The position numbers and the translations under genes were made by a program. This document shows, piece by piece, positions 1 through 64,000 of a stretch of 64,000 nt of DNA (position 1 is the first letter of the stretch; each line of letters opens with the position of its first letter). Source of the DNA: Squalus acanthias. Its lineage: Eukaryota. The notes beneath the pieces are model-generated. The model was given only the letters and a program-made list of their open reading frames with translations. It did not search any database and had not been told where the DNA came from. Location of the stretch: positions 57,722,001 through 57,786,000 of the forward strand of contig CM059427.1 of assembly GCA_030390025.1 (NCBI GenBank). The letters run 5' to 3'.

Positions 1-1199
1 TATAAAAAAGAGAAGAGCAGGTTCCACTCCTGGAGTTTGCTGGGAAAAGCTTGCACTGAGCACATCCATAAGGTTGTTATTTTTGTTGATTTATTTTGGA
101 AGGAAAGGGGGCAACAGTGTATAAGAAGCACGTAAAATTGGTCTTCCTGATATGCATGGCTCAGGACCACACAAGTTAGTACATTTGGGCTATCTGGGAG
201 ACCAAGCAGGCTTATTCTTATTAATAGTCATCGAATGACTAAAGTTCGGGTATAGTATTGAAATATTTATGGCTTCAAAGGTACACTAACTTAGATCATA
301 CCTAGGTCTATCAATCAAATTTTACCTCTGTGCTTGTTGAATAATAAAACCAATAAAAGAAACAGAAAATACATTAAACTGAGTGAATACGCAGTCAAGC
401 ATACAGCAGGCAGATTGTTATGTGTTCTTTTTTGGAGTGTTTAATGTTGCATATATTGTATTAAAATTACATTAATGGTTATGTTAGAAATCCCAGGGGA
501 ACCAACAATTCCATTACAGTGTTTTTGTACTAGGGTTTGGAAAATCCTTGCCACCGTTGCATTATCTTTGTGGGATCAAGGGAAGGGGAGTTTACCTATG
601 TTCTTACTGGATACCACCTGTATCTCACCAACCTTCCCCATCTCTCTCGCTCCCCACCCACCCTGTCATGCACAAATAAATTAACCCTGTTGGTGCAATC
701 AAGGAATATGTCGACGATTTTGGTTTTGTATTTTGATCACCGAGGCCATGCTAAAATGTACGGATAGCCTCCAGGCAGGAGTGGAGGCAAGACTCTAGGC
801 CTGAACCTCATTGTATCAGTAACACACAAACGATCAATGTAAATTATTGATGGCAGCATTAGAATACTATTGTGCAGTGTATTGCGGACTTGAAGATGAC
901 GGCTCTTGTATTGAGTTGTATGCTCAAAGAGCAGTACTCCAGAGCTAGGTACTGCCATGATCATAATTCATGAGTTATAAGAAAAGAAATTATTTAGAAA
1001 CAAGCTGGAAGGTCATACTTGTAAAAGGGCATATAAAGCAAAATGTACTTAGGAAGCTCAGACTGTAGTGAGTTAGTTATATCAGATTTGGGTCTACGGT
1101 TTTTGATTTGTTCAGGACATGTCTCTTTACTAAAAGGAAAAGGTACTTACAGTAAATTCAATCTGAAAAGCATGATGCAGCACCATGTTACAGTTACTA

Positions 1200-2020
1200 C
1201 ACCGGCTCAGTTTGGTATATGCACTGCCCATTGTGGACCAGAGCAATACAGACCAGGAAGATCCAAGCGCCACCACTGAGCTATCTCAGAAGGTGGCAGT
1301 CAGGTCATTACAATTAGCCTCAGCACTCCTAAGCTAGAGAGGGGCAAATCATCCAGGGCTCTCGTTTCTGATTGTCATNNNNNNNNNNNNNNNNNNNNNN
1401 NNNNNNNNNNNNNNNNNNNNNNNNNNNNNNNNNNNNNNNNNNNNNNNNNNNNNNNNNNNNNNNNNNNNNNNNNNNNNNNNNNNNNNNNNNNNNNNNNNNN
1501 NNNNNNNNNNNNNNNNNNNNNNNNNNNNNNNNNNNNNNNNNNNNNNNNNNNNNNNNNNNNNNNNNNNNNNNNNNNNNNNNNNNNNNNNNNNNNNNNNNNN
1601 NNNNNNNNNNNNNNNNNNNNNNNNNNNNNNNNNNNNNNNNNNNNNNNNNNNNNNNNNNNNNNNNNNNNNNNNNNNNNNNNNNNNNNNNNNNNNNNNNNNN
1701 NNNNNNNNNNNNNNNNNNNNNNNNNNNNNNNNNNNNNNNNNNNNNNNNNNNNNNNNNNNNNNNNNNNNNNNNNNNNNNNNNNNNNNNNNNNNNNNNNNNN
1801 NNNNNNNNNNNNNNNNNNNNNNNNNNNNNNNNNNNNNNNNNNNNNNNNNCAACTGTGATGCCCCATGGTAAAATAGTCTATTGTGCTCGCTGCTTAGGCT
1901 CATACATTAAGGTTGGCTACTTAGACAGGATATCATAGAACAGCTAGTAACCATGGACCCATATCTTAGCATGAGTCAGTACTTAGCATGAGATAAAGAG
2001 AGGGTGGAGAATTAAAAAAA
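1200..2020 (+). mobile_element. SINE-like family X copy (spans an N-gap)
   Basis: Shares blocks with other family X copies: ACAATTAGCCTCAGCACTCCT, CTGTGATGCCCC, CATGAGTCAG. Confidence 0.65.
1379..1849. other. Assembly gap (other gaps at 22277-22408, 23129-23409, 49650-49786)
   Basis: Runs of N. Confidence 1.
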
Positions 2021-4447
2021 AGATAGGTTGCTTTCATAGAAAATAACGTTCTTAAAAATGTGAAATTATAGAAATTTATGGCAATCCAAAGAGTTAAGAA
2101 ATATTGCTCATAAGTATATAACTGATTTTCCACAGTTTTTCAGGATGTACAATTAAACAGAGCCACTGTAAAGTACGCTGTAGCACAAATTCTTTCATAA
2201 TTAAACATTGGAGTAAGTAGTAGTACTAGTAAGTAGTAGTAGTTAGTGTTAAACTCATTCTTTAGGTGAATCATTACCATTTTAAAATGTACACCAATGA
2301 ACCAGTGAACTTTTCTGATGATCAGCAACATGTTATTTGTTTCATTTTTAAAACGCTTTGTTTTATTTGACTGCAAATTGTTTTTCATAGACTTGGGGCA
2401 GTAATGATGCCATGTTCATTAATCGCAGCACTACAGCAGATTCTGGAAGAGACCTGCTGCTGGCCTTAAAATGTATCAAAAACTGAATGAGGCATCTCAT
2501 TTATTTCGAACAATACATATTATTTAAATTGTGTAATAACAGATACTGGGACTCAAAGCAAGGCAGTAATCTCATCTCTGGGTTCAAATCATTTTATAAG
2601 CCACCCAAGTCTCACTCACATGTATCATGATGATATTAATATGAACTCATCAATTAGGTTGCTGCTTTGTAATCACTTCCAGGTACCTCTCATGCTGTAT
2701 GCAATTTGCAAATATAAGAATGCAGACCATAAGCCTGATGTTTAAATGTCCATTGTTTGTAAAGCTATATATTTAAAAGGAAACGCTCCTCACAGACTTG
2801 TTTCTTCACAAAATCATGTGTTTGCAAACAAGTGTTTCTTCATAGGCACATCTCATAGTACAGGCTTCCAGTGAAATGAATGGGGTGAAGTTTATGGCTT
2901 TTAAAACCCTCTGCACTTTAGTGCAGAAGACTGCACTAATGCAGGGTAAGAGGATGTTTTTCAATTCAGATTACCATAAGTATTTCAAAATGAATTTCTG
3001 CCCTTTTATTAGAAACGCAGAATGATCACGTGGAAAGCACTGGATTATTTGCTTGTTACATCTGATGAGTGGTCCATGCACATTATAAGTTTAATTGTTA
3101 ATTTGGCCTTTCTCCATCAAAGTCCTTGCAGCATTAACCAGCTCCTGAGCATCAGCAAGTACACCAGTGATGGTGGCAACCACAACACAAGGACAGAAAC
3201 ACCAGTGGGGCTTCTTCAAATATACATAACATCTTAAATTACTTTGCTACTGCATTATTGACAGGTCAAAAGCCCTGAAGTTTGCTGTACCTGCAATGGC
3301 TGTGTAAAGTTTCAATTGGACATCCTTTGCCAAATGTTTCCACAAACAATACTTTCAAGTGGCCGTTGAACAGCCTTAATGGGCCAATAAACTATTTACC
3401 TTTTGATAAGGTAAATCACCAATTGAGATAAAGCTGTGATAAGCCAAAGTAAATATGTGCACAGCTCCCTGTTTTTCAGACTCTCTTTCTCACATGCGTA
3501 CACCTATAGTGAGACAGATGTATGCTTAACACATATGACCTGAGACAGGCCTAAAGCCATAACTAGATAATTTCTCACTCACACACCGATTGCGGCAGCT
3601 TTCTGAGGTGAAAGAAACTGACAGCGCAAACTCTCCAGGGCAGAACTTTCCAGTCAAGTGGATCAACGTACTGAAAATCGCTTATGAATAGTCATTAGTC
3701 CTTCATTACAACCCCCTCACAACCCAGTTCTTTTTTTGCAACCAAAATGCCTTTTGTCATCTTCACAAGGTGCATCAGTTAATTGCCGATTGACTTTCTT
3801 TTAAACATATGACAACATGTCACAAAGCAAAAATAAAGAATGTTGCTTCAGGCATTCCGCTTAACTCCTTGATTGCCACATTCCTGCACGTTAGCTGCAA
3901 TATTTCAGAAGGAAAGCATTCTTTTCAAAGGTTGACATAAGCTACACGAAAAACAAATTCTCCATATTTAATCATATTTACACACTGTTATTTTATTGGC
4001 CTGGGTCAATCCTAGTCATTTTTAAAACCCTCTATTCAGTAGCAGTAGAACCATAGAAAATGGACACTTTTCATATATCTATTAAATATGATTCTGTATT
4101 AACAGATTCCAAGTAACAGCACTAGTGAGAAGTACAGCAGAGTATCTCCTTTTCTACATATAAGTGTACATAATTTATTCTCAGTTATTTTATTATTTTA
4201 TCTATATAATTTTTGCACTGGTAAGACTCAAAGAGATATTAAAGTATGAGGTGCTAAACTGACCTGCTGAACAGTTTAGAGAGTAACTTTCGGAGAGGTG
4301 AGAATGTGATTCAGTAATCTGCTGCTAAAGCCTGGACTGCATGTGCGGATTGCAAAATAATCCGCTCGATTTTATATATTTAACTGTGAGGGATTTCGTG
4401 CAAATAAGGGAAATATATGACTTTTAAAAACTAGCCAATTAGCAAAC

Positions 4448-7400
4448 GGGAATGGTAGCGTAGTGGTTATGTTACTGGACTAGTGATCCAAAGGCCTGGA
4501 CTAATGATCTGGAGACATGAGTTCAAATCCCACCACGGCAGCTGGGGAATTTAAATTCAGTTAATTAAATAAATCTGGAATAAAAAGCTAGTTATCAGTA
4601 ATGGTGACCATGAAACTATCAGATTGTTGTAAGAAACCCAATCTGGTTCACTAATGTCCTTTAGAGAAGGAAATCTGCCATCTTTACCTGGTTTGGCCTA
4701 TATGTGACTCCAGACCCACAGCAATGTGGTTGATGCTTAACTGCTCTCTGACTAGCAAGCCACTCAGTTGTGAAAAATGGGACGGACCACCCAGCATCCA
4801 CCTCGGCACTGGTTACGGACACGACAATGGCACACCCAGCCCAGTCGACCCTGCAAAGTCCTCCTCACCAACATCTGGGAACTTGTGCCAAAATTGAGTT
4901 ATCCCACAGACTAGACTAGTCAAGCAACAGCCTGACACAGTCATACTCACAGAATCATACCTTTCAGCCAAGCTCCTCCATCACCATCCCTGGGTGTATG
5001 TCCTGTCCAATCGGCAGGACAGACCCACCAGGGGTGGTGGCACAGTGGTATACAGTCGGGAAGGAGTGGCCCTGGGAGTCCTCAACATTGACTCCAAGCA
5101 TGTGCAAGGAAACATCCTGCTGATTAGTACCTACCGCCCTCGCTCAGCTGATGAATCAGTACTCCTCCATGTTGAACACCACTTGGAAGAAGCACTGAGA
5201 GTAGCAAACCACAGAATGTACTCTGGGTGGAGGACTTCAATGTTCACCACCAAGAATAGCTCGGTAGCACCATTGCCGGCCGAGTCCTGAAGGACATAGC
5301 TGCCAGTCTGGACCTGTGACAGGTGGTGAGAGAACCAACATGAGGGAAAAACCTACTTGACCTCGTCCTCACCAATCTACCTGTCGCAGATGCATCTGTC
5401 CATGACAGCACTGGTAGCAGTGACCACCGCACAGTCATTGGGGAGACGTCTTCACACTGAGGACACCCTCCATTGTGTTGTGTAGCACTACCACCGTGCT
5501 AAATGGGATAGATTCAGAACAGATCTAGCAGCTCAAAACTGGGCATCCATGAGGCGCTGTGGGCCATCAGCAGCAGCAGAATTGTATTCCACCACAATCT
5601 GTAACCTCATGGTCTGGCATATCCCTCACTCTACCATTACCATGAAGCCAGGGGACCAACCCTGGTTCAATAAGGAGTGTAGAAGAGCATGCCAGGAGCA
5701 GCACCAGGCATACCTAAAAATGAGGTGCCAACCTGGGAAAGCTGCAACACAGGACTACATGCATGCTAAAAAGCGGAAGCAGCATGCTATAGACAGGGCT
5801 AAGCAATCCCACAATCAACGGATCAGATCAAAGCTCTGCAGTCCTGCCACATCCAGTCGTGAATGGTGGTGGACCATTAAACAACTAACGGGAGGAGGAG
5901 GCTCCATGAATATCCCCATCCTCAATTATGGTGGAGCCCAGCACGTGAGTGCAAAAGACAAAGCTGAAGCATCTTCAGCCAGAAGTGCCGAGTGGATGAT
6001 CCATATCGGCCTCCTCCTAAAGTCGCCACCACCACAGAAGCCAGTCTTCAGCCAATTCGATTCACTCCACGTGATATCAAGATATGGCTGAGCGCACTGG
6101 GCCCCGACAACATCCCGGCTGTCGTGCTGAAGACTTATGCTCCAGAACTAGCCGCGCCTCTAGCCAAGCTGTTCCAGTACAGCTATAACACTGGCATCTA
6201 TCCGACAATGTGGAAAACTGCCCAGTTATGTCTTGTCCACAAAAAGCAGGACAAATCCAATCCGGCCAACCGACTAATTACCGCCCCATCAGTCTACTCT
6301 CAATCATCAGCAAAGTGATGGAAGGTGTCATCGACAGTGCTATCAAGCAGTACTTAATCACAAATAACCTGCTCACTGATGTCCAGTTTGGGTTCCGCCA
6401 GGACCACTCAGCTCCAGAACTCATTACAGCCTTGGTCCAAACATGGACAAAAGAGCTGAATTCCAAGGGTGAGGTGAGAGTGACTGCCCTTGACGTCAAG
6501 GCAACATTTAACCGAGTGTGGCATCAAGGAGCCCTAGTAAAACTGAAGTCAATGGGAATCGGGGGGGGAAACACTCCACTGGCTGGAGTCATACCTAGCA
6601 CAAAGGAAGATGGTTGTGGTGGTTGGAGGTCAATCATCACAGCCCCAGGACATCGCTGCAGGAGTTCCTCAGGGCAGTGTCCTTGGCCCAACCATCTTCA
6701 GCTGCTTCATCAATGACATTTCCTCCATCATAAGGTCAGAAGTGGGAACATTCGCTGATGACTGCACAGTGTTCAGTGCCATTCGCAACTCCTCAGATAA
6801 TGAAGCAGTCCATGCCCGCATGCAGCAAGACCTGGACAGCATTCAGGCTTGAGCTGATAAGTGGCAGGTAACATTCACGCCACAGAAGTGCCAGGCAATG
6901 ACTATCTGCAACAAGCAAGAGTCTAACCACTGCCCCTTGACATTCAACGGTATTATCATCGCCGAATCCCCCACCATCAACATCCTGGGGGTCACCATTG
7001 ACCAGAAACTTAACTGGACCAGCTACATAAATATGGGTATTCTGCGGTGAGTGTCTCACCTCCTGACTCCCCAAAGCCTTTCCACCATCTACAAGGCACA
7101 AGTCAGGAGTGTGATGGAATACTCTCCACTTGCCTGGATGAGTGCAGCTCCAACAACACTCAAGAAGCTCGACACAACCAAGACAAAGCAGCCCGCTTGA
7201 TTGACAGCCCATATACCACCTTAAACATTCATTCCCATCACCATCAGCGTACTGTGGCTGCAGTGTGTACCATCTACAAGATGCACTACAGCAACTCGCC
7301 AAGGCTTCTTCGGCAGCACCTCCCAAACCTGCGACCTCTACCACCTAGAAGGACAAGGGCAGCAGGTGCATTGGAACACCACCACCTCCAAGTTCCCCTC

Positions 7401-7629
7401 CAAGTCACACACCACCCTGACTTGGAAGTATATCGCCCTCCCTTAATTGTTGCTGGATCAAAATCCTGGAACTCCCTCCCTAACAGCACTATGGGAGTAC
7501 CTTCACCTCACGGACTGCAGCAGTTCAAGAAAGCAGCTCACCATCACCTTCTCAAGGGCAACTAGGGATGAGCAATAAATGCTGGCCTTGCCAGCGACAC
7601 CCACATCCCATGAACGAATAAAAAAAAAA
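4448..7629 (+). mobile_element. Degenerate CR1/L2-group LINE (APE endonuclease + reverse transcriptase) with a tRNA-derived SINE-like 5' head
   Basis: Frameshifted ORFs carry endonuclease motifs (RQDRPTRGGGTVVY, TYRP) and RT motifs (NYRPISLLS, QFGFR, GVPQGSVLGP, FADD), ending in KAAHHHLLKGN, a 3' tail and poly(A). Pol III A box at 4456-4466 and B box at 4521-4529. Confidence 0.95.
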
Positions 7630-8444
7630 CTAGATGGAGTTGATTGAACTAGCCGTACAAGTATCACAAATGCAAGTTTACTGTCATGCCAGGTTTAGGC
7701 TGCGATCTAAAACCTATGTCTTAGGAGTTGTGTGGTGAGGTGGGCAGTTTCTTAAAGGAGGTGGGTTTGATTGTGGATAGGATAAATTGGAAAGTATGTT
7801 GGAACAGGAAATGGCATCACAACATCTTTTGAGAAGGTATATACTGGTCTGAGATATTTACTGCCACATTGTGGCGCTTTCATTTGCTGTGCCATGTTTG
7901 CAGCCTACTCACATCTGAATAGAAAAATGTTGCTTGGCGGAGGCATTTGGTCTTAGAGTAGAACGGCATGAGCATGGCTGGGCTAAAAATATCGGAGCAA
8001 TTTACTAAAGTTTATACTATCTGTACGAGGGAGCTATCTCCATTCTGAGCGCACGGACCCTCACCCATAGTACAGATATTACTGGCCCACACACTTGTCT
8101 AACGCATCAATGATGTGCCAGCAGGTACCAGTGTGTACTGTGGGTAGGGAACAATCAGTCTGAAGCAGACTTGCTAATCTCTAACAATAACAGATCTTCT
8201 CAAAGAAACAACAGTGAGCCACTGTTCTTCTGAATCCTGCTCCTCAAATAGCTCAGTCTCCCAACCTCCTGCCTATTCTCCTCCCCCTCCCACACGCAGG
8301 CACACACACACACACACACACACAAAATCTTGACCCTTTTAGTTATCCAAACTTTCATTTACCTAAACTGATTTGAAATCCGATCTGAAATGCACTGCAG
8401 ACACAGACCTTTTGACAAGCTTGACAATTTTCCCCCTTTACCCA

Positions 8445-8945
8445 ACTAACTTTCTCCCCTGAAACCAACAATCCTCAGCCACCCTGCTCAAGTCCCCATT
8501 CTTCATGTGTGAGCCGACACAGTGAGCGTCACTGGCTATTTGGTCAGAGGCGGCATCACAGCTGAGTCAATGCTGTTCTAAGCCGATATTCACACTCATG
8601 CTCGCTGGTTAGTGCGGGAGCCCTGGCTGATTTCACCCTCCATAATCCAGGAACACTGGATCAATGGCGATGCCCCTGCTGACGCCCTGGCCCAGAATTT
8701 CACTCTGGCATAGACGAGGGATCAAAACCTGCGAGGTTCCCGAAAAGGCAAAAGACTGCATATTCTGGAAATATGAAACAAAAACTAAAACTGCTGGAAA
8801 ACACTCAGCAGGTCAGGCGGCATCCGTGGAGAGAGGAAGGTTGGGTTAACGTTTCAGATCGATGGCCTTTTGTCGGAACCTCCTTAATGTTTCAGGTCGA
8901 TGACCCTTTGTGAGATTCCCAGTTTGTATGGCCCAGTAACCACCA
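8445..8945 (-). mobile_element. SINE-like family X copy, interrupted by a Penelope-like fragment
   Basis: Contains ATTCTTCATGTGTGAGCC..GACACAGTGAGCGTC..GGCATCACAGCTGAG..CCCTGGCTGATTT..GGGATCAAAACCTG. Confidence 0.7.
8745..8912 (+). repeat. Penelope-like repeat fragment (family assignment from recall)
   Basis: TGCTGGAAAACACTCAGCAGGTCAGGCGGCATCCGTGGAGAGAG..GTTAACGTTTCAG; inverted homolog at 12667-12802. Confidence 0.6.
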
Positions 8946-9894
8946 CAATCATTGAATTTACCCGCAGAGCTTGCCTGAGGTGTTTTTAAAGTGATGTTTT
9001 GCTTTGGGATGTTGTCTCTTTAAACCCCTTGACTATTGAAATTCACAGTTTACAAATGTACTTTCCTTCCATGGAAAAAAAAATCTTTCTTTTAATATTG
9101 CAGAATATTACACAGTACAATTAAATGAAAAGTAAAGAAAGGCAAAAGACTCCCGGAGTTACAGCGCTCTGTAGAGAGATGGCGAGAATACAAATGTGTG
9201 TTCCTTTCTTGTCGTCTTTTGCTGATTAAATTCTACAGTAGAAGTGGTGGCGTTAAAGTCTGGCTTGGGTGGGCCAGCAGAAAAAGGCACTTCTCCTTAA
9301 CACCAAATGCATCTAGAAAAGTAATAATTGCGGAGTAATTTGCCGGATTATTTCACTGAAGAATTCTTCTTTTACTTTCAGCTTAGCTTTTGACTGCTCA
9401 CATCAGCAGCCATTATCCTAGAAGTCGGGAATCTCAGCAATGCACGGAACAATTATTCTACAACAGAGCTGTGACAAGGACTGGGGTGCTGAAGGTGGGC
9501 GGCACGGCATAATGGAACCACTGTTGCAGTATACACACTTATTGTGGAGCCTGAGCTTGCCAAAGTGTAAATGCCTGCTTTTCTTCCAAGCACAGAAGCT
9601 AAATTATACAATCGCGAAATTCAGTAAGAAGGTCAGTCTGACGGGGTGATTGGTAGCGACAGAAGCTGGCAGCATCACAGTGCTGAACACTGAGGTTACT
9701 CTGTGGCATGTACTGCAGGTGTACCATCATCTACTCAATACCAATCGTTAATGAATCCAGCGAAAGAATGGAGAGTTTCCTGTCCCTTTTTACAGTTACA
9801 GAGGAGAGCGTGTTTTTTTTTGTTAAAGATGCTTATTTTTTTCCTGATGCACTTTACAACAGAATTTCAGCTTCAGCGACATGAGCACAAAGGC

Positions 9895-9955
9895 TAGGCT
9901 GACACTCCCAGTGCAGTGCTGAGGGAGTGCTGCACTGTCGGAGGTGCCGTCTTTC
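9895..9955 (+). mobile_element. Deu-domain SINE fragment abutting a CR1 fragment
   Basis: GGCTGACACTCCCAGTGCAGTGCTGAGGGAGTGCTGCACTGTCGGAGGTGCCGTCTTTC matches the recalled Deu SINE body. Confidence 0.75.
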
Positions 9956-10635
9956 GTTGCACTCCCTCTATGGCAAGTATATCCTTCCTCAGGTAAGGAG
10001 ACCAAAACTCCAGGTGTGGTCTCACCAAGGCCCTATATAATTGCAGTAAGACGTCTTTACTCTTATACTCAAATCCTCTTGTAATAAAGGCCAACATACC
10101 ATTTGCTTTCCTAATTGCTTGCTGTACCTGCATGTTAACTTTCAGTGATTCGTGTACAAGGACACCCAGGTCCCTCTGAACACCAACATTTCCCAATCTC
10201 TCACCATTTAAAAAATACTCTGCTTTTCTATTTTTCCTACCAAAGTGGATAACTTCACATTTCTCCACATTATATTCCATTTGCCATGTTCTTGCCCACT
10301 CACTTAGCCTGTCTATATCCCCTAGAAGCCTCCTTGCATCCTCCTCACAACTTACATTCCCACCCAGCTTTGTATCATCAGCAAACTTGGATATATTACA
10401 TTTGGTCCCCTCATCCAAATCATTGATGTAGATTGTGAATAGCTGAGGCCCAAGCACTGATCCTTGCAGGTACCCCACTAGTTACAGCCTGCCAACCTGA
10501 AAATGACCCGTTTATTCCTACTCTCTGTTTTCTGTCCGTTAACCAATCCTCAATCCATGCTAGTATATTACCCCCAATCCCATGAGCCCTAATTTCGTTT
10601 AATGTGTGGCACCTTATCGAATGCCTTCTGAAAAT
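9956..10635 (-). mobile_element. CR1 LINE internal RT fragment
   Basis: ORF 9894-10478 contains QGSVLGPQLFTIYINDL, KFADDTKLGG, WQMEYNVEKCEVIHFG and LYRALVRPHLE, typical of CR1 RT. Confidence 0.95.
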
Positions 10636-11069
10636 CTACCAGGCTGCCTACCAAAGAGATGACACAACCGCACGCTGTTCCACTTCCGCCAGCCACAAAA
10701 AAAATGCGCTAGTCGGCACTTTCTATATATCTTCTAGCTATTGAACATATCCGGTGGTAATGCAGCACACTGCAGTGAAAATCTGAATGAAGTGTTACAG
10801 TGAATTGGTGTTAAGAAGTGTCATTTTCTTTGAATGTAACCTATGACACACCAATAGTTCAGCAATTGTTTCTAAATTAAAATTCATCTAAACACCTCTT
10901 TTCTCCCTTCAGCATCCTGTGTTTGGTCTTGCAATTACAACAAAATGGTTACAGAATTGCAATAGAAACCAAGGTCTTTATGACTTTTTTTTTACTCTAA
11001 AACGGGGGGTGAAACTACTTCTCTGCATCTCTGATCCGAAGCAATCAAATCTTTCTGGGTCCTTACAGT

Positions 11070-11435
11070 GTTTCCAATCTACAGCTGTAGCCTAATAAGT
11101 AGGATGCTTTAATGAAAGCTACGCCATTTATGAGGTCATTCCGACAAACAGAAACTCTCCAGGACTGATTTATAGTGGGAATCAACTGGTTTCTGAAAGA
11201 GATCCCCTCAGAAAAAAATGTCCCTATTAACAGAAACTAAGGAGCCTATTAAGATCATGAAGGTGTCCCCTTTGACATTTCAGTGGCCTGTATAAGCAGG
11301 AATGGGCACCGCAATTAACAGACTGCAATGTAATGGAGGGTTCAGATGACATCATAAACCACTCGAGTGGCTTTGGACGTCATCCGAACCCCTGAGATTA
11401 GATTACAGCTCTGTAATCACTCCCTGCTATCTGTT
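11070..11435. promoter_or_regulatory. Candidate intronic enhancer/CNE
   Basis: Unique sequence with PBX-HOX TGATTTAT (11166), RBPJ GTGGGAA (11175), CCTTTGACA, TEAD GGAATG and three palindromes. Conservation not verified. Confidence 0.5.
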
Positions 11436-11944
11436 GTTTTTACAATGTGTACTGGACGTGTTCCCTGATCTCACTTTTTGCACATTTTCCTGTGGTCTGA
11501 GGCTGTTTGAAGTAAATGTTGTTGTGTGCGATCATTTTGTTTGCAGCTCTCCTGCTGGTGGATTATTAACCCTTCCTTCTTCTCCTTTGGTAACAAGGTG
11601 GTTGACAGAGTGGGTGGGAGCCTTGGTTGGAAGTATTGTAGCTGATTATTGTTATGTGTCTCTTTTCTTGTGTTACAATTTTTGGTGGGCTGCTTTTCCA
11701 GGCTTGTTCTGTTGTTCTGTGTCGAACTAGCATCTGGTCACAGAAGGAGACTGAAGGTGTTTGCGGCATTGATACAGGTTTACACTGAGATGTCTGGTGG
11801 TATATGTTATAATCATTAGTCTCTGAAAACATATCTTGCTCTCTGCAATTTGTTCTCAGGGAGCAGCATTCCATAATTAGGGTTGTTGCTGCTAAAGTTG
11901 ACAAGACTCTCATTCTATTATCAATAATTTGCAAATTAATGGCA

Positions 11945-12335
11945 TTTTATTCTCCGATTTTCTCCCTTGAAGGCACTGACTTGTGCTGAGGTATTGTTCT
12001 GTGGGCACTGGTTACCCCCTTGCTCCTTCACCCACGTGGCAATCTTTATCTGCAACCCTGGGCGGAAAGAGCCGCTGAGATATTCAACCGTGGGAAGCAT
12101 TGCTGGCTAACCTGAGCTAGTCCTCAAGCAATATAGGTAGGCATGCACATGGCAGAAGTTGCTGGATAGCAATCAGGAACAGGAATTCTGTCTGATATTT
12201 CTCCTCTCTAGCCTAAGGACTAGTAAAGCTAACTGCAGTGCCCCAACTGTTGCCAATCAGCACAGAGCAGGGATCAAGCCTGGGGCCTTCCTGTTCTGTA
12301 CAGTTCGGTACCACACCAGGCAGTACATTGCACCA
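11945..12335 (-). mobile_element. SINE-like family X copy
   Basis: Contains TTTTCTCCCTTGAAGGCACTGACT..CTGGATAGCAATCAGGAACAGGAA..CAGCACAGAGCAGGGATCAAGCCTGGG. Confidence 0.7.
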
Positions 12336-12569
12336 CTGGGGTGTCAGGGCAACTGCACTTTGTCTCTGTGCTGACTGGCACACTCCCTTGTTTGCCAGCA
12401 ACAGCATATTGAATGCATGCTTGCTTGCTGCTGTCCTGCCTTCAGTCTGTCCCTATTCTCCCTGCACATGTACATGGTACAGTAACAGATACAATAGGCT
12501 TGCCACAGTATTTTGTTTTCGAATCCCTCCTCTAAGCTGATCTATAGGGTGGTTAAATTGGTGGGTTAG

Positions 12570-12802
12570 ATGGAAAGGGTGGGGGAAGAACAAAAGCGAA
12601 GGTCTGTGATAGGGTGGGACATCTGCCTCTGTATTTGCTTAAAACCTGTTACATCTCTAACTTTTACAGTTCTGATGAAAGGTCAGCGACCTGAAACGTT
12701 AACTCTGTTTCTCTCTCCACAGATGCTGCCTGACTTGCTGAGTGTTTCCAGCATTTTCTGTTTTTATTGCAGATTTCCAGCACCCGCAGTTTCTTGCTTT
12801 TG
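12570..12802 (-). repeat. Penelope-like repeat fragment
   Basis: Reverse complement of the 8745-8912 motif (CTGAAACGTTAACTCTGTTTCTCTCTCCACAGATGCTGCCTGACTTGCTGAGTGTTTCCAGCA). Confidence 0.6.
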
Positions 12803-13507
12803 TTCCAGAAGGATAAAGCTGCTTCATAACCTCCCCACACAGAGAATGACGGAGGCTGCTCCTTTAAGGAAGAGCTGAGAAATGTCTCTGTTCATAGTGT
12901 GCGCAGGTGCAAGGTGTTATGTGTAGCCTTAAATAAAGAAATGAACGACATTTGCCAGTCAGCAGCTCCGAGGAGCTGGGAAATACTGCACTCTCTCCAG
13001 CTCTGCACATTTTGTTGGACTTGCGCTGGTCCAGCCCAGGTGCATCTCATTTACAGTAAACTACACAAATCCATTACTGAACTGGACCAAATAATACCTG
13101 GCTTTGACTTTAACCACTGACATTTTTTTTAAATTTGAACACAGCCAAATTGAGAGGGGAAAAAAAAAATACACCACTTGCCATGTAACTTGAGTATTTC
13201 TTCACAAGGGAGAGATCGCGAATTAAGTGTAGTGCTAACATTCCCTGAAGAAAAGATTACGTTGTGAAGCTGGCACTGTCATTTGCAATCCTCACTGTTT
13301 TGCAATAAAATCATACGGACAGTGTATACGGATTGTGCACGCTAGATTTTGTTGCTCTGGCACATTAAACAAAATGGTAGCAAATTTTATGCTATAATAT
13401 TTTAGAGAGGAAACAAACTTTGACAGAAAAATTGACCGAAACCAGAATCAGTTGCTGATGCTGTAACGCTCACAGGAGCACAGTACTCCCCTGTGCCATT
13501 CGATCCG

Positions 13508-13915
13508 AGGTGGCTCAGTTGGTAAAGCCAACAGCCTAGAATGGAACTGAGCTGTGCAAAGCAGAAAAGTCCCCAGTTCAATCCCCAGTCTGTGCTGTAA
13601 CAGCGGATCTCAGGCCGGGCAGTGGTAGAACTGATAAATTGGCGTCGGTGCTCCTAGCCTTGGGACGTTTTACTACGTTAAAGGCGCTATAGCAATGCAA
13701 GTTGTTGTTGTTGTTGTACTCGGCAGCAGGGGGGCGGGGGTGGAGAAATCAGCCAGTGTTGACTGCTATCCAGTGACTCCTGTTGCACTTGTGTGGACAC
13801 TGGGCGATCCGCTGACTCTCAACTGTGCCACTTGAATAAAGTATCGGAGCGGGTACCCAGTGCCCTAGGGGACTGTACCCCAGCATGAGGCAGCACATTC
13901 AGGAGGGAAAATAAA
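13508..13915 (+). mobile_element. SINE-like family X copy with a tRNA-like head
   Basis: A-box-like TGGCTCAGTTGG and B-box-like GTTCAATCCCC, then AAATCAGCCAG..GCTATCCAGTGAC..CTGTACCCCAGCATGAG. Confidence 0.75.
13658..13716 (+). mobile_element. Very short L2 3' tail nested in a SINE
   Basis: CCTTGGGACGTTTTACTACGTTAAAGGCGCTATA..ATGCAAG(TTG)n is nearly identical to 31042-31098. Confidence 0.8.
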
Positions 13916-15139
13916 TTGTATCACCAAGATGCACAGTACAATATTACTGCAGCCTTTCTGACCTGGTGCAACATTGGCTCTGCGGTTTGAGTTACATGGT
14001 ACGTCAGTGAGCGTCGTTTGCTTGTGTGGGTCAGGTGATTGAGCCACTCACCGCACTACTCTGCTACCTGTGAATTTCTCGCACCAGGCAAGTTTTTTTT
14101 TTTAAAAAGGTTATATGCTATGAAAAGCAGCATATATATTTTGGCATGTGTTACAAAGCAATAACAAGTCTCAGGAGTTCAGCGGACATTGACTAACCAG
14201 TTCTTGTGGTTTGTCAACAGGATCTGAACCCCTTTTGTCTCTGTGTGTTAGTTACTGCTTTCTAACATGCTGCTCACTATGTATTATCCTGAATGCACTT
14301 CCCAAGTTTGATTTTCCTCTTATGCTGGAGTTTACACCATTTGGAATGTGAACAGACTTCAATAGAAAACTAAAGCGAACAAGCATGATCAGAAAAGTAC
14401 AGTAACTTATTCAAATGCCAATGATACAGTACATTATGTACCAGTACATTAAAACTGGGGAGTGCATAATTAAAGGGGGAAATAATGAAATGATATATAT
14501 ATAGTATTCCAGTTAATAAGGCCTGTCTAGAATAACTTTATGTCAGGAGCTGGTGGTGAATGTGTGATGCTACAAGCAGTTTTGCTTTGATCGCCCACAC
14601 ATGATAATGGACACATGCTGAATTATACTGACTAGCTTGTCACTACCACTTAGGTCGCACGGCGGAGTGCTGCCTATTTCTTAGAAAACACTTTTAAAAT
14701 GAAAGAATTCCAAAAATAGATAAAGGGGAATTATATTCGACTGAATTACTCTATAATCCTAAATGTTATAAGGGAGATACCTGTACACTTATCGGTGCCT
14801 CGCGGTCTCTTAGTTACCTCTTGCTGCCCTGTTTTTCGTTTTACAAACCACTGGTTTGAGGCAGCCAAGCAGCAGACATTGTGTCTAGAGCTCATCCTCA
14901 GGTGACATCATGGATGGAGACAGTGGTTTGTGGGCAGCAGTCCACATTCATGATGTCAAGTGAAGCAAAAATTCATGATTATGGTCGTAATTCATGGACA
15001 GCAAGAAGCGACTGAAAGGCTACAGAGTAGTGTACCTCTTTAATATACATAGGATTCCAGAGCAATTTGTGAGAATGTGTTTCTCCTTGAACGCTATAGT
15101 AAGCTAGATATTTAGAGGTTCAAAACAATGGTTCCAACC

Positions 15140-15545
15140 AAACACAGGCCAGAATGATCCCAGGTTTAATCCCCCAAGTCTGTGCCGATTTAGCCGATGA
15201 CAGTATGCAGTGCAACAAGTGGTCTCAGCAACCCTGGACTAGGGCTAGAGATACCACGCAGGGTTGCTGCTCCTCTCCACTGTCCAGTGTCCCCTGGTGG
15301 AAAGTGTGCATGTGTGGCCATCAGGTGAGGTCAGGATTAGACCCAGCTGTAAGCAATTCCCCTGCACACACCCCCCGCGCCCAGCTCCCCCCACCCAATG
15401 GTTGAATAGCTTGATGACATTCCCTGTTTAGACTCACACATGCAGAATGGCCACATGGGCAAGGCCCTGGAGGATACCCAGCAGCTGTAGAACCTTGCGC
15501 CAGCATGAGTTAGCACCTTCAGGAGAGGCGATAATTGGATGGGTG
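15140..15545 (+). mobile_element. SINE-like family X copy
   Basis: Contains CAGGTTTAATCCCC..TCAGGTGAGG..CTCACACATGCAGAATGGCCAC..CAGCATGAGTTAGCACCTTCAGGAGAGG. Confidence 0.75.
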
Positions 15546-15749
15546 GAGGTGGCAGGGGCTTTTTTAAATAAATCTTTCATGCAATTATGTAATATTTGAA
15601 TAAGCCATCCCTGTCCCTCCCAAATCTTTAAAACATTATATTCCAGCAATGTTCCCAAACTCTTGCCAGGGTTGTAGGAAATGTTGACGAAAGGTTTGAA
15701 CTAATTTTTAAACAAAATTCACAACTAAAGCAAGTGTAATTCAGTCACA

Positions 15750-15970
15750 TTCATGTACTCTCACACACATTCTTACACCCTCTTTCTCTCACATACACAC
15801 ATTCTCTCTCTTATGTACAAAACATACATACCTGCACACACTCTTGCATACTTATGCTCCACACTCTTGCACACTTACACTCACACACACACATTCACTT
15901 ACAGACAAGCGACACCACACTTATGCACTCACCCTCCCCTGCAAATACATTGACAGGCACACATACACCA
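15750..15970. repeat. Decayed (CA/CT)n low-complexity tract
   Basis: CACACA- and CTCTCT-rich sequence. Confidence 0.7.
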
Positions 15971-17584
15971 ACATTCGCAAACTGCTCCGTGATTAGAATT
16001 CCATTTTCACTCAAGTTCTTCTCAGTCCCGAAGTTGTCACCAATATTTCATTCTGGGTAAAAGCTGAGCTGAGTTGTTTTCTTTGCAGGAGGTATTATTT
16101 AAGGGGTGGCGGGGGTGGGGGGAGTGGATGGTGAGGAGAATTGGTTTTAAGAGTAGAAGTGAATGCGCATCAAACACCTCATTACAACAAAGGTTGTGTC
16201 AGGACCCTCAATCACAACTCCGTCACCAGATATTCCAACCTTCCCAGGCAGTTACCTAGGCAGCAGCAAAAAGTCCTACCGTGAAAAGAATACTCACATA
16301 GACACAAAAAAAGGGGTTGAGGTGGTGATTGTCATGCAGACGCCCTTTCTTATGGAGTTCCTTTGCCTAAGAAAATGTGTGCGCAAGTTTCTTTTTAAAG
16401 TGGAACAGCCACCACCACTATCACATAAATCCTTCCTTTTCCCTAATTCCCTGTTAGCTCCTAGGTTCACAGATATGTAACCACAATTAACATGCGCTGG
16501 CTAGGGATTTACACAGCCGCCATCCTTCAGGCTGTATCCTGATGAAGTAGTATATTATTTCAGCTGGTAGTTCAACAAAGCTTTGGGATGAGACTGATTG
16601 ATTAAGACCAGATGGATGGCCACACATAGGTGCGACAAAAATAGAACACATTGCAGACATTCCTGGCACTGCCCTTCTAAGGACAGGGGAGGTGACAGAC
16701 CGCGTCTACCTTATCTACCTCCTGATGGGCCTTCGGAGACAGGAATGTTAGACTGTGGCAGGGATGGAGAGAGAAGGGGCAGTACAAGAGAATGGCAGAA
16801 GACCTTAGGTTTCCTGCTTTCTGGGTCAGTCATGTCATGGTGTCTCTCTCTCTCTCCCCCCCGCAGCATGAAGTTTCACTTAATGTTCTGCCGGAGCCAA
16901 AGCCGTTACCAAGTTGTTATAAATCGTCTTGGATTTCACTGTCGAGTCTGTGGAACTACTGATCTCCGGCTGGCATCTCCGGTAGCTGTGCACTGCCTGC
17001 AGGGCATGATGGATGGTGGACCCCTGTCCTGATGCTGTCTACTCTGAGGGGAAAAAAAACTTTTCTTCTGCCCCCTTCAGTAAAAAAAAAACCCCGCATT
17101 CAGTCAGTATCACAGATGTGCTTTGAAGAGTGGAGGCCTATCAAAACATTTAGATTACAATCCAATTCATCTATGCACTAAAGAAGAACCTTACGATTTT
17201 CCAACAATTACTATTCATTTATAAAAGGCAGAAAGTAATCCAATGCCTCACTGTTAAACAATGCTCCTAATTCCTTTCCACCAGTCATATGTTTGATAAA
17301 CCTGTGCTTCCTCATATCACAATGGGTGAAATTAGTGATGTGACATTCTCTGCAAAACAAACCTATGCATTAATTAAAAACCCAAATTATCTAGATTATT
17401 GTATTAAAATTAGACAGGACGGTGTTACAAGTTAGGAACATGGTAAGGGTGCAATATTTAAAATGGTCAAGTTCTAGTTTCATGCTTTCTGAGACCATTT
17501 TCACTAGATATGTTAGTGCCTTCTCCTCCTAATCCATTATTTGTCTATAGATATAGATGGATAGAATGTCTTTATTACGCATCT

Positions 17585-17854
17585 AGGGTCGCCAACCCTC
17601 CAGGATTGTCCTGCAATCTCCAGGAATTAAAGATTAATCTCCTGGACACTGCTGCGAGCAACCCGGGAGTAAAATCATAGGGGCCTTAGAAAAAAGTGTA
17701 GTTTTTTTTTCATTTTCTTTGAACGCTTTCATTTAGTAGTTATAAAATTATTGGAGATGGGGGAGAAAGGCTGTGTGACTGGGCGGGGCGGTTGGAGACG
17801 GGAGGTCATGTGATGTAACCTCCACAAATACATCCAACCAGAGTTGGCAACCCA
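17585..17854. mobile_element. 270-bp MITE, probably hAT superfamily
   Basis: TIRs AGGGTCGCCAAC / GTTGGCAACCCA (10 of 12 match), flanked by a degenerate 8-bp direct repeat ACGCATCT (17577-17584) / ACGTACCT (17855-17862). Confidence 0.75.
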
Positions 17855-18029
17855 ACGTACCTGCAAGTCTGCACTGCACCAAAAACAAAATATTAAACAC
17901 TTAATTTAATGAATGTAAGCCAGGTCCGATTTTCATCACCATAAAAAAATTTTTAAACTAGGCCTCGGCTTTACTGTTGAGTTGTATTTTCAACAGATTT
18001 TTGTGTCAAACAACAAACGTGGCACACCA

Positions 18030-18325
18030 TATTACATAGAATTAGATAGTATTTACAGCATAGAAACAGGCCATTCAGCTCAACAGGTCTATGCCGATGT
18101 TTATGTTCCACACAAGCCTCCTCCCAACTTACTTCATCTAATCCTATCAGCATATCCTTATATTCCTTTCCCCCTCATGTACTTATCTAGGTTCCTCTTA
18201 AATGCCTCTCTACTATTCGCCTCAACCACTCCCTGTGGTAGCGTGTTCCACATTCTCACCACTCTCTGAGTAAAGAAGTTTCTCCTGAATTTCTTGTTGG
18301 ATTTGTTCGTGACTATTTTATATTT
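18030..18325 (-). mobile_element. CR1 LINE 3' end fragment
   Basis: Encodes RRNFFTQRVVRMWNTLPQGVVEANSREAFKRNLDKYM (CR1 ORF2 C-terminus), followed by a 3' UTR. Confidence 0.9.
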
Positions 18326-19644
18326 ATGCAGTGAGTGTGAACACATACTATCCTCAAAACCGCAAAGATGATTTTTAAGATTCTATTCAAAGTTCTATAA
18401 TCAGTTAACAACCATTGCAGTATTTTCAGAAGCATCATCTGAAAGCTTGGGAAATGTGAGTAAATGTTTATTCCAGAATGGTTGAAACTAAAGCTCAGTA
18501 GCCACTGACATCTGCAGCTGCTCCAGAGCTGACTTTATCTCTCATTCATAATTTTTCACAATAGCTGTATTTGAATGCATGCTCCAAAAATAACAATGGC
18601 TGCTATTTAATACCCCATGCAGCAAAATAAGATGGGATTTAAAAAAAAAATATTGGAACTGTTGTTCTGAATATAGTGGCCTCAACCCTATCTCAGTTAG
18701 CTACAAGGTGTTTGCTGATCTGTCACATTTCTTTTGTACATCAACACAATGTAAAGAAATAAAATTTAGTCCAGAAATTTACTATCATCGAGGGAAATGC
18801 AAGTGGTCAGGGTTCAATACTGTAGATTGCAACGTTACATTGATTTACTGGAATTTTTGCTTGATTACCTTTGGGGATCAGGTAGACATTTCACTGGAGT
18901 CTTCTCTCCTTGGTAGTTTTCCCTGTGCTTTCTAACCTTTATCAGGAGACTAAAGAACTTGTGGAGAGTCCATAACAGAATGAATTGAACATGGCCTGTT
19001 GGAAGGAATATGTTTGATGCGCCAATGGCTTTTCACATTCCAGACTTTAGTTTCTTAATAAAAGACTGAATAATTTGGAGACGTTACATGGTTGTCTCTG
19101 GGATTCTAACTATACCGTGCAAGGGTCCTTATCTTGTATACTTTATTACCAAGATCCTGAGTGGAATATTTTCTGTATCAGTAATCTGTATTAATTTAAG
19201 GTGAGCTGGCAATTCACTTTATTTTACACCTTTGTCAGACACATAGGGGGTGATTTTAACCCAACTTGCAGAACTGGGCGGATTGGCACTTAAAATTGCC
19301 CAGGTCACTTACCTGACCTGGAGCCACCGGTAGCTGACCGTACGCGATTTTAACCTGCTTAACTGAGTGGGCGACACGGAGACCTGCCTAAAATTGGCAG
19401 GGTCCCTTATTAATATATGCATGCCAGGTCCCGCTGACACCATTGGGACCCGACTGCAATTTTTACTATGCAGCCTGAGTGGGAAGAGGCAGTGAGTTTC
19501 CCGCCGGGCCAACCCAGCAACGAAGAAGATCAGGGCCAGAAGAGGCCCAAAAAAGTAAGTTTAACAATTTTTTTTTTACTTTCCTTGTGGGAGCAGGGGT
19601 GCTTCTCCAGGTCCCACAAGAAAAGCCCCCCGCAACTCCTTAGG

Positions 19645-19863
19645 ACATAAGAACATAAGAAATAGGAGCAGGAATAGGCCACTTGGCCCCTCGAGCCTGC
19701 TCCGCCATTCAAGAAGATCATGGCTGATCTTGGCCTCAAAGCCACTTCCCCGCCCGCTCCCCATAACCCTTCACTCCCTTATCTTGCAAAAATTTGTCTA
19801 TCTCCACCTTAAATGTATTCAATGACCCAGCCTCCACAGCTCTCGGGGGCAGAGAATTCCACA
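19645..19863 (-). mobile_element. CR1 LINE 3' end fragment (different subfamily)
   Basis: Terminal (TTCTTATG)n repeat and a CR1-type 3' UTR (GAATGGCGGAGCAGGCTCGAGGGGCC...CCTGCTCCTAT). Confidence 0.88.
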
Positions 19864-19904
19864 ACCCACCCCACCCCACCCCCGCCCCTGCCGATCACGG
19901 TTGT

Positions 19905-20157
19905 TCAGGTGGACATTTAAGTGGTACTATTTAAAGAAAAGTAGGGAGTTCTCCCAGTGTCCTGGTCAACATTCCTCCCTCAAAGAACAGCACATTAACG
20001 GTTTATTCACCTTATCGCTGTTTGTGGGATACCAGTGTGTGTAAAATGGCTGCCACATTTGTCAATATAATAAAGTAATTCATCGTATGTGAAGCATTTT
20101 GCGATGTTTTTGAGAGACGTGATAAGCTGCCATAAAAAAGCAAGTTCTTTTCCTTTT
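19905..20157 (+). mobile_element. Degraded Deu-domain SINE
   Basis: Contains CAGGTGGAC..GGGGAGTTCTCCCAGTGTCCTGGTCAACATT..GCTGTTTGTGGGA..AAAATGGCTGCC. Confidence 0.7.
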
Positions 20158-23039
20158 TATAGTGTGCTGCTATCTCCTACAAAGCCCCAATTTGTTGGAT
20201 TATATCTTACTCAAAACAGTTCATGGCATAAATAAGATGTACATTTAATAAGGTTTATTGCTAACAGAATTTAACTTCAACATATTAAGTCCAACAACAT
20301 AGATTTGGTAAAAACAGTATGCTGGATGTAGATATATCATTGCAAGGCCAGATGCTAAAGTCCGGCTTAGACTGTGGCTGAAAGAATTATTCTACCATAT
20401 ACAGCAGCCTAAGAGCAACAGGAAAAAAAGAGTTTAACATCCAAATAAATAACAATCCTTTCCCATTTACCTCATTTTCTTCAGTTACAAATCTCAATAT
20501 TCCAGATATTTCCACAGCAGGCAGCTGTATTAAAAAGCACCAAGACAACTCTCAGGTGGAAGTTATAAATATTGTGCATTAGCAAGTCTTAGTTATTTAG
20601 AGCTTATATGATGAAAGAGCCAGATTTAACCTTTCAGTTACCATCTTACTATGGACCCAATTGTACAGCAACTAGACTGAGATACAATGATGTGTTACAG
20701 CCCCTCTCAATCACTCGTACACCACAGACTAGCTCTACAACAATTGGAGTGATTTGAAACAATTTTGAGCAACTCTGGGTTTAAACGCAGTTCGAAATGG
20801 CAAGCAGTTAATGTTAAATAATGTTCTATATGGAGAAATGAATTCTTTTGGACTTTTCAATCTAATCTCCAACTAACATGGTGATATTGGTGAAGATTCC
20901 AATGCTCTGAAGGCTGCTTGATGCTTCAGGATATTTGCAAGACTATAAAGTTGCTCGAGATCTTCATTGTTCGGTTTCATCATTGCTTATTGCTAATGAA
21001 TAAACACTATCTGGTTCTTCCGCTTCCTCGAATTGTACTTTCTAATTTATTTGACAGAAAATGTGCACATACAGCGGCATCCTGTAATCAGCACTTTTAG
21101 TCTTCCAGTCAGAGGAGAGAAAAAAAAGTGAGAATAAGCCTCAATTGACAGTAACAAGGCTCAGTCACAATAAGATGTTTATCACAGACTGGAGGTATAC
21201 TGCAGCCAATACAAACTCAAAGTAACGGGTGATTTGACACCCAGGTTCTACTGGCACTTTTGCATGAAAGTGCACCCAAAACCACCTCACGTCAAAAGTA
21301 ACAGCTTAACTACATTTGCGGAGGACTGCTTCTGTCATTTTATGGAGACCTTTTTGCTTAGAGAGAGCTGTGAACACTTGGATCTGACTGGGTGGTAAGA
21401 AAATAATAATTAAACTGTATACAGCTATTAACAGTTGGGGTAAAATAAATTTGAAAAAGTGACAGTAGGAGGGAAAGGATAATAAAACTGTGACATTGGT
21501 TTGAAAAAATAAATGGGAGAATCTATAGAAGAAAATTAGAACTGTAGAAAGTGTACAGCGCAGTACACTGTGTGTATAATTAGAAGGACAGGTATTAAAA
21601 TGTTATTTCTATGTTGTGACTGAAACATGATTCTACCTCTTACTGCACCAAAAAGGGTTTTTATAACATGCAAATAAATAATTTCAATCTGTTCCATTTA
21701 ACTAATTTCCTGTCAAGTTGCTTATTTATTTTTTAAACCTTTTATTAGACTGAGGTATGGATAAGGTAATTACTGAAAAATCTAAGGTTTGGAAACTTGT
21801 CTTCCACCAGCAACAGGAAACTATAAACAGTACCCAGAGCGAGGCATCCATTTTACACGATGATAAAGGACACTAGTGGGCTCAGTGAGGGAAAAGGTAA
21901 ACCAATGTCGTAAGTAAAAAAAAAGAATGGTTTGTATGCTAAACTATACAGGCAAGCCACACAACATTATTAAAATGATTAAATATTAATTTTACCACAG
22001 CGTAGTAACTATGATTGACTGCAAGTGTTGACTATTTTTCTTAAGTTTTTGCAGCAAGAGAGCGACCATGTGCAGGAAGACACTCAACCTCCATCACATC
22101 ACTCCTGGATGCACAGCCAGCCTTTCACCACCTGAGACAGATCACGGCGCATGTTACACTCACTCATGCACACCAAGCAATACACAAGTTCAGTGTAAAG
22201 CGACTTTAAAAGCTCAACGGGCACGTACTTTGCTTGTATGAAATACCTTATTCATGACAGAGCAGCAAGTGCCTAGNNNNNNNNNNNNNNNNNNNNNNNN
22301 NNNNNNNNNNNNNNNNNNNNNNNNNNNNNNNNNNNNNNNNNNNNNNNNNNNNNNNNNNNNNNNNNNNNNNNNNNNNNNNNNNNNNNNNNNNNNNNNNNNN
22401 NNNNNNNNTTAAAGTTTGATGAGTTAGCGGCAGAACGCTTCCGAGCTGCTGCAGAAGAGCCGCTTATTTTGCCAAAATTATTTAAGATGAAGGGAGCAGG
22501 AAGAGAAAGAGAGAGAGAGAGAGTGAGGAAAAAAAGGATATATAAATAGGGAATGGTTGGGATACAGAACTGGAACGATGACACTGGTAAAAGCATCCAG
22601 TTTACAAATGGTGCCAGACTGCCACTTGTGAACTGCAATCTGACAGGGGCGATTTGATATCATAGCTCTGCTTCAGTCTAATTTATTGCATATATAGGAC
22701 ACAACTCCCTGTGTACTCATTTCACAGTTTTTCAAATGAAATTACTTTCATACAGTATTTCCCAACATACCCCTTATATGAAAGTCAGAGAAAACATTAT
22801 TAAAATTTATGCAAGGAGGTATTATTATGTTTGATCAACCCACAGATGGCAATGTATTCAAATCCTTAATACAGTCAGCAGTAGGTTTAAATGCAAACCT
22901 TTATTTTACCCTTTCTCTTTGATGAAAGGTTCCAACCCACAACCGTCTCCCATTCCCCACCCGACATCAGGAAAAAAAACTTTTGAGGTGTGAATTTATC
23001 ATCTAGCAGCTATTAGATACATTCTCAAAACTGCTGGCC

Positions 23040-23520
23040 ACCAAAACACACACACAGAAACACACACAGAAAGATACATGCACAAACACACAGAAACACA
23101 CACACATGGAAACAAACACACACGCACANNNNNNNNNNNNNNNNNNNNNNNNNNNNNNNNNNNNNNNNNNNNNNNNNNNNNNNNNNNNNNNNNNNNNNNN
23201 NNNNNNNNNNNNNNNNNNNNNNNNNNNNNNNNNNNNNNNNNNNNNNNNNNNNNNNNNNNNNNNNNNNNNNNNNNNNNNNNNNNNNNNNNNNNNNNNNNNN
23301 NNNNNNNNNNNNNNNNNNNNNNNNNNNNNNNNNNNNNNNNNNNNNNNNNNNNNNNNNNNNNNNNNNNNNNNNNNNNNNNNNNNNNNNNNNNNNNNNNNNN
23401 NNNNNNNNNACACAGAAACACAGAAACACACACAGAAAGACACACACGAACACAAGCACACACAGAAACACATACACACACCAACACACAAAAAAGAAAG
23501 ACACACACGAACACACACAC
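23040..23520. repeat. CA/CAGAAA-rich tandem repeat containing an N-gap (23129-23409)
   Basis: ACACACAGAA-type units on both sides of the gap. Confidence 0.9.
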
Positions 23521-24319
23521 GTGTGCAGCGCACAATCACAAAATCTATGGTCAAATTTGCTGATTAAAGACTACAGACACACGAGTTGTGGCAGACTAAC
23601 CTTCGACTGAAACACCTGCTAGCTGCCCAGACTCTGGGAGAGAAAAAAACAGCATGTAAATCAACATTGGGAATGAGATGGCTGACACTGTGTATAAAAT
23701 CAGAGTTTTTTATGTAGAATCTTCATTTCATCCAGACTCCCTGCGCTTGTTCACCAATATATTATCATTTCCAAAGAGGACAACTTTACCAAACAATACC
23801 ATGTTTGGCTGCTCTCAACTCCCTGAAGAATTGGCAAAATGGCGCTGCCGCATTCTTCATTTAACAATATGACATTGTGTTAGAAACTATTTATTTTTTT
23901 AAAGCCGGAGGTGCATTAAAAAAAAATCTGCCTGGACGTTGCAGTCTGAAGCTTTTGAAAGGCAGCTTACAAAAGCTATTTTGCTTTTGCAAGAAGAGTA
24001 AATACTTTTTTTTTAGCCGGGGGTATTGGGTGGGGGGGGGGAGGAGGCGGTTGGGGGGGGGGGCTGATGGGGGAGGCGGTGTGGGAGTCTCCAAGTTAGA
24101 ACAAAGAGCTGAAGGAAGAGTTGAAAGATAATGGTTCATTATGTTATTTGCAACAAAAAAAAGAGAAAAAGTAAAGTCCACTGCCTTTTTGCTTTGGATG
24201 TGGTACATATGCTCCGAGGAATGCAAACCACTGGCCACATTGGATTTTCTATGTTGCTTTTTTTTCCCTTTTCACTCCAGGATTTAAACAAAGGGAAACA
24301 ATTTTTACTTCTCAAACAA

Positions 24320-24700
24320 AGACTTCCCCTGAGCGGACCCCCTGCCCAGCAGGTCACCTATCTTTGCGACAGTTTTTCTTTTCCCACGCTAACCCCGGGG
24401 CTCATTTGCATAAGGACTCTGTTGTGACAATTAGTTTCAGGTGAGCTGATTTCTATGAATCTGGGCCCAAGACATTGCAGCTACTCCAGGCCTCCCTGAT
24501 GCCTTTCCTAATTGCGACTGACTGGCACCAGACACAATCGCCCTCTTGAATCAGCAAATTGTCGTCCCAAGTAACATGTTGCGACCTCGTATTGCACGAA
24601 TCATATCACTGCGCGCAGTGAGGTAAACAAGGAATAATGCGAATTCAAAGCCCAGCACACTAGCCAGCTGATCCTCCTCTTTCACTTCCTGACTGCTGCA
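24320..24700. promoter_or_regulatory. Candidate intronic enhancer/CNE
   Basis: Octamer ATTTGCAT (24404), E-box CAGGTG, FOX GTAAACA, a 16-bp palindrome and retained CpGs. Conservation not verified. Confidence 0.55.
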
Positions 24701-25163
24701 AGTTAAAAAAAAAAGCTGTTCTGCTTGGTGCCTGGGCATCTTTCTGTCACATTTCTGGAGCACTGTCAAGTTCCTGTGTACCGAAATGTATAATTATCAT
24801 GTATCCGTGAGGGAGTGTGTAATTTTCACCAATGATGAAAGGGATCCAAGACCACTAAAGCTGCCCCCGTCTCAGTCCTACAATGAAGTTTTTTTTTTCT
24901 ATCCTTTTATTTTTGTGTTGTTTTGTCTCCCCGCCACCCCCCCTCCCCCCAACCGCCCCACACACACTCGCATAGACCCACACCTTTTGGCAAGGCAGCT
25001 CAAACAGATGCCGGAGGTAGCAGCATCGGAACACGAGCGACAAGTCTTCTTTTAAAAGCGGAGCCATTCGTTGTAACAATAATATTTTTTTTTTAAACGC
25101 TATCAATCTGCAATTTTTACCACACTCCAGAGTCCTCTCTCACCCCCTTCCTTAAAAAAATAA

Positions 25164-25196
<33 letters not shown>

Positions 25197-28134
25197 AAAT
25201 GATGTAATGTCTGCTTGGCTGTGTAAAGCTGATCTGGTCTTCCCCACAAGCCAGCCGAATCCACCTTTAATGAATGGGGCCAGATTGAGTCAGCACCATA
25301 CATGCTGTTGATGGTTCTCAGGAGCACAGGTACCTACATCATTACAAAGTGGAAACTCCCATCAATTTTGTTTTTTCAAAAAAACAGGGACTCCCAGGGA
25401 CACTTCAACTGTCGCATTCCCCTAGGTTGCTGCACAAGCCTATGTAGCTGGAGAAGAAAGCTCTGGCCTTTTGATATTCCTTAACAGAACTCTGCTTCAG
25501 CTCCCAAGGTGTTCCGACCCTCAGAACTGCCAGAAAGCGGAGAAAGATTTGACCCGAATCACTGGTGTACAATGTAAACCACACGTGTAGACTGAGAAAA
25601 GCAAAGAAAAAATTGTTATTGTTGATCATGAAACAACACTTTCTTTATGATGTCACAGTAACTGCTCTCTCTCTCTCTCGCTCTCTCTCAAAGCGCACGG
25701 CCTACTTGTGATGCCGTGAGGAAGCTCAGTCATCCGTAACATTTAATACTTTCCCCATGATTAAAAGGAAAGGCTTTGGCGCACCTCAAGCCAGCTCACC
25801 TCTGGAATTCTGTGCGTGTGGCCAGAGAATGTGTGCCGCAGCGTGTACCCCACTTAGAAAGACACTCGTAAGCTGCCGTTAACTGCGCCTCCGTTGAATT
25901 ATGGGGCCCTTTCTTCCTTGTGCAATGAGCTCCAAAATCCCGTTGTCACCCTCCCTTTTCACCGGGTACTCTGTACGAGGCACATGCACAAAATTCACAC
26001 AAATAATTTTACATTTTGCATCCCAAAGAAACTCAGTTTTCTGGCAAGTAAACGGAAATTATATTTAAGCTTCTGACTCAGCATCTTGAATTATAGTCCG
26101 CACAGCTTCATTGAAACCTTTACCAAAGGTATGCAAAGCAATAAAGTTTTTTCTTATAAAATCTGTTAAGATTTCAGCCCACCGTGTCTGCAGGTATTAT
26201 TGTGTTTAACTCTTTGTGCTGTTCTTTTTCGGTTGCAGTCTTTCAAAGCATTAAGAATTATACTTTGTTGAAGTTGCTGTCAAACCACCGCCCCCCCCCC
26301 CCCCCCCCCCCACCCCTGAACTGATCTCTGTTAGGATTGGCTTTCTTTCAAATTTGATGATTTCCAAGGTTTAATATTTAATCATCCATGATAGGATCAA
26401 TTTATGATCACAACTGGAATGCTGACTATTACTGTAACTGCTGGATAATAGTGCATGGTGTGGGGGTCCCTCAGTGGGATAATAGTGCATGGCGTTGAAG
26501 GGGAACCTAAGGAGGTGTAAAAATAACCTCAGAACGTTGTGAAGTAGACATGTAGAAATACAGTAAAATAGTTTTTATCACTGTTATACTTTTCACCTCT
26601 CAAAAAGCTATTTCCTATATTGAGATGGTGAAAATGACGTGTGAAAGCAGACTGGCTGAAGTGCAGCAGGCAGTGCCCATAATGGTGCAGACAGTGCCCG
26701 TGGTAGAGCAGGCAGTGCCCAGTTTCAAACGTGTGCTGCACTGCTGCAAGGAAGATTACCTTGTGGACAAACTATGTAAGAGTGGCCATGGAGGTGACAA
26801 TGTTTTCTAAACTGGAGCGACTCAATCTATTCCTGGACTTTCTAACATGTTGCCCCCAACTCTAGGAAAAGCTATCTGGTCTGTCCTGCAGGCATATCAG
26901 CTGTAGCTTTCATGTCAAATATCTGCAAAAACGGTTTGTCACATCCATGTTATTTTTACACTGTTATCTTCAGAAAAAGGCACATCCTTTACAAGGCTAC
27001 TTCTTTAAAGGGGCAGCAACAGCACATTAAAGGGATCTTTCAGGCTTGCACGGTTCGAAGAACAGACAGAAACCCCACCCCACCTCCTTCTGCTCAGCAA
27101 ACTGCAATGGAGAAATTTGGGACATTGAGGCAACTTTGGACTGTTGCAGAGTGACATTTACTGCGGTGTGTCCTCTTTCATTAGAAGGTCCAATAGGTAT
27201 CATAGCAAACAAAATATAGGTTTGCAGCACCAGACATAACCAGAGGTGCAATGGAAGGCATCACTCTGTCTTCCACCATGTATAAACATTAGAAACTGTC
27301 TTGCTGTACGATTTAAAATACTGACATTGCCCCTTTAAGTTATACTGTTAAATGGCAAGTACGGCTATTTTAAATTGTATGCATCTTTAACTGATGATAC
27401 TCACTTAGATGTGCCATTATTTTCACGGCTCTTTCGTACTGTACTTTTGGCATATCGCTGAGTGATAGTAGGGATGTAACAACTTGGCCTCACCACCAGT
27501 GGTTTGGGAGGGGAAAACTGGCCAGATGTCTCGTCGTGATATCTTGGCTCACCACTCCCCTCCTCTACCGAAGGTGTCCACCGATTGCTAGGATACAGCT
27601 TCATAGACACGCGTCACCATCATGTACTTCACCTCAACTATGTGAGGTTTGACTCTGTGTGCCAGCAAGCTATTTGTTCAAGAGGTGGGAGGGGAGGGGG
27701 GAGGAAAGTCAGAGTTGAACACAAACTTATCCTCATCTTATGTCCTCCATCAGAATGTTGCAGGTACCTTGTTTGTATTCTGTGATCTTCTCTTCTAATA
27801 ACACTAAACGGAACTGGACAGCCAATTTAAACCAAGCCGTGTCATCAATTTGATATATTCTATATACAGAAATGATCTGCAATTGTTTACATTTTCTTCC
27901 ACATCTGCGGTAAGAGTATTGCGAAGGATCGCAATTATCAATCTGTGAGCACCATTCAACGATGCCCTGAGACTCCAGAATATTTTTGCCAACATTAGGA
28001 AAATTGATTTTAATTTTTATTTGCTCACTAATTTTTCTCCACACCCCTCTTGCTTTGAAACAGTCTCATGGGTGTCGGTTTCCATCATGTACCTCACACA
28101 TGTGGCCATTAGTCATGTGTGAGCCTTTGCAGAT

Positions 28135-28425
28135 TATCAATTTTGACTGCAGGACTAGGGAGGGGTGGGGCTGGGGGTACGGTTTAGGTGGGGGCGGCAT
28201 CATATTTGAACCAGATATTATCCCCCCACCCCGCCTATGTCCATACAGGCACATTTCCAGCAGGGATTGCGGATTGCTGGATAACAATCAGGAATTGGAT
28301 CTCTGGACAATTTTCCCTGTCCCTAACCTGCAGTGATAAGGCTAGGTGCAGGATCCCCTATTGTCATTCAGCTGAGGTCAGCTAACTCAGCACAGACCAG
28401 AGATCAAACTTGGGCCTCTCTGTTC
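28135..28425 (-). mobile_element. SINE-like family X copy (5' part)
   Basis: Contains TTCCAGCAGGG..CTGGATAACAATCAGGAA..CAGCTAACTCAGCACAGACCAGAGATCAAACTTGGG. Confidence 0.7.
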
Positions 28426-28497
28426 TATATATTTAATCTACTCACTGGGCCATCAATGGTGCCCCAAAAATGTGTTTGCAAATTCCACACATGGTAC

Positions 28498-28836
28498 ATC
28501 TTTCAGATCAGACATTAAACCGAGGTCCCATCTACCCTTTCAGGTGGACGTAAAAGATCTCATTGCACTATTCGAAGAAGAGCAGGGAAATTCTCCAATT
28601 GTCCTGGCCAATAGTTATCCCTCAACCAACATCCCGAAAAAACAGATTATCCAGCCATTTATCCCACTGCTGTTTGTGGGACCTTGCTGTGCACAAATTG
28701 GCTGCTGCATTTCTCTACATTACAACAATGACTACATGTAAAAAAATAAATACTTCTTTGGCTGTGAAGCACTTTGGGATGTCCTGAGGCCAGGAAAGGG
28801 GCCATATAATTGCAATATCTTTCTTCCTTCTTTCTT
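28498..28836 (+). mobile_element. Deu-domain SINE (SacSINE1-like), 5'-truncated
   Basis: Contains TTAAACCGAGG..CAGGTGGACGTAAAAGATC..GAAGAAGAGCAGGG..GTCCTGGCCAA and an L2-like tail; homologous to 59063-59366. Confidence 0.85.
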
Positions 28837-30439
28837 TTATAACCGCATAAATAAAAATATAAATCGACATCACCCAGGAGTGTGCTATAGGCTGAGATCT
28901 GGCCTTGAAGTCCAGATGACTTTTTATAAACTACTCAAGCTTTACTTTCATGGTTAGTCGCATCACTCTTTGCCTCTCAATTCAGTAACCCAGGTATGCA
29001 ATATTCTGTCTTAAGTGGTAGAGGAGGCTGCTTTTCGCTGTAAAGCTATTACTCAGACCACTAAGGTTTCTGAGTCTTATCTACACGGTTAGTAATTTGA
29101 TACCCAATGTGTTTTTCAAAATTTAATTCAGGGTGTTTTCAGTTCAGTACTGAATGATCTTTTGTTTTCAACTGTAACGGCGCAATTAAACAAACTCTCA
29201 AGATGGGGAGTCAAGGGGGATGAGTTGACTCTGGGTGTGGAGGGAGAGGGGCAACAATGGTGCTCGATGTTGTATTGTCACACACAGATGTAGCGTGACA
29301 GGACACAGGCTTGACATCTGTTGTGACTTCCAACTGGTTCATACATTTATCCCACCTCTGACTCCTAAAAGGAACTAATCATGAATTTACATGGCAAAAG
29401 TCTTAGAAAAGGACAAAAAGATTTCTGCCGCAACATATCTGCATATTGTGGCATGAAAATCCTCCAACATGTGACATTAATAAAGGTCATGCTACTCACC
29501 ACTACCGTGTGAACATTTATATGTTACATATAATTAAGGATGTTATTTTATCAGCAGGTTATGGAGGTCACAAGTCCTCTGAATTTGTACCTGATCTGTG
29601 GTTCTTAACCTTGCTGCGTAAAAATTTGCTTTTAAAAAAAAAAATTACATTGTGTGTACAAAATTGACTCGAACAACGGGTCTGATTTTTTTTGTTTTAA
29701 ACTCTGAAATGCAGTTGTTTTCTTGCCAAATTGTGTTACCAATTATTGTGAAAGAGCTGTACAGACTGTGAAATAAACTGACATTTATAGGATAGTTTGT
29801 GCTATGTGTGTCTCTCCCCCTCCCCCAGTTACATGGTGCAACAGAGATAAGTCACGGCAAAAGCAACACAGATTTGCTTGTAAATAGGGTCTGTGACAGA
29901 CCATGGGTTTTGACATTTGGTGCCATTACCGGACTGCGATTTCAATTAAAAAAAATAGACTGTAACGAAACGACATCCTCGTTTATAATAAAAGACAGCC
30001 ATGTGCGAGGTATAAGGCAGTTACATAATCGGCGGTTTGAGATCATCTCCTACGTTTGCACAGTTTACAACATCTGGACGGCTCAGATCTTCAAATCGTT
30101 TTATACACAGTCGTTCGTTTTTGTTAATTTAAGTAAAATTGCAGTGATTTATTCATTTAAAGAATATATACAACTGCAGTAGTTATGAAAATAATAGTCA
30201 CAATGAATTCTTCCTTACATTCTGCAGCTATTAATGCGATATAAGCAAACACACATTTACCAGTGTGTTGTGATGGAAATAAAAGCTAGTAAGTGACTGA
30301 GTGCTACTTCTTCTCGCTGATAGGAGAAGCACAGGTGTGGCTTTTACCCCTCTTTACTTATTCAGCAGGGCTGGGGCCTCTGCCCTGCTTGTTTGTGCCT
30401 TGAGGAAGCAGGAGTGCTTGCTGGTAGCTCAGAGACACC

Positions 30440-31098
30440 ATATTCGCCCTTGCCTCAGCTCATTCGCTGCTGAAACCCTCATCCATGCCTTTGTTACCTC
30501 TAGGCTTGACTATTCCAATGCACTCCTGGCTGGCCTTCCACATTCTACCCATCGTAAACTTGAGGTCATCCAAAACTCGGCTGCCCGTGTCCTAACTCGC
30601 AACAAGTCCTGTTCACCCATCACCGCTGTGCTCGCTGACCTACATTGGCTCCCGGTTAAGCAACGCCTCGATTTCAAAATTCTCATCCTTGTTTTCAAAT
30701 CCCTCCATGGCCTCGCCCCTCCCTATCTCTGTAATCTCCTTCAGCCCCACAACTGCCCCCGCCCCCCAACCCCCACCCCGAGATATCTGCACTCCTCTAA
30801 TTCTGCCCTCTTGAGCATCCCTGATTATAATCACCCAACCATTGATGGCCGTGCCATCTGTTGCCTAGGCCCTAAACTCTGGAATTCCCTGCCTAAACCT
30901 CTCCGCCTCTCTACCTCTCTTTCCTCCTTCAAGACGCTCCTCAAAACCTACCCCTTTGACCAAGCTTTTGGTCACCTGCCCTAATTTCTCCTTATGTGGC
31001 TCGGTGTCAAATTTTTTGTCTTATAGCACTCCTGTGAAGCACCTTGGGACGTTTTACTATGGTAAAGGCGCTATATAAATACAAGTTGTTGTTGTTGT
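30440..31098 (+). mobile_element. L2 LINE 3' end
   Basis: Encodes AETLIHAFVTSRLDYSNALLAGLP...LHWLPVKQRLDFKIL...LWNSLP...FKTLLKT, followed by the tail AAAGGCGCTATATAAATACAAG(TTG)n. Confidence 0.95.
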
Positions 31099-34000
31099 TA
31101 TTCCTCAAAGCTAGTTCAACTCACTGAATGCTTTGACATAAGCAAGTTGAGGTTACCAAAGCAATGACTGTCACAGAAGGCTTATTACAAGGATATTTCT
31201 TCAGGATGAGATCGTTCACCACATTGTATCACGAAGCAGCCCCGTCGCAGACTTCCTCAGAGACTTCAAACCAGGTGTAACCGCAACGCACCTCTCAGCT
31301 GGATGGCTCGAGCTTCGTAGATTAAAAGAGCACCGCTCAAATCATAGGGACATTACATTTAAGATGCAGCGTTAATCCCATGTTCGCAACTTGCAGGAGC
31401 ATGTCAGCGAGGTTTCACCTCACTAAAATTCCAATTTCTATTCAATCTTGCAAAATTAACACGAAACGACGCATCAGCAGAATCCTCCCCCACTTTACTT
31501 CATTTATAAATTGCAAGAATGATGCCATTATATATTATTAATTTCTGCTGTTCGGCGCTGCAGTGATAGCACCGAGCCGCGGATGTTCGAGCTTTGTAAT
31601 TAGGTTCTAGTAGGGCAGCCATCCGTCCCTTTTCAAAAATTTACAGGATTCTTAATCACACTGCTCATTTGACTGTGCAGTAGCAAGTACAGTGAAACAC
31701 AAACAGGCCACGTTCGTTTACACAGGAACACCTGCTTAGCCTGATAGCAGATGTCACCGTGAAGAGAAAGAGAAAAAAAAGGGAAAAGAGAGATCAGCCA
31801 CGTGACAGCCAAATAATATGCTTTTTTTAATTTTCTTTTACTTCTGCTCCCAATACATATATTAACTCTGCCCAACCCTTTCCTTGATCATTTTCTTTTT
31901 AAGTTTGGTTACGTGACAACCGCCCCCCTCCAGACCCCCCACCCCACGTATTAAAATATTACGCTCACCCTCCAGTTTGCTTGCTTGTGATATAAATAGA
32001 GATTTATTTTTATTTTTTTTAGGTCGCATTTGCTCACTTCTTTATAAGAACCTGTAGCTCTGGAGGAAAATGTAAAAAATGTTTGACTTCCGTACCGTCA
32101 CTTGAGGTGGGGCGGACAAGGTTCCATTGGTTGCATGCAGTGTTTAGTGCCATTAAATGTGTTGGTGAAGATTTCCTTTATTTTATGCTTTTCCAGAAAA
32201 ATCATCAAATGCGATGGTTTAGAACGTGTGTTTAAGTTTCTCATACAAATACTGAACAGAGGAAATCTTAACAAATGTGTTTACGATGTCTCTCCACATA
32301 ATGCCCAGACGGATTCTTATCCCCAGATCTGTAAGTCAAATACATTTTGAAAAGTGGCAAGGATACAATTTTCTCTCAAATTTTCCAGGTAATGGGCAAG
32401 TCTGAATAACCAAAAAAAAAAGGTGGCTTTTTCCACATTGAGGGAAGCTTTCTTCGATGCTATCTGTTCAATAGGATGTCAATTTGTAAATGAGATGTGT
32501 TCCCTCTGTCATCTTTAAATTCAGGTGAGACTAATAGGTATGGTTTCTGATCCAGAAGTTGGAACTTATCGACAAAATGAATCCACCACAAGGACAGGGA
32601 GGGGCATTTTTATTCAAGAAAGGTACACCTGTTCCATTAAAGGGACATTAAAGGACCTTTTGTGACACTGTGGGAATCTTTTAAAGGCAAATTGTCAACA
32701 GAAATTTGTGTTATTTTTGAGACAGAAGCTCCGGCAGAGAGATGGTAAATATTGGGCCAATTAGGAGGTGTACAAAATGGTGACGGTAGTAAAAGCAGTG
32801 ATTCTGAACAGATTCAAAGAGTTACGTTGCATCTTAGGATGTTTCAAAAAGCAAGATGCTATGAAAAGTATGGCACTTCACATGCCTCTAACCATTTTTG
32901 ATCTCGACAAATTGGCCTGCATGTACATGCAGAAAAGTCTAGCTTGCAAGACAGAAAATCCGCACAGCATGGGTCCTTTAGAAAGTCATGATATATCAGT
33001 TACCAGAACACTATACTGCTGAATGCAATGAGAATTATTTTCTCAGACTATTAAAGTTTATTTGAACAAGTAAAAGGCTTCACCATTTTTGAGGTTTATT
33101 AAGTGGAATTGTCAGGATAGCAGAAAATGAAGCAGATTTACATATCACAGCACAGCAGCAGATCATAATATTGTGACGCACTGGAAAGCAGTTTCTTCAC
33201 TACATGGTTAATGTATATCCTTGGCCCCTGAACGAAGGTGTTTTGCAGCCCCAGTCCCAGTACTATGTTCAGTGCCCAGGCACGTGAAAGCGTAGTAGGG
33301 ACAAAGTATTTTTAGTGCCAAAAGCGGAGTGGGAGGTGCTTAACTTCACAGTTAGCTCTTTTTTTGGTATTATTGTGAATTTAACGTTAACATTTTTTGA
33401 TTCTTCAAAGTGAAATAGGCCGCAATGCTGAATTTCTTCCAAAGCCTTGCTCCCTTTCCCCATTCTATATATTGCAGCTTTAAGCCTTTCTCCATTATTA
33501 TGGACAAGCTTCCAGAGCTCTTAAGAATACAGGGCAAGGGACCCTTTGCTTTCACTGACATGCAGCAGCCATATGAGGAAGCACAAAGGAGCTCCAGGGG
33601 CTTTTAAACTTTGACAGCTTTGTATTTTGATTGCAATGTTAACTCTATTGCACATTCTGTAACTGTTGCCTTCAAATGGTGTGTTTGGTACTTTTGGTAC
33701 TCATAGTCCAGCTAGCTTTTCAGCCTAATCTGGAACTTTCATGGCTGAACTAATACTTGTTGCATTTGAAAATATATTATTTGTCCTGTCCAGTCAGTTT
33801 TTGAGATGGTCAGGATTTTTGTTCGCTGTCTGCATGCGCCCCCTGCTCGCAACCCCGCCCCCCCCATAGAAATAACCAGATGTTAGAAAAGGCCCTTGAT
33901 TTCAGTGTTTATTAATACTGTCTGAATGTAGGTTCTATTATTTACCAGTCAGTCAGTCAGTGCAGGTAGACCAGAGAGAGGCATAACTATTAACCCCCAC

Positions 34001-34789
34001 CCTTTTGGCAAGCTTTCCAAATGCACTGTGATTCTATCCCTATCAATACTACGGGCTTATGCCTGTGAGTGGGTTAAGGCTGAGGAAAGGACTGCAAGCA
34101 CACACACTCTCTTCATAAAACAGCTGGCACTGTGATCTGTTAGAATTGACATATTGATTGCTTCAAACGTACGAATGTCCATTTCATAAACTCCATTTTC
34201 AAAGCGTAGACACATTTAGAGCTCTGTCTTTTTTCCCACATGGATCAATTATATGCCCACGTAATCCTGTTACCTGTGAAATCCATGCATGCTTTCCCCA
34301 TTTGCTGCATATCCTAGGCGTGCAAGTTACATTATGTGGATATAAGCAAACAGTGTGTTGTGGTGAAATTAGGGATTGTTTTCCAACTGACAGCTCTGGA
34401 GCTGAGAGCGATGGCACCCTTTCCCCTCCCCCTGAGAGAGAATCAGAAGACAGATTACCAAGTTATTCAATCCAGAACCAAAAAATAATGGACTATGAAA
34501 ACAGTCCATTAAACATTCTGGAGATAAATAATCTACTTTTCTCAAATTTGCAGGTATGACTGACTACTCACGTAAGTTCTAGTCAGGAACTGGGCTGTGC
34601 AAAAGCACCAAATTAATGTGTTTTAGCCTGTTACTTGGGGCTTATATATATTTTTTTCTATTATTTGACGTATTCTTTGTATTATCCTCCATTTACAGTA
34701 ACAACATGGGACAAATAATTGCTTGCATAAACTGTATTGAAAAAAAATCTATCTAAACCAGTAACCTGTTGTATGAATGTTAGGTAATG

Positions 34790-34935
34790 CTCAGCTGTGA
34801 ATACCCTGTCGCCATTTACTATCTAGACTCTTACAAGAAGAATAGTCACCTGGGTGAGGTACTGGGCAGCCTGTCAGCATCATGAATCCATACCCAAGCA
34901 CCTTCAAGAGAGGAGGGGAGAAACTTGGGAGGAAA
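34790..34935 (+). mobile_element. Family X 3' fragment
   Basis: Contains GCTCAGCTGTGA..AAGAATAGTCACCTGGGTGAGGTACTG..AGCACCTTCAAGAGAGGAGGGGAGAAA. Confidence 0.6.
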
Positions 34936-35419
34936 GATGACACGTGAGCTGAATTATTTGATTGCTGCTTTTTTGAAACCTCTGTCTCTTTTTTCTGCGA
35001 TATTCTTCATTTTCAACAATACCGCTGACACCTGGCAAAACTTTCCTCTGCAGCAGTGGGGGAAAAGTTTATGTGAATAAGGATCAAATTGACGTCACTC
35101 TTGTGAACTACATAGCCTTCCGTGGGCTTGCAGAATTCTGGGGAACAGGGGTGGAAAACGAATGGAGAACATCACAGAATCACAACCTCGTGTGAATGAA
35201 GCCATTTACATCAACCCCCAAGGAACAGACCCCCTTACGTCAGGTCAGGCATGCTCCTGGATCCTTGAAACCAGGTTGATGGCTTAAATGTGCACAGGAG
35301 AAATCCCAGAAGATTACGTAACTGTGGCATCAGTTGTAAAAAGGGAAAGGGACAATTAGATTGTTTACTAACAGAATAATAAATGATTGTTAAGAATAAT
35401 TAATTATGGAGAAACTCTA

Positions 35420-36211
35420 CCCCACAACACTCGGAACACACAACACACCACACACAACACAATGCACACACACACCACACAACGCACACACACAACACAC
35501 ACAACACAACGCACACACACAACACACACAACACAACGCACACACACAACACACAAGCACAATGCGCACACACACAACACACAAACACAATGCGCACACA
35601 CACAACACAACGTGCGCACACACACAACACAACGCACACACAACACACACAACACAACACACAACACAACGCACACAACACACACACACAACACACACAA
35701 CACAACACACACAACACACACAACATAACGCACACAACACAATGCACACAACACAACACACAACACAACGCACACACAACACAACACAACGCACACAACA
35801 CAACACACAAGACAACGCACACACAACACAACGCACACACAACACACAAACACAACGCACACACAACACACAAACACAACGCAAACACACGCAAACAACA
35901 TAACACACAAACACAACGCAAACACACACAAACATAACACACAAACACAACGCAAACACACAAAACAACATAACACACAAACACAATGCAAACACAACAC
36001 ACAACATAACACACAAACACAATGCAAACACACACAAACAACATAACACAAACACAACGCAAACACACACAAACATAACACACAAACACAATGCAAACAC
36101 AACACACAACATAACACACAAACACAATGCAAACACACACAAACAACATAACACACAAACACAATGCAAACACACACAAACAACATAACACACGCACACA
36201 CACACACACAC
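35420..36211. repeat. Compound CA-rich microsatellite/minisatellite
   Basis: (CACAA/CACAC/ACGC/AATGC)n with longer repeated units; it accounts for the Cys/Val-rich and Thr/His-rich ORFs. Confidence 0.95.
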
Positions 36212-37499
36212 AGAGCTTGGCTTCTCAATGTCTCCTGCATCTATTTTCTACACTTCAGTGGTCCTCAGGCAGCTCACTCACACTAAACTTGTCGAATACA
36301 ATTTGTTTCTTGAAAGGTTCACAATATCCCAGAATACCTTATGAAATATTGCCTGACCTGCTCACTGGAGTGGCTTGACGAAGCACAAAGGAAGCGTCAA
36401 AATGTGGCTACATGCTTAGCGCGATCTACAAGCACTCGGTGCACCGTACTATTGTTCCAGTTAGGCATTAAAGATAAATAGCGGCGTGTTAACCAGATTT
36501 GACATGCTGTACAGAACAGGCATCTTCAGTTCCAGGACACAGCCAAACACAAAATACAAACATTTCTACCATCCACATCGGACTGAATCAAGCTCTGACA
36601 ATTTGTAAGAGTTTCAACCTTTGTGACTGGTCATGGAATACCAAGGAGGGGTATATATTTTTTGGAATAAGACAGCAGGTTTGACAGTGGTATATGGTTT
36701 AATTAAGGCTGCAAAGACCAAACTTCATCTTGTTCTCCCCTGCAGAAGCTTGGCTTTGTCTCGTAACTTTATTGAAGGAATCATTTTCATGTTATGATTT
36801 TAGGAATGAGGCAAGTGGCATGGCAGAAGTACACAGCTGAACTAACCCCGTGGAGGTTAGATTGTTCCCTCTTGCTACACAAGGCTTGGTTTTGTGTATA
36901 ATATTATGAAAAGAATAATTCAAACAGTATCTGTGTTACACCACACACTCTAGAAGATAGATTATACAAGATTATACAACTAAGCAAAACTTGTGCAAAA
37001 GTCATTCGAATTATCACAAAATTATTTTAGTGCCATTCGCAGTTAACTCCTAATCTAAACAATTAACCAATTATCATTGCCCCAATGCTAGGAAAAGTGC
37101 AGATTATTCCACTTGCTACTTTTTCCCACTTTTTTTTCTTTTTCTGGGAAAAATTGACAGATTTTGATCATTCCAGCATTTACAGGAGCTATCTAAAACA
37201 TCAATTCTCTGACGGAATCTGAACTTCAATGTCTCTTTCATTCACTTTGTACCCAATATGTTAAAAGATTCTATAAAGCATTAAAAAAAAAGCTCTCGGA
37301 CATAATCCAACAGGAGTTTAAAACAATAAAGACCCGGTCGGATGATACAGTGCAGGAAGTTTCCATGGGATCCGCACTGGAGTATTTTGGTCAAGTCATG
37401 TTGACTGCAAATTTACATAAAATACTAGGAAATAAAGTGCATGAATCAAATATAAAACCCATCCAACTAATTGTCTGATTTAATGAGCAAAAATAATAC

Positions 37500-38560
37500 A
37501 AATTAACCCATTTAAATAGAAGACAGGAACTATGCATTATACAAATGTGTTCATCTAAGTAGAGCACAGGTACTGTACGGATAAGTCTATTCAAATAGAG
37601 CACATACTGTACAAAAGTGTCCATTCAAATTGAACACAGGTACTGTACGGACAAGTCTATTCAAATAGAGCACATATTGTAGAAACAAACATATTAAAAT
37701 ACAGCGCATGCTGTGTAAATGTGTCCTCCTAAATAGAGCACATATTGTATAAACATGCTGACTTAAATAGAGCATGCACTGTTTAAATGTATTCCTTTAA
37801 ATAGACAATACAAAGTAAATGCGTCCACTTAAATAGAGGGCATATACTATATAATCATCTGCATGTCAAGCACACACTGTATAAATGTATTCATTTAACC
37901 AGAACAAATACTGGAGTTTGTATATTAACATATTTATTTTAAGCATATCCTGTCTAAATGTATCCACTAAAATTATATATTGTATAATTGTGTTGATTAA
38001 AATAGAGCACAGCTATCATATAAACTAACCTACTCAGGTAGAGCACACATTGTATAAATATTTAAGGAGAGCGCATATTGCATGAAGACATCCATTTAAA
38101 TAGAGCACCGTTACTACATGAACATCCATTTCAATAGACGCATACAGTACAAACACATCCTTTTAAATAGTTACTATATAATCATGTACACTTGAATAGA
38201 CCACCTGTAAGACCACTTGGGGGAAGTACCAGAGGGTCACCAGAACCTAATGGAACTGTCCCCTAGCATGAGGGGGAGGAATAGTTTGGTGGAAAAATTG
38301 GAGGAAGAGAAAAAAAGTAAACACTGTGTAAACATGTTTATTTAATTACAGAAAACAATTTATAAATGTTCCCATTTAACTACAGCACAGGTACTGTGCA
38401 AACAGATACATTTGTGAACTGTATAATCGTGTCATTTAAATAGAGTATAGACTTTATAAATGTACCCATTTATGTAGAATGTACTGTTTAAATGTGCTAT
38501 TTGAAACAGATCACAAGTACTGTACCAATGTCTCCATTCAAACCAAGCATATACCATGCA
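37500..38560. repeat. Degenerate ~34-36-bp minisatellite
   Basis: Recurring unit approximately AAATAGAGCACATACTGTATAAATGTGTCCATTT. Confidence 0.85.
38210..38305 (+). mobile_element. Family X 3' fragment inside a minisatellite
   Basis: Contains CCACTTGGGGGAAGTACCAGAGGG..TGGAACTGTCCCCTAGCATGAG. Confidence 0.6.
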
Positions 38561-41500
38561 AACATGCTTTATCAAGCATGGTGTAAAATTCTAACCAAGT
38601 CCGTATGCATAGCCCAGGCCAGCTTGACTTATCTAAATATACTCAAAAGTGCGAAAGGCGTCCCTCACAGTTCCAATGTGCTGAATAAACTTTTCTCCTT
38701 GTCCTCACTTCAACCCGAAAATGTGACACTTTTCATAGCCACCTTCTGCAGCGGCACATCTACCTTACATTTCCTGGCATTTCAATAAAACCGTTAAACT
38801 CTCAAGTCCTCCCTTTCACTCTCAGACTTACAAAAACAGAAGAGTAAAAGACGTACACACATTCCCACAAATCGCTCTCTGCATATTTCTAATGCCAGTT
38901 ACAAATGGAATGCCAATTCAGGAAATGCACAGGATCCGATTCTGTGAATAAGCAGAACAAATTTCAACACTGTATGTGTGCAGAGTGCCAGTCAGGCCCT
39001 CAATGAGTTAACATATTCCACGTGAAAAAAGACCACACCACAAGCAACTTAAACTTCTTCCAGAGGAGAAAAAAAAAGCTTTATCTATTTCTACACCTTT
39101 AACCAGAAACTATTCAGTCAGCTCCCCCTCCCATTCCACGGTGTTGAAATCTATTCCGAGTCCTAGATGGAATTCAATGAGAAAACATCCTCACATTGCC
39201 TAAATATTTAGCAAACACTTTCACCTGCCGACTCCACGTGGAGAAGGAGGTAATTGTTCATCTGAGCACTATCTGTGTTTGAGGTGGATAAATTATGTTG
39301 TCACTGACTGAAATTAACAGCAATTCCTTCAGACAATTTCCCAATTTCCAATGCTAATTGCAATTTTACTTTTAAATATACTTGCACCTGTTTTCTCATT
39401 TGGTCAAGATATTTTAGGTACAAAGGTAGTGTAACTGAATATAATCAGCGTTTTTAATTAACTCTACTGAAGATGTGTAAAAAGAAGCAATTATATTGCA
39501 AATGAAAGAGTTTTTTGGCCTTAAATTATTTTATTTCACATTACCTAGAACACAAAGCAAAACTACAAGATTCCATTTTTAATTTGTAATTACTTTAGTA
39601 TAACCTTCCTGGGAATGAGTTACTCTTATTATAATTATTATTAATTAATCTTGCCTCATTACTAAATAAATGAAGTAATAATGTAAAAATTAATTAAAAC
39701 ATCAAAATACACATTAACTCACAAAAAAGGGTTTTGGCGGTCACAATTTAATTTGACTTCAGTATTCATTTCACACGGCAAAATTGTCTTCAAACTCAAT
39801 TTAAATGCCATTAAAGTAACGTAACGTTCTGCCCTTATTTTGAGGGCTGTGTTTTAACCCCTCCCTGAGCGCTACCAGCAAATCCAGTCACTTTTCACAA
39901 GCGCCATTTTTAACATAAACTATTAGGCACTTCATTGTCAATTCCATTCTCACCCCAATACTTTAAAACATTTCAATTGCAGCGATGATTATTCTCAAAG
40001 CTGTTAAATGACAAAAGTGATAGCATCAAGGGAATTCAACATTCAAAGGCCTCAGACAGTTTAAACAAACTTAGCCAGAGAGGATAACAGGAACGCAGAC
40101 ATTTTACTGCTTCATATAGGAAGGTGTAGAGATTAGACGCAGCTCAGAGAAAAGCTGCATCAAATATCAAGGACGCCAGACTAATGGCACTTAGAACTGA
40201 TTTTACAGCAGAGAGCCAACCCTTCCCAGACTGACAAGAAGGGATTCGACCTCTTTCAAAATCATCTTCATTCCAACGCCCATCCGTTAAAATATGCACT
40301 CCCTGTATGTCCCTTGATGGTTTGAGGCAGGAATGAGCCACAGGTTCCACTTTGTCAGCTTGTCAGGTCCCTTTAAGACATATTCACTGTCAAGGTTTTT
40401 TTATAATTAGAAAATAACACCAATGTAATTCCAGACAATTCCAATAAACATCGAGCTATTTCACAAAGACTCAACTACTTAACTGGATTCCTTAAGATTT
40501 TTTTTATTTCTTCACACAATAGTGACATTGCGCCATGTGGGAGAAAATGTAAAACCTTGTGGAAAGTACCACTAAGTCGATTCCAATTGGCTTCTGTGGA
40601 AATCATTTAGAAATCTTACAGAATTACTGGTTACAGAGCATATTCCAAAAATGAGTGATTTGTGCATGTACTGCAATGCCCTGTACACCTTTACACCTTT
40701 ACTGTGTAAATATTACTGTATATGAGTACGCTGAAGGAACCAAAACCATTCTTTCTGAGTGGCATTTTACTGCCGCGAATCAACATGGGTGTAGACAATG
40801 CACAAGGGCAGGCTATGGCGGATGCCTTGCTGACCTGAAGATGTTGGGGGTACACTACAGGTTATGCTACTGATTGGAAAGAAGGTTGCCACCAAGGAGA
40901 CACAAAGTGGGTACTTAGAATGAAGATGCACTGACATCAAGACACAGATTCTGTGTCATGAAAGTGTGCCAGAAAGAAATTAACAAAAAGTAAACTATTA
41001 AACATATAACATACAGACTAACAAACAGCTGGCAGTGAGTTTGAAGCTCTAATTCAAACAAGGAGTTTTGTTGGCTTTTATTAACCACTTGAATTTAGCT
41101 CTCCCAATTCATGATGTCATTCGAACCATCGGACTGAGCCTTGTAACTCACTGCCAGACATCTGGTATCTTTATATGCAGTTTACGTCAAGCTGAGGCTT
41201 TACGTTAGCAGAGGAGCTTAGCGTTTCGCAGGCACAGAGGGCACACTTTGAGGTGGGCAAACTGGAGTGTCGAGACATCCTACAGCTCAGCTGAAGTGTC
41301 TGCTACGCCAGGAGACACTCGACAGACAAAGCTGCCCTCCCATCCCAGGCCAGTAAAGTAAAATCAATGCGGCCAAACTCTTCCTTAGTTCAGAGTCGGT
41401 GCTACTCTGACACCTTTCCCCCTTTTCCTTGCCAGTCAAGTCCAGTCGACTACTGACAGTGCAAACGGCCTATCACTCCTGATGTTAAAATCTTAGCTCC

Positions 41501-44500
41501 AACCACCTCAGTGGAAGGGTGAGTTACCCACAGAGAAATACCCTGGAGCCAGACAGTATATCTGAACAGTTACTGTTAAAGAATGAACTGTTACCTGCTT
41601 GGCTTGGGACATGAATCCATTTGCCCACCACAGGGTACTGATAACTGGATCATAAGGCTACAAACACATCATCAGTGTCATGTTGCTCCTGTCCTGCTTG
41701 TAATCGGAGCTCGAATTCAATTTCAATCATTTGATCTAAACTGAATTTAATTTCCACCACCCCTCAAACCAAGGCAGGAGCTGTGATTGTATCTGTATCA
41801 GGTTACCTGTCCAAAATGTTCAACAGACAGAGTGGGGCTAGGGAGAATTGAGGATTCAAATCAGACTGCCACAACCTTGTTTAAGTACAAGTGCTTTGGG
41901 GGTGTCTGTACACCAGTGATGGAAGGAGGGCAATGCTCTTAAAATCAGATTTGACTGTTTGGCAAATTTTACGCTGTGGATTCATATGCTTGGGATTTAA
42001 CAGTATTGATTCCCTAGCTTTTAATACTTACAATCCTAAAATGCGTTTTACAAATCTAGACTTCTACACCTTCAGAGTTTGCTCAAACAGAATACAGTTG
42101 GGGGGGGGGGGGTAAAAAAGGTTTCTACTAAATGTAGTTTGCCTTTAACTAATCTGATTCAGAGGAAGTTTTGCACCCTGAAGCCCAGGCATCTCACTGT
42201 AATTTTCAAAACATTAAGTCCCTATTCTTTTCGGGGCCCAAAGCTAAATCCCTTTCTCCAAGGATAAGCCATCTTTTATAGAGAGTTAAACATTTTTATA
42301 TATTCCTGAAAAATAATCTCTGATGTTGATCTGCACACTGCCAGCATTTTGGTCTCAATCTAATACCAGTGACAAGTAAAAAGATATATTTTTGGATGTG
42401 GCTGTGTCTATGCATATGTATCTGTGTGTTTATATATAAGGTATCTGTGCCTGTGCGTGTATCTATATCTGCCTCTTCTCTAGGTGTGAGTGTCCATGTG
42501 CATGTGTTGGTGTATGTTGCTGTTTTCATCCTGTGCTCTGTTTTTTCTCTTCATGCTTCTTTCTTTTATAGTCTTGTTTCTTTCTCTCACTCCATAATTA
42601 AGAACTTCAAATCTCAACACCCCTCAGAAGCAAAAAGCAAGTAAATAAGGTAATTTAACAAGGACCCTCCTGAAGAGTAGATCAGTCTTGGCTGGAGTGT
42701 CAAATGTAGCATGAACTATTCTTTTTATTCTCAGTAGATGAATTCACTTCAGCTGATCTGTAGCTTCACATGGATGGCAAACGATCTCAAATTTTGGACA
42801 ACTTTCAAACTGGGGTGGGGGAAGCATTTGAACTCGAAGGGGACATGCAAGTGTCATGTCTTCTCTGGGGAGGCTCACAATTACGTAATGTCGTGGAAAC
42901 TATGACAACTGTCGCTGTCACGACTTAACGTGACGCCACCAATCTTTTCATAACTGGTGTGGCTTTTGATTTTTGACAGGGAACAAAGTACCTGCTCCTG
43001 GGGGTTTACGCTGGCTGTGGCTCCCTGCAAATTCGCACCCTGACCTGCCGTGCATTCTTTCCAGCCGAGAGACGCTTCCCATGACTACCTCTGCGGAGAG
43101 CCCCCCACAATTAAATCTCACAGCAAACACTTTTTTTAAAAAAAACAACCTGAGGAGTGGACTATAACTCTGTCTCTCACATACACACAAAAAACAAACC
43201 TTCAGGTTGTAGAGTCTAGTTGCAGAGCGCCTTGTCTGCACCTTGGAAAAAAAAGGTCTCAAAGCACAGATAGGAATAAACAGAGCATTAAATCAAGTAA
43301 AACTGTGACAAGGCCCATATATGCGTGGACAATGCCAGTGAGGCATCTCCAATCTTTTGTTCACAGCTTAACAAAACTCTCTGGTCACACCACTTTAGCT
43401 CAACACTGCCTGTCGAAAAGGCATCAATAGATGCCCAGTGCCTGTCAAATGCAAAGCTGAAGAAAAGTGTTTCAAAGAATGTTTAACTTATAAGGTGAAC
43501 CTTTATTACTTGAATAGAGATAGGACAGACATTTTTCAGCCATTGGGCTGCCCGGGCGGTATCAAAGAACCATTCAGAAACTGAGGGGGTCCGCACATTT
43601 ATTTCTTCACAAGGCACCCAAAACTTTCCATTGTGTCTCGACAGAGGATCGATGGCTGCTGTTTATTTCCTTTGAAACGCAGTGGACACCTTAGGATGTT
43701 CTTTTATTTACTTTTTCATTGACGGTGTAGTTTTTTTAAACAGTGTGTTTTTAGTTCTCGGCACTCACACGAAGCAATTTTACACTGTTTCCCCCACCCC
43801 ATTTTACTTCACGTTGAATGGAGTGTATTTGCACCAACAAGCTTTTTTTTTTGTTCAAACAACTTTTGCTAAAGAACTATTTGAGTTTGACCGGGGCTCT
43901 CTCCTGCTCGTCAGAAACCCCCACCGATTACCAACCTGGTGGGCTATCAAAGGAAGCAAATACTTCCACAAAAAAAAAAATTTTTTTTACGGTTTCTCGC
44001 ATAAAACCAGAAGTGCCAACATTTCGCAAGTCCCCACTTTAACTTTAGAACTGACTACTTTTTTTTGACAAAGTCCTTTCCTTTTTTTGTGCCACTAGAT
44101 TGCTATGTTTTGGCTTCAACTCCTTCACCCTCGCACCCACCCCCACCCCCAAAAGAAATAAAATCACACAACAGCACACTAGCACTGATGGAGTGCCTTG
44201 CGTCGCTGCTGACCTGCACCGTTAGGGCTGATCTTTTTTTTCCACAGAAGCCGAGAAGCTTTGTCTCTTTCACCCTGCTGCTGTCAATTCGCTGCCTATG
44301 TGCTGTCTCTTTCCCAGTCCCAACCCTGTCAGTTTCTGGGCTGCCAATTTCAACTTGAAGCTTGACTGGGCTGATTTGATGTAAATACCTCGAGGGAGAA
44401 CCTTGAAACTGATGAACAGTTATGTCAAGTCGATTTTGCACTGTCGGGAAAAGGTAACCTCTGCACAAAAAACAACAAGGTTAAAGAGATGGGGGCTTTG

Positions 44501-44797
44501 CACGTGGATTACGCTTCTCATACACCACGCTGTTTACCATCCCTTGGAAATTGTAACTGTCAGTATAAGTCCTAATTGCGGATGCAAAACCTGCCATTAT
44601 AATAAAAACGGAGGCAGTGCAGACATTAAGTGTTACAGCCTAATTTGTGAGACTACTGAAAAGGTAGCGCAGATGAATATTTCATTACATTAATTACTGA
44701 AGACAACTCCTTCCTGCCAGCCACAGATGTGTGTGTACTGTAGCTAGCAACAGCCACTGCTTAACACAACATGCAACAACTCCCCCCATACATGTAC

Positions 44798-44833
<36 letters not shown>

Positions 44834-45279
44834 TCAAGTTTCAAAGGTGTTGGAGGGCGGGAGGGGTAAGTGCATGCTGCATATTGTTATGGCAAGTCCA
44901 AATGTGCTCTCTGTATAAATGTCAAGGAGTGTTTTTTTCCGAACCAAATGTAAGGGGGGCTTGACACTCTGACTAATCTGCTGAAAGCAAATTCTGCTGG
45001 ATTAGCGGGGCTGCTGGATACTAGAGTCGGGGTATAGAAAATGGTACAAAGGTTGGATTCAGTTTAGTTCAAGAGTCGTTAAGTTGACAAGGGCCATCTG
45101 AACTAGTCTTCTCTGCGCTGCCTTTTTTTGTTGTTGTTTGTTCCTACAACAAATAAGACTCCTTATTCAGGTAAACTTCTCTTACCCTTCCCAAACCAAT
45201 CTTTAGTTTGAAGGGTTCCTGTGTAGCAAAAGCCTGGATTCCAGTTGTGTTACCTCTTTGTGACCAGTTACTTCAGTGT

Positions 45280-45570
45280 GTGTTTGACTAATAAACAAGC
45301 CCAATCAATTAAAAAGTTTTTTTTTTAATCTATCAAATGAAAGGAAATTTGAAAGACAATGACTGCCTCATAAAGGGGACATCCTTGTGACACGTGAATT
45401 GTTCAAACTATCCAATCATTCCCAGCAAGAAAACTGTGAGGAATGTCTTGGGAATTGCTCTGTGCCAAGACTTGGGCTCCCTTTAAAGAGAAGGCCTTGC
45501 TACAAAGGTGGCCATTATTGGGCGCTGGTCATTTTACAGTGGCCTGTATAATGGAAGCTTTCATCGAAAA
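45280..45570. promoter_or_regulatory. Candidate intronic enhancer/CNE
   Basis: SOX-like ACAATG and ACAAAGG, E-box CACGTG, TEAD CATTCC/GGAATG, TGGGAA and homeobox cores. Confidence 0.45.
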
Positions 45571-46837
45571 GCACAACGAACAAATGAAGAGTTAAAAACA
45601 AAAAAGGACCAGGACTGCATCAAAAACACTTTTTTTTAACGGGAAGGAAAGAGCAGCCAGCTTTATTTAAATCATCACAAACACGGACACTTTGAAGATG
45701 GGATGCTCTATTGAACTTCACCGGTGCGCGTACAGCCGCAGGTGGGTATATCCCCAGATTAAAGGGGCACATGTGCCCAGGCTGTTTATTGCATAAGTGG
45801 CTGCTGCTATCTCCGACTACAGTCAGGCCTCTGCAATCACGGGGCCGTTTACATGTAAACTTTCAACTGCAGGTAGGGGCACAGAGGGGCTCAGAAGGGC
45901 AGAAGCTAATCTTTCTTTGCATTTAACACTTATTCTCTGAGGAAGTGCTGGTCAACACCACAGCTTAACAGCACAGAATGTTGTGACCAGATGCACTTAA
46001 AAGAATTTATTGAACAGTTAGCCTTTAGCTTTCTCGTGCATTATATTATCATCATTCATTTTATTTTAAAGTATATATAAAGGCTCTTCACAACTTTTTT
46101 TTGATCTTGCTGGCATGCAGTCACTTGTGAAGCATATCCCTTATGTTTTACTTGCATATTAGGATTGAAATGAAATTTCATCACAGTTTAGGGAGGTCCA
46201 GTCAACCAGGTTTTTTAAAAAAAAACAAGTTTGATTCCCGACACAGTGATTTTCTCATCTCATCTGTGTTGTTCCAGGGAGGCATCCAGTGGCATCAAGA
46301 TACTTCCCCGAGGGAGTGAGGAAAGGACAGCATTGGAGCCACCCTGTGTCACAACTTCATGCCTCTTCAATGGTCACTACAATAAGAGGTGTCTGAGGAC
46401 AGAATACCTAGCACCCTGGTCATAGCCCTGGTACATGTTTTAGTTAGTGGGAGGAAGGGGAAGCAAGGTGATGGGAGTGAAACTTACCGAAGAGGGGGAA
46501 AAAAAAAATTAAAAAAAATAAAAACCGTTTTAAAACGAAGTTTAGATCGGAGTTAATGAAGTATCGAAATTCATGGTAATAAATAAATAAATGGCTTGGA
46601 TTCTAGATGTCATGATATCTTAATCTGCCGATCTGCTATTGATTGTTCACTCTGCCAGTGACCTTGCCAGAAGTGCTCTTCCACCTAACAATCAAATACA
46701 CAGTGCCGTATGTCACCATTATAGCTCAAAACTAGTGTTTCACTACAGAGCCCTGGGCAGGAGATAGCAGCAGCAGCTCGTGCACTCGCAGCACTTGTTC
46801 TGTCAATTTCCATTTTTCATCCAAAATAGTTTTGCCA

Positions 46838-47010
46838 ACTATATATACATCTATATACACACATATATATATATATACACATACATGTATACACATCTAT
46901 ACACATTCACACACACATATCTATATACACATATAAGTATATATACACATAGACACATATATACACATACACATATTCACACACACATATGTATATATGT
47001 AAAGTGTGTG
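46838..47010. repeat. (AT/AC)n microsatellite
   Basis: ATATACAC-type repeats. Confidence 0.9.
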
Positions 47011-50000
47011 TTTCTTTCTCCAATCGCGTGGTTGGATTCAATACTACATCTCCTTTTCTGTTAGTATTTGGAATATGCTATTTTATAGTTATCTGTTTAT
47101 TTTTTCAGTAACTGTTCCCTCTGGTTCCGGGAATGTGTTGGAAAACGCCTTGTACAAGCTGTCACTTTATGGAAATGATCGCTCTTCAGTAATTTTATGC
47201 ACTGGATGATATTACACATTTGCTAAAGCCCTTGTCCTGTCCACACAATATCCAGCAGTGGCATTTCCTCCCTTTGATTTGGCAGTACTTTCTGTCGGGT
47301 GGTCTGCAACACGCTTATTTCGAAAGGTCTGGCAGCGTTCCTCATATATTGCTACCTTTTCGAAATTAGTTTCTGCTTTTGCTCCTTTCCGATTCCGATT
47401 TATCTTTACCTTGCCCGCTGGCAAGTCACTTTGCCCTGTTGTGAGCTTCCTCACACCGCACTACATGCTGTTCTTGTGACCCTCCTCCAAGGGGACAGGT
47501 AAGTGACCTGATCCAAGGTCTCTGCACCTGGCACTTGGAACAAGCCACTGGGAGATGTGCAAGGGCGGCGCAGCCTGTCTAACCCTCCCGATTGCTTAAA
47601 GTCGATTACATATCCCGGGGAACCTCTCCCATTCGCCCATCACCAACTCCTGGGACAATCCGCCTCAGATCAGAACAGACTAAATGATCTTCCACTCCAT
47701 GGCGCGGTGACCCTTAACCAGCACACTGCTCCACTGAGGTCGGAGCCAGACTAACTTTAGTTTCATAATCTATTGATTTCAAATGTCCACTGAAAATGTA
47801 TTAACACCCCCAGCAATCCCTGCAGGAACCGCGCGATGCTTGTAATGAAGCTGTTCACTTTCAACTCCTTTCATGTCTTTGTAATCTGATTTTAAAGAGG
47901 AGATGGGCAGTTCAGCAGAGTGGTATATCACCTTAGAGGGAAGTTGATCTGTATCATCCAATCATCAGACGCTGTGGCAAGGGAGCTCGCAGTTTACCAC
48001 CGGCTCTAACAACATAGCAAACACCTTTCGTGTTCGCACTTTTCTCGTGCCCTTACTTTTTTTCACACTGCCAAGCTGCTCCAGCACTGACACATACTCA
48101 TTTAACTCACTAAGTTCCACAAATAAAAGTTCACAAATGACATTTTATTTCAAGAGTAAAAAAAACACCTCTGAACCATTTCCCCCCCCACCCCCCCCCC
48201 CCCCACACACCCCTCTGGTGGGTTCTGTGGGCGTTGGTGCCAAGATTGTCAGCTCACAAGCCCCGACAAAGCGTCCCCAAAGGGTTAAATCGCCTGTAAG
48301 CGCCTTTGCAGAGGTCCGACATCACGTACGCCTGGTAAAGAATTATCCCAGCACCCCGCCTCGCACACAAAGCTTCTTTTTTTGCAATCAGCTTGCTACT
48401 TCCAAACCCCCAACCCACCACCAGCACCACCACCCACCGCCCAAGTGTCCAAAGGTGTTGGTTGAAGTAAATCTGGCGAACTCCGCAGCCGTTGGAAAGG
48501 GTGGAGGGAGAAGAGAGAAACAGGAAAGCAGGGGTAATATAAGATGTAGTTCTTCCCCCTACCCCACCCCAGAGTTCCCAAAGCCTTCCAAACATAAATC
48601 AGATATATCCTCGACACTTTTGTTTCGTTAAAACCATACGCCGCCCTCTGAAACTATTTCAAAACTAAAACCAGCATTTTGGAAATTGTTTCAGCCCTTT
48701 AGACAGAGACCCAGCTAAATAATGCGTGACGGACAGTTCCCTGAAAGTCGTGGTTTGTTTTTAAGCAGAGTAATTTAATTCTGCCCTACCCCTGGTTTGG
48801 AAAATGACATTCTTGTAAATTTCACTAAGTCCAGCCCAGCCCACTAATTGTTGCTAATTGTCCTTATTGTCTCGGCCCAAAACGTATGGTTGGCTGCCTG
48901 TGAATTTCGTGAAGGTTAATTTCGATCGGAAAAGGACGCACTTTTTTTTAAGATTCGAAGATAAAGGTGGTCACTGAACTACAGCTGTCAACTTCACTGA
49001 CTAAGTGGCTGTAAAATACCTTGAACTTCGTGACATGGCAGGGCTAGCTATAGCGGAATGTCGTGTCAGCTCGATTTGTGTTAGCTGAATTATTATTTTT
49101 ATTTTTTTTTAAAAAAAACGATCGAAAATTTATTTGAGCTATTGAAACTAAACTGAAACTAAAATAGAAATCGGAAGAATATTCCTTTCATGCCTGGGGA
49201 AGTAAAAAATAAATCTAGATTCTGTCACTCATTATTATTGCTGAACTGTGTGGTGCGGTACGGTACAACAACAACAACAACAAAAATGTTGTATAGCAAA
49301 CGTTTTCAGGATGTACACCTGACCTCAGACACGGCAGACTCGGGAGTAGAATGTGATCCTCTTTAGACAGTTCTGCTCAAGTGTTGCAGCGAGTGGCCAC
49401 GAATAGTACAGGCATGCCATCCTGAAACATTATCTGTCTGTCAAACAGGCCAAGGCTACACGGACAGGGGAGAGTGCTCGCCATGTAAGGCTGTAACCAG
49501 GGGAAGCCCAGTTAGCTTTCACAAACACCTAAGCTATTTTCCTCGACACCAAACCCTCCCCTCCTTTCTCTCTCTCTCTCTCTTTCTCCCTCTCTCTCTC
49601 TCTTTCCCTCTCACTCTTCTTTTCATCTTGTTCTTGATGCCGAATGCAANNNNNNNNNNNNNNNNNNNNNNNNNNNNNNNNNNNNNNNNNNNNNNNNNNN
49701 NNNNNNNNNNNNNNNNNNNNNNNNNNNNNNNNNNNNNNNNNNNNNNNNNNNNNNNNNNNNNNNNNNNNNNNNNNNNNNNNNNNNNNGAGTGAAAGTGAAA
49801 TCATACCTAAGGCATTCAAAAGACCGCAGTGTCAGAGTTCAGCTAACGGTGCCTCTGCTGTGCATATTTTCCCGTTAGGAAGAACTCTCAGACAACAAAA
49901 TAAATAACACTTCTCACAACAACATGCATATGCACACTTCTTCTAAATTTCAAAGTTGTTTTTAAATACATGTTAAACATTACACTTTCTTCTAGCCTTC

Positions 50001-53000
50001 CATATGATTGATTCATATATTGTTACTAAATATATATTTCTTATTTTGTTTTAAAAATCCTATTTAGTTTTTCAACTGATCCTGCATGCATCTGCTCAAA
50101 CATCAGCAATTAAGTGTCGGAAGATCTTTATTAATTACGTTACACGCTTAAAGCAAAGAATCCTTTTTTTCAACAGTAATGCCACAGCAGCCAGCTGATT
50201 CAATCCCTCTCCCCACCCCCTCCCCACAATTTTTTTTTAAACAGGCTAAAGAAGCCGACTAAAAGCCCATCAGAAAAGGTGTCTGTTTTAGACGCACAGA
50301 CAATTGCACCCTTGTGGGATTGTGGACTGAATAGTACAGTGGACACCCTAGCACTATTGACGTTATAAACATTAGTCCTGACAATCAATTGTCTGTGATC
50401 ACTGCAAACCCGCTCTCTCTCTCTCTCTCTCTCTGTGCTTTGATGACAAGCGCAAAATAGTATGTACCTTGGGAAGCCGCTTTCTTGGAAATGATACAAG
50501 GAGCGAAAAAAAATATATACACAAGCTTTAAAGAAAAAATCCAGAAAGCTTTCTCTTCTTTCTCCTTTAGTGAAAGTGCACCTACAATGCCAGGACTAAT
50601 GACAACGGGCTAAAATGTTTGAACTGGAAGAATCTGCCTTTGTTAAGTCTTGAAAGCAATGTTGCTATAAATGAATTACTGCCTGTCTTTTTACCTTCAG
50701 CATGAATGCAGAGACAAAACTCTGCTCGCAGCATCTGGTCCTTTACCCTTAACCCATTCCTCCAATGTACCTTTATTGACAATGATCAATATATCCTAAC
50801 AGAAGGGAAAGATTCTTTACTAATGTGTTTACTGCCGATGATGGATAGCTACTGGTCTGAGGTAAGTAGAGGGGGCGGGGGAATAAATCTTCACAATCCT
50901 AATGAGTGATTTTTACTACCTGAAAAAAATAAGCTGGACGGTTGCTTGTTATTATACCCACTTTGCACTTTTATTATACATAATTTAAAATTTTATATAT
51001 ATTATCAAAGCCAATCCCCTCACATTTGCTCACCAGGCTAGCTGCAAATGGCAACCAAGTGTAGCTTTTACAGTTAGCTGTTACTTGCAACACCTGATGA
51101 AAGTATTGCAACAGTGTTTGGGCGCTGCTGGTAAAGGTTTATAAGGCTCCACGAGTGATGTTTATTTTCCTGTTGTCTGCAAAGACTTCTTTTTCTTCTC
51201 TCTCACCCTCTCTCTTTCTCGTGTTATTTTCGATGTTAAGTTTTTTTTGTTGAAGTTGGGCGGACTCACGAACCTGGACTGAGACATACACTGGGTCAGT
51301 CGACCATGATGATAGGCTCACTGTTTAACGTCGCTCAACAGAAACAGCAGTGTCGGCCCACAACAGTTAATCCCATGATAGTTTTATTTTTCCTCTCTCC
51401 CTCTTCAAAAGCAAGAAAGCGCTCGATAGATATTTAACAGTTAGATTGCACCGGATTCGGTAGATTTTTTTTAAAATGCACTTGCTTCCCTAAATGAGGT
51501 TTCTCAAATCCGCACACCTCGCGCAATTCAAGCCTACTTCAAAAACAATATCCAAACTTTTGTTCGAAGCATTTCTCGAGATGCAAGTTCATTTCCTTTC
51601 TCCGAGACAGATACTGATCAACTTTAGCAGTTTTAAAGCTTTCGTAGAAGTGACTGGAGTGATCAGATCGACTGATGGGACACCAACATAAATAAATAAA
51701 ACGACCATAAGCTTATGTGGGTGGTGAAACAGGCAACCCTACTTAATCATTAAACATTGCGGGCACTATTTCTGCAATGGACAAAGGGCAGAACGTTAGC
51801 ATTGCCATGAACAGGACCTGTGTGTGTTGGGGTGGTGGGATGAGTGTGGGGGGTGGTGAGGGGTGGGGGGGGGTGGGGGAACTATAACAACATCTCAGTG
51901 CAAAGGGTTAACCAAAACAACAACAAAAAAGACACTTTTTTCACTGAGCAAACAGACCCTGAACAGCGGTAACGCGGCTACCAGTTGCGAAATTGCTACA
52001 TGCACATCAATTTCACTTGCTAAAAAGAAGTTTGATTTCTTTTGATCTAACTGGAAATCAAAGTTACCCAAAGTATAAATTATTAAGTAAGCGCAGGTCT
52101 CCCGAGTCCTGAAACAAAACACTTAAAGTAAAAGTGTTTCAAAGTTACAGATGAGTCAGTAATCATCTGACTTGGGTTGTGACTGAAACTGACACTGCCT
52201 TTTGTTCGATTTTTTTCTCTCTCTTGGCATTTTTCACTCCCCTCCTGCCCGATCACATACAGTTACTCGCAGTCCAGCATCTCCCCCACCTCCCCCCTTC
52301 TTTTTTTTCCTGCAATACATATCGCCCTGATAACATCTTCAAATGCTGCTATCAGCGGATGCACAAGCAAGGAGCTGACATCTTTTCCATGACTCCAGGA
52401 GGGGAGGAGGGGGCGGGGGGGGAGAGAGAGAGAGAGAAGATAAAAAAAACCTTCTCGTGCAGTCAGTTATGATAAATGCAGACGATTCCCCCGGGGAAAG
52501 GCATTTGGATGTGTGCATGACACGGGAGAAAATGTAAAGCGCTTTTACCTGCAGCCCCCAACTACCGATCAGAACAGAAAAAAGGGGGGGCTGTGGATTA
52601 AAGTGTAAAATAAACCCACCATATCTTTAGAATAACCCGAAAACAAGGCACTCAAGACAACTTGAAGTCACGTTAGAGATCCAGCCACTGATCTTCAAGG
52701 CAAGTTGGTTTAGAAAGGATCCCTACCTTATTTGCCTTTTCCTATCATTGCTCTCTAATCTCGTGTTCCCATGTTTCGTGAACTAACAAACACACGTACA
52801 CACAAATAGGGGAAGAAGATTTTTTTTTTAAAAAACCCAATCTGGTTAATCTCTTAACACTAGCAACGTGCTTTTGGAATACTTGGAAAGGAAAAGGAAA
52901 AAGAAAAGGAATCAGCCTCAAGCATTGATACAACAACAAAAAAAGGAGAAAATCAATAACTTTAATCTGCTAAAGGAGGAAAAGGCAGACTGCGTGCAGG

Positions 53001-53903
53001 AGGCAAGGTAACATTCACACACACACACACACACCGTCTCCTCGTCCAGTCGCTATGGACTGTACTTTAAATAGAAACTCGCGATTCCTCTCCCCCCTTT
53101 TTCTGCTATTGTCACGGACACTTTATTTATCGATGGAGCCAAACATATCAAGCAAGGTGGGGAGGGGGGGGGGGGGGGGGCAACGACACACAAGATGAAA
53201 TGAATGTTACACAAAATGTCGAGCTGGCGGCACAACATTTGAGCCTGTGCGAGGTGAAAGCATAAACGCATCGACAGAGCCTGATCCCGAATCACACACA
53301 CACACACAAGCTTTAAATATTGTGAGGGGCGACAAACACACAGACTACACACACACGACACACACACACACACAATCTAGGTACCAAGAAGAGAAACGTT
53401 TTTATTCTGATTCCGTTATCACCCCTCCCCTCCCTTTCCCCGCACCACACATCAACACAACAAATTATAAAGAAACAAGAGACACAGAGAGAGAGAGAGA
53501 GAGAGCTGCTGCTTTCAAAAACAGTCTGATCGGCTTTTGTTTCCTTATTTGTGGTCTAGAAAATCTTTTTAAAAAGTTACAGTGATCCTTGAAAGGAGAG
53601 AGAGAGAGAAAACGGATCGGGCGGAAAGTATTAAAACATTTAACAAATATATATAAGGTGTGTTCCGTTAGACTCAAGTGCTGCCAAAGTCTGACACGTC
53701 GTTTTTTATATATCGAAAGAGTTCAGATAAATAAACCATCGCTTGGAAAACAAACAAAAGAGGCACATAACGGTTTTCTCCTGTAGGCAAATCAAGGTAT
53801 TGGAGAGAGAGAGGGAGAGGGGACGGGAGTAACTTTCACACAACATACATCTAGCACTTTCACTGGGGGAGGGGGGCTTTCTCGTTTCCAGTCAATCAAC
53901 ATT

Positions 53904-53934
<31 letters not shown>

Positions 53935-53945
53935 ACCCGCTGCTA

Positions 53946-54155
<210 letters not shown>

Positions 54156-56364
54156 CTTCGGAGAGAGAGAAAAAAATAGAGGGAGCGTTTACAAAAAACA
54201 CACACGCCAACAATGTGTTTTACGGTACTCATTTAAATACTGCCCGCGAAATAAAGCACAGCCCCGGCCACCAGCGCACTCGGCGGACTTGGGCTCCAGC
54301 GATAGCAGAAGCCGGCACCTCTCCCAGCCCTCGGAGCTCTGAACGCACATCGCAACTCTCAGCACTGACTTTATCCCAAAATGTTCCAAACTGGGGCCAT
54401 TGCACGATAGCGGAAAGCCTGCGACTGTCCAAGCACATAAAGGGACCAGGCGGCTGAAATTCGCTTTTATATTATGTTTTTTTTTAAATGCGATTGTTAG
54501 AAAGAAGCATGACTATTTTTTAAGAGGGTTTTTTGTTGTTGTTGTTGCACTTTACTCTTTTGTTTGAGAGAGAGGGAGGGAAACAAGCGCGATCGCTGAC
54601 TTACGAGATGGGAGAGGTGGACAAAAAAAGAATGCACTGACGATCGATGGGGTCGTTGTGTGTGTGAGAACCGGCATCGTGCTGGTTTCCAGGACTTCAG
54701 AAATGTTTGATTTTTATTCCCCCTGACTGTAGGAAACGTGTAATCGTTAAACTACATCAGCATCTGCAACTGGGGTGATGAAAGACAAAGTAACGGTGCC
54801 GGCTGAGATCAGACTCTGTGTCAATCTATGCATTTCCGCCCGTTCTGGAATTTGCACGTTTACCTGCATTTATTTACTTTTTGCAACCAACACCACCCCC
54901 CACCCCCCCTCTCCTCCCCCGCGCCCCCAGCAAATATTACCAATCCTCGTTCCACGCACACACACACACACACACACAGCCCAAAGCATCAAACACCCGC
55001 GATGATTAAAGGTGATTCCGGCTCATGTGGGCAAAGTGTAACTGTAACATGACATGAATGTGGTAATTCCCCCCAAATTTACAGATGTTCCTTTTTTTAT
55101 ATATTTAAAACACACACACACACACACACACAGATTGATTTACGCCCTGCAAATGATGGCAACCGATGGCAGGAAACGTATGATTTTAAAACCTGCTTTG
55201 TTGTGAATTCAAACTGAAACGAAACTGACAAATGGGGGGAATCCAGGCATTGCTCTAAAAAAAGGTTCGCATCAGATAAACCAGCAGCGCACAGAAACTG
55301 TATGTTTAATAGCTGATATTTATTCCAGTACATTGTATATATGAAAGTCCGACCACACTCCACACAAGCAAAAAAAAACCCACAGCAACAAAGACTTTAG
55401 GATCACTCAAAAAATGGCCAGTCCGACTTATCTTATGTAATAAAGTCACATAAGCGACCAAGCATGTCATAGTGAAAAATGCCATCAGTGTGCCACACAT
55501 AACAACTGCACTTTCTTTTTTACTTACTCGAGTGAAGGGAAGAAAAAAATAAACAATTGCGACTACCTCCTACACAATGAATCACACTTTTAACACCATC
55601 CGCTCCCCTGAATTCTGATCAGAACTGACTTTAGTAATAATTCGCCTTCAACACCAACCCAACTTTCACTTCTGTCATTACAATTGATTTTTGTTACCCC
55701 CCCCCCCCCCCCCACCCCCCCCCCCCCCCACAACCCCTGAAGTTTGCTAGGGTTTTTTTTTTAACGCGGAGAGCAAGGCAAAAAGAAAGTAGAAACACCG
55801 CATAGTTCAAAAAGGGATTCAAAGTTTTGGTAACACATCCATTCACAGCAATAGGGGGATCCGGACTGTTTCAGTTTGTTGTAAATTACAAAAACAAAAC
55901 CGTGGCTTCCCATAAATCCTCTACAATAAGAAATATTCTGTCGCTCTTTTAAATCCCTCGAAATTTCCGTCTTTAAATGAGAGCCACAGTGAGGAGGGGA
56001 AACGCATCGAGAGAGTCAGTCGCACTGTCGCAGCAGGTAACGGTCCACTTGAATAATCCATTCCTCACTAAAATAACAAAAGCCAACAAACGAGAAACAC
56101 ACGCGAGCTGGACAAGAGAGAATTGCAATTTTCCTAAAGGATTCCCACGAGCTGACGGACTTGCTTTATTTTTCTCCATCAACACCTTTTTTTTTTACAC
56201 CTGGATGTCAGGTACTTTAACAAAGTTTTGCACCCAAAATGCAAACAGCATTAAGAGGAGGAACGGATGAAATTCACAAAAGTTTATTTCCTCGCGCGTA
56301 TTTACAAATACCTGCACACAAAATCTATCTATGTATATTATAGATATATAAATGTATAAAATAC
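54156..56364 (-). other. ZEB2: ZEB2 intron 1 (2209 nt, within the 5' UTR)
   Basis: GT..AG between the two exons. Its size is similar to the ~2.5-kb mammalian 5' UTR intron. Confidence 0.8.
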
Positions 56365-56725
56365 CTGCTCTGTCCTGGCTGTGTTGTTTAGTAAGACTGG
56401 TAGGAGATCGGCAGCGTGGAGATGAAGGAGCATGAAGAGCAAGACGAGGTTTTTTTAAAAGGGGGAGAGAAAAAAACCTTTAAAGACTTGAGGAAGGACC
56501 GTTATTCCTGCTGTGCAGGTTAGAACTGATCGCTCCGTTGTCTCCCACACCAGGAAACACAACCTGTGGACGGACTGACGTGTTCCGCTTGTTGGAATGA
56601 CATTTTTCTATAAAGAGAGTCCCTGAAGTGCGGCCCCAGAAACGCACGCCACCTATCTTCGTGGTAAGGGATAATTGAAGATCCGTAAACGTGATCATCG
56701 GTAGAAGTGACGTTTTCAAACATTT
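56365..56725 (-). other. ZEB2: ZEB2 non-coding exon 1 (5' UTR); 5' boundary approximate
   Basis: Donor GAGCAG|GTATTT at 56365/56364. The blocks CTTCAATTATCCCT, AAGATAGGTGGCG, AAAAATGTCATT, AACACGTCAGTCCGTCC, GTGTTTCCTGG and GATCAGTTCTAACCTGC..GCAGGAATAACGGTCCT match the human ZEB2 5' UTR as I recall it. Confidence 0.85.
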
Positions 56726-57799
56726 TTCTGCCTCTCTCTCTCTGTCCAGTACGAATCTGGATTAAATTACCTTTACATTCGCGGCCATCATCAGAGGAAG
56801 GGGAAGGGTGGCGGGGAGTGGAAATGCAGATGCCCCTCTCCCTCGTTCGACGTAAGAGTGAAATTGCACCATTCTTACATGGCTAGCTGTATCTGAAAGT
56901 ACAGATCACACAGCCCCGTGCCACTCAGTGACTTCAACAACAACAAAAAAACTCCAGCCCTTTTCAACTCTTGCTCGCTCAGAGATGCAGTGGGATAGAC
57001 GGATGCATCGCTATGTAACCAGCCTCCCAGATGCGGCTGCCGATCGGATCGGATCTTCCCCTGGCTTTTGCCAGTGATGTTACTTAAATGACATGTTTTA
57101 TTTCGCAGAAAGTTGGCGGCTCGCGTCTCATTTTTGCTTTGCACCAGCCCAATAGTCTGAATCTTCTCATCCCGAACTGAAATTTCGACATTGATCCCCC
57201 CCCCCCCGCCGTTGTAAAATGCTGAACGTTTCGCAATAACTCGAAACTTTCACCATATTCAGAAACTTTGATCTTGTTTTGTTTTAGAGATTTCAAAGCA
57301 CACGAGCATCGTGTTCTTTTTCGCCTTATTAAAAAAATGCCCCAGGACCCTTGCAGTCTATTCCCTCCCAGTGTCTGATTGGTAACCTACCTTTAACTAA
57401 AGAGCTCGCCCTTAAACATCAACCGCTAATGATTATTTAAACTACTGCCTTAACCTCTAACCCTAAGTAACTGATCTAATAAAAAAAGGAGGGGGCAATT
57501 CTCCGGAGTGAAAGGCACTGGCGGATAAAGGGTTAACGCGCTCTGTTGACGAAGTTCTCCTGAAACAGGAAACAAACCATTACCTGGTTTTAACATAACG
57601 ATTGGGATTCGTGAGGTTGGAAGGATATAAAAGCGATTATATTTGGGTTTGTGGCGTGTGGTTCTGAAGTGCTTATGTGCGTATATACCGCGCCAGTGTG
57701 TCTATGTGATTTTCCCCCCTTTTTTTCCCACTAGTTGTACATTTCCAAATATCTGCTTCTCCCTTGTTTCACATCGATACCAAAAGCTCAGCCTCCGCG

Positions 57800-58330
57800 G
57801 TGCAACCATTGGCTCCGTGACAGTCCCAAGCTGCCCTGCCTTGACATGTCGCTAACTCCTGTTTGGCTAATTAAGTTTTCAATCACCAGACATTGGGTAA
57901 TAATAAATCAGATTGATCATTTATCGGAGCCAGTCAGTTTGTTTTTGCAGGAATAGGCGGGGCCCAGAGGTTTTTGGGGATGCACAACTTTTGAGATGTT
58001 GTGGGTTTTTGGAACGAAATGTAAAAGTGGGTTCCCTGGAGATCTTGAGAAAGTCCTGATTCCCGAGATGTTTTTCTTTCATTCCTGTAATTATTCTAAC
58101 ATTGCTGGTTAAAGGTAGCAGGATCTGGTTGGCTACATCGGTCGGGCGTGTGAAATGTTTGAACAAAATGACCTGGTGCATGGGGATTCTGCCGAAATGT
58201 AAACCAAATCTCTGGACTTTCAGAGCAAAATCTCCTCCAGTCCTGTCCGGGGGAAGTTCAGTGTTCACTGCCAGAGTTTATCCAGTACCAAGGCCAGAAG
58301 TCAATCAGCTGTCTTTTAATACAGAACTTT
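57800..58330. promoter_or_regulatory. Candidate upstream conserved element
   Basis: TGACAG/TGACAT (MEIS), TAATTA and ATAAATCA (PBX-HOX) about 1.1-1.6 kb upstream of exon 1. Confidence 0.45.
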
Positions 58331-59062
58331 TCTAAATCATTTTTTTTCCTGCTGCAACATAACACGATAAAAGAATACCCAGGATGGGTATAAAATGGTG
58401 AAAATGGAGTCAAGCACTTAAGAGCCTTAGTCACACACCAGGTCCAAGTGATTCTAGTAATGCTGCTTTCAGGAGCTGCTTCTTTTCACTTAGATAGAAT
58501 AAATTTTGTCTGCATGTAACTCTTTAAAATGAATTTTCCTTTTGATGCATACTGTAAACCCATTCGTTTTTTGGGAGAGTGGTGGTGGTGGCGGGGGGGG
58601 GGGGGGGGGGGGGGGATCGTATTGTATTAAGACTGCATTCCTGGGAAAGACTAGTTTACTTCAGTGAGTAGGACTGAGCTTTCAAATGATAAATTGTGCA
58701 AGACTCGGTAAGTGCAATGGCAAACTGTGGGTGTAATCCCATGAGTAGAGAGCAGACTGGTTCTCCCTTGAGCATAATTACAATAGGATGGCTTTCAGTT
58801 ACTTTTTAAAGAAGGACTCTTATCATCAGCCCCTCGTTTAAAAATCAAATGATTAAAGAGACTAATGATTCACTTGAAAACAATTTTTTTCAGGCTAATT
58901 CTGTTGATGTATTTTGCAATATTTTTTGTTTAAATGGTGGACCGATGACCTAATCGGGGAAACTCTCTCAGAGAAGTTTATTGAGTCTAACAGTATGAAG
59001 GACTTGATTTAACATCAGCAAAGGTACAGTCATCAAATGGTATCTCAGCAATGTTGTAAAAT

Positions 59063-59366
59063 AAGAAAGACTTGCATTTATATCACGTTTCTCATGACCA
59101 CCGGACGTCCCAAAGCGCTTTACAGCCAATGAAGTACTCTTTGAAGTGTAGTCACTGTTGTAATGTAGGAAACGCGGCAGCCAATTTGCGCACAGCAAGT
59201 TCCCACAAACAGCAATGTGATAATGAGCAGATAATTTATTTTAGTGATGTTGATTGAGGGATAAATATTGGCCAGTACACCGGGGATAACTCTCTTGCTC
59301 TTTTTCGAAATAGTGCCATAGGATCTTTTACATCCACTTGAGAGGGCAGACGGGGCCTTGGTTTAA
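59063..59366 (-). mobile_element. Deu-domain SINE, 5'-truncated
   Basis: Reverse-complement homolog of 28515-28836. Confidence 0.85.
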
Positions 59367-59404
59367 TTTACATATATTTTTGCAAGTATTAAGCAGCCAT
59401 TCTC

Positions 59405-59770
59405 AATGGCTCAACAAGTCTACTCAGTTAGTAGCTGAGCCATAAAGATCAGGAAGGTCCCATGTTTGATCAGTGCTAATTTAACAATCTTGGCCAGGGT
59501 GGCAGTAGGGGCTGTTATAATTGAGAAAGGAAAATTGGCCAGAGTTTGTACTGTCCAGCATCCCCTGCATGAAGTGGGTATGTGTAGTCATCAGGTGAGG
59601 GCAGGATTTGGGTTGGCTGTACTGCTTCTTATGATCAAATGGCCCCTGACACTGTCAAGACACAGATAGGAATAATGGCCACTTCAGGGAGGCACTGGAG
59701 GGCCCGTGGGGAACTGTTCCCAGCAAGGAATCAACACCTTTAGAAGAGCAGAAAAATTGATGGAGAATAC
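59405..59770 (+). mobile_element. SINE-like family X copy
   Basis: Contains TCAGGAAGGTCCCATGTTTGATC..TCAGGTGAGGGCAGGATTTGGG..AATGGCCACTT..GGAACTGTTCCCAGCA. Confidence 0.7.
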
Positions 59771-60057
59771 TGGTGAGCAAAGAGGATTAAAACAACAAAA
59801 CAAGCATGCTGAAGTTAACTTTAAAAAAAATGCTTATTATTGATTTTTTAACGATACTGATTCTTTTAATGATTATTATTGAAATATTTGTAAAGTATGT
59901 ATGCCAGATTTTAAAAGTAAAGGTAAAAAGACGGTAAGAGTAAAATTAGAAAATAATTTGGTGTTGCATGACCTTTTGCTTTCATATATGTGTCATTAAT
60001 CACGTTTATTTTGAGTCATTCACTTTTAAAAGAAATACTGATAGTGATGCTTCCATT

Positions 60058-60800
60058 CATAGGAACTTACAAAAGTACAACACAGGAAAAGATTCTGCAC
60101 TTCATCTGACTAGTCCCAAAAACAAATGCTTCTTAACCACCCACTCCCTCAAATATCTATCCAATTCTCCCTTAAATATTCCCACACTATCTTCCACAAT
60201 CCATTCCACATGTTCAACGCTCGCTGTGTAAAGTAATTAAATTTAAACTATCTGTGCACCTTCCCTCTTCTAAACTGGAGTGCACTTTTTCTGGTTCTAG
60301 CATTTGTGGCAATCTCAAACATAATATTAAGGTTCAATTTAACTATCCTTTTAAGAATCTTGAATACTTGAATAATATCGCCTCTGAGCCTTCTCTTCAG
60401 AATAAGAAGTCCCAGGGCCTTCCACTTCTCCTTATAACTCAGATGTCATATCTCGGCAACAATTTGGTTGTCCTTTTCACCATTGCCTCCAATGCCTGGA
60501 TATCACACAGTAACCAGAATTGTACACAATACTCTAGGTGAGGCCGTACCAGTACCTTATACAGATTCATTGTCTCCTCCTGGGATATATGTTCTATCTC
60601 TCTGGATATATTGGTTAGGTTTAATTACTGCTCCCGCACAGTGGACTGTTGGTTTCAGTGAGCTATTGCCCAGTTTCCTCAGATCCCTTTCCAATGTGGT
60701 GTCCTGTGGCAAAGAGCTATGCAGTTAACATTGCCACTTTTTAAATTTATCTTGCATCTGTCCACTTATCAGCTCATCTTCCTAACCTATTGAGGCTCTC
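60058..60800 (-). mobile_element. Old, degraded CR1 3' fragment
   Basis: The minus strand near 60513-60563 translates as LYKVLVRPHLEYCVQFW; the rest is heavily decayed. Confidence 0.75.
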
Positions 60801-61000
60801 TCTTTCAGTCTGTGTTAGGTTTTAGAATGGTATGACTTTGCGCGTCATGCGGCTCGTGACTGGGATAAACACCTTCAACAGATCTTTCTACCTAAATCCC
60901 AGGGAGCCAGCGGTAAACTTGAGGTAGGGAGCCAGTTTGGAATCCAGCTAAAACGTCTGTTGACTGCAGCAGCCTCAGCAAGTTTGGGCACAAATCAGAG

Positions 61001-61584
61001 GCGAGTGTCTATCCTCCTGACTCCCCAAAGCCTTTCCACCATCTACAAGGCACGAGTAAGGAGTGTGATGGAATCCTCTCCACTTGCCTGGATGAGTGCA
61101 GCTCCAACAACACTCAAGAAGCTCGACACCATCCAGGACAAAGCAGCCCGCTTGATTGGCACCCCATCCACCACCTTAAACATTCACTCCCTCCACCACC
61201 GGCGTACCGTGGCTGCAGTGTGTACCCTCTACAAGATGCACTGCAGCAACTCGCCAAGGCTTCTTCGGCAGCATGTTCCAAACCCGCGACCTCTTCCACC
61301 TAGAAGGACAAGGGCAGCAGGCGCATGGGAACACCACCACCTCCAAGTTCTCCTCCAAGTCACACACCATTCTGACTTAGAAGTATATTGCCGGTCCTTC
61401 ATCGTCGCTGGGTCAAAATCCTGGAACTCCCTACCTAACAGCACTGTGGGAGTACCTTCACCACACGGACTGCAGCGGTTCAAGAAGGCGGCTCACCACC
61501 ACCTTCTCAAGGGAAACTAGGGATGGGCAATAAATGCTGGCCTTGCCAGCGATGCCCAGATCCCATGAACGAATAAAAAAAAAA
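61001..61584 (+). mobile_element. 5'-truncated copy of the same LINE family as 4448-7629
   Basis: Highly similar to 7045-7629, with the same KAAHHHLLKGN C-terminus, the tail ...ATCCCATGAACGAAT and poly(A). Confidence 0.95.
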
Positions 61585-62639
61585 GTAAAGCGTGATCCCT
61601 TACGGGTGAAGCCACCATCTACTTCCATTTTGGATCGAAGCCGGTGATGAGTTCTGATCGAAATAAAAACAATGACTAGTCCTAATTGGGATTATTCCAT
61701 GCTGTAAAATTAACTTAGGCCAAGCTGAGGAATTTTGCTTTGCGTGGGCTATCCCTTTAAGAAGCCTGCATTACCCTGCACCAGTTTTCTGGCGATTGCC
61801 TATTTTACATACATGCAGCAGAGTATTGTAAACAGTGTAATACAATCCGTTAGGCACTTCGCTATATTTGCAACAAATTCACCAAAACAATCTGTGAGGA
61901 TATGTTGAAAATGCGTGCTCTCCAGATCAGCAGCTGGAGGGGATAACGTAAGAGAGTTCTTTTTACAAAAAATATTAACATAGATTTGACTCAGTATCAC
62001 AAAAATAAATTATTGCTGTCACTGAAAGCAAAGTATATTAGCAGCTTCACATTTTTTCAATCTTAGGAATCCCAGTTGCGATCACAAAAACAAACAGAAT
62101 GCTTATCCCTACTGAAAGCACTGGCGTTGCATTTAAAAGCTGTTCTTGGGCCGATCTGGGTCAACATAAGATTGGAGCCAGTTCATTCAGACAGGAAGGG
62201 GTCATGAGGCAGGCAGAGGTCTACAAAATAGAGGTGAGGAACAGTAGCATTTGGGAAGCTCTTTGTTGATCTCTCTCTGTGTCACTCAGTTTTTGAAGGC
62301 AAATCTACAGCAAGTTAATTAGTCCCAGCTTCTTAGCAACAGTTTCCCACTCCCTCAAACCTCCCAAGATGATGTGGGCAGCTGTAATTTATGTGAGATT
62401 AGATATTGCAGTGAATATTTGCTTGAATGCAGAACTGGTTAATTCAAGAGACAAATGTTTTATGACCTTGCCTCTTTTTATGCCTCAGATTTAAATAAAT
62501 ATATATATAAATCAAAAACTTACTTGCTATTGTCATTTTGTAAAGACTTGTAAATAAATAAAGCCCGTGGCAATACTATTGCCAAAATGTACCACATTGA
62601 TTGAATCTATAAAAATGCATCCCCCTTTCAGCCCCCCAC

Positions 62640-63005
62640 CACCACACGTTTATCCCCTTCTCTCCCTTACTTTCCTGAAGGAGTTCACTCATACTGGATG
62701 CAGTTCTATGGACATCAGCAGCACTCTGGTACCACACCCAAGTGACCGTTTTTCATATATGAGTCTGGACTGTGAGTCTATTTAGTTGTGGAGAACATCA
62801 CAGCCAACCCTGCTGGCGTCCTCTCTAGAGACTTTCAGCAAAGGGAACTAGAAAGCAATTAGGAGAAGGAAATTTGTTTAATGTTTTCCTCCCTAGGCCA
62901 GGGATACTGAGAAGGCATGTGGCATCCCCACAATGACCCCAGCTAAAGGTCTGCTTACTCGGCACAGACCAGGGATCAAACCTGGGCTCTTCCTGGTCTG
63001 TATTA
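62640..63005 (-). mobile_element. SINE-like family X copy
   Basis: Contains TCCTGAAGG..CACCCAAGTGACCGTTTTTCAT..CATCACAGCC..GCACAGACCAGGGATCAAACCTGGG. Confidence 0.7.
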
Positions 63006-63309
63006 CTTTGTGTCATATTGTTGACTTGCCGGCTGCATTGAGGGCAACCCAGTATTGCAAAGAGGGCCTCAAACAGGTGTTAGGCACCTTATTTACATAT
63101 GCAAAGGGCCTAACGTCTGTTTCAGGCCTATTTTTTTTGTGCCTATACCAATATGGTGGGTGGTGCACTTCCAGCTTGTAATAAGCATATGCTTCCTGCC
63201 CGCCATATTAGAGGCTTAGGTGCCTGTTTCATGCCCGTAAAACGGGCGCAGTGTCATTGAATTTCTAGGCCCCAGTCTTTGATGAGCCACAGTTTCCTCC
63301 AGTTAAATA

Positions 63310-64000
63310 TTGGGAAGTCCAAAGTCATTGTCTTTGGCACTCGCCACAAACTCCATACACTTGCCACTACTTCCAACCCCTGGCCACTGTCTCAGGTTGA
63401 AGAGCACTGTTTGCAACCTCGACATCCTATTTGACCCCCAGCTAAGTGTCCAACCCTATATCCTTTCCATCACAAAGACTGCCTTCTTCCACCTCCTTAA
63501 CATCATCCGCTACTGCCCCAGCCTCTGCCCATCTGGTTCTGAAACCCATATCTAAGCTTACACCACCTCTATATTCCACTATTCCAATGTTTTCCTGGCC
63601 TGCCGGCCCTCTTCCACCCTCCAAAACTCTGCTGCCCATATCCTATCCCGCACCCAAGTCCCGCTTACCCATCACCCCTATCCGTGCTGATATACATTAG
63701 CTCCTGGTCCCCCAATGCCTCAAATTTAAAATTCTCATCCTTGTGTTTGAATCCCTTCATGGCCTCCTATCTCCATGTCTCTGTAACCTCCACTAGCCCT
63801 ACAGTCCCCAGAATGCTCTGCTCCTCTGACTCCGAGCTCTTGTGCATACCCCCTTCCCTTCAACCCACTATTGGTGACTGTGCCTTCAACTCTCCAGACC
63901 TTAAATCTCTTCACCTTCTCACCTTCCTCTCCTCCTTTAAGACCCTCCTTAAAACTCACCTCTTTGCTCAAGCTCAAGCTTTTGGTCGCCCCTTCTAACA
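63310..64000 (+). mobile_element. Degraded L2 LINE 3' portion
   Basis: Fragments ITKTAFFHLLNI and SSFKTLLKTHLF; homologous to 30440-30984. Confidence 0.85.

Follow-up and report, generated by a model that had tools for sequence, protein, structure and literature searches.

[quoted passage not shown] The locus described here, in a stretch of 64,000 nucleotides from Squalus acanthias (the window), raises the question of whether a tRNA-derived head with an A box and a B box and the LINE coding sequence behind it belong to one element, and by which polymerase such an element would be transcribed.

Parts of the window element

The window contains a decayed full-length copy of a 3.3-kb LINE on the plus strand (positions 4448–7629), which differs from the family majority by 150 substitutions at 3,154 aligned sites (4.8%) and by 19 indels. 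The first-pass annotation had described an A box, a B box, body motifs, endonuclease-reverse transcriptase (EN-RT) coding sequence, one tail and a poly(A), and all of these were present as placed. The tRNA-derived head (4448–4535) has a sharp 5' boundary common to the family copies, 8 nt upstream of the A box. It contains the A box TAGCGTAGTGG (4456–4466), an anticodon-like arm (4475–4491), a duplicated arm (4496–4512) and the B box GTTCAAATC (4521–4529), both arms being read by eye. In the family majority the loop of the first arm reads as Thr AGT, and this arm, by eye a 7-nt loop around AGT on a stem of 5 bp, may be that of a tRNA-Thr. Neither ARAGORN nor Rfam called the tRNA-derived head; since both miss the window's own head, their blanks on relatives carry little weight.

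The head is followed by a conserved non-coding body of approximately 235 nt (4536–4770), which is common to the long and short forms and to five published elasmobranch Zenon consensuses, and by the remnant of an A-rich linker (4771–4779). The earlier description of a body running into the EN-RT sequence is correct for the window copy but not for the family, in which the linker intervenes; its 30 nt are deleted near position 4774 in the window copy. The single EN-RT reading frame (4780–7565) begins with an Arg-rich N-terminal stretch (4780–4854), followed by the endonuclease (from 4855) and the RT (about 6270–6830), and is interrupted by frameshifts and stops in the window copy. Pfam detected the RT in the window fragments, and both the EN (PF03372/PF14529) and the RT (PF00078) in better-preserved natural copies. 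At the 3' end, a stem-loop (7565–7609), a predicted RT recognition signal retained in all short forms, was more stable than shuffled sequences (z of −2.2 in the window copy and −2.9 in family copy L034). The folding of the head and linker was no more stable than that of shuffled sequences. The poly(A) tail (A10, 7620–7629) could be read directly in the window.

The unit had been drawn from position 4426, with AAAAACTAG at 4426–4434 and 7625–7633 as a possible target site duplication (TSD). The repeat exists, but five of its nine letters lie in the poly(A), and a gap of 13 nt separates its upstream copy, to which no strand is assigned, from the head; the repeat reflects a local duplication or coincidence rather than a family TSD, and the real start of the unit is at 4448. 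A TSD of at least 7 nt was observed in one of 33 complete units, the window's own only, with 0.3 expected. TSDs were rejected as a family trait, the family making none. A search for an empty site of the window insertion found none: the flanks in organisms B and D both continued into the head, showing that the insertion is also present there, the contig of organism E ended before the site, and organism I yielded no reads.

Inheritance of the head and the reading frame

A search of the same genome (3.7 Gb) with positions 4445–5100 as the query gave 12,441 candidates, of which the best 40 were scored. These best 40 all spanned the region from head to EN, the alignment starting in the first 70 bases of the query for 39 of them and at base 104 for the remaining one, and at 27 of the 39 other loci among them the head region and the tail were found within 5 kb. 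Exact 17-mers from the B-box region, the mid-ORF and the tail occurred at least 14,137, 9,896 and 69,545 times, respectively, and the 17-mer at the ORF start, with one further constraint, at least 5,005 times; these counts show the usual 5' truncation. The distance to the family majority was 2.5–8% in 73 copies, with a median of 4%.

The 5' ends were analyzed in a sample chosen without regard to the head, namely the first 40 of the 5,005 ORF-start matches by position. The A box was reached in 27 copies, while three ended in the head and six in the body, so that 36 of the 40 extended upstream into head or body. The other four ended in the linker or the ORF, two of them representing one duplicated locus. 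Consistent with the first-pass annotation, no other 5' UTR or ORF1 was found in the 40 copies picked by ORF start, and the upstream frames in the family were short (at most 48 codons). From 150 copies found by mid-ORF similarity, another 40 were chosen, 20 for the longest open frame and 20 by rank; inspected by eye, their 5' ends agreed with this picture. The flanks upstream of the head were unrelated between copies. An alternative 5' UTR was considered for the four truncated copies and rejected, as their flanks match each other at differing places and strands; presumably these flanks are CR1-like sequence.

Variants in the head were linked to ORF sites located 2–3 kb downstream (best p = 1e-5), and position 21 was linked to 6 of 30 sites at p < 0.01. 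The linkage is incomplete, reaching p < 0.01 at 2 to 12 of 30 sites. Together with the ORF-start copies that reach the A box, the linkage bears out the proposal that the whole 3.2 kb moved as one unit. The body-ORF junction was also bridged in contigs of organisms B, D and E; in organism C, depth was present and no bridging piece was among those listed.

The suggested check of a consensus for an intact ORF2 gave a positive result, in that the family majority contains one EN-RT frame of 973 aa from stop to stop. No intact natural ORF was found among 150 scored matches. Selection was analyzed on non-CpG variants in 40 copies with the head and more than 30% of the ORF. Variants present in at least four copies (at least 12%) were classified as shared, and intermediate classes were excluded from the test. 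The shared variants comprised 40 synonymous, 24 non-synonymous and no stop changes, as compared to 338 synonymous, 932 non-synonymous and 51 stop changes among the private variants (p = 2e-9). This shows that the ORF of the headed source elements evolved under purifying selection. Since the shared variants include no stop and are mostly synonymous, the amplifying masters kept a coding ORF. In the Arg-rich stretch, four of five common non-CpG variants were synonymous in the ORF frame, as compared to one of five. We regard it as practically certain that the structure is as described, that it is inherited as one unit and that its ORF was under coding selection.

In the family majority, the first roughly 290 residues of the frame contain no in-frame ATG. 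At its end the body has an in-frame ATG, which a single codon separates from a stop, and most copies have a further stop behind it; both stops are open in 722 exact matches, long and short forms taken together. A minority subfamily with the in-frame ATG as sole master was not supported, the open haplotypes being scattered. The linker contains an out-of-frame ATG in 30 of 73 copies, and the same is seen in the lead consensus printed for each of the five published species.

Short derivatives and published relatives

A pattern joining body to tail matched exactly at 166 places. The junctions were many, and two of them recurred; the recurrent junctions show amplification. In 30 fetched short forms, the head and body were 77–97% identical to the long form. 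Among the first 100 of 8,504 body ends, inspected by eye, 50 continued into the ORF, 44 jumped to the last 80–220 nt of the element and 6 were neither long nor tail-joined. The short forms differ in how much they retain of the linker, which comes in subfamily-specific versions, and of the last ORF codons, and their 5' breakpoints concentrate in the A-rich linker. The simplest reading of these sequences is that the short forms arise by repeated internal deletion of the long element, as the first-pass annotation had suggested for the origin of the SINE from the LINE, and we consider this very probable. With a tRNA head carrying A and B boxes, a body, a LINE-derived tail, a length below 700 nt and evidence of amplification, the short derivatives have the structural features of SINE2 elements. 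The long element, at 3.3 kb and with a selected ORF, falls outside this class of short, non-coding elements.

The long element has the features of Zenon (CR1 group), with an APE endonuclease and an RT in one ORF, no ORF1 and a poly(A) tail. Stuart et al. 2026 (PMC13343379), on whose work the placement of the family rests, describe an elasmobranch Zenon that, judged by its first 400 nt, is this family; it likewise is presented without an ORF1, with a poly(A) tail and with a length of approximately 3.3 kb; by eye, the first 400 nt of SquAca_Zenon-1 (3,314 nt) equal the family majority nearly letter for letter. Seven of the consensuses given there, from five sharks and rays, open with a head of the window type (SquAca_Zenon-1, -2 and -3, and Zenon-1 of CarCar, ScyCan, RhiTyp and HypSab). 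The hagfish and coelacanth Zenons are headless and, by eye, have T4 runs in their first 400 nt, the 5' part of the coelacanth consensus being of low confidence (PMC13343379). The words "tRNA", "promoter" and "polymerase III" are absent from the main text of that paper, and its accessible text says nothing about the head, the avoidance of T runs, the absent start codon or any short derivatives. The sequence is thus already in print and its architecture unremarked there, so that only part of the expected novelty survives: headed consensuses have been published, with the head unannotated.

Comparable arrangements have been described in other animals. The Zenon of Lepidoptera yields internally deleted derivatives that retain their 5' portion together with the poly(A)-bearing 3' end (Persaeus SIDE/Zenon; Wang et al. 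2019, PMC6740152). Persaeus, as described there, shows no homology to tRNA and lacks a Pol III promoter, whereas the shark deletion products are tRNA-headed and resemble ordinary SINE2 elements. The crocodilian Tx1-Mar elements are coding LINEs that share a small-RNA head (U1/U2) with their partner SINEU (Kojima 2015, PMC4494074), but these heads, in the account given there, contain no internal Pol III promoter; SINEU also hold oligo(T), a feature that the author reads as ruling out Pol III. A tRNA-like sequence within a LINE is mentioned in one sentence for RTE-1_DAn (Kojima 2018, PMC5786205). Beyond this sentence, we found no report of a Pol III-transcribed or tRNA-headed coding LINE in the literature, subscription journals, Repbase and Dfam being outside the scope of the search. 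For bipartite SINEs of the Bov-tA type, the bodies have been proposed to stem from LINE 5' parts after internal deletion (PMC5786205). As presented, this model names only RTE, Ingi, Vingi and R2 and adds the head after the deletion, whereas the shark element would have carried the head on an autonomous CR1-group LINE first. If true, this would be a second route to SINE birth, with the head first and the deletion second.

The MetaSINEs have a tRNA-Thr-like head followed by a conserved body, a layout that the shark element may share, but are described as non-coding (Nishihara et al. 2016, PMC4824008), whereas the shark element codes for EN-RT. The body had been assigned to the Meta type, and this assignment failed: the sequence after the head did not match the 66-bp Meta domain when compared by eye with the consensus that Kojima 2020 gives in Fig. 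S4, and the 17-nt Meta core motif, with 3 mismatches allowed, had no match in a full-length head and body. A Deu or UCON3 body (DeuSINE, UCON3-SINE) was likewise rejected after comparison by eye with the printed alignments (Kojima 2020). SlmI is tabulated with a tRNA-Leu head and an RSg-1 tail (review, PMC3747384).

Transcription and rival explanations

The sense strand contains no T4 run in 3.3 kb, as compared to 16 A4, 11 C4 and 9 G4 runs. In the ORF, 5 T3 runs were observed versus 11.4 under codon shuffling (p = 0.002), and no T4 runs versus 1.8–3.4 expected (p = 0.10–0.02, depending on the null model). As controls we used ORFs that we take to be CR1, RTE, Penelope and gypsy. One CR1 control from the same genome also had no T4 in 1.5 kb (3.9 expected, p = 0.003); two of five CR1 pieces were T4-poor (p = 0.003 and 0.009) and none of the five was T3-poor, while a Penelope piece was marginal. 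The absence of T4 is by itself weak evidence for Pol III, because the CR1 control lacks T4 as well and the p-value is only 0.02–0.10.

We also analyzed 80 related loci from metagenome contigs, 58 of which had an ORF of at least 600 aa. All 58 ORFs contained at least three T4 runs, and their observed-to-expected ratio for T3 was at least 0.77, versus 0.30 in the shark family, although these relatives come from T-richer hosts (21–36% T versus 19%). The A/B-box pattern that finds the window head was absent near the ORF start in the 58 relatives. Changes creating a T4 made up 0 of 20 shared and 18 of 702 private changes, a comparison without power. The tails had a T run before the poly(A) in 1,344 cases and none in 7,246. 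The T runs were rejected as evidence of a terminator, as the combined length of T and A looks constant and they may have changed after insertion. No high-frequency change was observed at core positions of the A and B boxes, and both boxes are kept in five species. From these sequence features, we would give transcription of the full element by Pol III from the head an even chance.

Pol II may instead transcribe the element, using a promoter within the body or host read-through, with the head as a passenger relevant only to the short SINE derivatives. Pol II generally transcribes LINEs (Kojima 2018, PMC5786205), and a cap would help the translation that the protein requires. Moreover, the published Zenons of other animals are headless and yet also lack an ORF1 (PMC13343379, PMC6740152), and the T4-poor CR1 controls fit this explanation. 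It accounts poorly, however, for 5' ends located at the tRNA start with unrelated flanks, for the stable box cores in five species, and for a T3 depletion confined to the shark family among the controls; we consider it fairly unlikely. Another explanation divides the labour, such that Pol III RNAs are the copied templates and the protein is made from capped Pol II RNA of the same or a few loci. The minority with a frame open from the ATG at the body end is a candidate protein source, the majority has the upstream stops, and mobilisation in trans, evident from the short forms, is supported by the 3' stem-loop. The headed copies themselves, however, share variants without stops that are mostly synonymous, as they are in the Arg-rich stretch, and this explanation also appears unlikely.

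It is most improbable that the long and short forms are SINE-LINE chimeras made repeatedly by template switching, or that at the window locus a SINE landed by chance in front of a truncated LINE. Template switching is the accepted route of SINE module exchange (PMC4824008, PMC5786205), but one fixed head-to-ORF junction recurs through thousands of copies and in five species, full-length forms without a head were not found, and no more than 6 of the first 100 body ends fall outside both the long and the tail-joined class. The version in which the chimera is unique to this locus fails, with the junction present in multiple copies in its own genome. Chance nesting and a one-off chimera are refuted because the best 40 matches span the head to the EN and the ORF-start copies share the head or body.

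The explanation that we prefer, and which on balance seems probable, is a dead full-length elasmobranch Zenon LINE with a tRNA-derived head and body, likely transcribed by Pol III and likely the deletion source of the short SINE-like elements. The missing start codon with the two upstream stops, the scarcity of T-run terminators in the tails, the T-richer hosts of the 58 relatives and the incomplete linkage weigh against it. A more far-reaching version, held tentatively and at slightly less than an even chance, is an autonomous LINE with an end-to-end Pol III transcript and no cap or ordinary start codon, which predates the shark-ray split and is a living SINE progenitor by internal deletion. 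An ancestral Zenon would have acquired the 5' part of a SINE before the shark-ray split, with template switching probably behind this original gain of the head. Pol III would initiate at the head and read through the 3.3 kb, which is proposed because the strand is free of T4, and the uncapped RNA would be translated without an ordinary start codon. The protein would bind the 3' stem-loop, and the RNA would be copied by target-primed reverse transcription without TSDs; deletions retaining promoter and tail would amplify in trans. If true, a reading frame of 2.9 kb that is under selection and lies behind A and B boxes would break the division between SINEs and LINEs and provide a natural example of a translated Pol III RNA. 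The shark body would then serve as 5' UTR to a coding element and be a candidate signal for the start of translation, offering a way to probe the function of SINE bodies.

The window contains a second, 5'-truncated copy of the family on the plus strand (61000–61585), which comprises the last 576 nt of the element and is 97% identical to the family majority.

Tails and upstream frames of the Zenon family

Among the Zenon tails counted in genome G000, 7246 displayed a plain poly(A), whereas 1344 carried at least four T immediately 5' of the poly(A). These T-runs represent either terminator remnants or a change in the A-tract after insertion. At the end of the non-coding body (approximately window 4750-4790), a two-codon upstream frame was observed in frame with the ORF, its stop followed by CAA. 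The same segment contains a conserved, out-of-frame ATG, which starts a 48-codon frame overlapping the start of the Zenon ORF.

Short deletions and further copies

Many short deletions of 6-30 nt, often with micro-repeats at both ends, were observed throughout the Zenon copies (window 4752-7175; loci L031-L109). The majority sequences are blurred because the copies are full of such deletions, one of which also accounts for the absence of the linker from the window copy. A second copy in the window (61000-61585) is 5'-truncated and appears younger. The nested arrays of Zenon fragments at loci L074, L077, L078 and L099, on contigs C7 and C214, are nearly identical to one another and represent a segmental or tandem duplication.

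Gene models and other repeats

Pieces of the Zenon ORF have been absorbed into the predicted shark gene models P0001, P0002, P0007, P0011, P0013, P0015 and P0022, which are probably annotation artefacts. The window also contains fragments of another dispersed repeat, which we take to be a Deu-type shark SINE (13658-13715, 20014-20060, 28659-28713, 31042-31099 and 59169-59223), and a degenerate tandem repeat (37540-38556), whose period is approximately 34 bp.

What the first reader, a model, noticed from the sequence alone, without database searches (positions are those of the whole stretch)
56030..57950. Plus-strand splice signals suggest a ZEB2-AS1-like antisense RNA covering the exon 1 donor
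Established: in mammals a natural antisense transcript masks the 5' splice site of the ZEB2 5' UTR intron, causing retention of an IRES-containing intron. Seen on the + strand: a donor CAG|GTTAGA at 56518/56519 inside the best-conserved UTR block, a strong acceptor TTTTTCTGCCTCTCTCTCTCTGTCCAG ending 56749, a donor GAC|GTAAGA at 56851/56852, and an acceptor TTTGTTTTTGCAG ending 57950. Inference: an antisense exon ending at 56518 would overlap the ZEB2 donor at 56364, so the switch might date to the origin of jawed vertebrates.
Basis: partly seen in the sequence, partly recalled or inferred. Interest (0 to 1): 0.7.

Follow-up and report, generated by a model that had tools for sequence, protein, structure and literature searches.

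The report
Shark ZEB2 keeps antisense splice donor
At the start of a cartilaginous fish's ZEB2 gene, one opposite-strand splice signal sits where the human antisense RNA ZEB2-AS1 is inferred to begin a short intron, so that antisense RNA likely dates back to the first jawed vertebrates, but no shark transcript has been shown and the other three proposed splice sites score like chance.

Summary
The window holds the 5' end of ZEB2 (minus strand) in a cartilaginous fish. All four plus-strand motifs are at the stated places, but as a chain they are no better than chance (38 of 66 tiles score as well). One site has outside support. A published, sequenced 73-bp human ZEB2NAT RT-PCR product has primers that map to 56497-56516 and 56651-56670, 174 nt apart here, so the human RNA must lose an intron of about 100 nt. 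The 56851^57951 junction has no support. The RNA test was uninformative. Verdict: probable shark orthologue of ZEB2-AS1 with a corrected intron (56519-56615); transcription, overlap with the ZEB2 donor, intron retention and IRES are untested, and sense-strand constraint explains the conservation almost as well.

The parts
54008..54155 (-). ZEB2 first coding exon (start codon at 54080, short leader before it)
   Evidence: Translation reads as the ZEB2 N-terminus (family name recalled); strong acceptor at 54156, score 10.5
54156..56364 (-). ZEB2 5' UTR intron, 2209 nt, 32 ATG; the intron retained in mammals. No IRES shown
   Evidence: boundaries inferred from motifs. A second donor with the same 9-mer lies at 56311
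56365..56800 (-). ZEB2 untranslated exon 1; 5' end approximate
   Evidence: Human oligos map inside it; mouse promoter P2 lies about 2.7 kb before the start codon, here about 56780; 7 upstream ATG in 56365-56830
56497..56690 (.). Block conserved with human, read by both strands
   Evidence: Six published human oligos match at 18, 18, 17, 17, 17 and 15 of 20 letters; next best sites 13-14
56344..56518 (+). Predicted antisense exon that would cover the ZEB2 donor; its start is unknown (56344 is only the nearest, weak acceptor)
   Evidence: 3' end inferred from the human forward primer site 56497-56516; acceptor 56343 scores 1.2; no RNA evidence
56516..56524 (+). Donor CAG|GTTAGA, positional homologue of the human ZEB2NAT donor; also a strong acceptor (dual AG|GT site)
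   Evidence: Only good donor of 3 GT in the slot allowed by the 73-bp product: 7.0 against -7.4 and -5.8; only dual site of that strength in the window
56519..56615 (+). Predicted 97-nt antisense intron: branch-point-like CTGAC at 56575-56579, short pyrimidine run, weak acceptor at 56615
   Evidence: Splicing here gives a 77-bp product against 73 bp in human; branch A 37 nt before the AG; acceptor score 3.1, matched by 1247 of 8076 AG
56616..56690 (+). Predicted next antisense exon (3' end unknown)
   Evidence: Human ZEB2-AS1 primer and ASO targets map to 56643-56690
56723..56857 (+).
   Evidence: no human oligo maps here above background
57938..57950 (+).
   Evidence: Score 10.3, 36 of 8076 AG as good
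57208..57902 (.). Zone upstream of ZEB2 exon 1 covered by low-depth contigs in 4 of 4 runs guessed to be RNA; strand unknown
   Evidence: 5 contigs of depth 4-13, one from another species at under 90% likeness

Best explanation
Shown: gene layout, the donor, a branch-point-like motif and a weak acceptor, all in a block conserved with human. Inferred from published primers: the human RNA loses an intron of about 100 nt at this place. Inferred by analogy: a rare nuclear RNA starts inside ZEB2 intron 1, runs across the exon 1 donor at 56364/56365, and acts in cis by pairing with nascent ZEB2 RNA, which lowers use of that donor and tunes ZEB2 output. Pairing needs no sequence conservation, since both RNAs come from the same DNA. 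An IRES in the shark intron is the weakest step (about 0.2).
For: Human ZEB2NAT primers (PMC4725832 Table 1) give a 73-bp product that the authors say was sequenced. They map to 56497-56516 (18 of 20) and 56651-56670 (17 of 20), 174 nt apart. The product has 33 nt between primers; another ZEB2-AS1 primer fills 8, leaving 25, too few for the 26-nt block that human genomic ChIP primers place between them, so the human product is spliced. In the allowed slot the shark has one good plus-strand donor, 56519 (chance of such a donor in a 29-nt slot about 0.04), and no usable minus-strand pair (best donor 2.3, best acceptor -3.2). Splicing 56518^56616 gives 77 bp. CTGAC sits 37 nt before that AG inside the 17 of 17 block shared with human (chance about 0.11). 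Intron length, 2209 nt, and promoter distance resemble mammals. Host: 7 of 8 named hits of a window LINE protein are rays, skates or a chimaera.
Against: The shark acceptor at 56615 is weak (3.1; 15% of AG sites do as well), which is not what selection on this intron would predict. Conservation covers the whole block, exon and intron alike, so it is not specific to antisense splice signals; the CTGAC also reads as a CRE-like TGACGT (motif recalled), and human SMAD3 binds this region. The human letters on the intron side of the donor were not seen in any call. The 25 against 26 nt argument has a margin of one letter and assumes colinearity. None of 7 human oligos from the donor-covering part matched the shark above background. 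A rival plus donor at 56400 (7.1) and a second ZEB2 donor at 56311 blur the overlap. In mouse the antisense RNA is far rarer than Zeb2 RNA and its loss also changes transcription. Exon 1 folds no better than shuffles (z -0.07) and the intron's 3' end folds worse (z +1.82).
Confidence: 0.45

Rival explanations
1. The block is conserved for the sense gene (promoter-proximal factor sites, 5' UTR and upstream ORFs, a minus-strand acceptor). The plus-strand donor rides along, and mammals later used it for ZEB2-AS1; the shark makes no spliced antisense RNA, or only unspliced promoter noise.
For: Oligos from both the antisense exons and the antisense intron match equally well; weak shark acceptor; SMAD3 peaks over this part of human ZEB2; minus-strand acceptor at 56564 (8.1) at the end of the same block, 7 upstream ATG; antisense overlap is a known confounder in splice-site conservation studies (stated there for coding overlap).
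Against: Donor, branch-point-like motif and an AG all keep the human spacing (77 against 73 bp); the dual AG|GT site at 56518/56519 is the only one of its strength in the window.
Confidence: 0.38
2. The RNA upstream of exon 1 and the splice-like density come from alternative ZEB2 first exons on the minus strand (donors 56770, 57390, 57583; acceptor 56564), as with the mouse untranslated exons U1-U9.
For: Minus donors score 8.2, 10.2 and 8.0; contigs cover 57208-57902 in 4 of 4 runs, and the other species' contig lists no difference at the 57390 and 57583 donors; mouse has nine untranslated exons and three promoters, human a second first exon 2.2 kb away.
Against: Contigs give no strand and may be DNA; three of them run across the 57583 donor unspliced. 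It does not explain the match of donor 56519 to the human antisense intron, and can hold together with the best explanation.
Confidence: 0.1
3. One reading: plus-strand exons ending 56518, 56750-56851 and starting 57951.
For: Acceptors 56749 and 57950 are strong (9.4 and 10.3); with a weak acceptor at 56615 the shark could skip to 56749.
Against: Chain at chance level (38 of 66 tiles, 47 of 100 shuffles); human antisense exon sequence lies inside the proposed first intron; no CTRAY-type branch motif 10-50 nt before 56749; stronger plus donors (56664, 8.8) and acceptors (56553, 57108, 57371) are passed over.
Confidence: 0.07

Closest known systems
Human ZEB2-AS1 / ZEB2NAT (HG494679; Gene ID 100303491)
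   Same: Same gene, same strand relation; conserved block holds the sites of its published primers and ASO; an intron of about 100 nt at the homologous place; 5' UTR intron of similar size.
   Different: Shark acceptor is weak; the donor-covering 5' part and the last exon show no sequence match; transcription and effect on ZEB2 are not shown.
Mouse Zeb2os / Zeb2-NAT (NR_110572.1)
   Same: Antisense RNA over Zeb2 exon 1, reported as conserved with human; linked to intron 1 retention.
   Different: Its oligo tables were not held, so no mouse site was mapped; its 3' end lies beyond the Zeb2 pre-mRNA, which here could be the 57200-57900 zone (untested).
Positionally conserved lncRNAs at developmental genes (pcRNA/tapRNA, PMC5853149) and deeply conserved lncRNA splice sites such as megamind (PMC4408788)
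   Same: ZEB2-AS is listed among tapRNAs; conserved splice sites are an accepted way to date lncRNAs.
   Different: Those passages cover human and mouse for ZEB2-AS; here the comparison reaches a cartilaginous fish, with one donor and no RNA proof.

Membership tests
ZEB2-AS1 / Zeb2-NAT orthologue | Lies at the 5' end of ZEB2, opposite strand | tested here: met
   coding exon, 2209-nt intron and exon 1 on the minus strand; predicted sites on plus
ZEB2-AS1 / Zeb2-NAT orthologue | Sequence homology to exons of the mammalian RNA | tested here: met
   4 human antisense oligos map to 56497-56516 and 56643-56690 as best sites in the window; this is also sense exon 1, so it does not prove an antisense RNA; 7 of 7 oligos from the 5' part did not map
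ZEB2-AS1 / Zeb2-NAT orthologue | Splice sites at homologous positions | tested here: inconclusive
   Donor 56519 fits; acceptor 56615 fits in place but is weak; 56749, 56852 and 57950 do not fit or have no counterpart
ZEB2-AS1 / Zeb2-NAT orthologue | Transcribed from the opposite strand | tested here: inconclusive
   Only unstranded contigs were on offer
ZEB2-AS1 / Zeb2-NAT orthologue | RNA covers the donor of the ZEB2 5' UTR intron | tested here: inconclusive
   Needs an exon start before 56364; nearest acceptor 56343 scores 1.2; start site unknown
ZEB2-AS1 / Zeb2-NAT orthologue | Raises retention of intron 1 and ZEB2 protein | not testable with these tools
   Needs knockdown or expression in shark cells
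IRES-containing retained 5' UTR intron | Cap-independent entry near the ZEB2 start codon | not testable with these tools
   No Rfam match in the window; 3' end of the intron folds worse than 97 of 100 shuffles; 32 ATG in the intron would hinder scanning
IRES-containing retained 5' UTR intron | Spliced leader is structured enough to block scanning | tested here: inconclusive
   Exon 1 alone folds like its shuffles (z -0.07); it holds 7 upstream ATG; the joined leader was not folded

The most novel reading that the evidence does not exclude
ZEB2-AS1 is a 450-million-year-old antisense RNA: sharks splice the same short intron from the same donor and branch point as humans, and use the RNA to hold back splicing of ZEB2 intron 1, so this EMT and neural crest switch arose with jawed vertebrates.
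Probability: 0.2. Interest if true: 0.6.

Novelty: new member of a known kind. Interest (0 to 1): 0.38.

Why it matters
Few human lncRNAs are traceable beyond mammals, and ZEB2-AS1 is a textbook case of antisense control of splicing whose mechanism rests on few studies. A conserved antisense intron in a shark would date the RNA to the root of jawed vertebrates and argue that the RNA itself, not only the act of transcription, is selected. The corrected junction (56518^56616) is a precise, cheap test. If it fails, the locus shows how a conserved sense UTR can fake lncRNA conservation.

Tried and rejected
RNA evidence. One search listed 23 runs, no RNA holder on record (20 guessed RNA), all as contigs. 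laid 4 of the 23 on 55780-58540: 6 contigs, no joints, no cover at 56152-57174 or 57951-58540. This is no evidence either way: the tool leaves some records out, and three runs hold far more of the stretch's words (0.41, 0.38, 0.34) than was laid (0.14, 0.12, 0.11); the unlaid 0.23-0.27 is near what exon 1 alone would give (0.18), so exon 1 records were probably left out. The first coding exon was not covered by any laying, so the ZEB2 exon 1 to exon 2 junction and intron retention stay open.
Vertebrate orthologues. Metagenome scans gave 0 loci and 2 loci that match only the 23-letter pattern: chance. The own genome has one copy of the block, no processed copy. Rfam: 0 matches.
Human oligo mapping. 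9 of 13 oligos did not beat background and 7 of 7 from the 5' part did not. A tempting match of ASO-316 at 58472 (14 of 20) ties with another window site and its neighbour primer matches 6 of 22: rejected. A likeness of a human 5' siRNA target to 56182-56203, just before plus donors 56207 and 56212, is not above chance (14 of 14 tiles as good): lead only.
Other. One search stopped on an index slip, rerun. (bacterial promoter scan) is irrelevant to this genome. Beltran 2008 was not held; the id I tried for a 17-species lncRNA paper was not held, and its tables, which I recall include a chimaera, may already list this orthologue.

Full report
Setting. The window is C3:57722001-57786000 of a 3.71-Gb genome. 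A LINE reverse transcriptase frame at 9894-10481 has 20 close relatives; 8 carry names, 7 of them rays, skates or a chimaera and one a bacterial record, so the host is a cartilaginous fish. On the minus strand an exon at 54008-54155 translates to what I recognise, from recall, as the ZEB2 N-terminus. It has a strong acceptor at 54156. A donor at 56364 closes a 2209-nt intron; a review gives 3 kb for the mammalian intron. Mouse promoter P2 lies about 2.7 kb before the start codon, which here is about 56780. The region is CpG-rich.

The observation. All four plus-strand motifs and the ZEB2 donor are at the stated places. I scored every GT and AG in the window with approximate splice matrices typed from recall. 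Each site is good, none rare: 202 of 7337, 422 of 7337, 80 of 8076 and 36 of 8076 sites do as well. The span's own best chain is high on both strands (37.6 plus, 37.0 minus; upper quartile 35.2). The chain alone therefore says nothing.

Correspondence with the human RNA. No vertebrate genome other than the window's own was on hand, and metagenome scans gave 0 loci and 2 chance loci. I therefore mapped short published human oligos. A search with window motifs led to PMC4725832, whose Table 1 lists a ZEB2NAT (HG494679) primer pair with a 73-bp product; the methods say products of the expected size were sequenced. The primers map without gaps to 56497-56516 (18 of 20) and 56651-56670 (17 of 20), next best sites 14; the genomic span here is 174 nt. 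Two human genomic ChIP primers map between them at 56567-56592 (18 and 17 of 20) and cover 26 nt. The 73-bp product has 33 nt between its primers, 8 of them fixed by another ZEB2-AS1 primer, which leaves 25. The block does not fit, so the human product is spliced, losing about 100 nt if the spacing is like the shark's. The strict margin is one letter and colinearity is assumed. In the allowed slot the shark has three GT; only 56519 scores (7.0, -7.4, -5.8), and no minus-strand intron is plausible. The forward primer ends two letters before that GT. The human letters on the intron side were not seen in any call.

The corrected intron. Joining 56518 to the first AG after the pyrimidine run, 56615, removes 97 nt and gives 77 bp; the tandem AG at 56617 and 56619 give 75 and 73. 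A CTGAC with its A 37 nt before 56615 lies in the 17 of 17 block shared with human. The acceptor is weak: 1247 of 8076 AG do as well. Rough chances are 0.04 for a donor this good in the slot and 0.11 for the branch motif. Nothing maps to 56750-56851 or 57951. In all, 4 of 13 oligos beat every other tile, and 0 of 7 from the donor-covering part did.

Does it cover the ZEB2 donor? In mammals it does, by review and mouse data. Here an exon ending at 56518 must start before 56364. The nearest acceptor, 56343, scores 1.2; plus donors at 56037, 56212 and 56400 offer other paths; 56518 is itself a strong acceptor. A second ZEB2 donor sits at 56311. The overlap is thus possible, not shown.

RNA. The public runs on offer were unstranded contigs. 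They cover 57208-57902 in 4 of 4 runs and 55796-56077 in one; whether these are RNA, and of which strand, is not known. The test could not speak to the junctions (see Tried and rejected).

Mechanism. Best reading (0.45): a rare antisense RNA starts in intron 1, crosses the ZEB2 donor, splices 56518^56616 and acts in cis on nascent ZEB2 RNA. Layout and motifs are shown; the human intron is inferred from primers; shark transcription, overlap and effect are inferred by analogy. Against the full switch: exon 1 folds like its shuffles, the intron's 3' end folds worse, Rfam finds nothing, and in mouse the antisense RNA is much rarer than Zeb2 RNA and its loss also alters transcription. The 32 intronic and 7 exonic upstream ATG show that either leader is hard to scan. 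The main rival (0.38) is sense-strand constraint: the whole block is conserved, SMAD3 binds it in human cells, a minus-strand acceptor ends it, and the shark acceptor is poor.

What is known. ZEB2-AS1 and Zeb2os are known and called conserved between human and mouse. Searches for a non-mammalian orthologue (listings only) showed no paper on one in fish or sharks; one search returned one chicken genome report that I did not open. This is a weak claim: the library lacks most subscription papers, and multi-species lncRNA tables that I could not see may list it.

Papers seen. Passages only: PMC7920574, PMC10229068, PMC5861421, PMC6533490, PMC5102020, PMC6507462, PMC4725832, PMC5853149, PMC4495469, PMC8304685, PMC6466108, PMC4408788. 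PMC12291489: passages and three supplement rows (no product sizes). PMC5758807: abstract, two of three parts of Results, all Methods, and passages of the review file; its oligo tables were not held and could fix the mouse sites. Beltran 2008 and Nelles 2003: not seen, known through reviews.

Verdict. Observation partly confirmed, interpretation partly supported. Interest 0.38; the boldest reading, a conserved switch from the root of jawed vertebrates, has probability about 0.2 and interest 0.6.

Noticed in passing
window 56505-56524 (+): 56518/56519 is at once a strong acceptor (10.1) and a donor (7.0), the only dual AG|GT site of that strength on either strand of the window. It could serve as an acceptor for plus donors at 56037, 56212 or 56400, in which case a spliced RNA would skip the ZEB2 donor.
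   Followed up: partly
window 56564, 56770, 57390, 57583 (-): A good minus-strand acceptor at the end of the conserved block and three strong minus-strand donors upstream; candidates for alternative untranslated ZEB2 exons.
   Followed up: partly
window 56311 and 56364 (-): Two donors with the same 9-mer 53 nt apart, the inner one directly behind an acceptor-like AG; which one ZEB2 uses is not known.
   Followed up: no
window 57208-57902: Low-depth contigs in 4 of 4 runs guessed to be RNA cluster here, upstream of exon 1; plus-strand AATAAA at 57478 and 57902. Could be the antisense 3' exon or an upstream sense start.
   Followed up: partly
window 55796-56077: One contig inside ZEB2 intron 1 (run X2), crossing a strong plus donor at 56037 unspliced.
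   Followed up: no
window 54000-58000: CpG-rich zone (observed/expected 0.53-0.96 against 0.18-0.49 beyond 58000) spanning both exons and the upstream zone.
   Followed up: no
window 4898-7565, 9894-10481, 30301-30984, 60819-61520: Broken LINE reverse transcriptase frames in ZEB2 intron 2 and upstream; one was used to place the host among cartilaginous fishes.
   Followed up: partly
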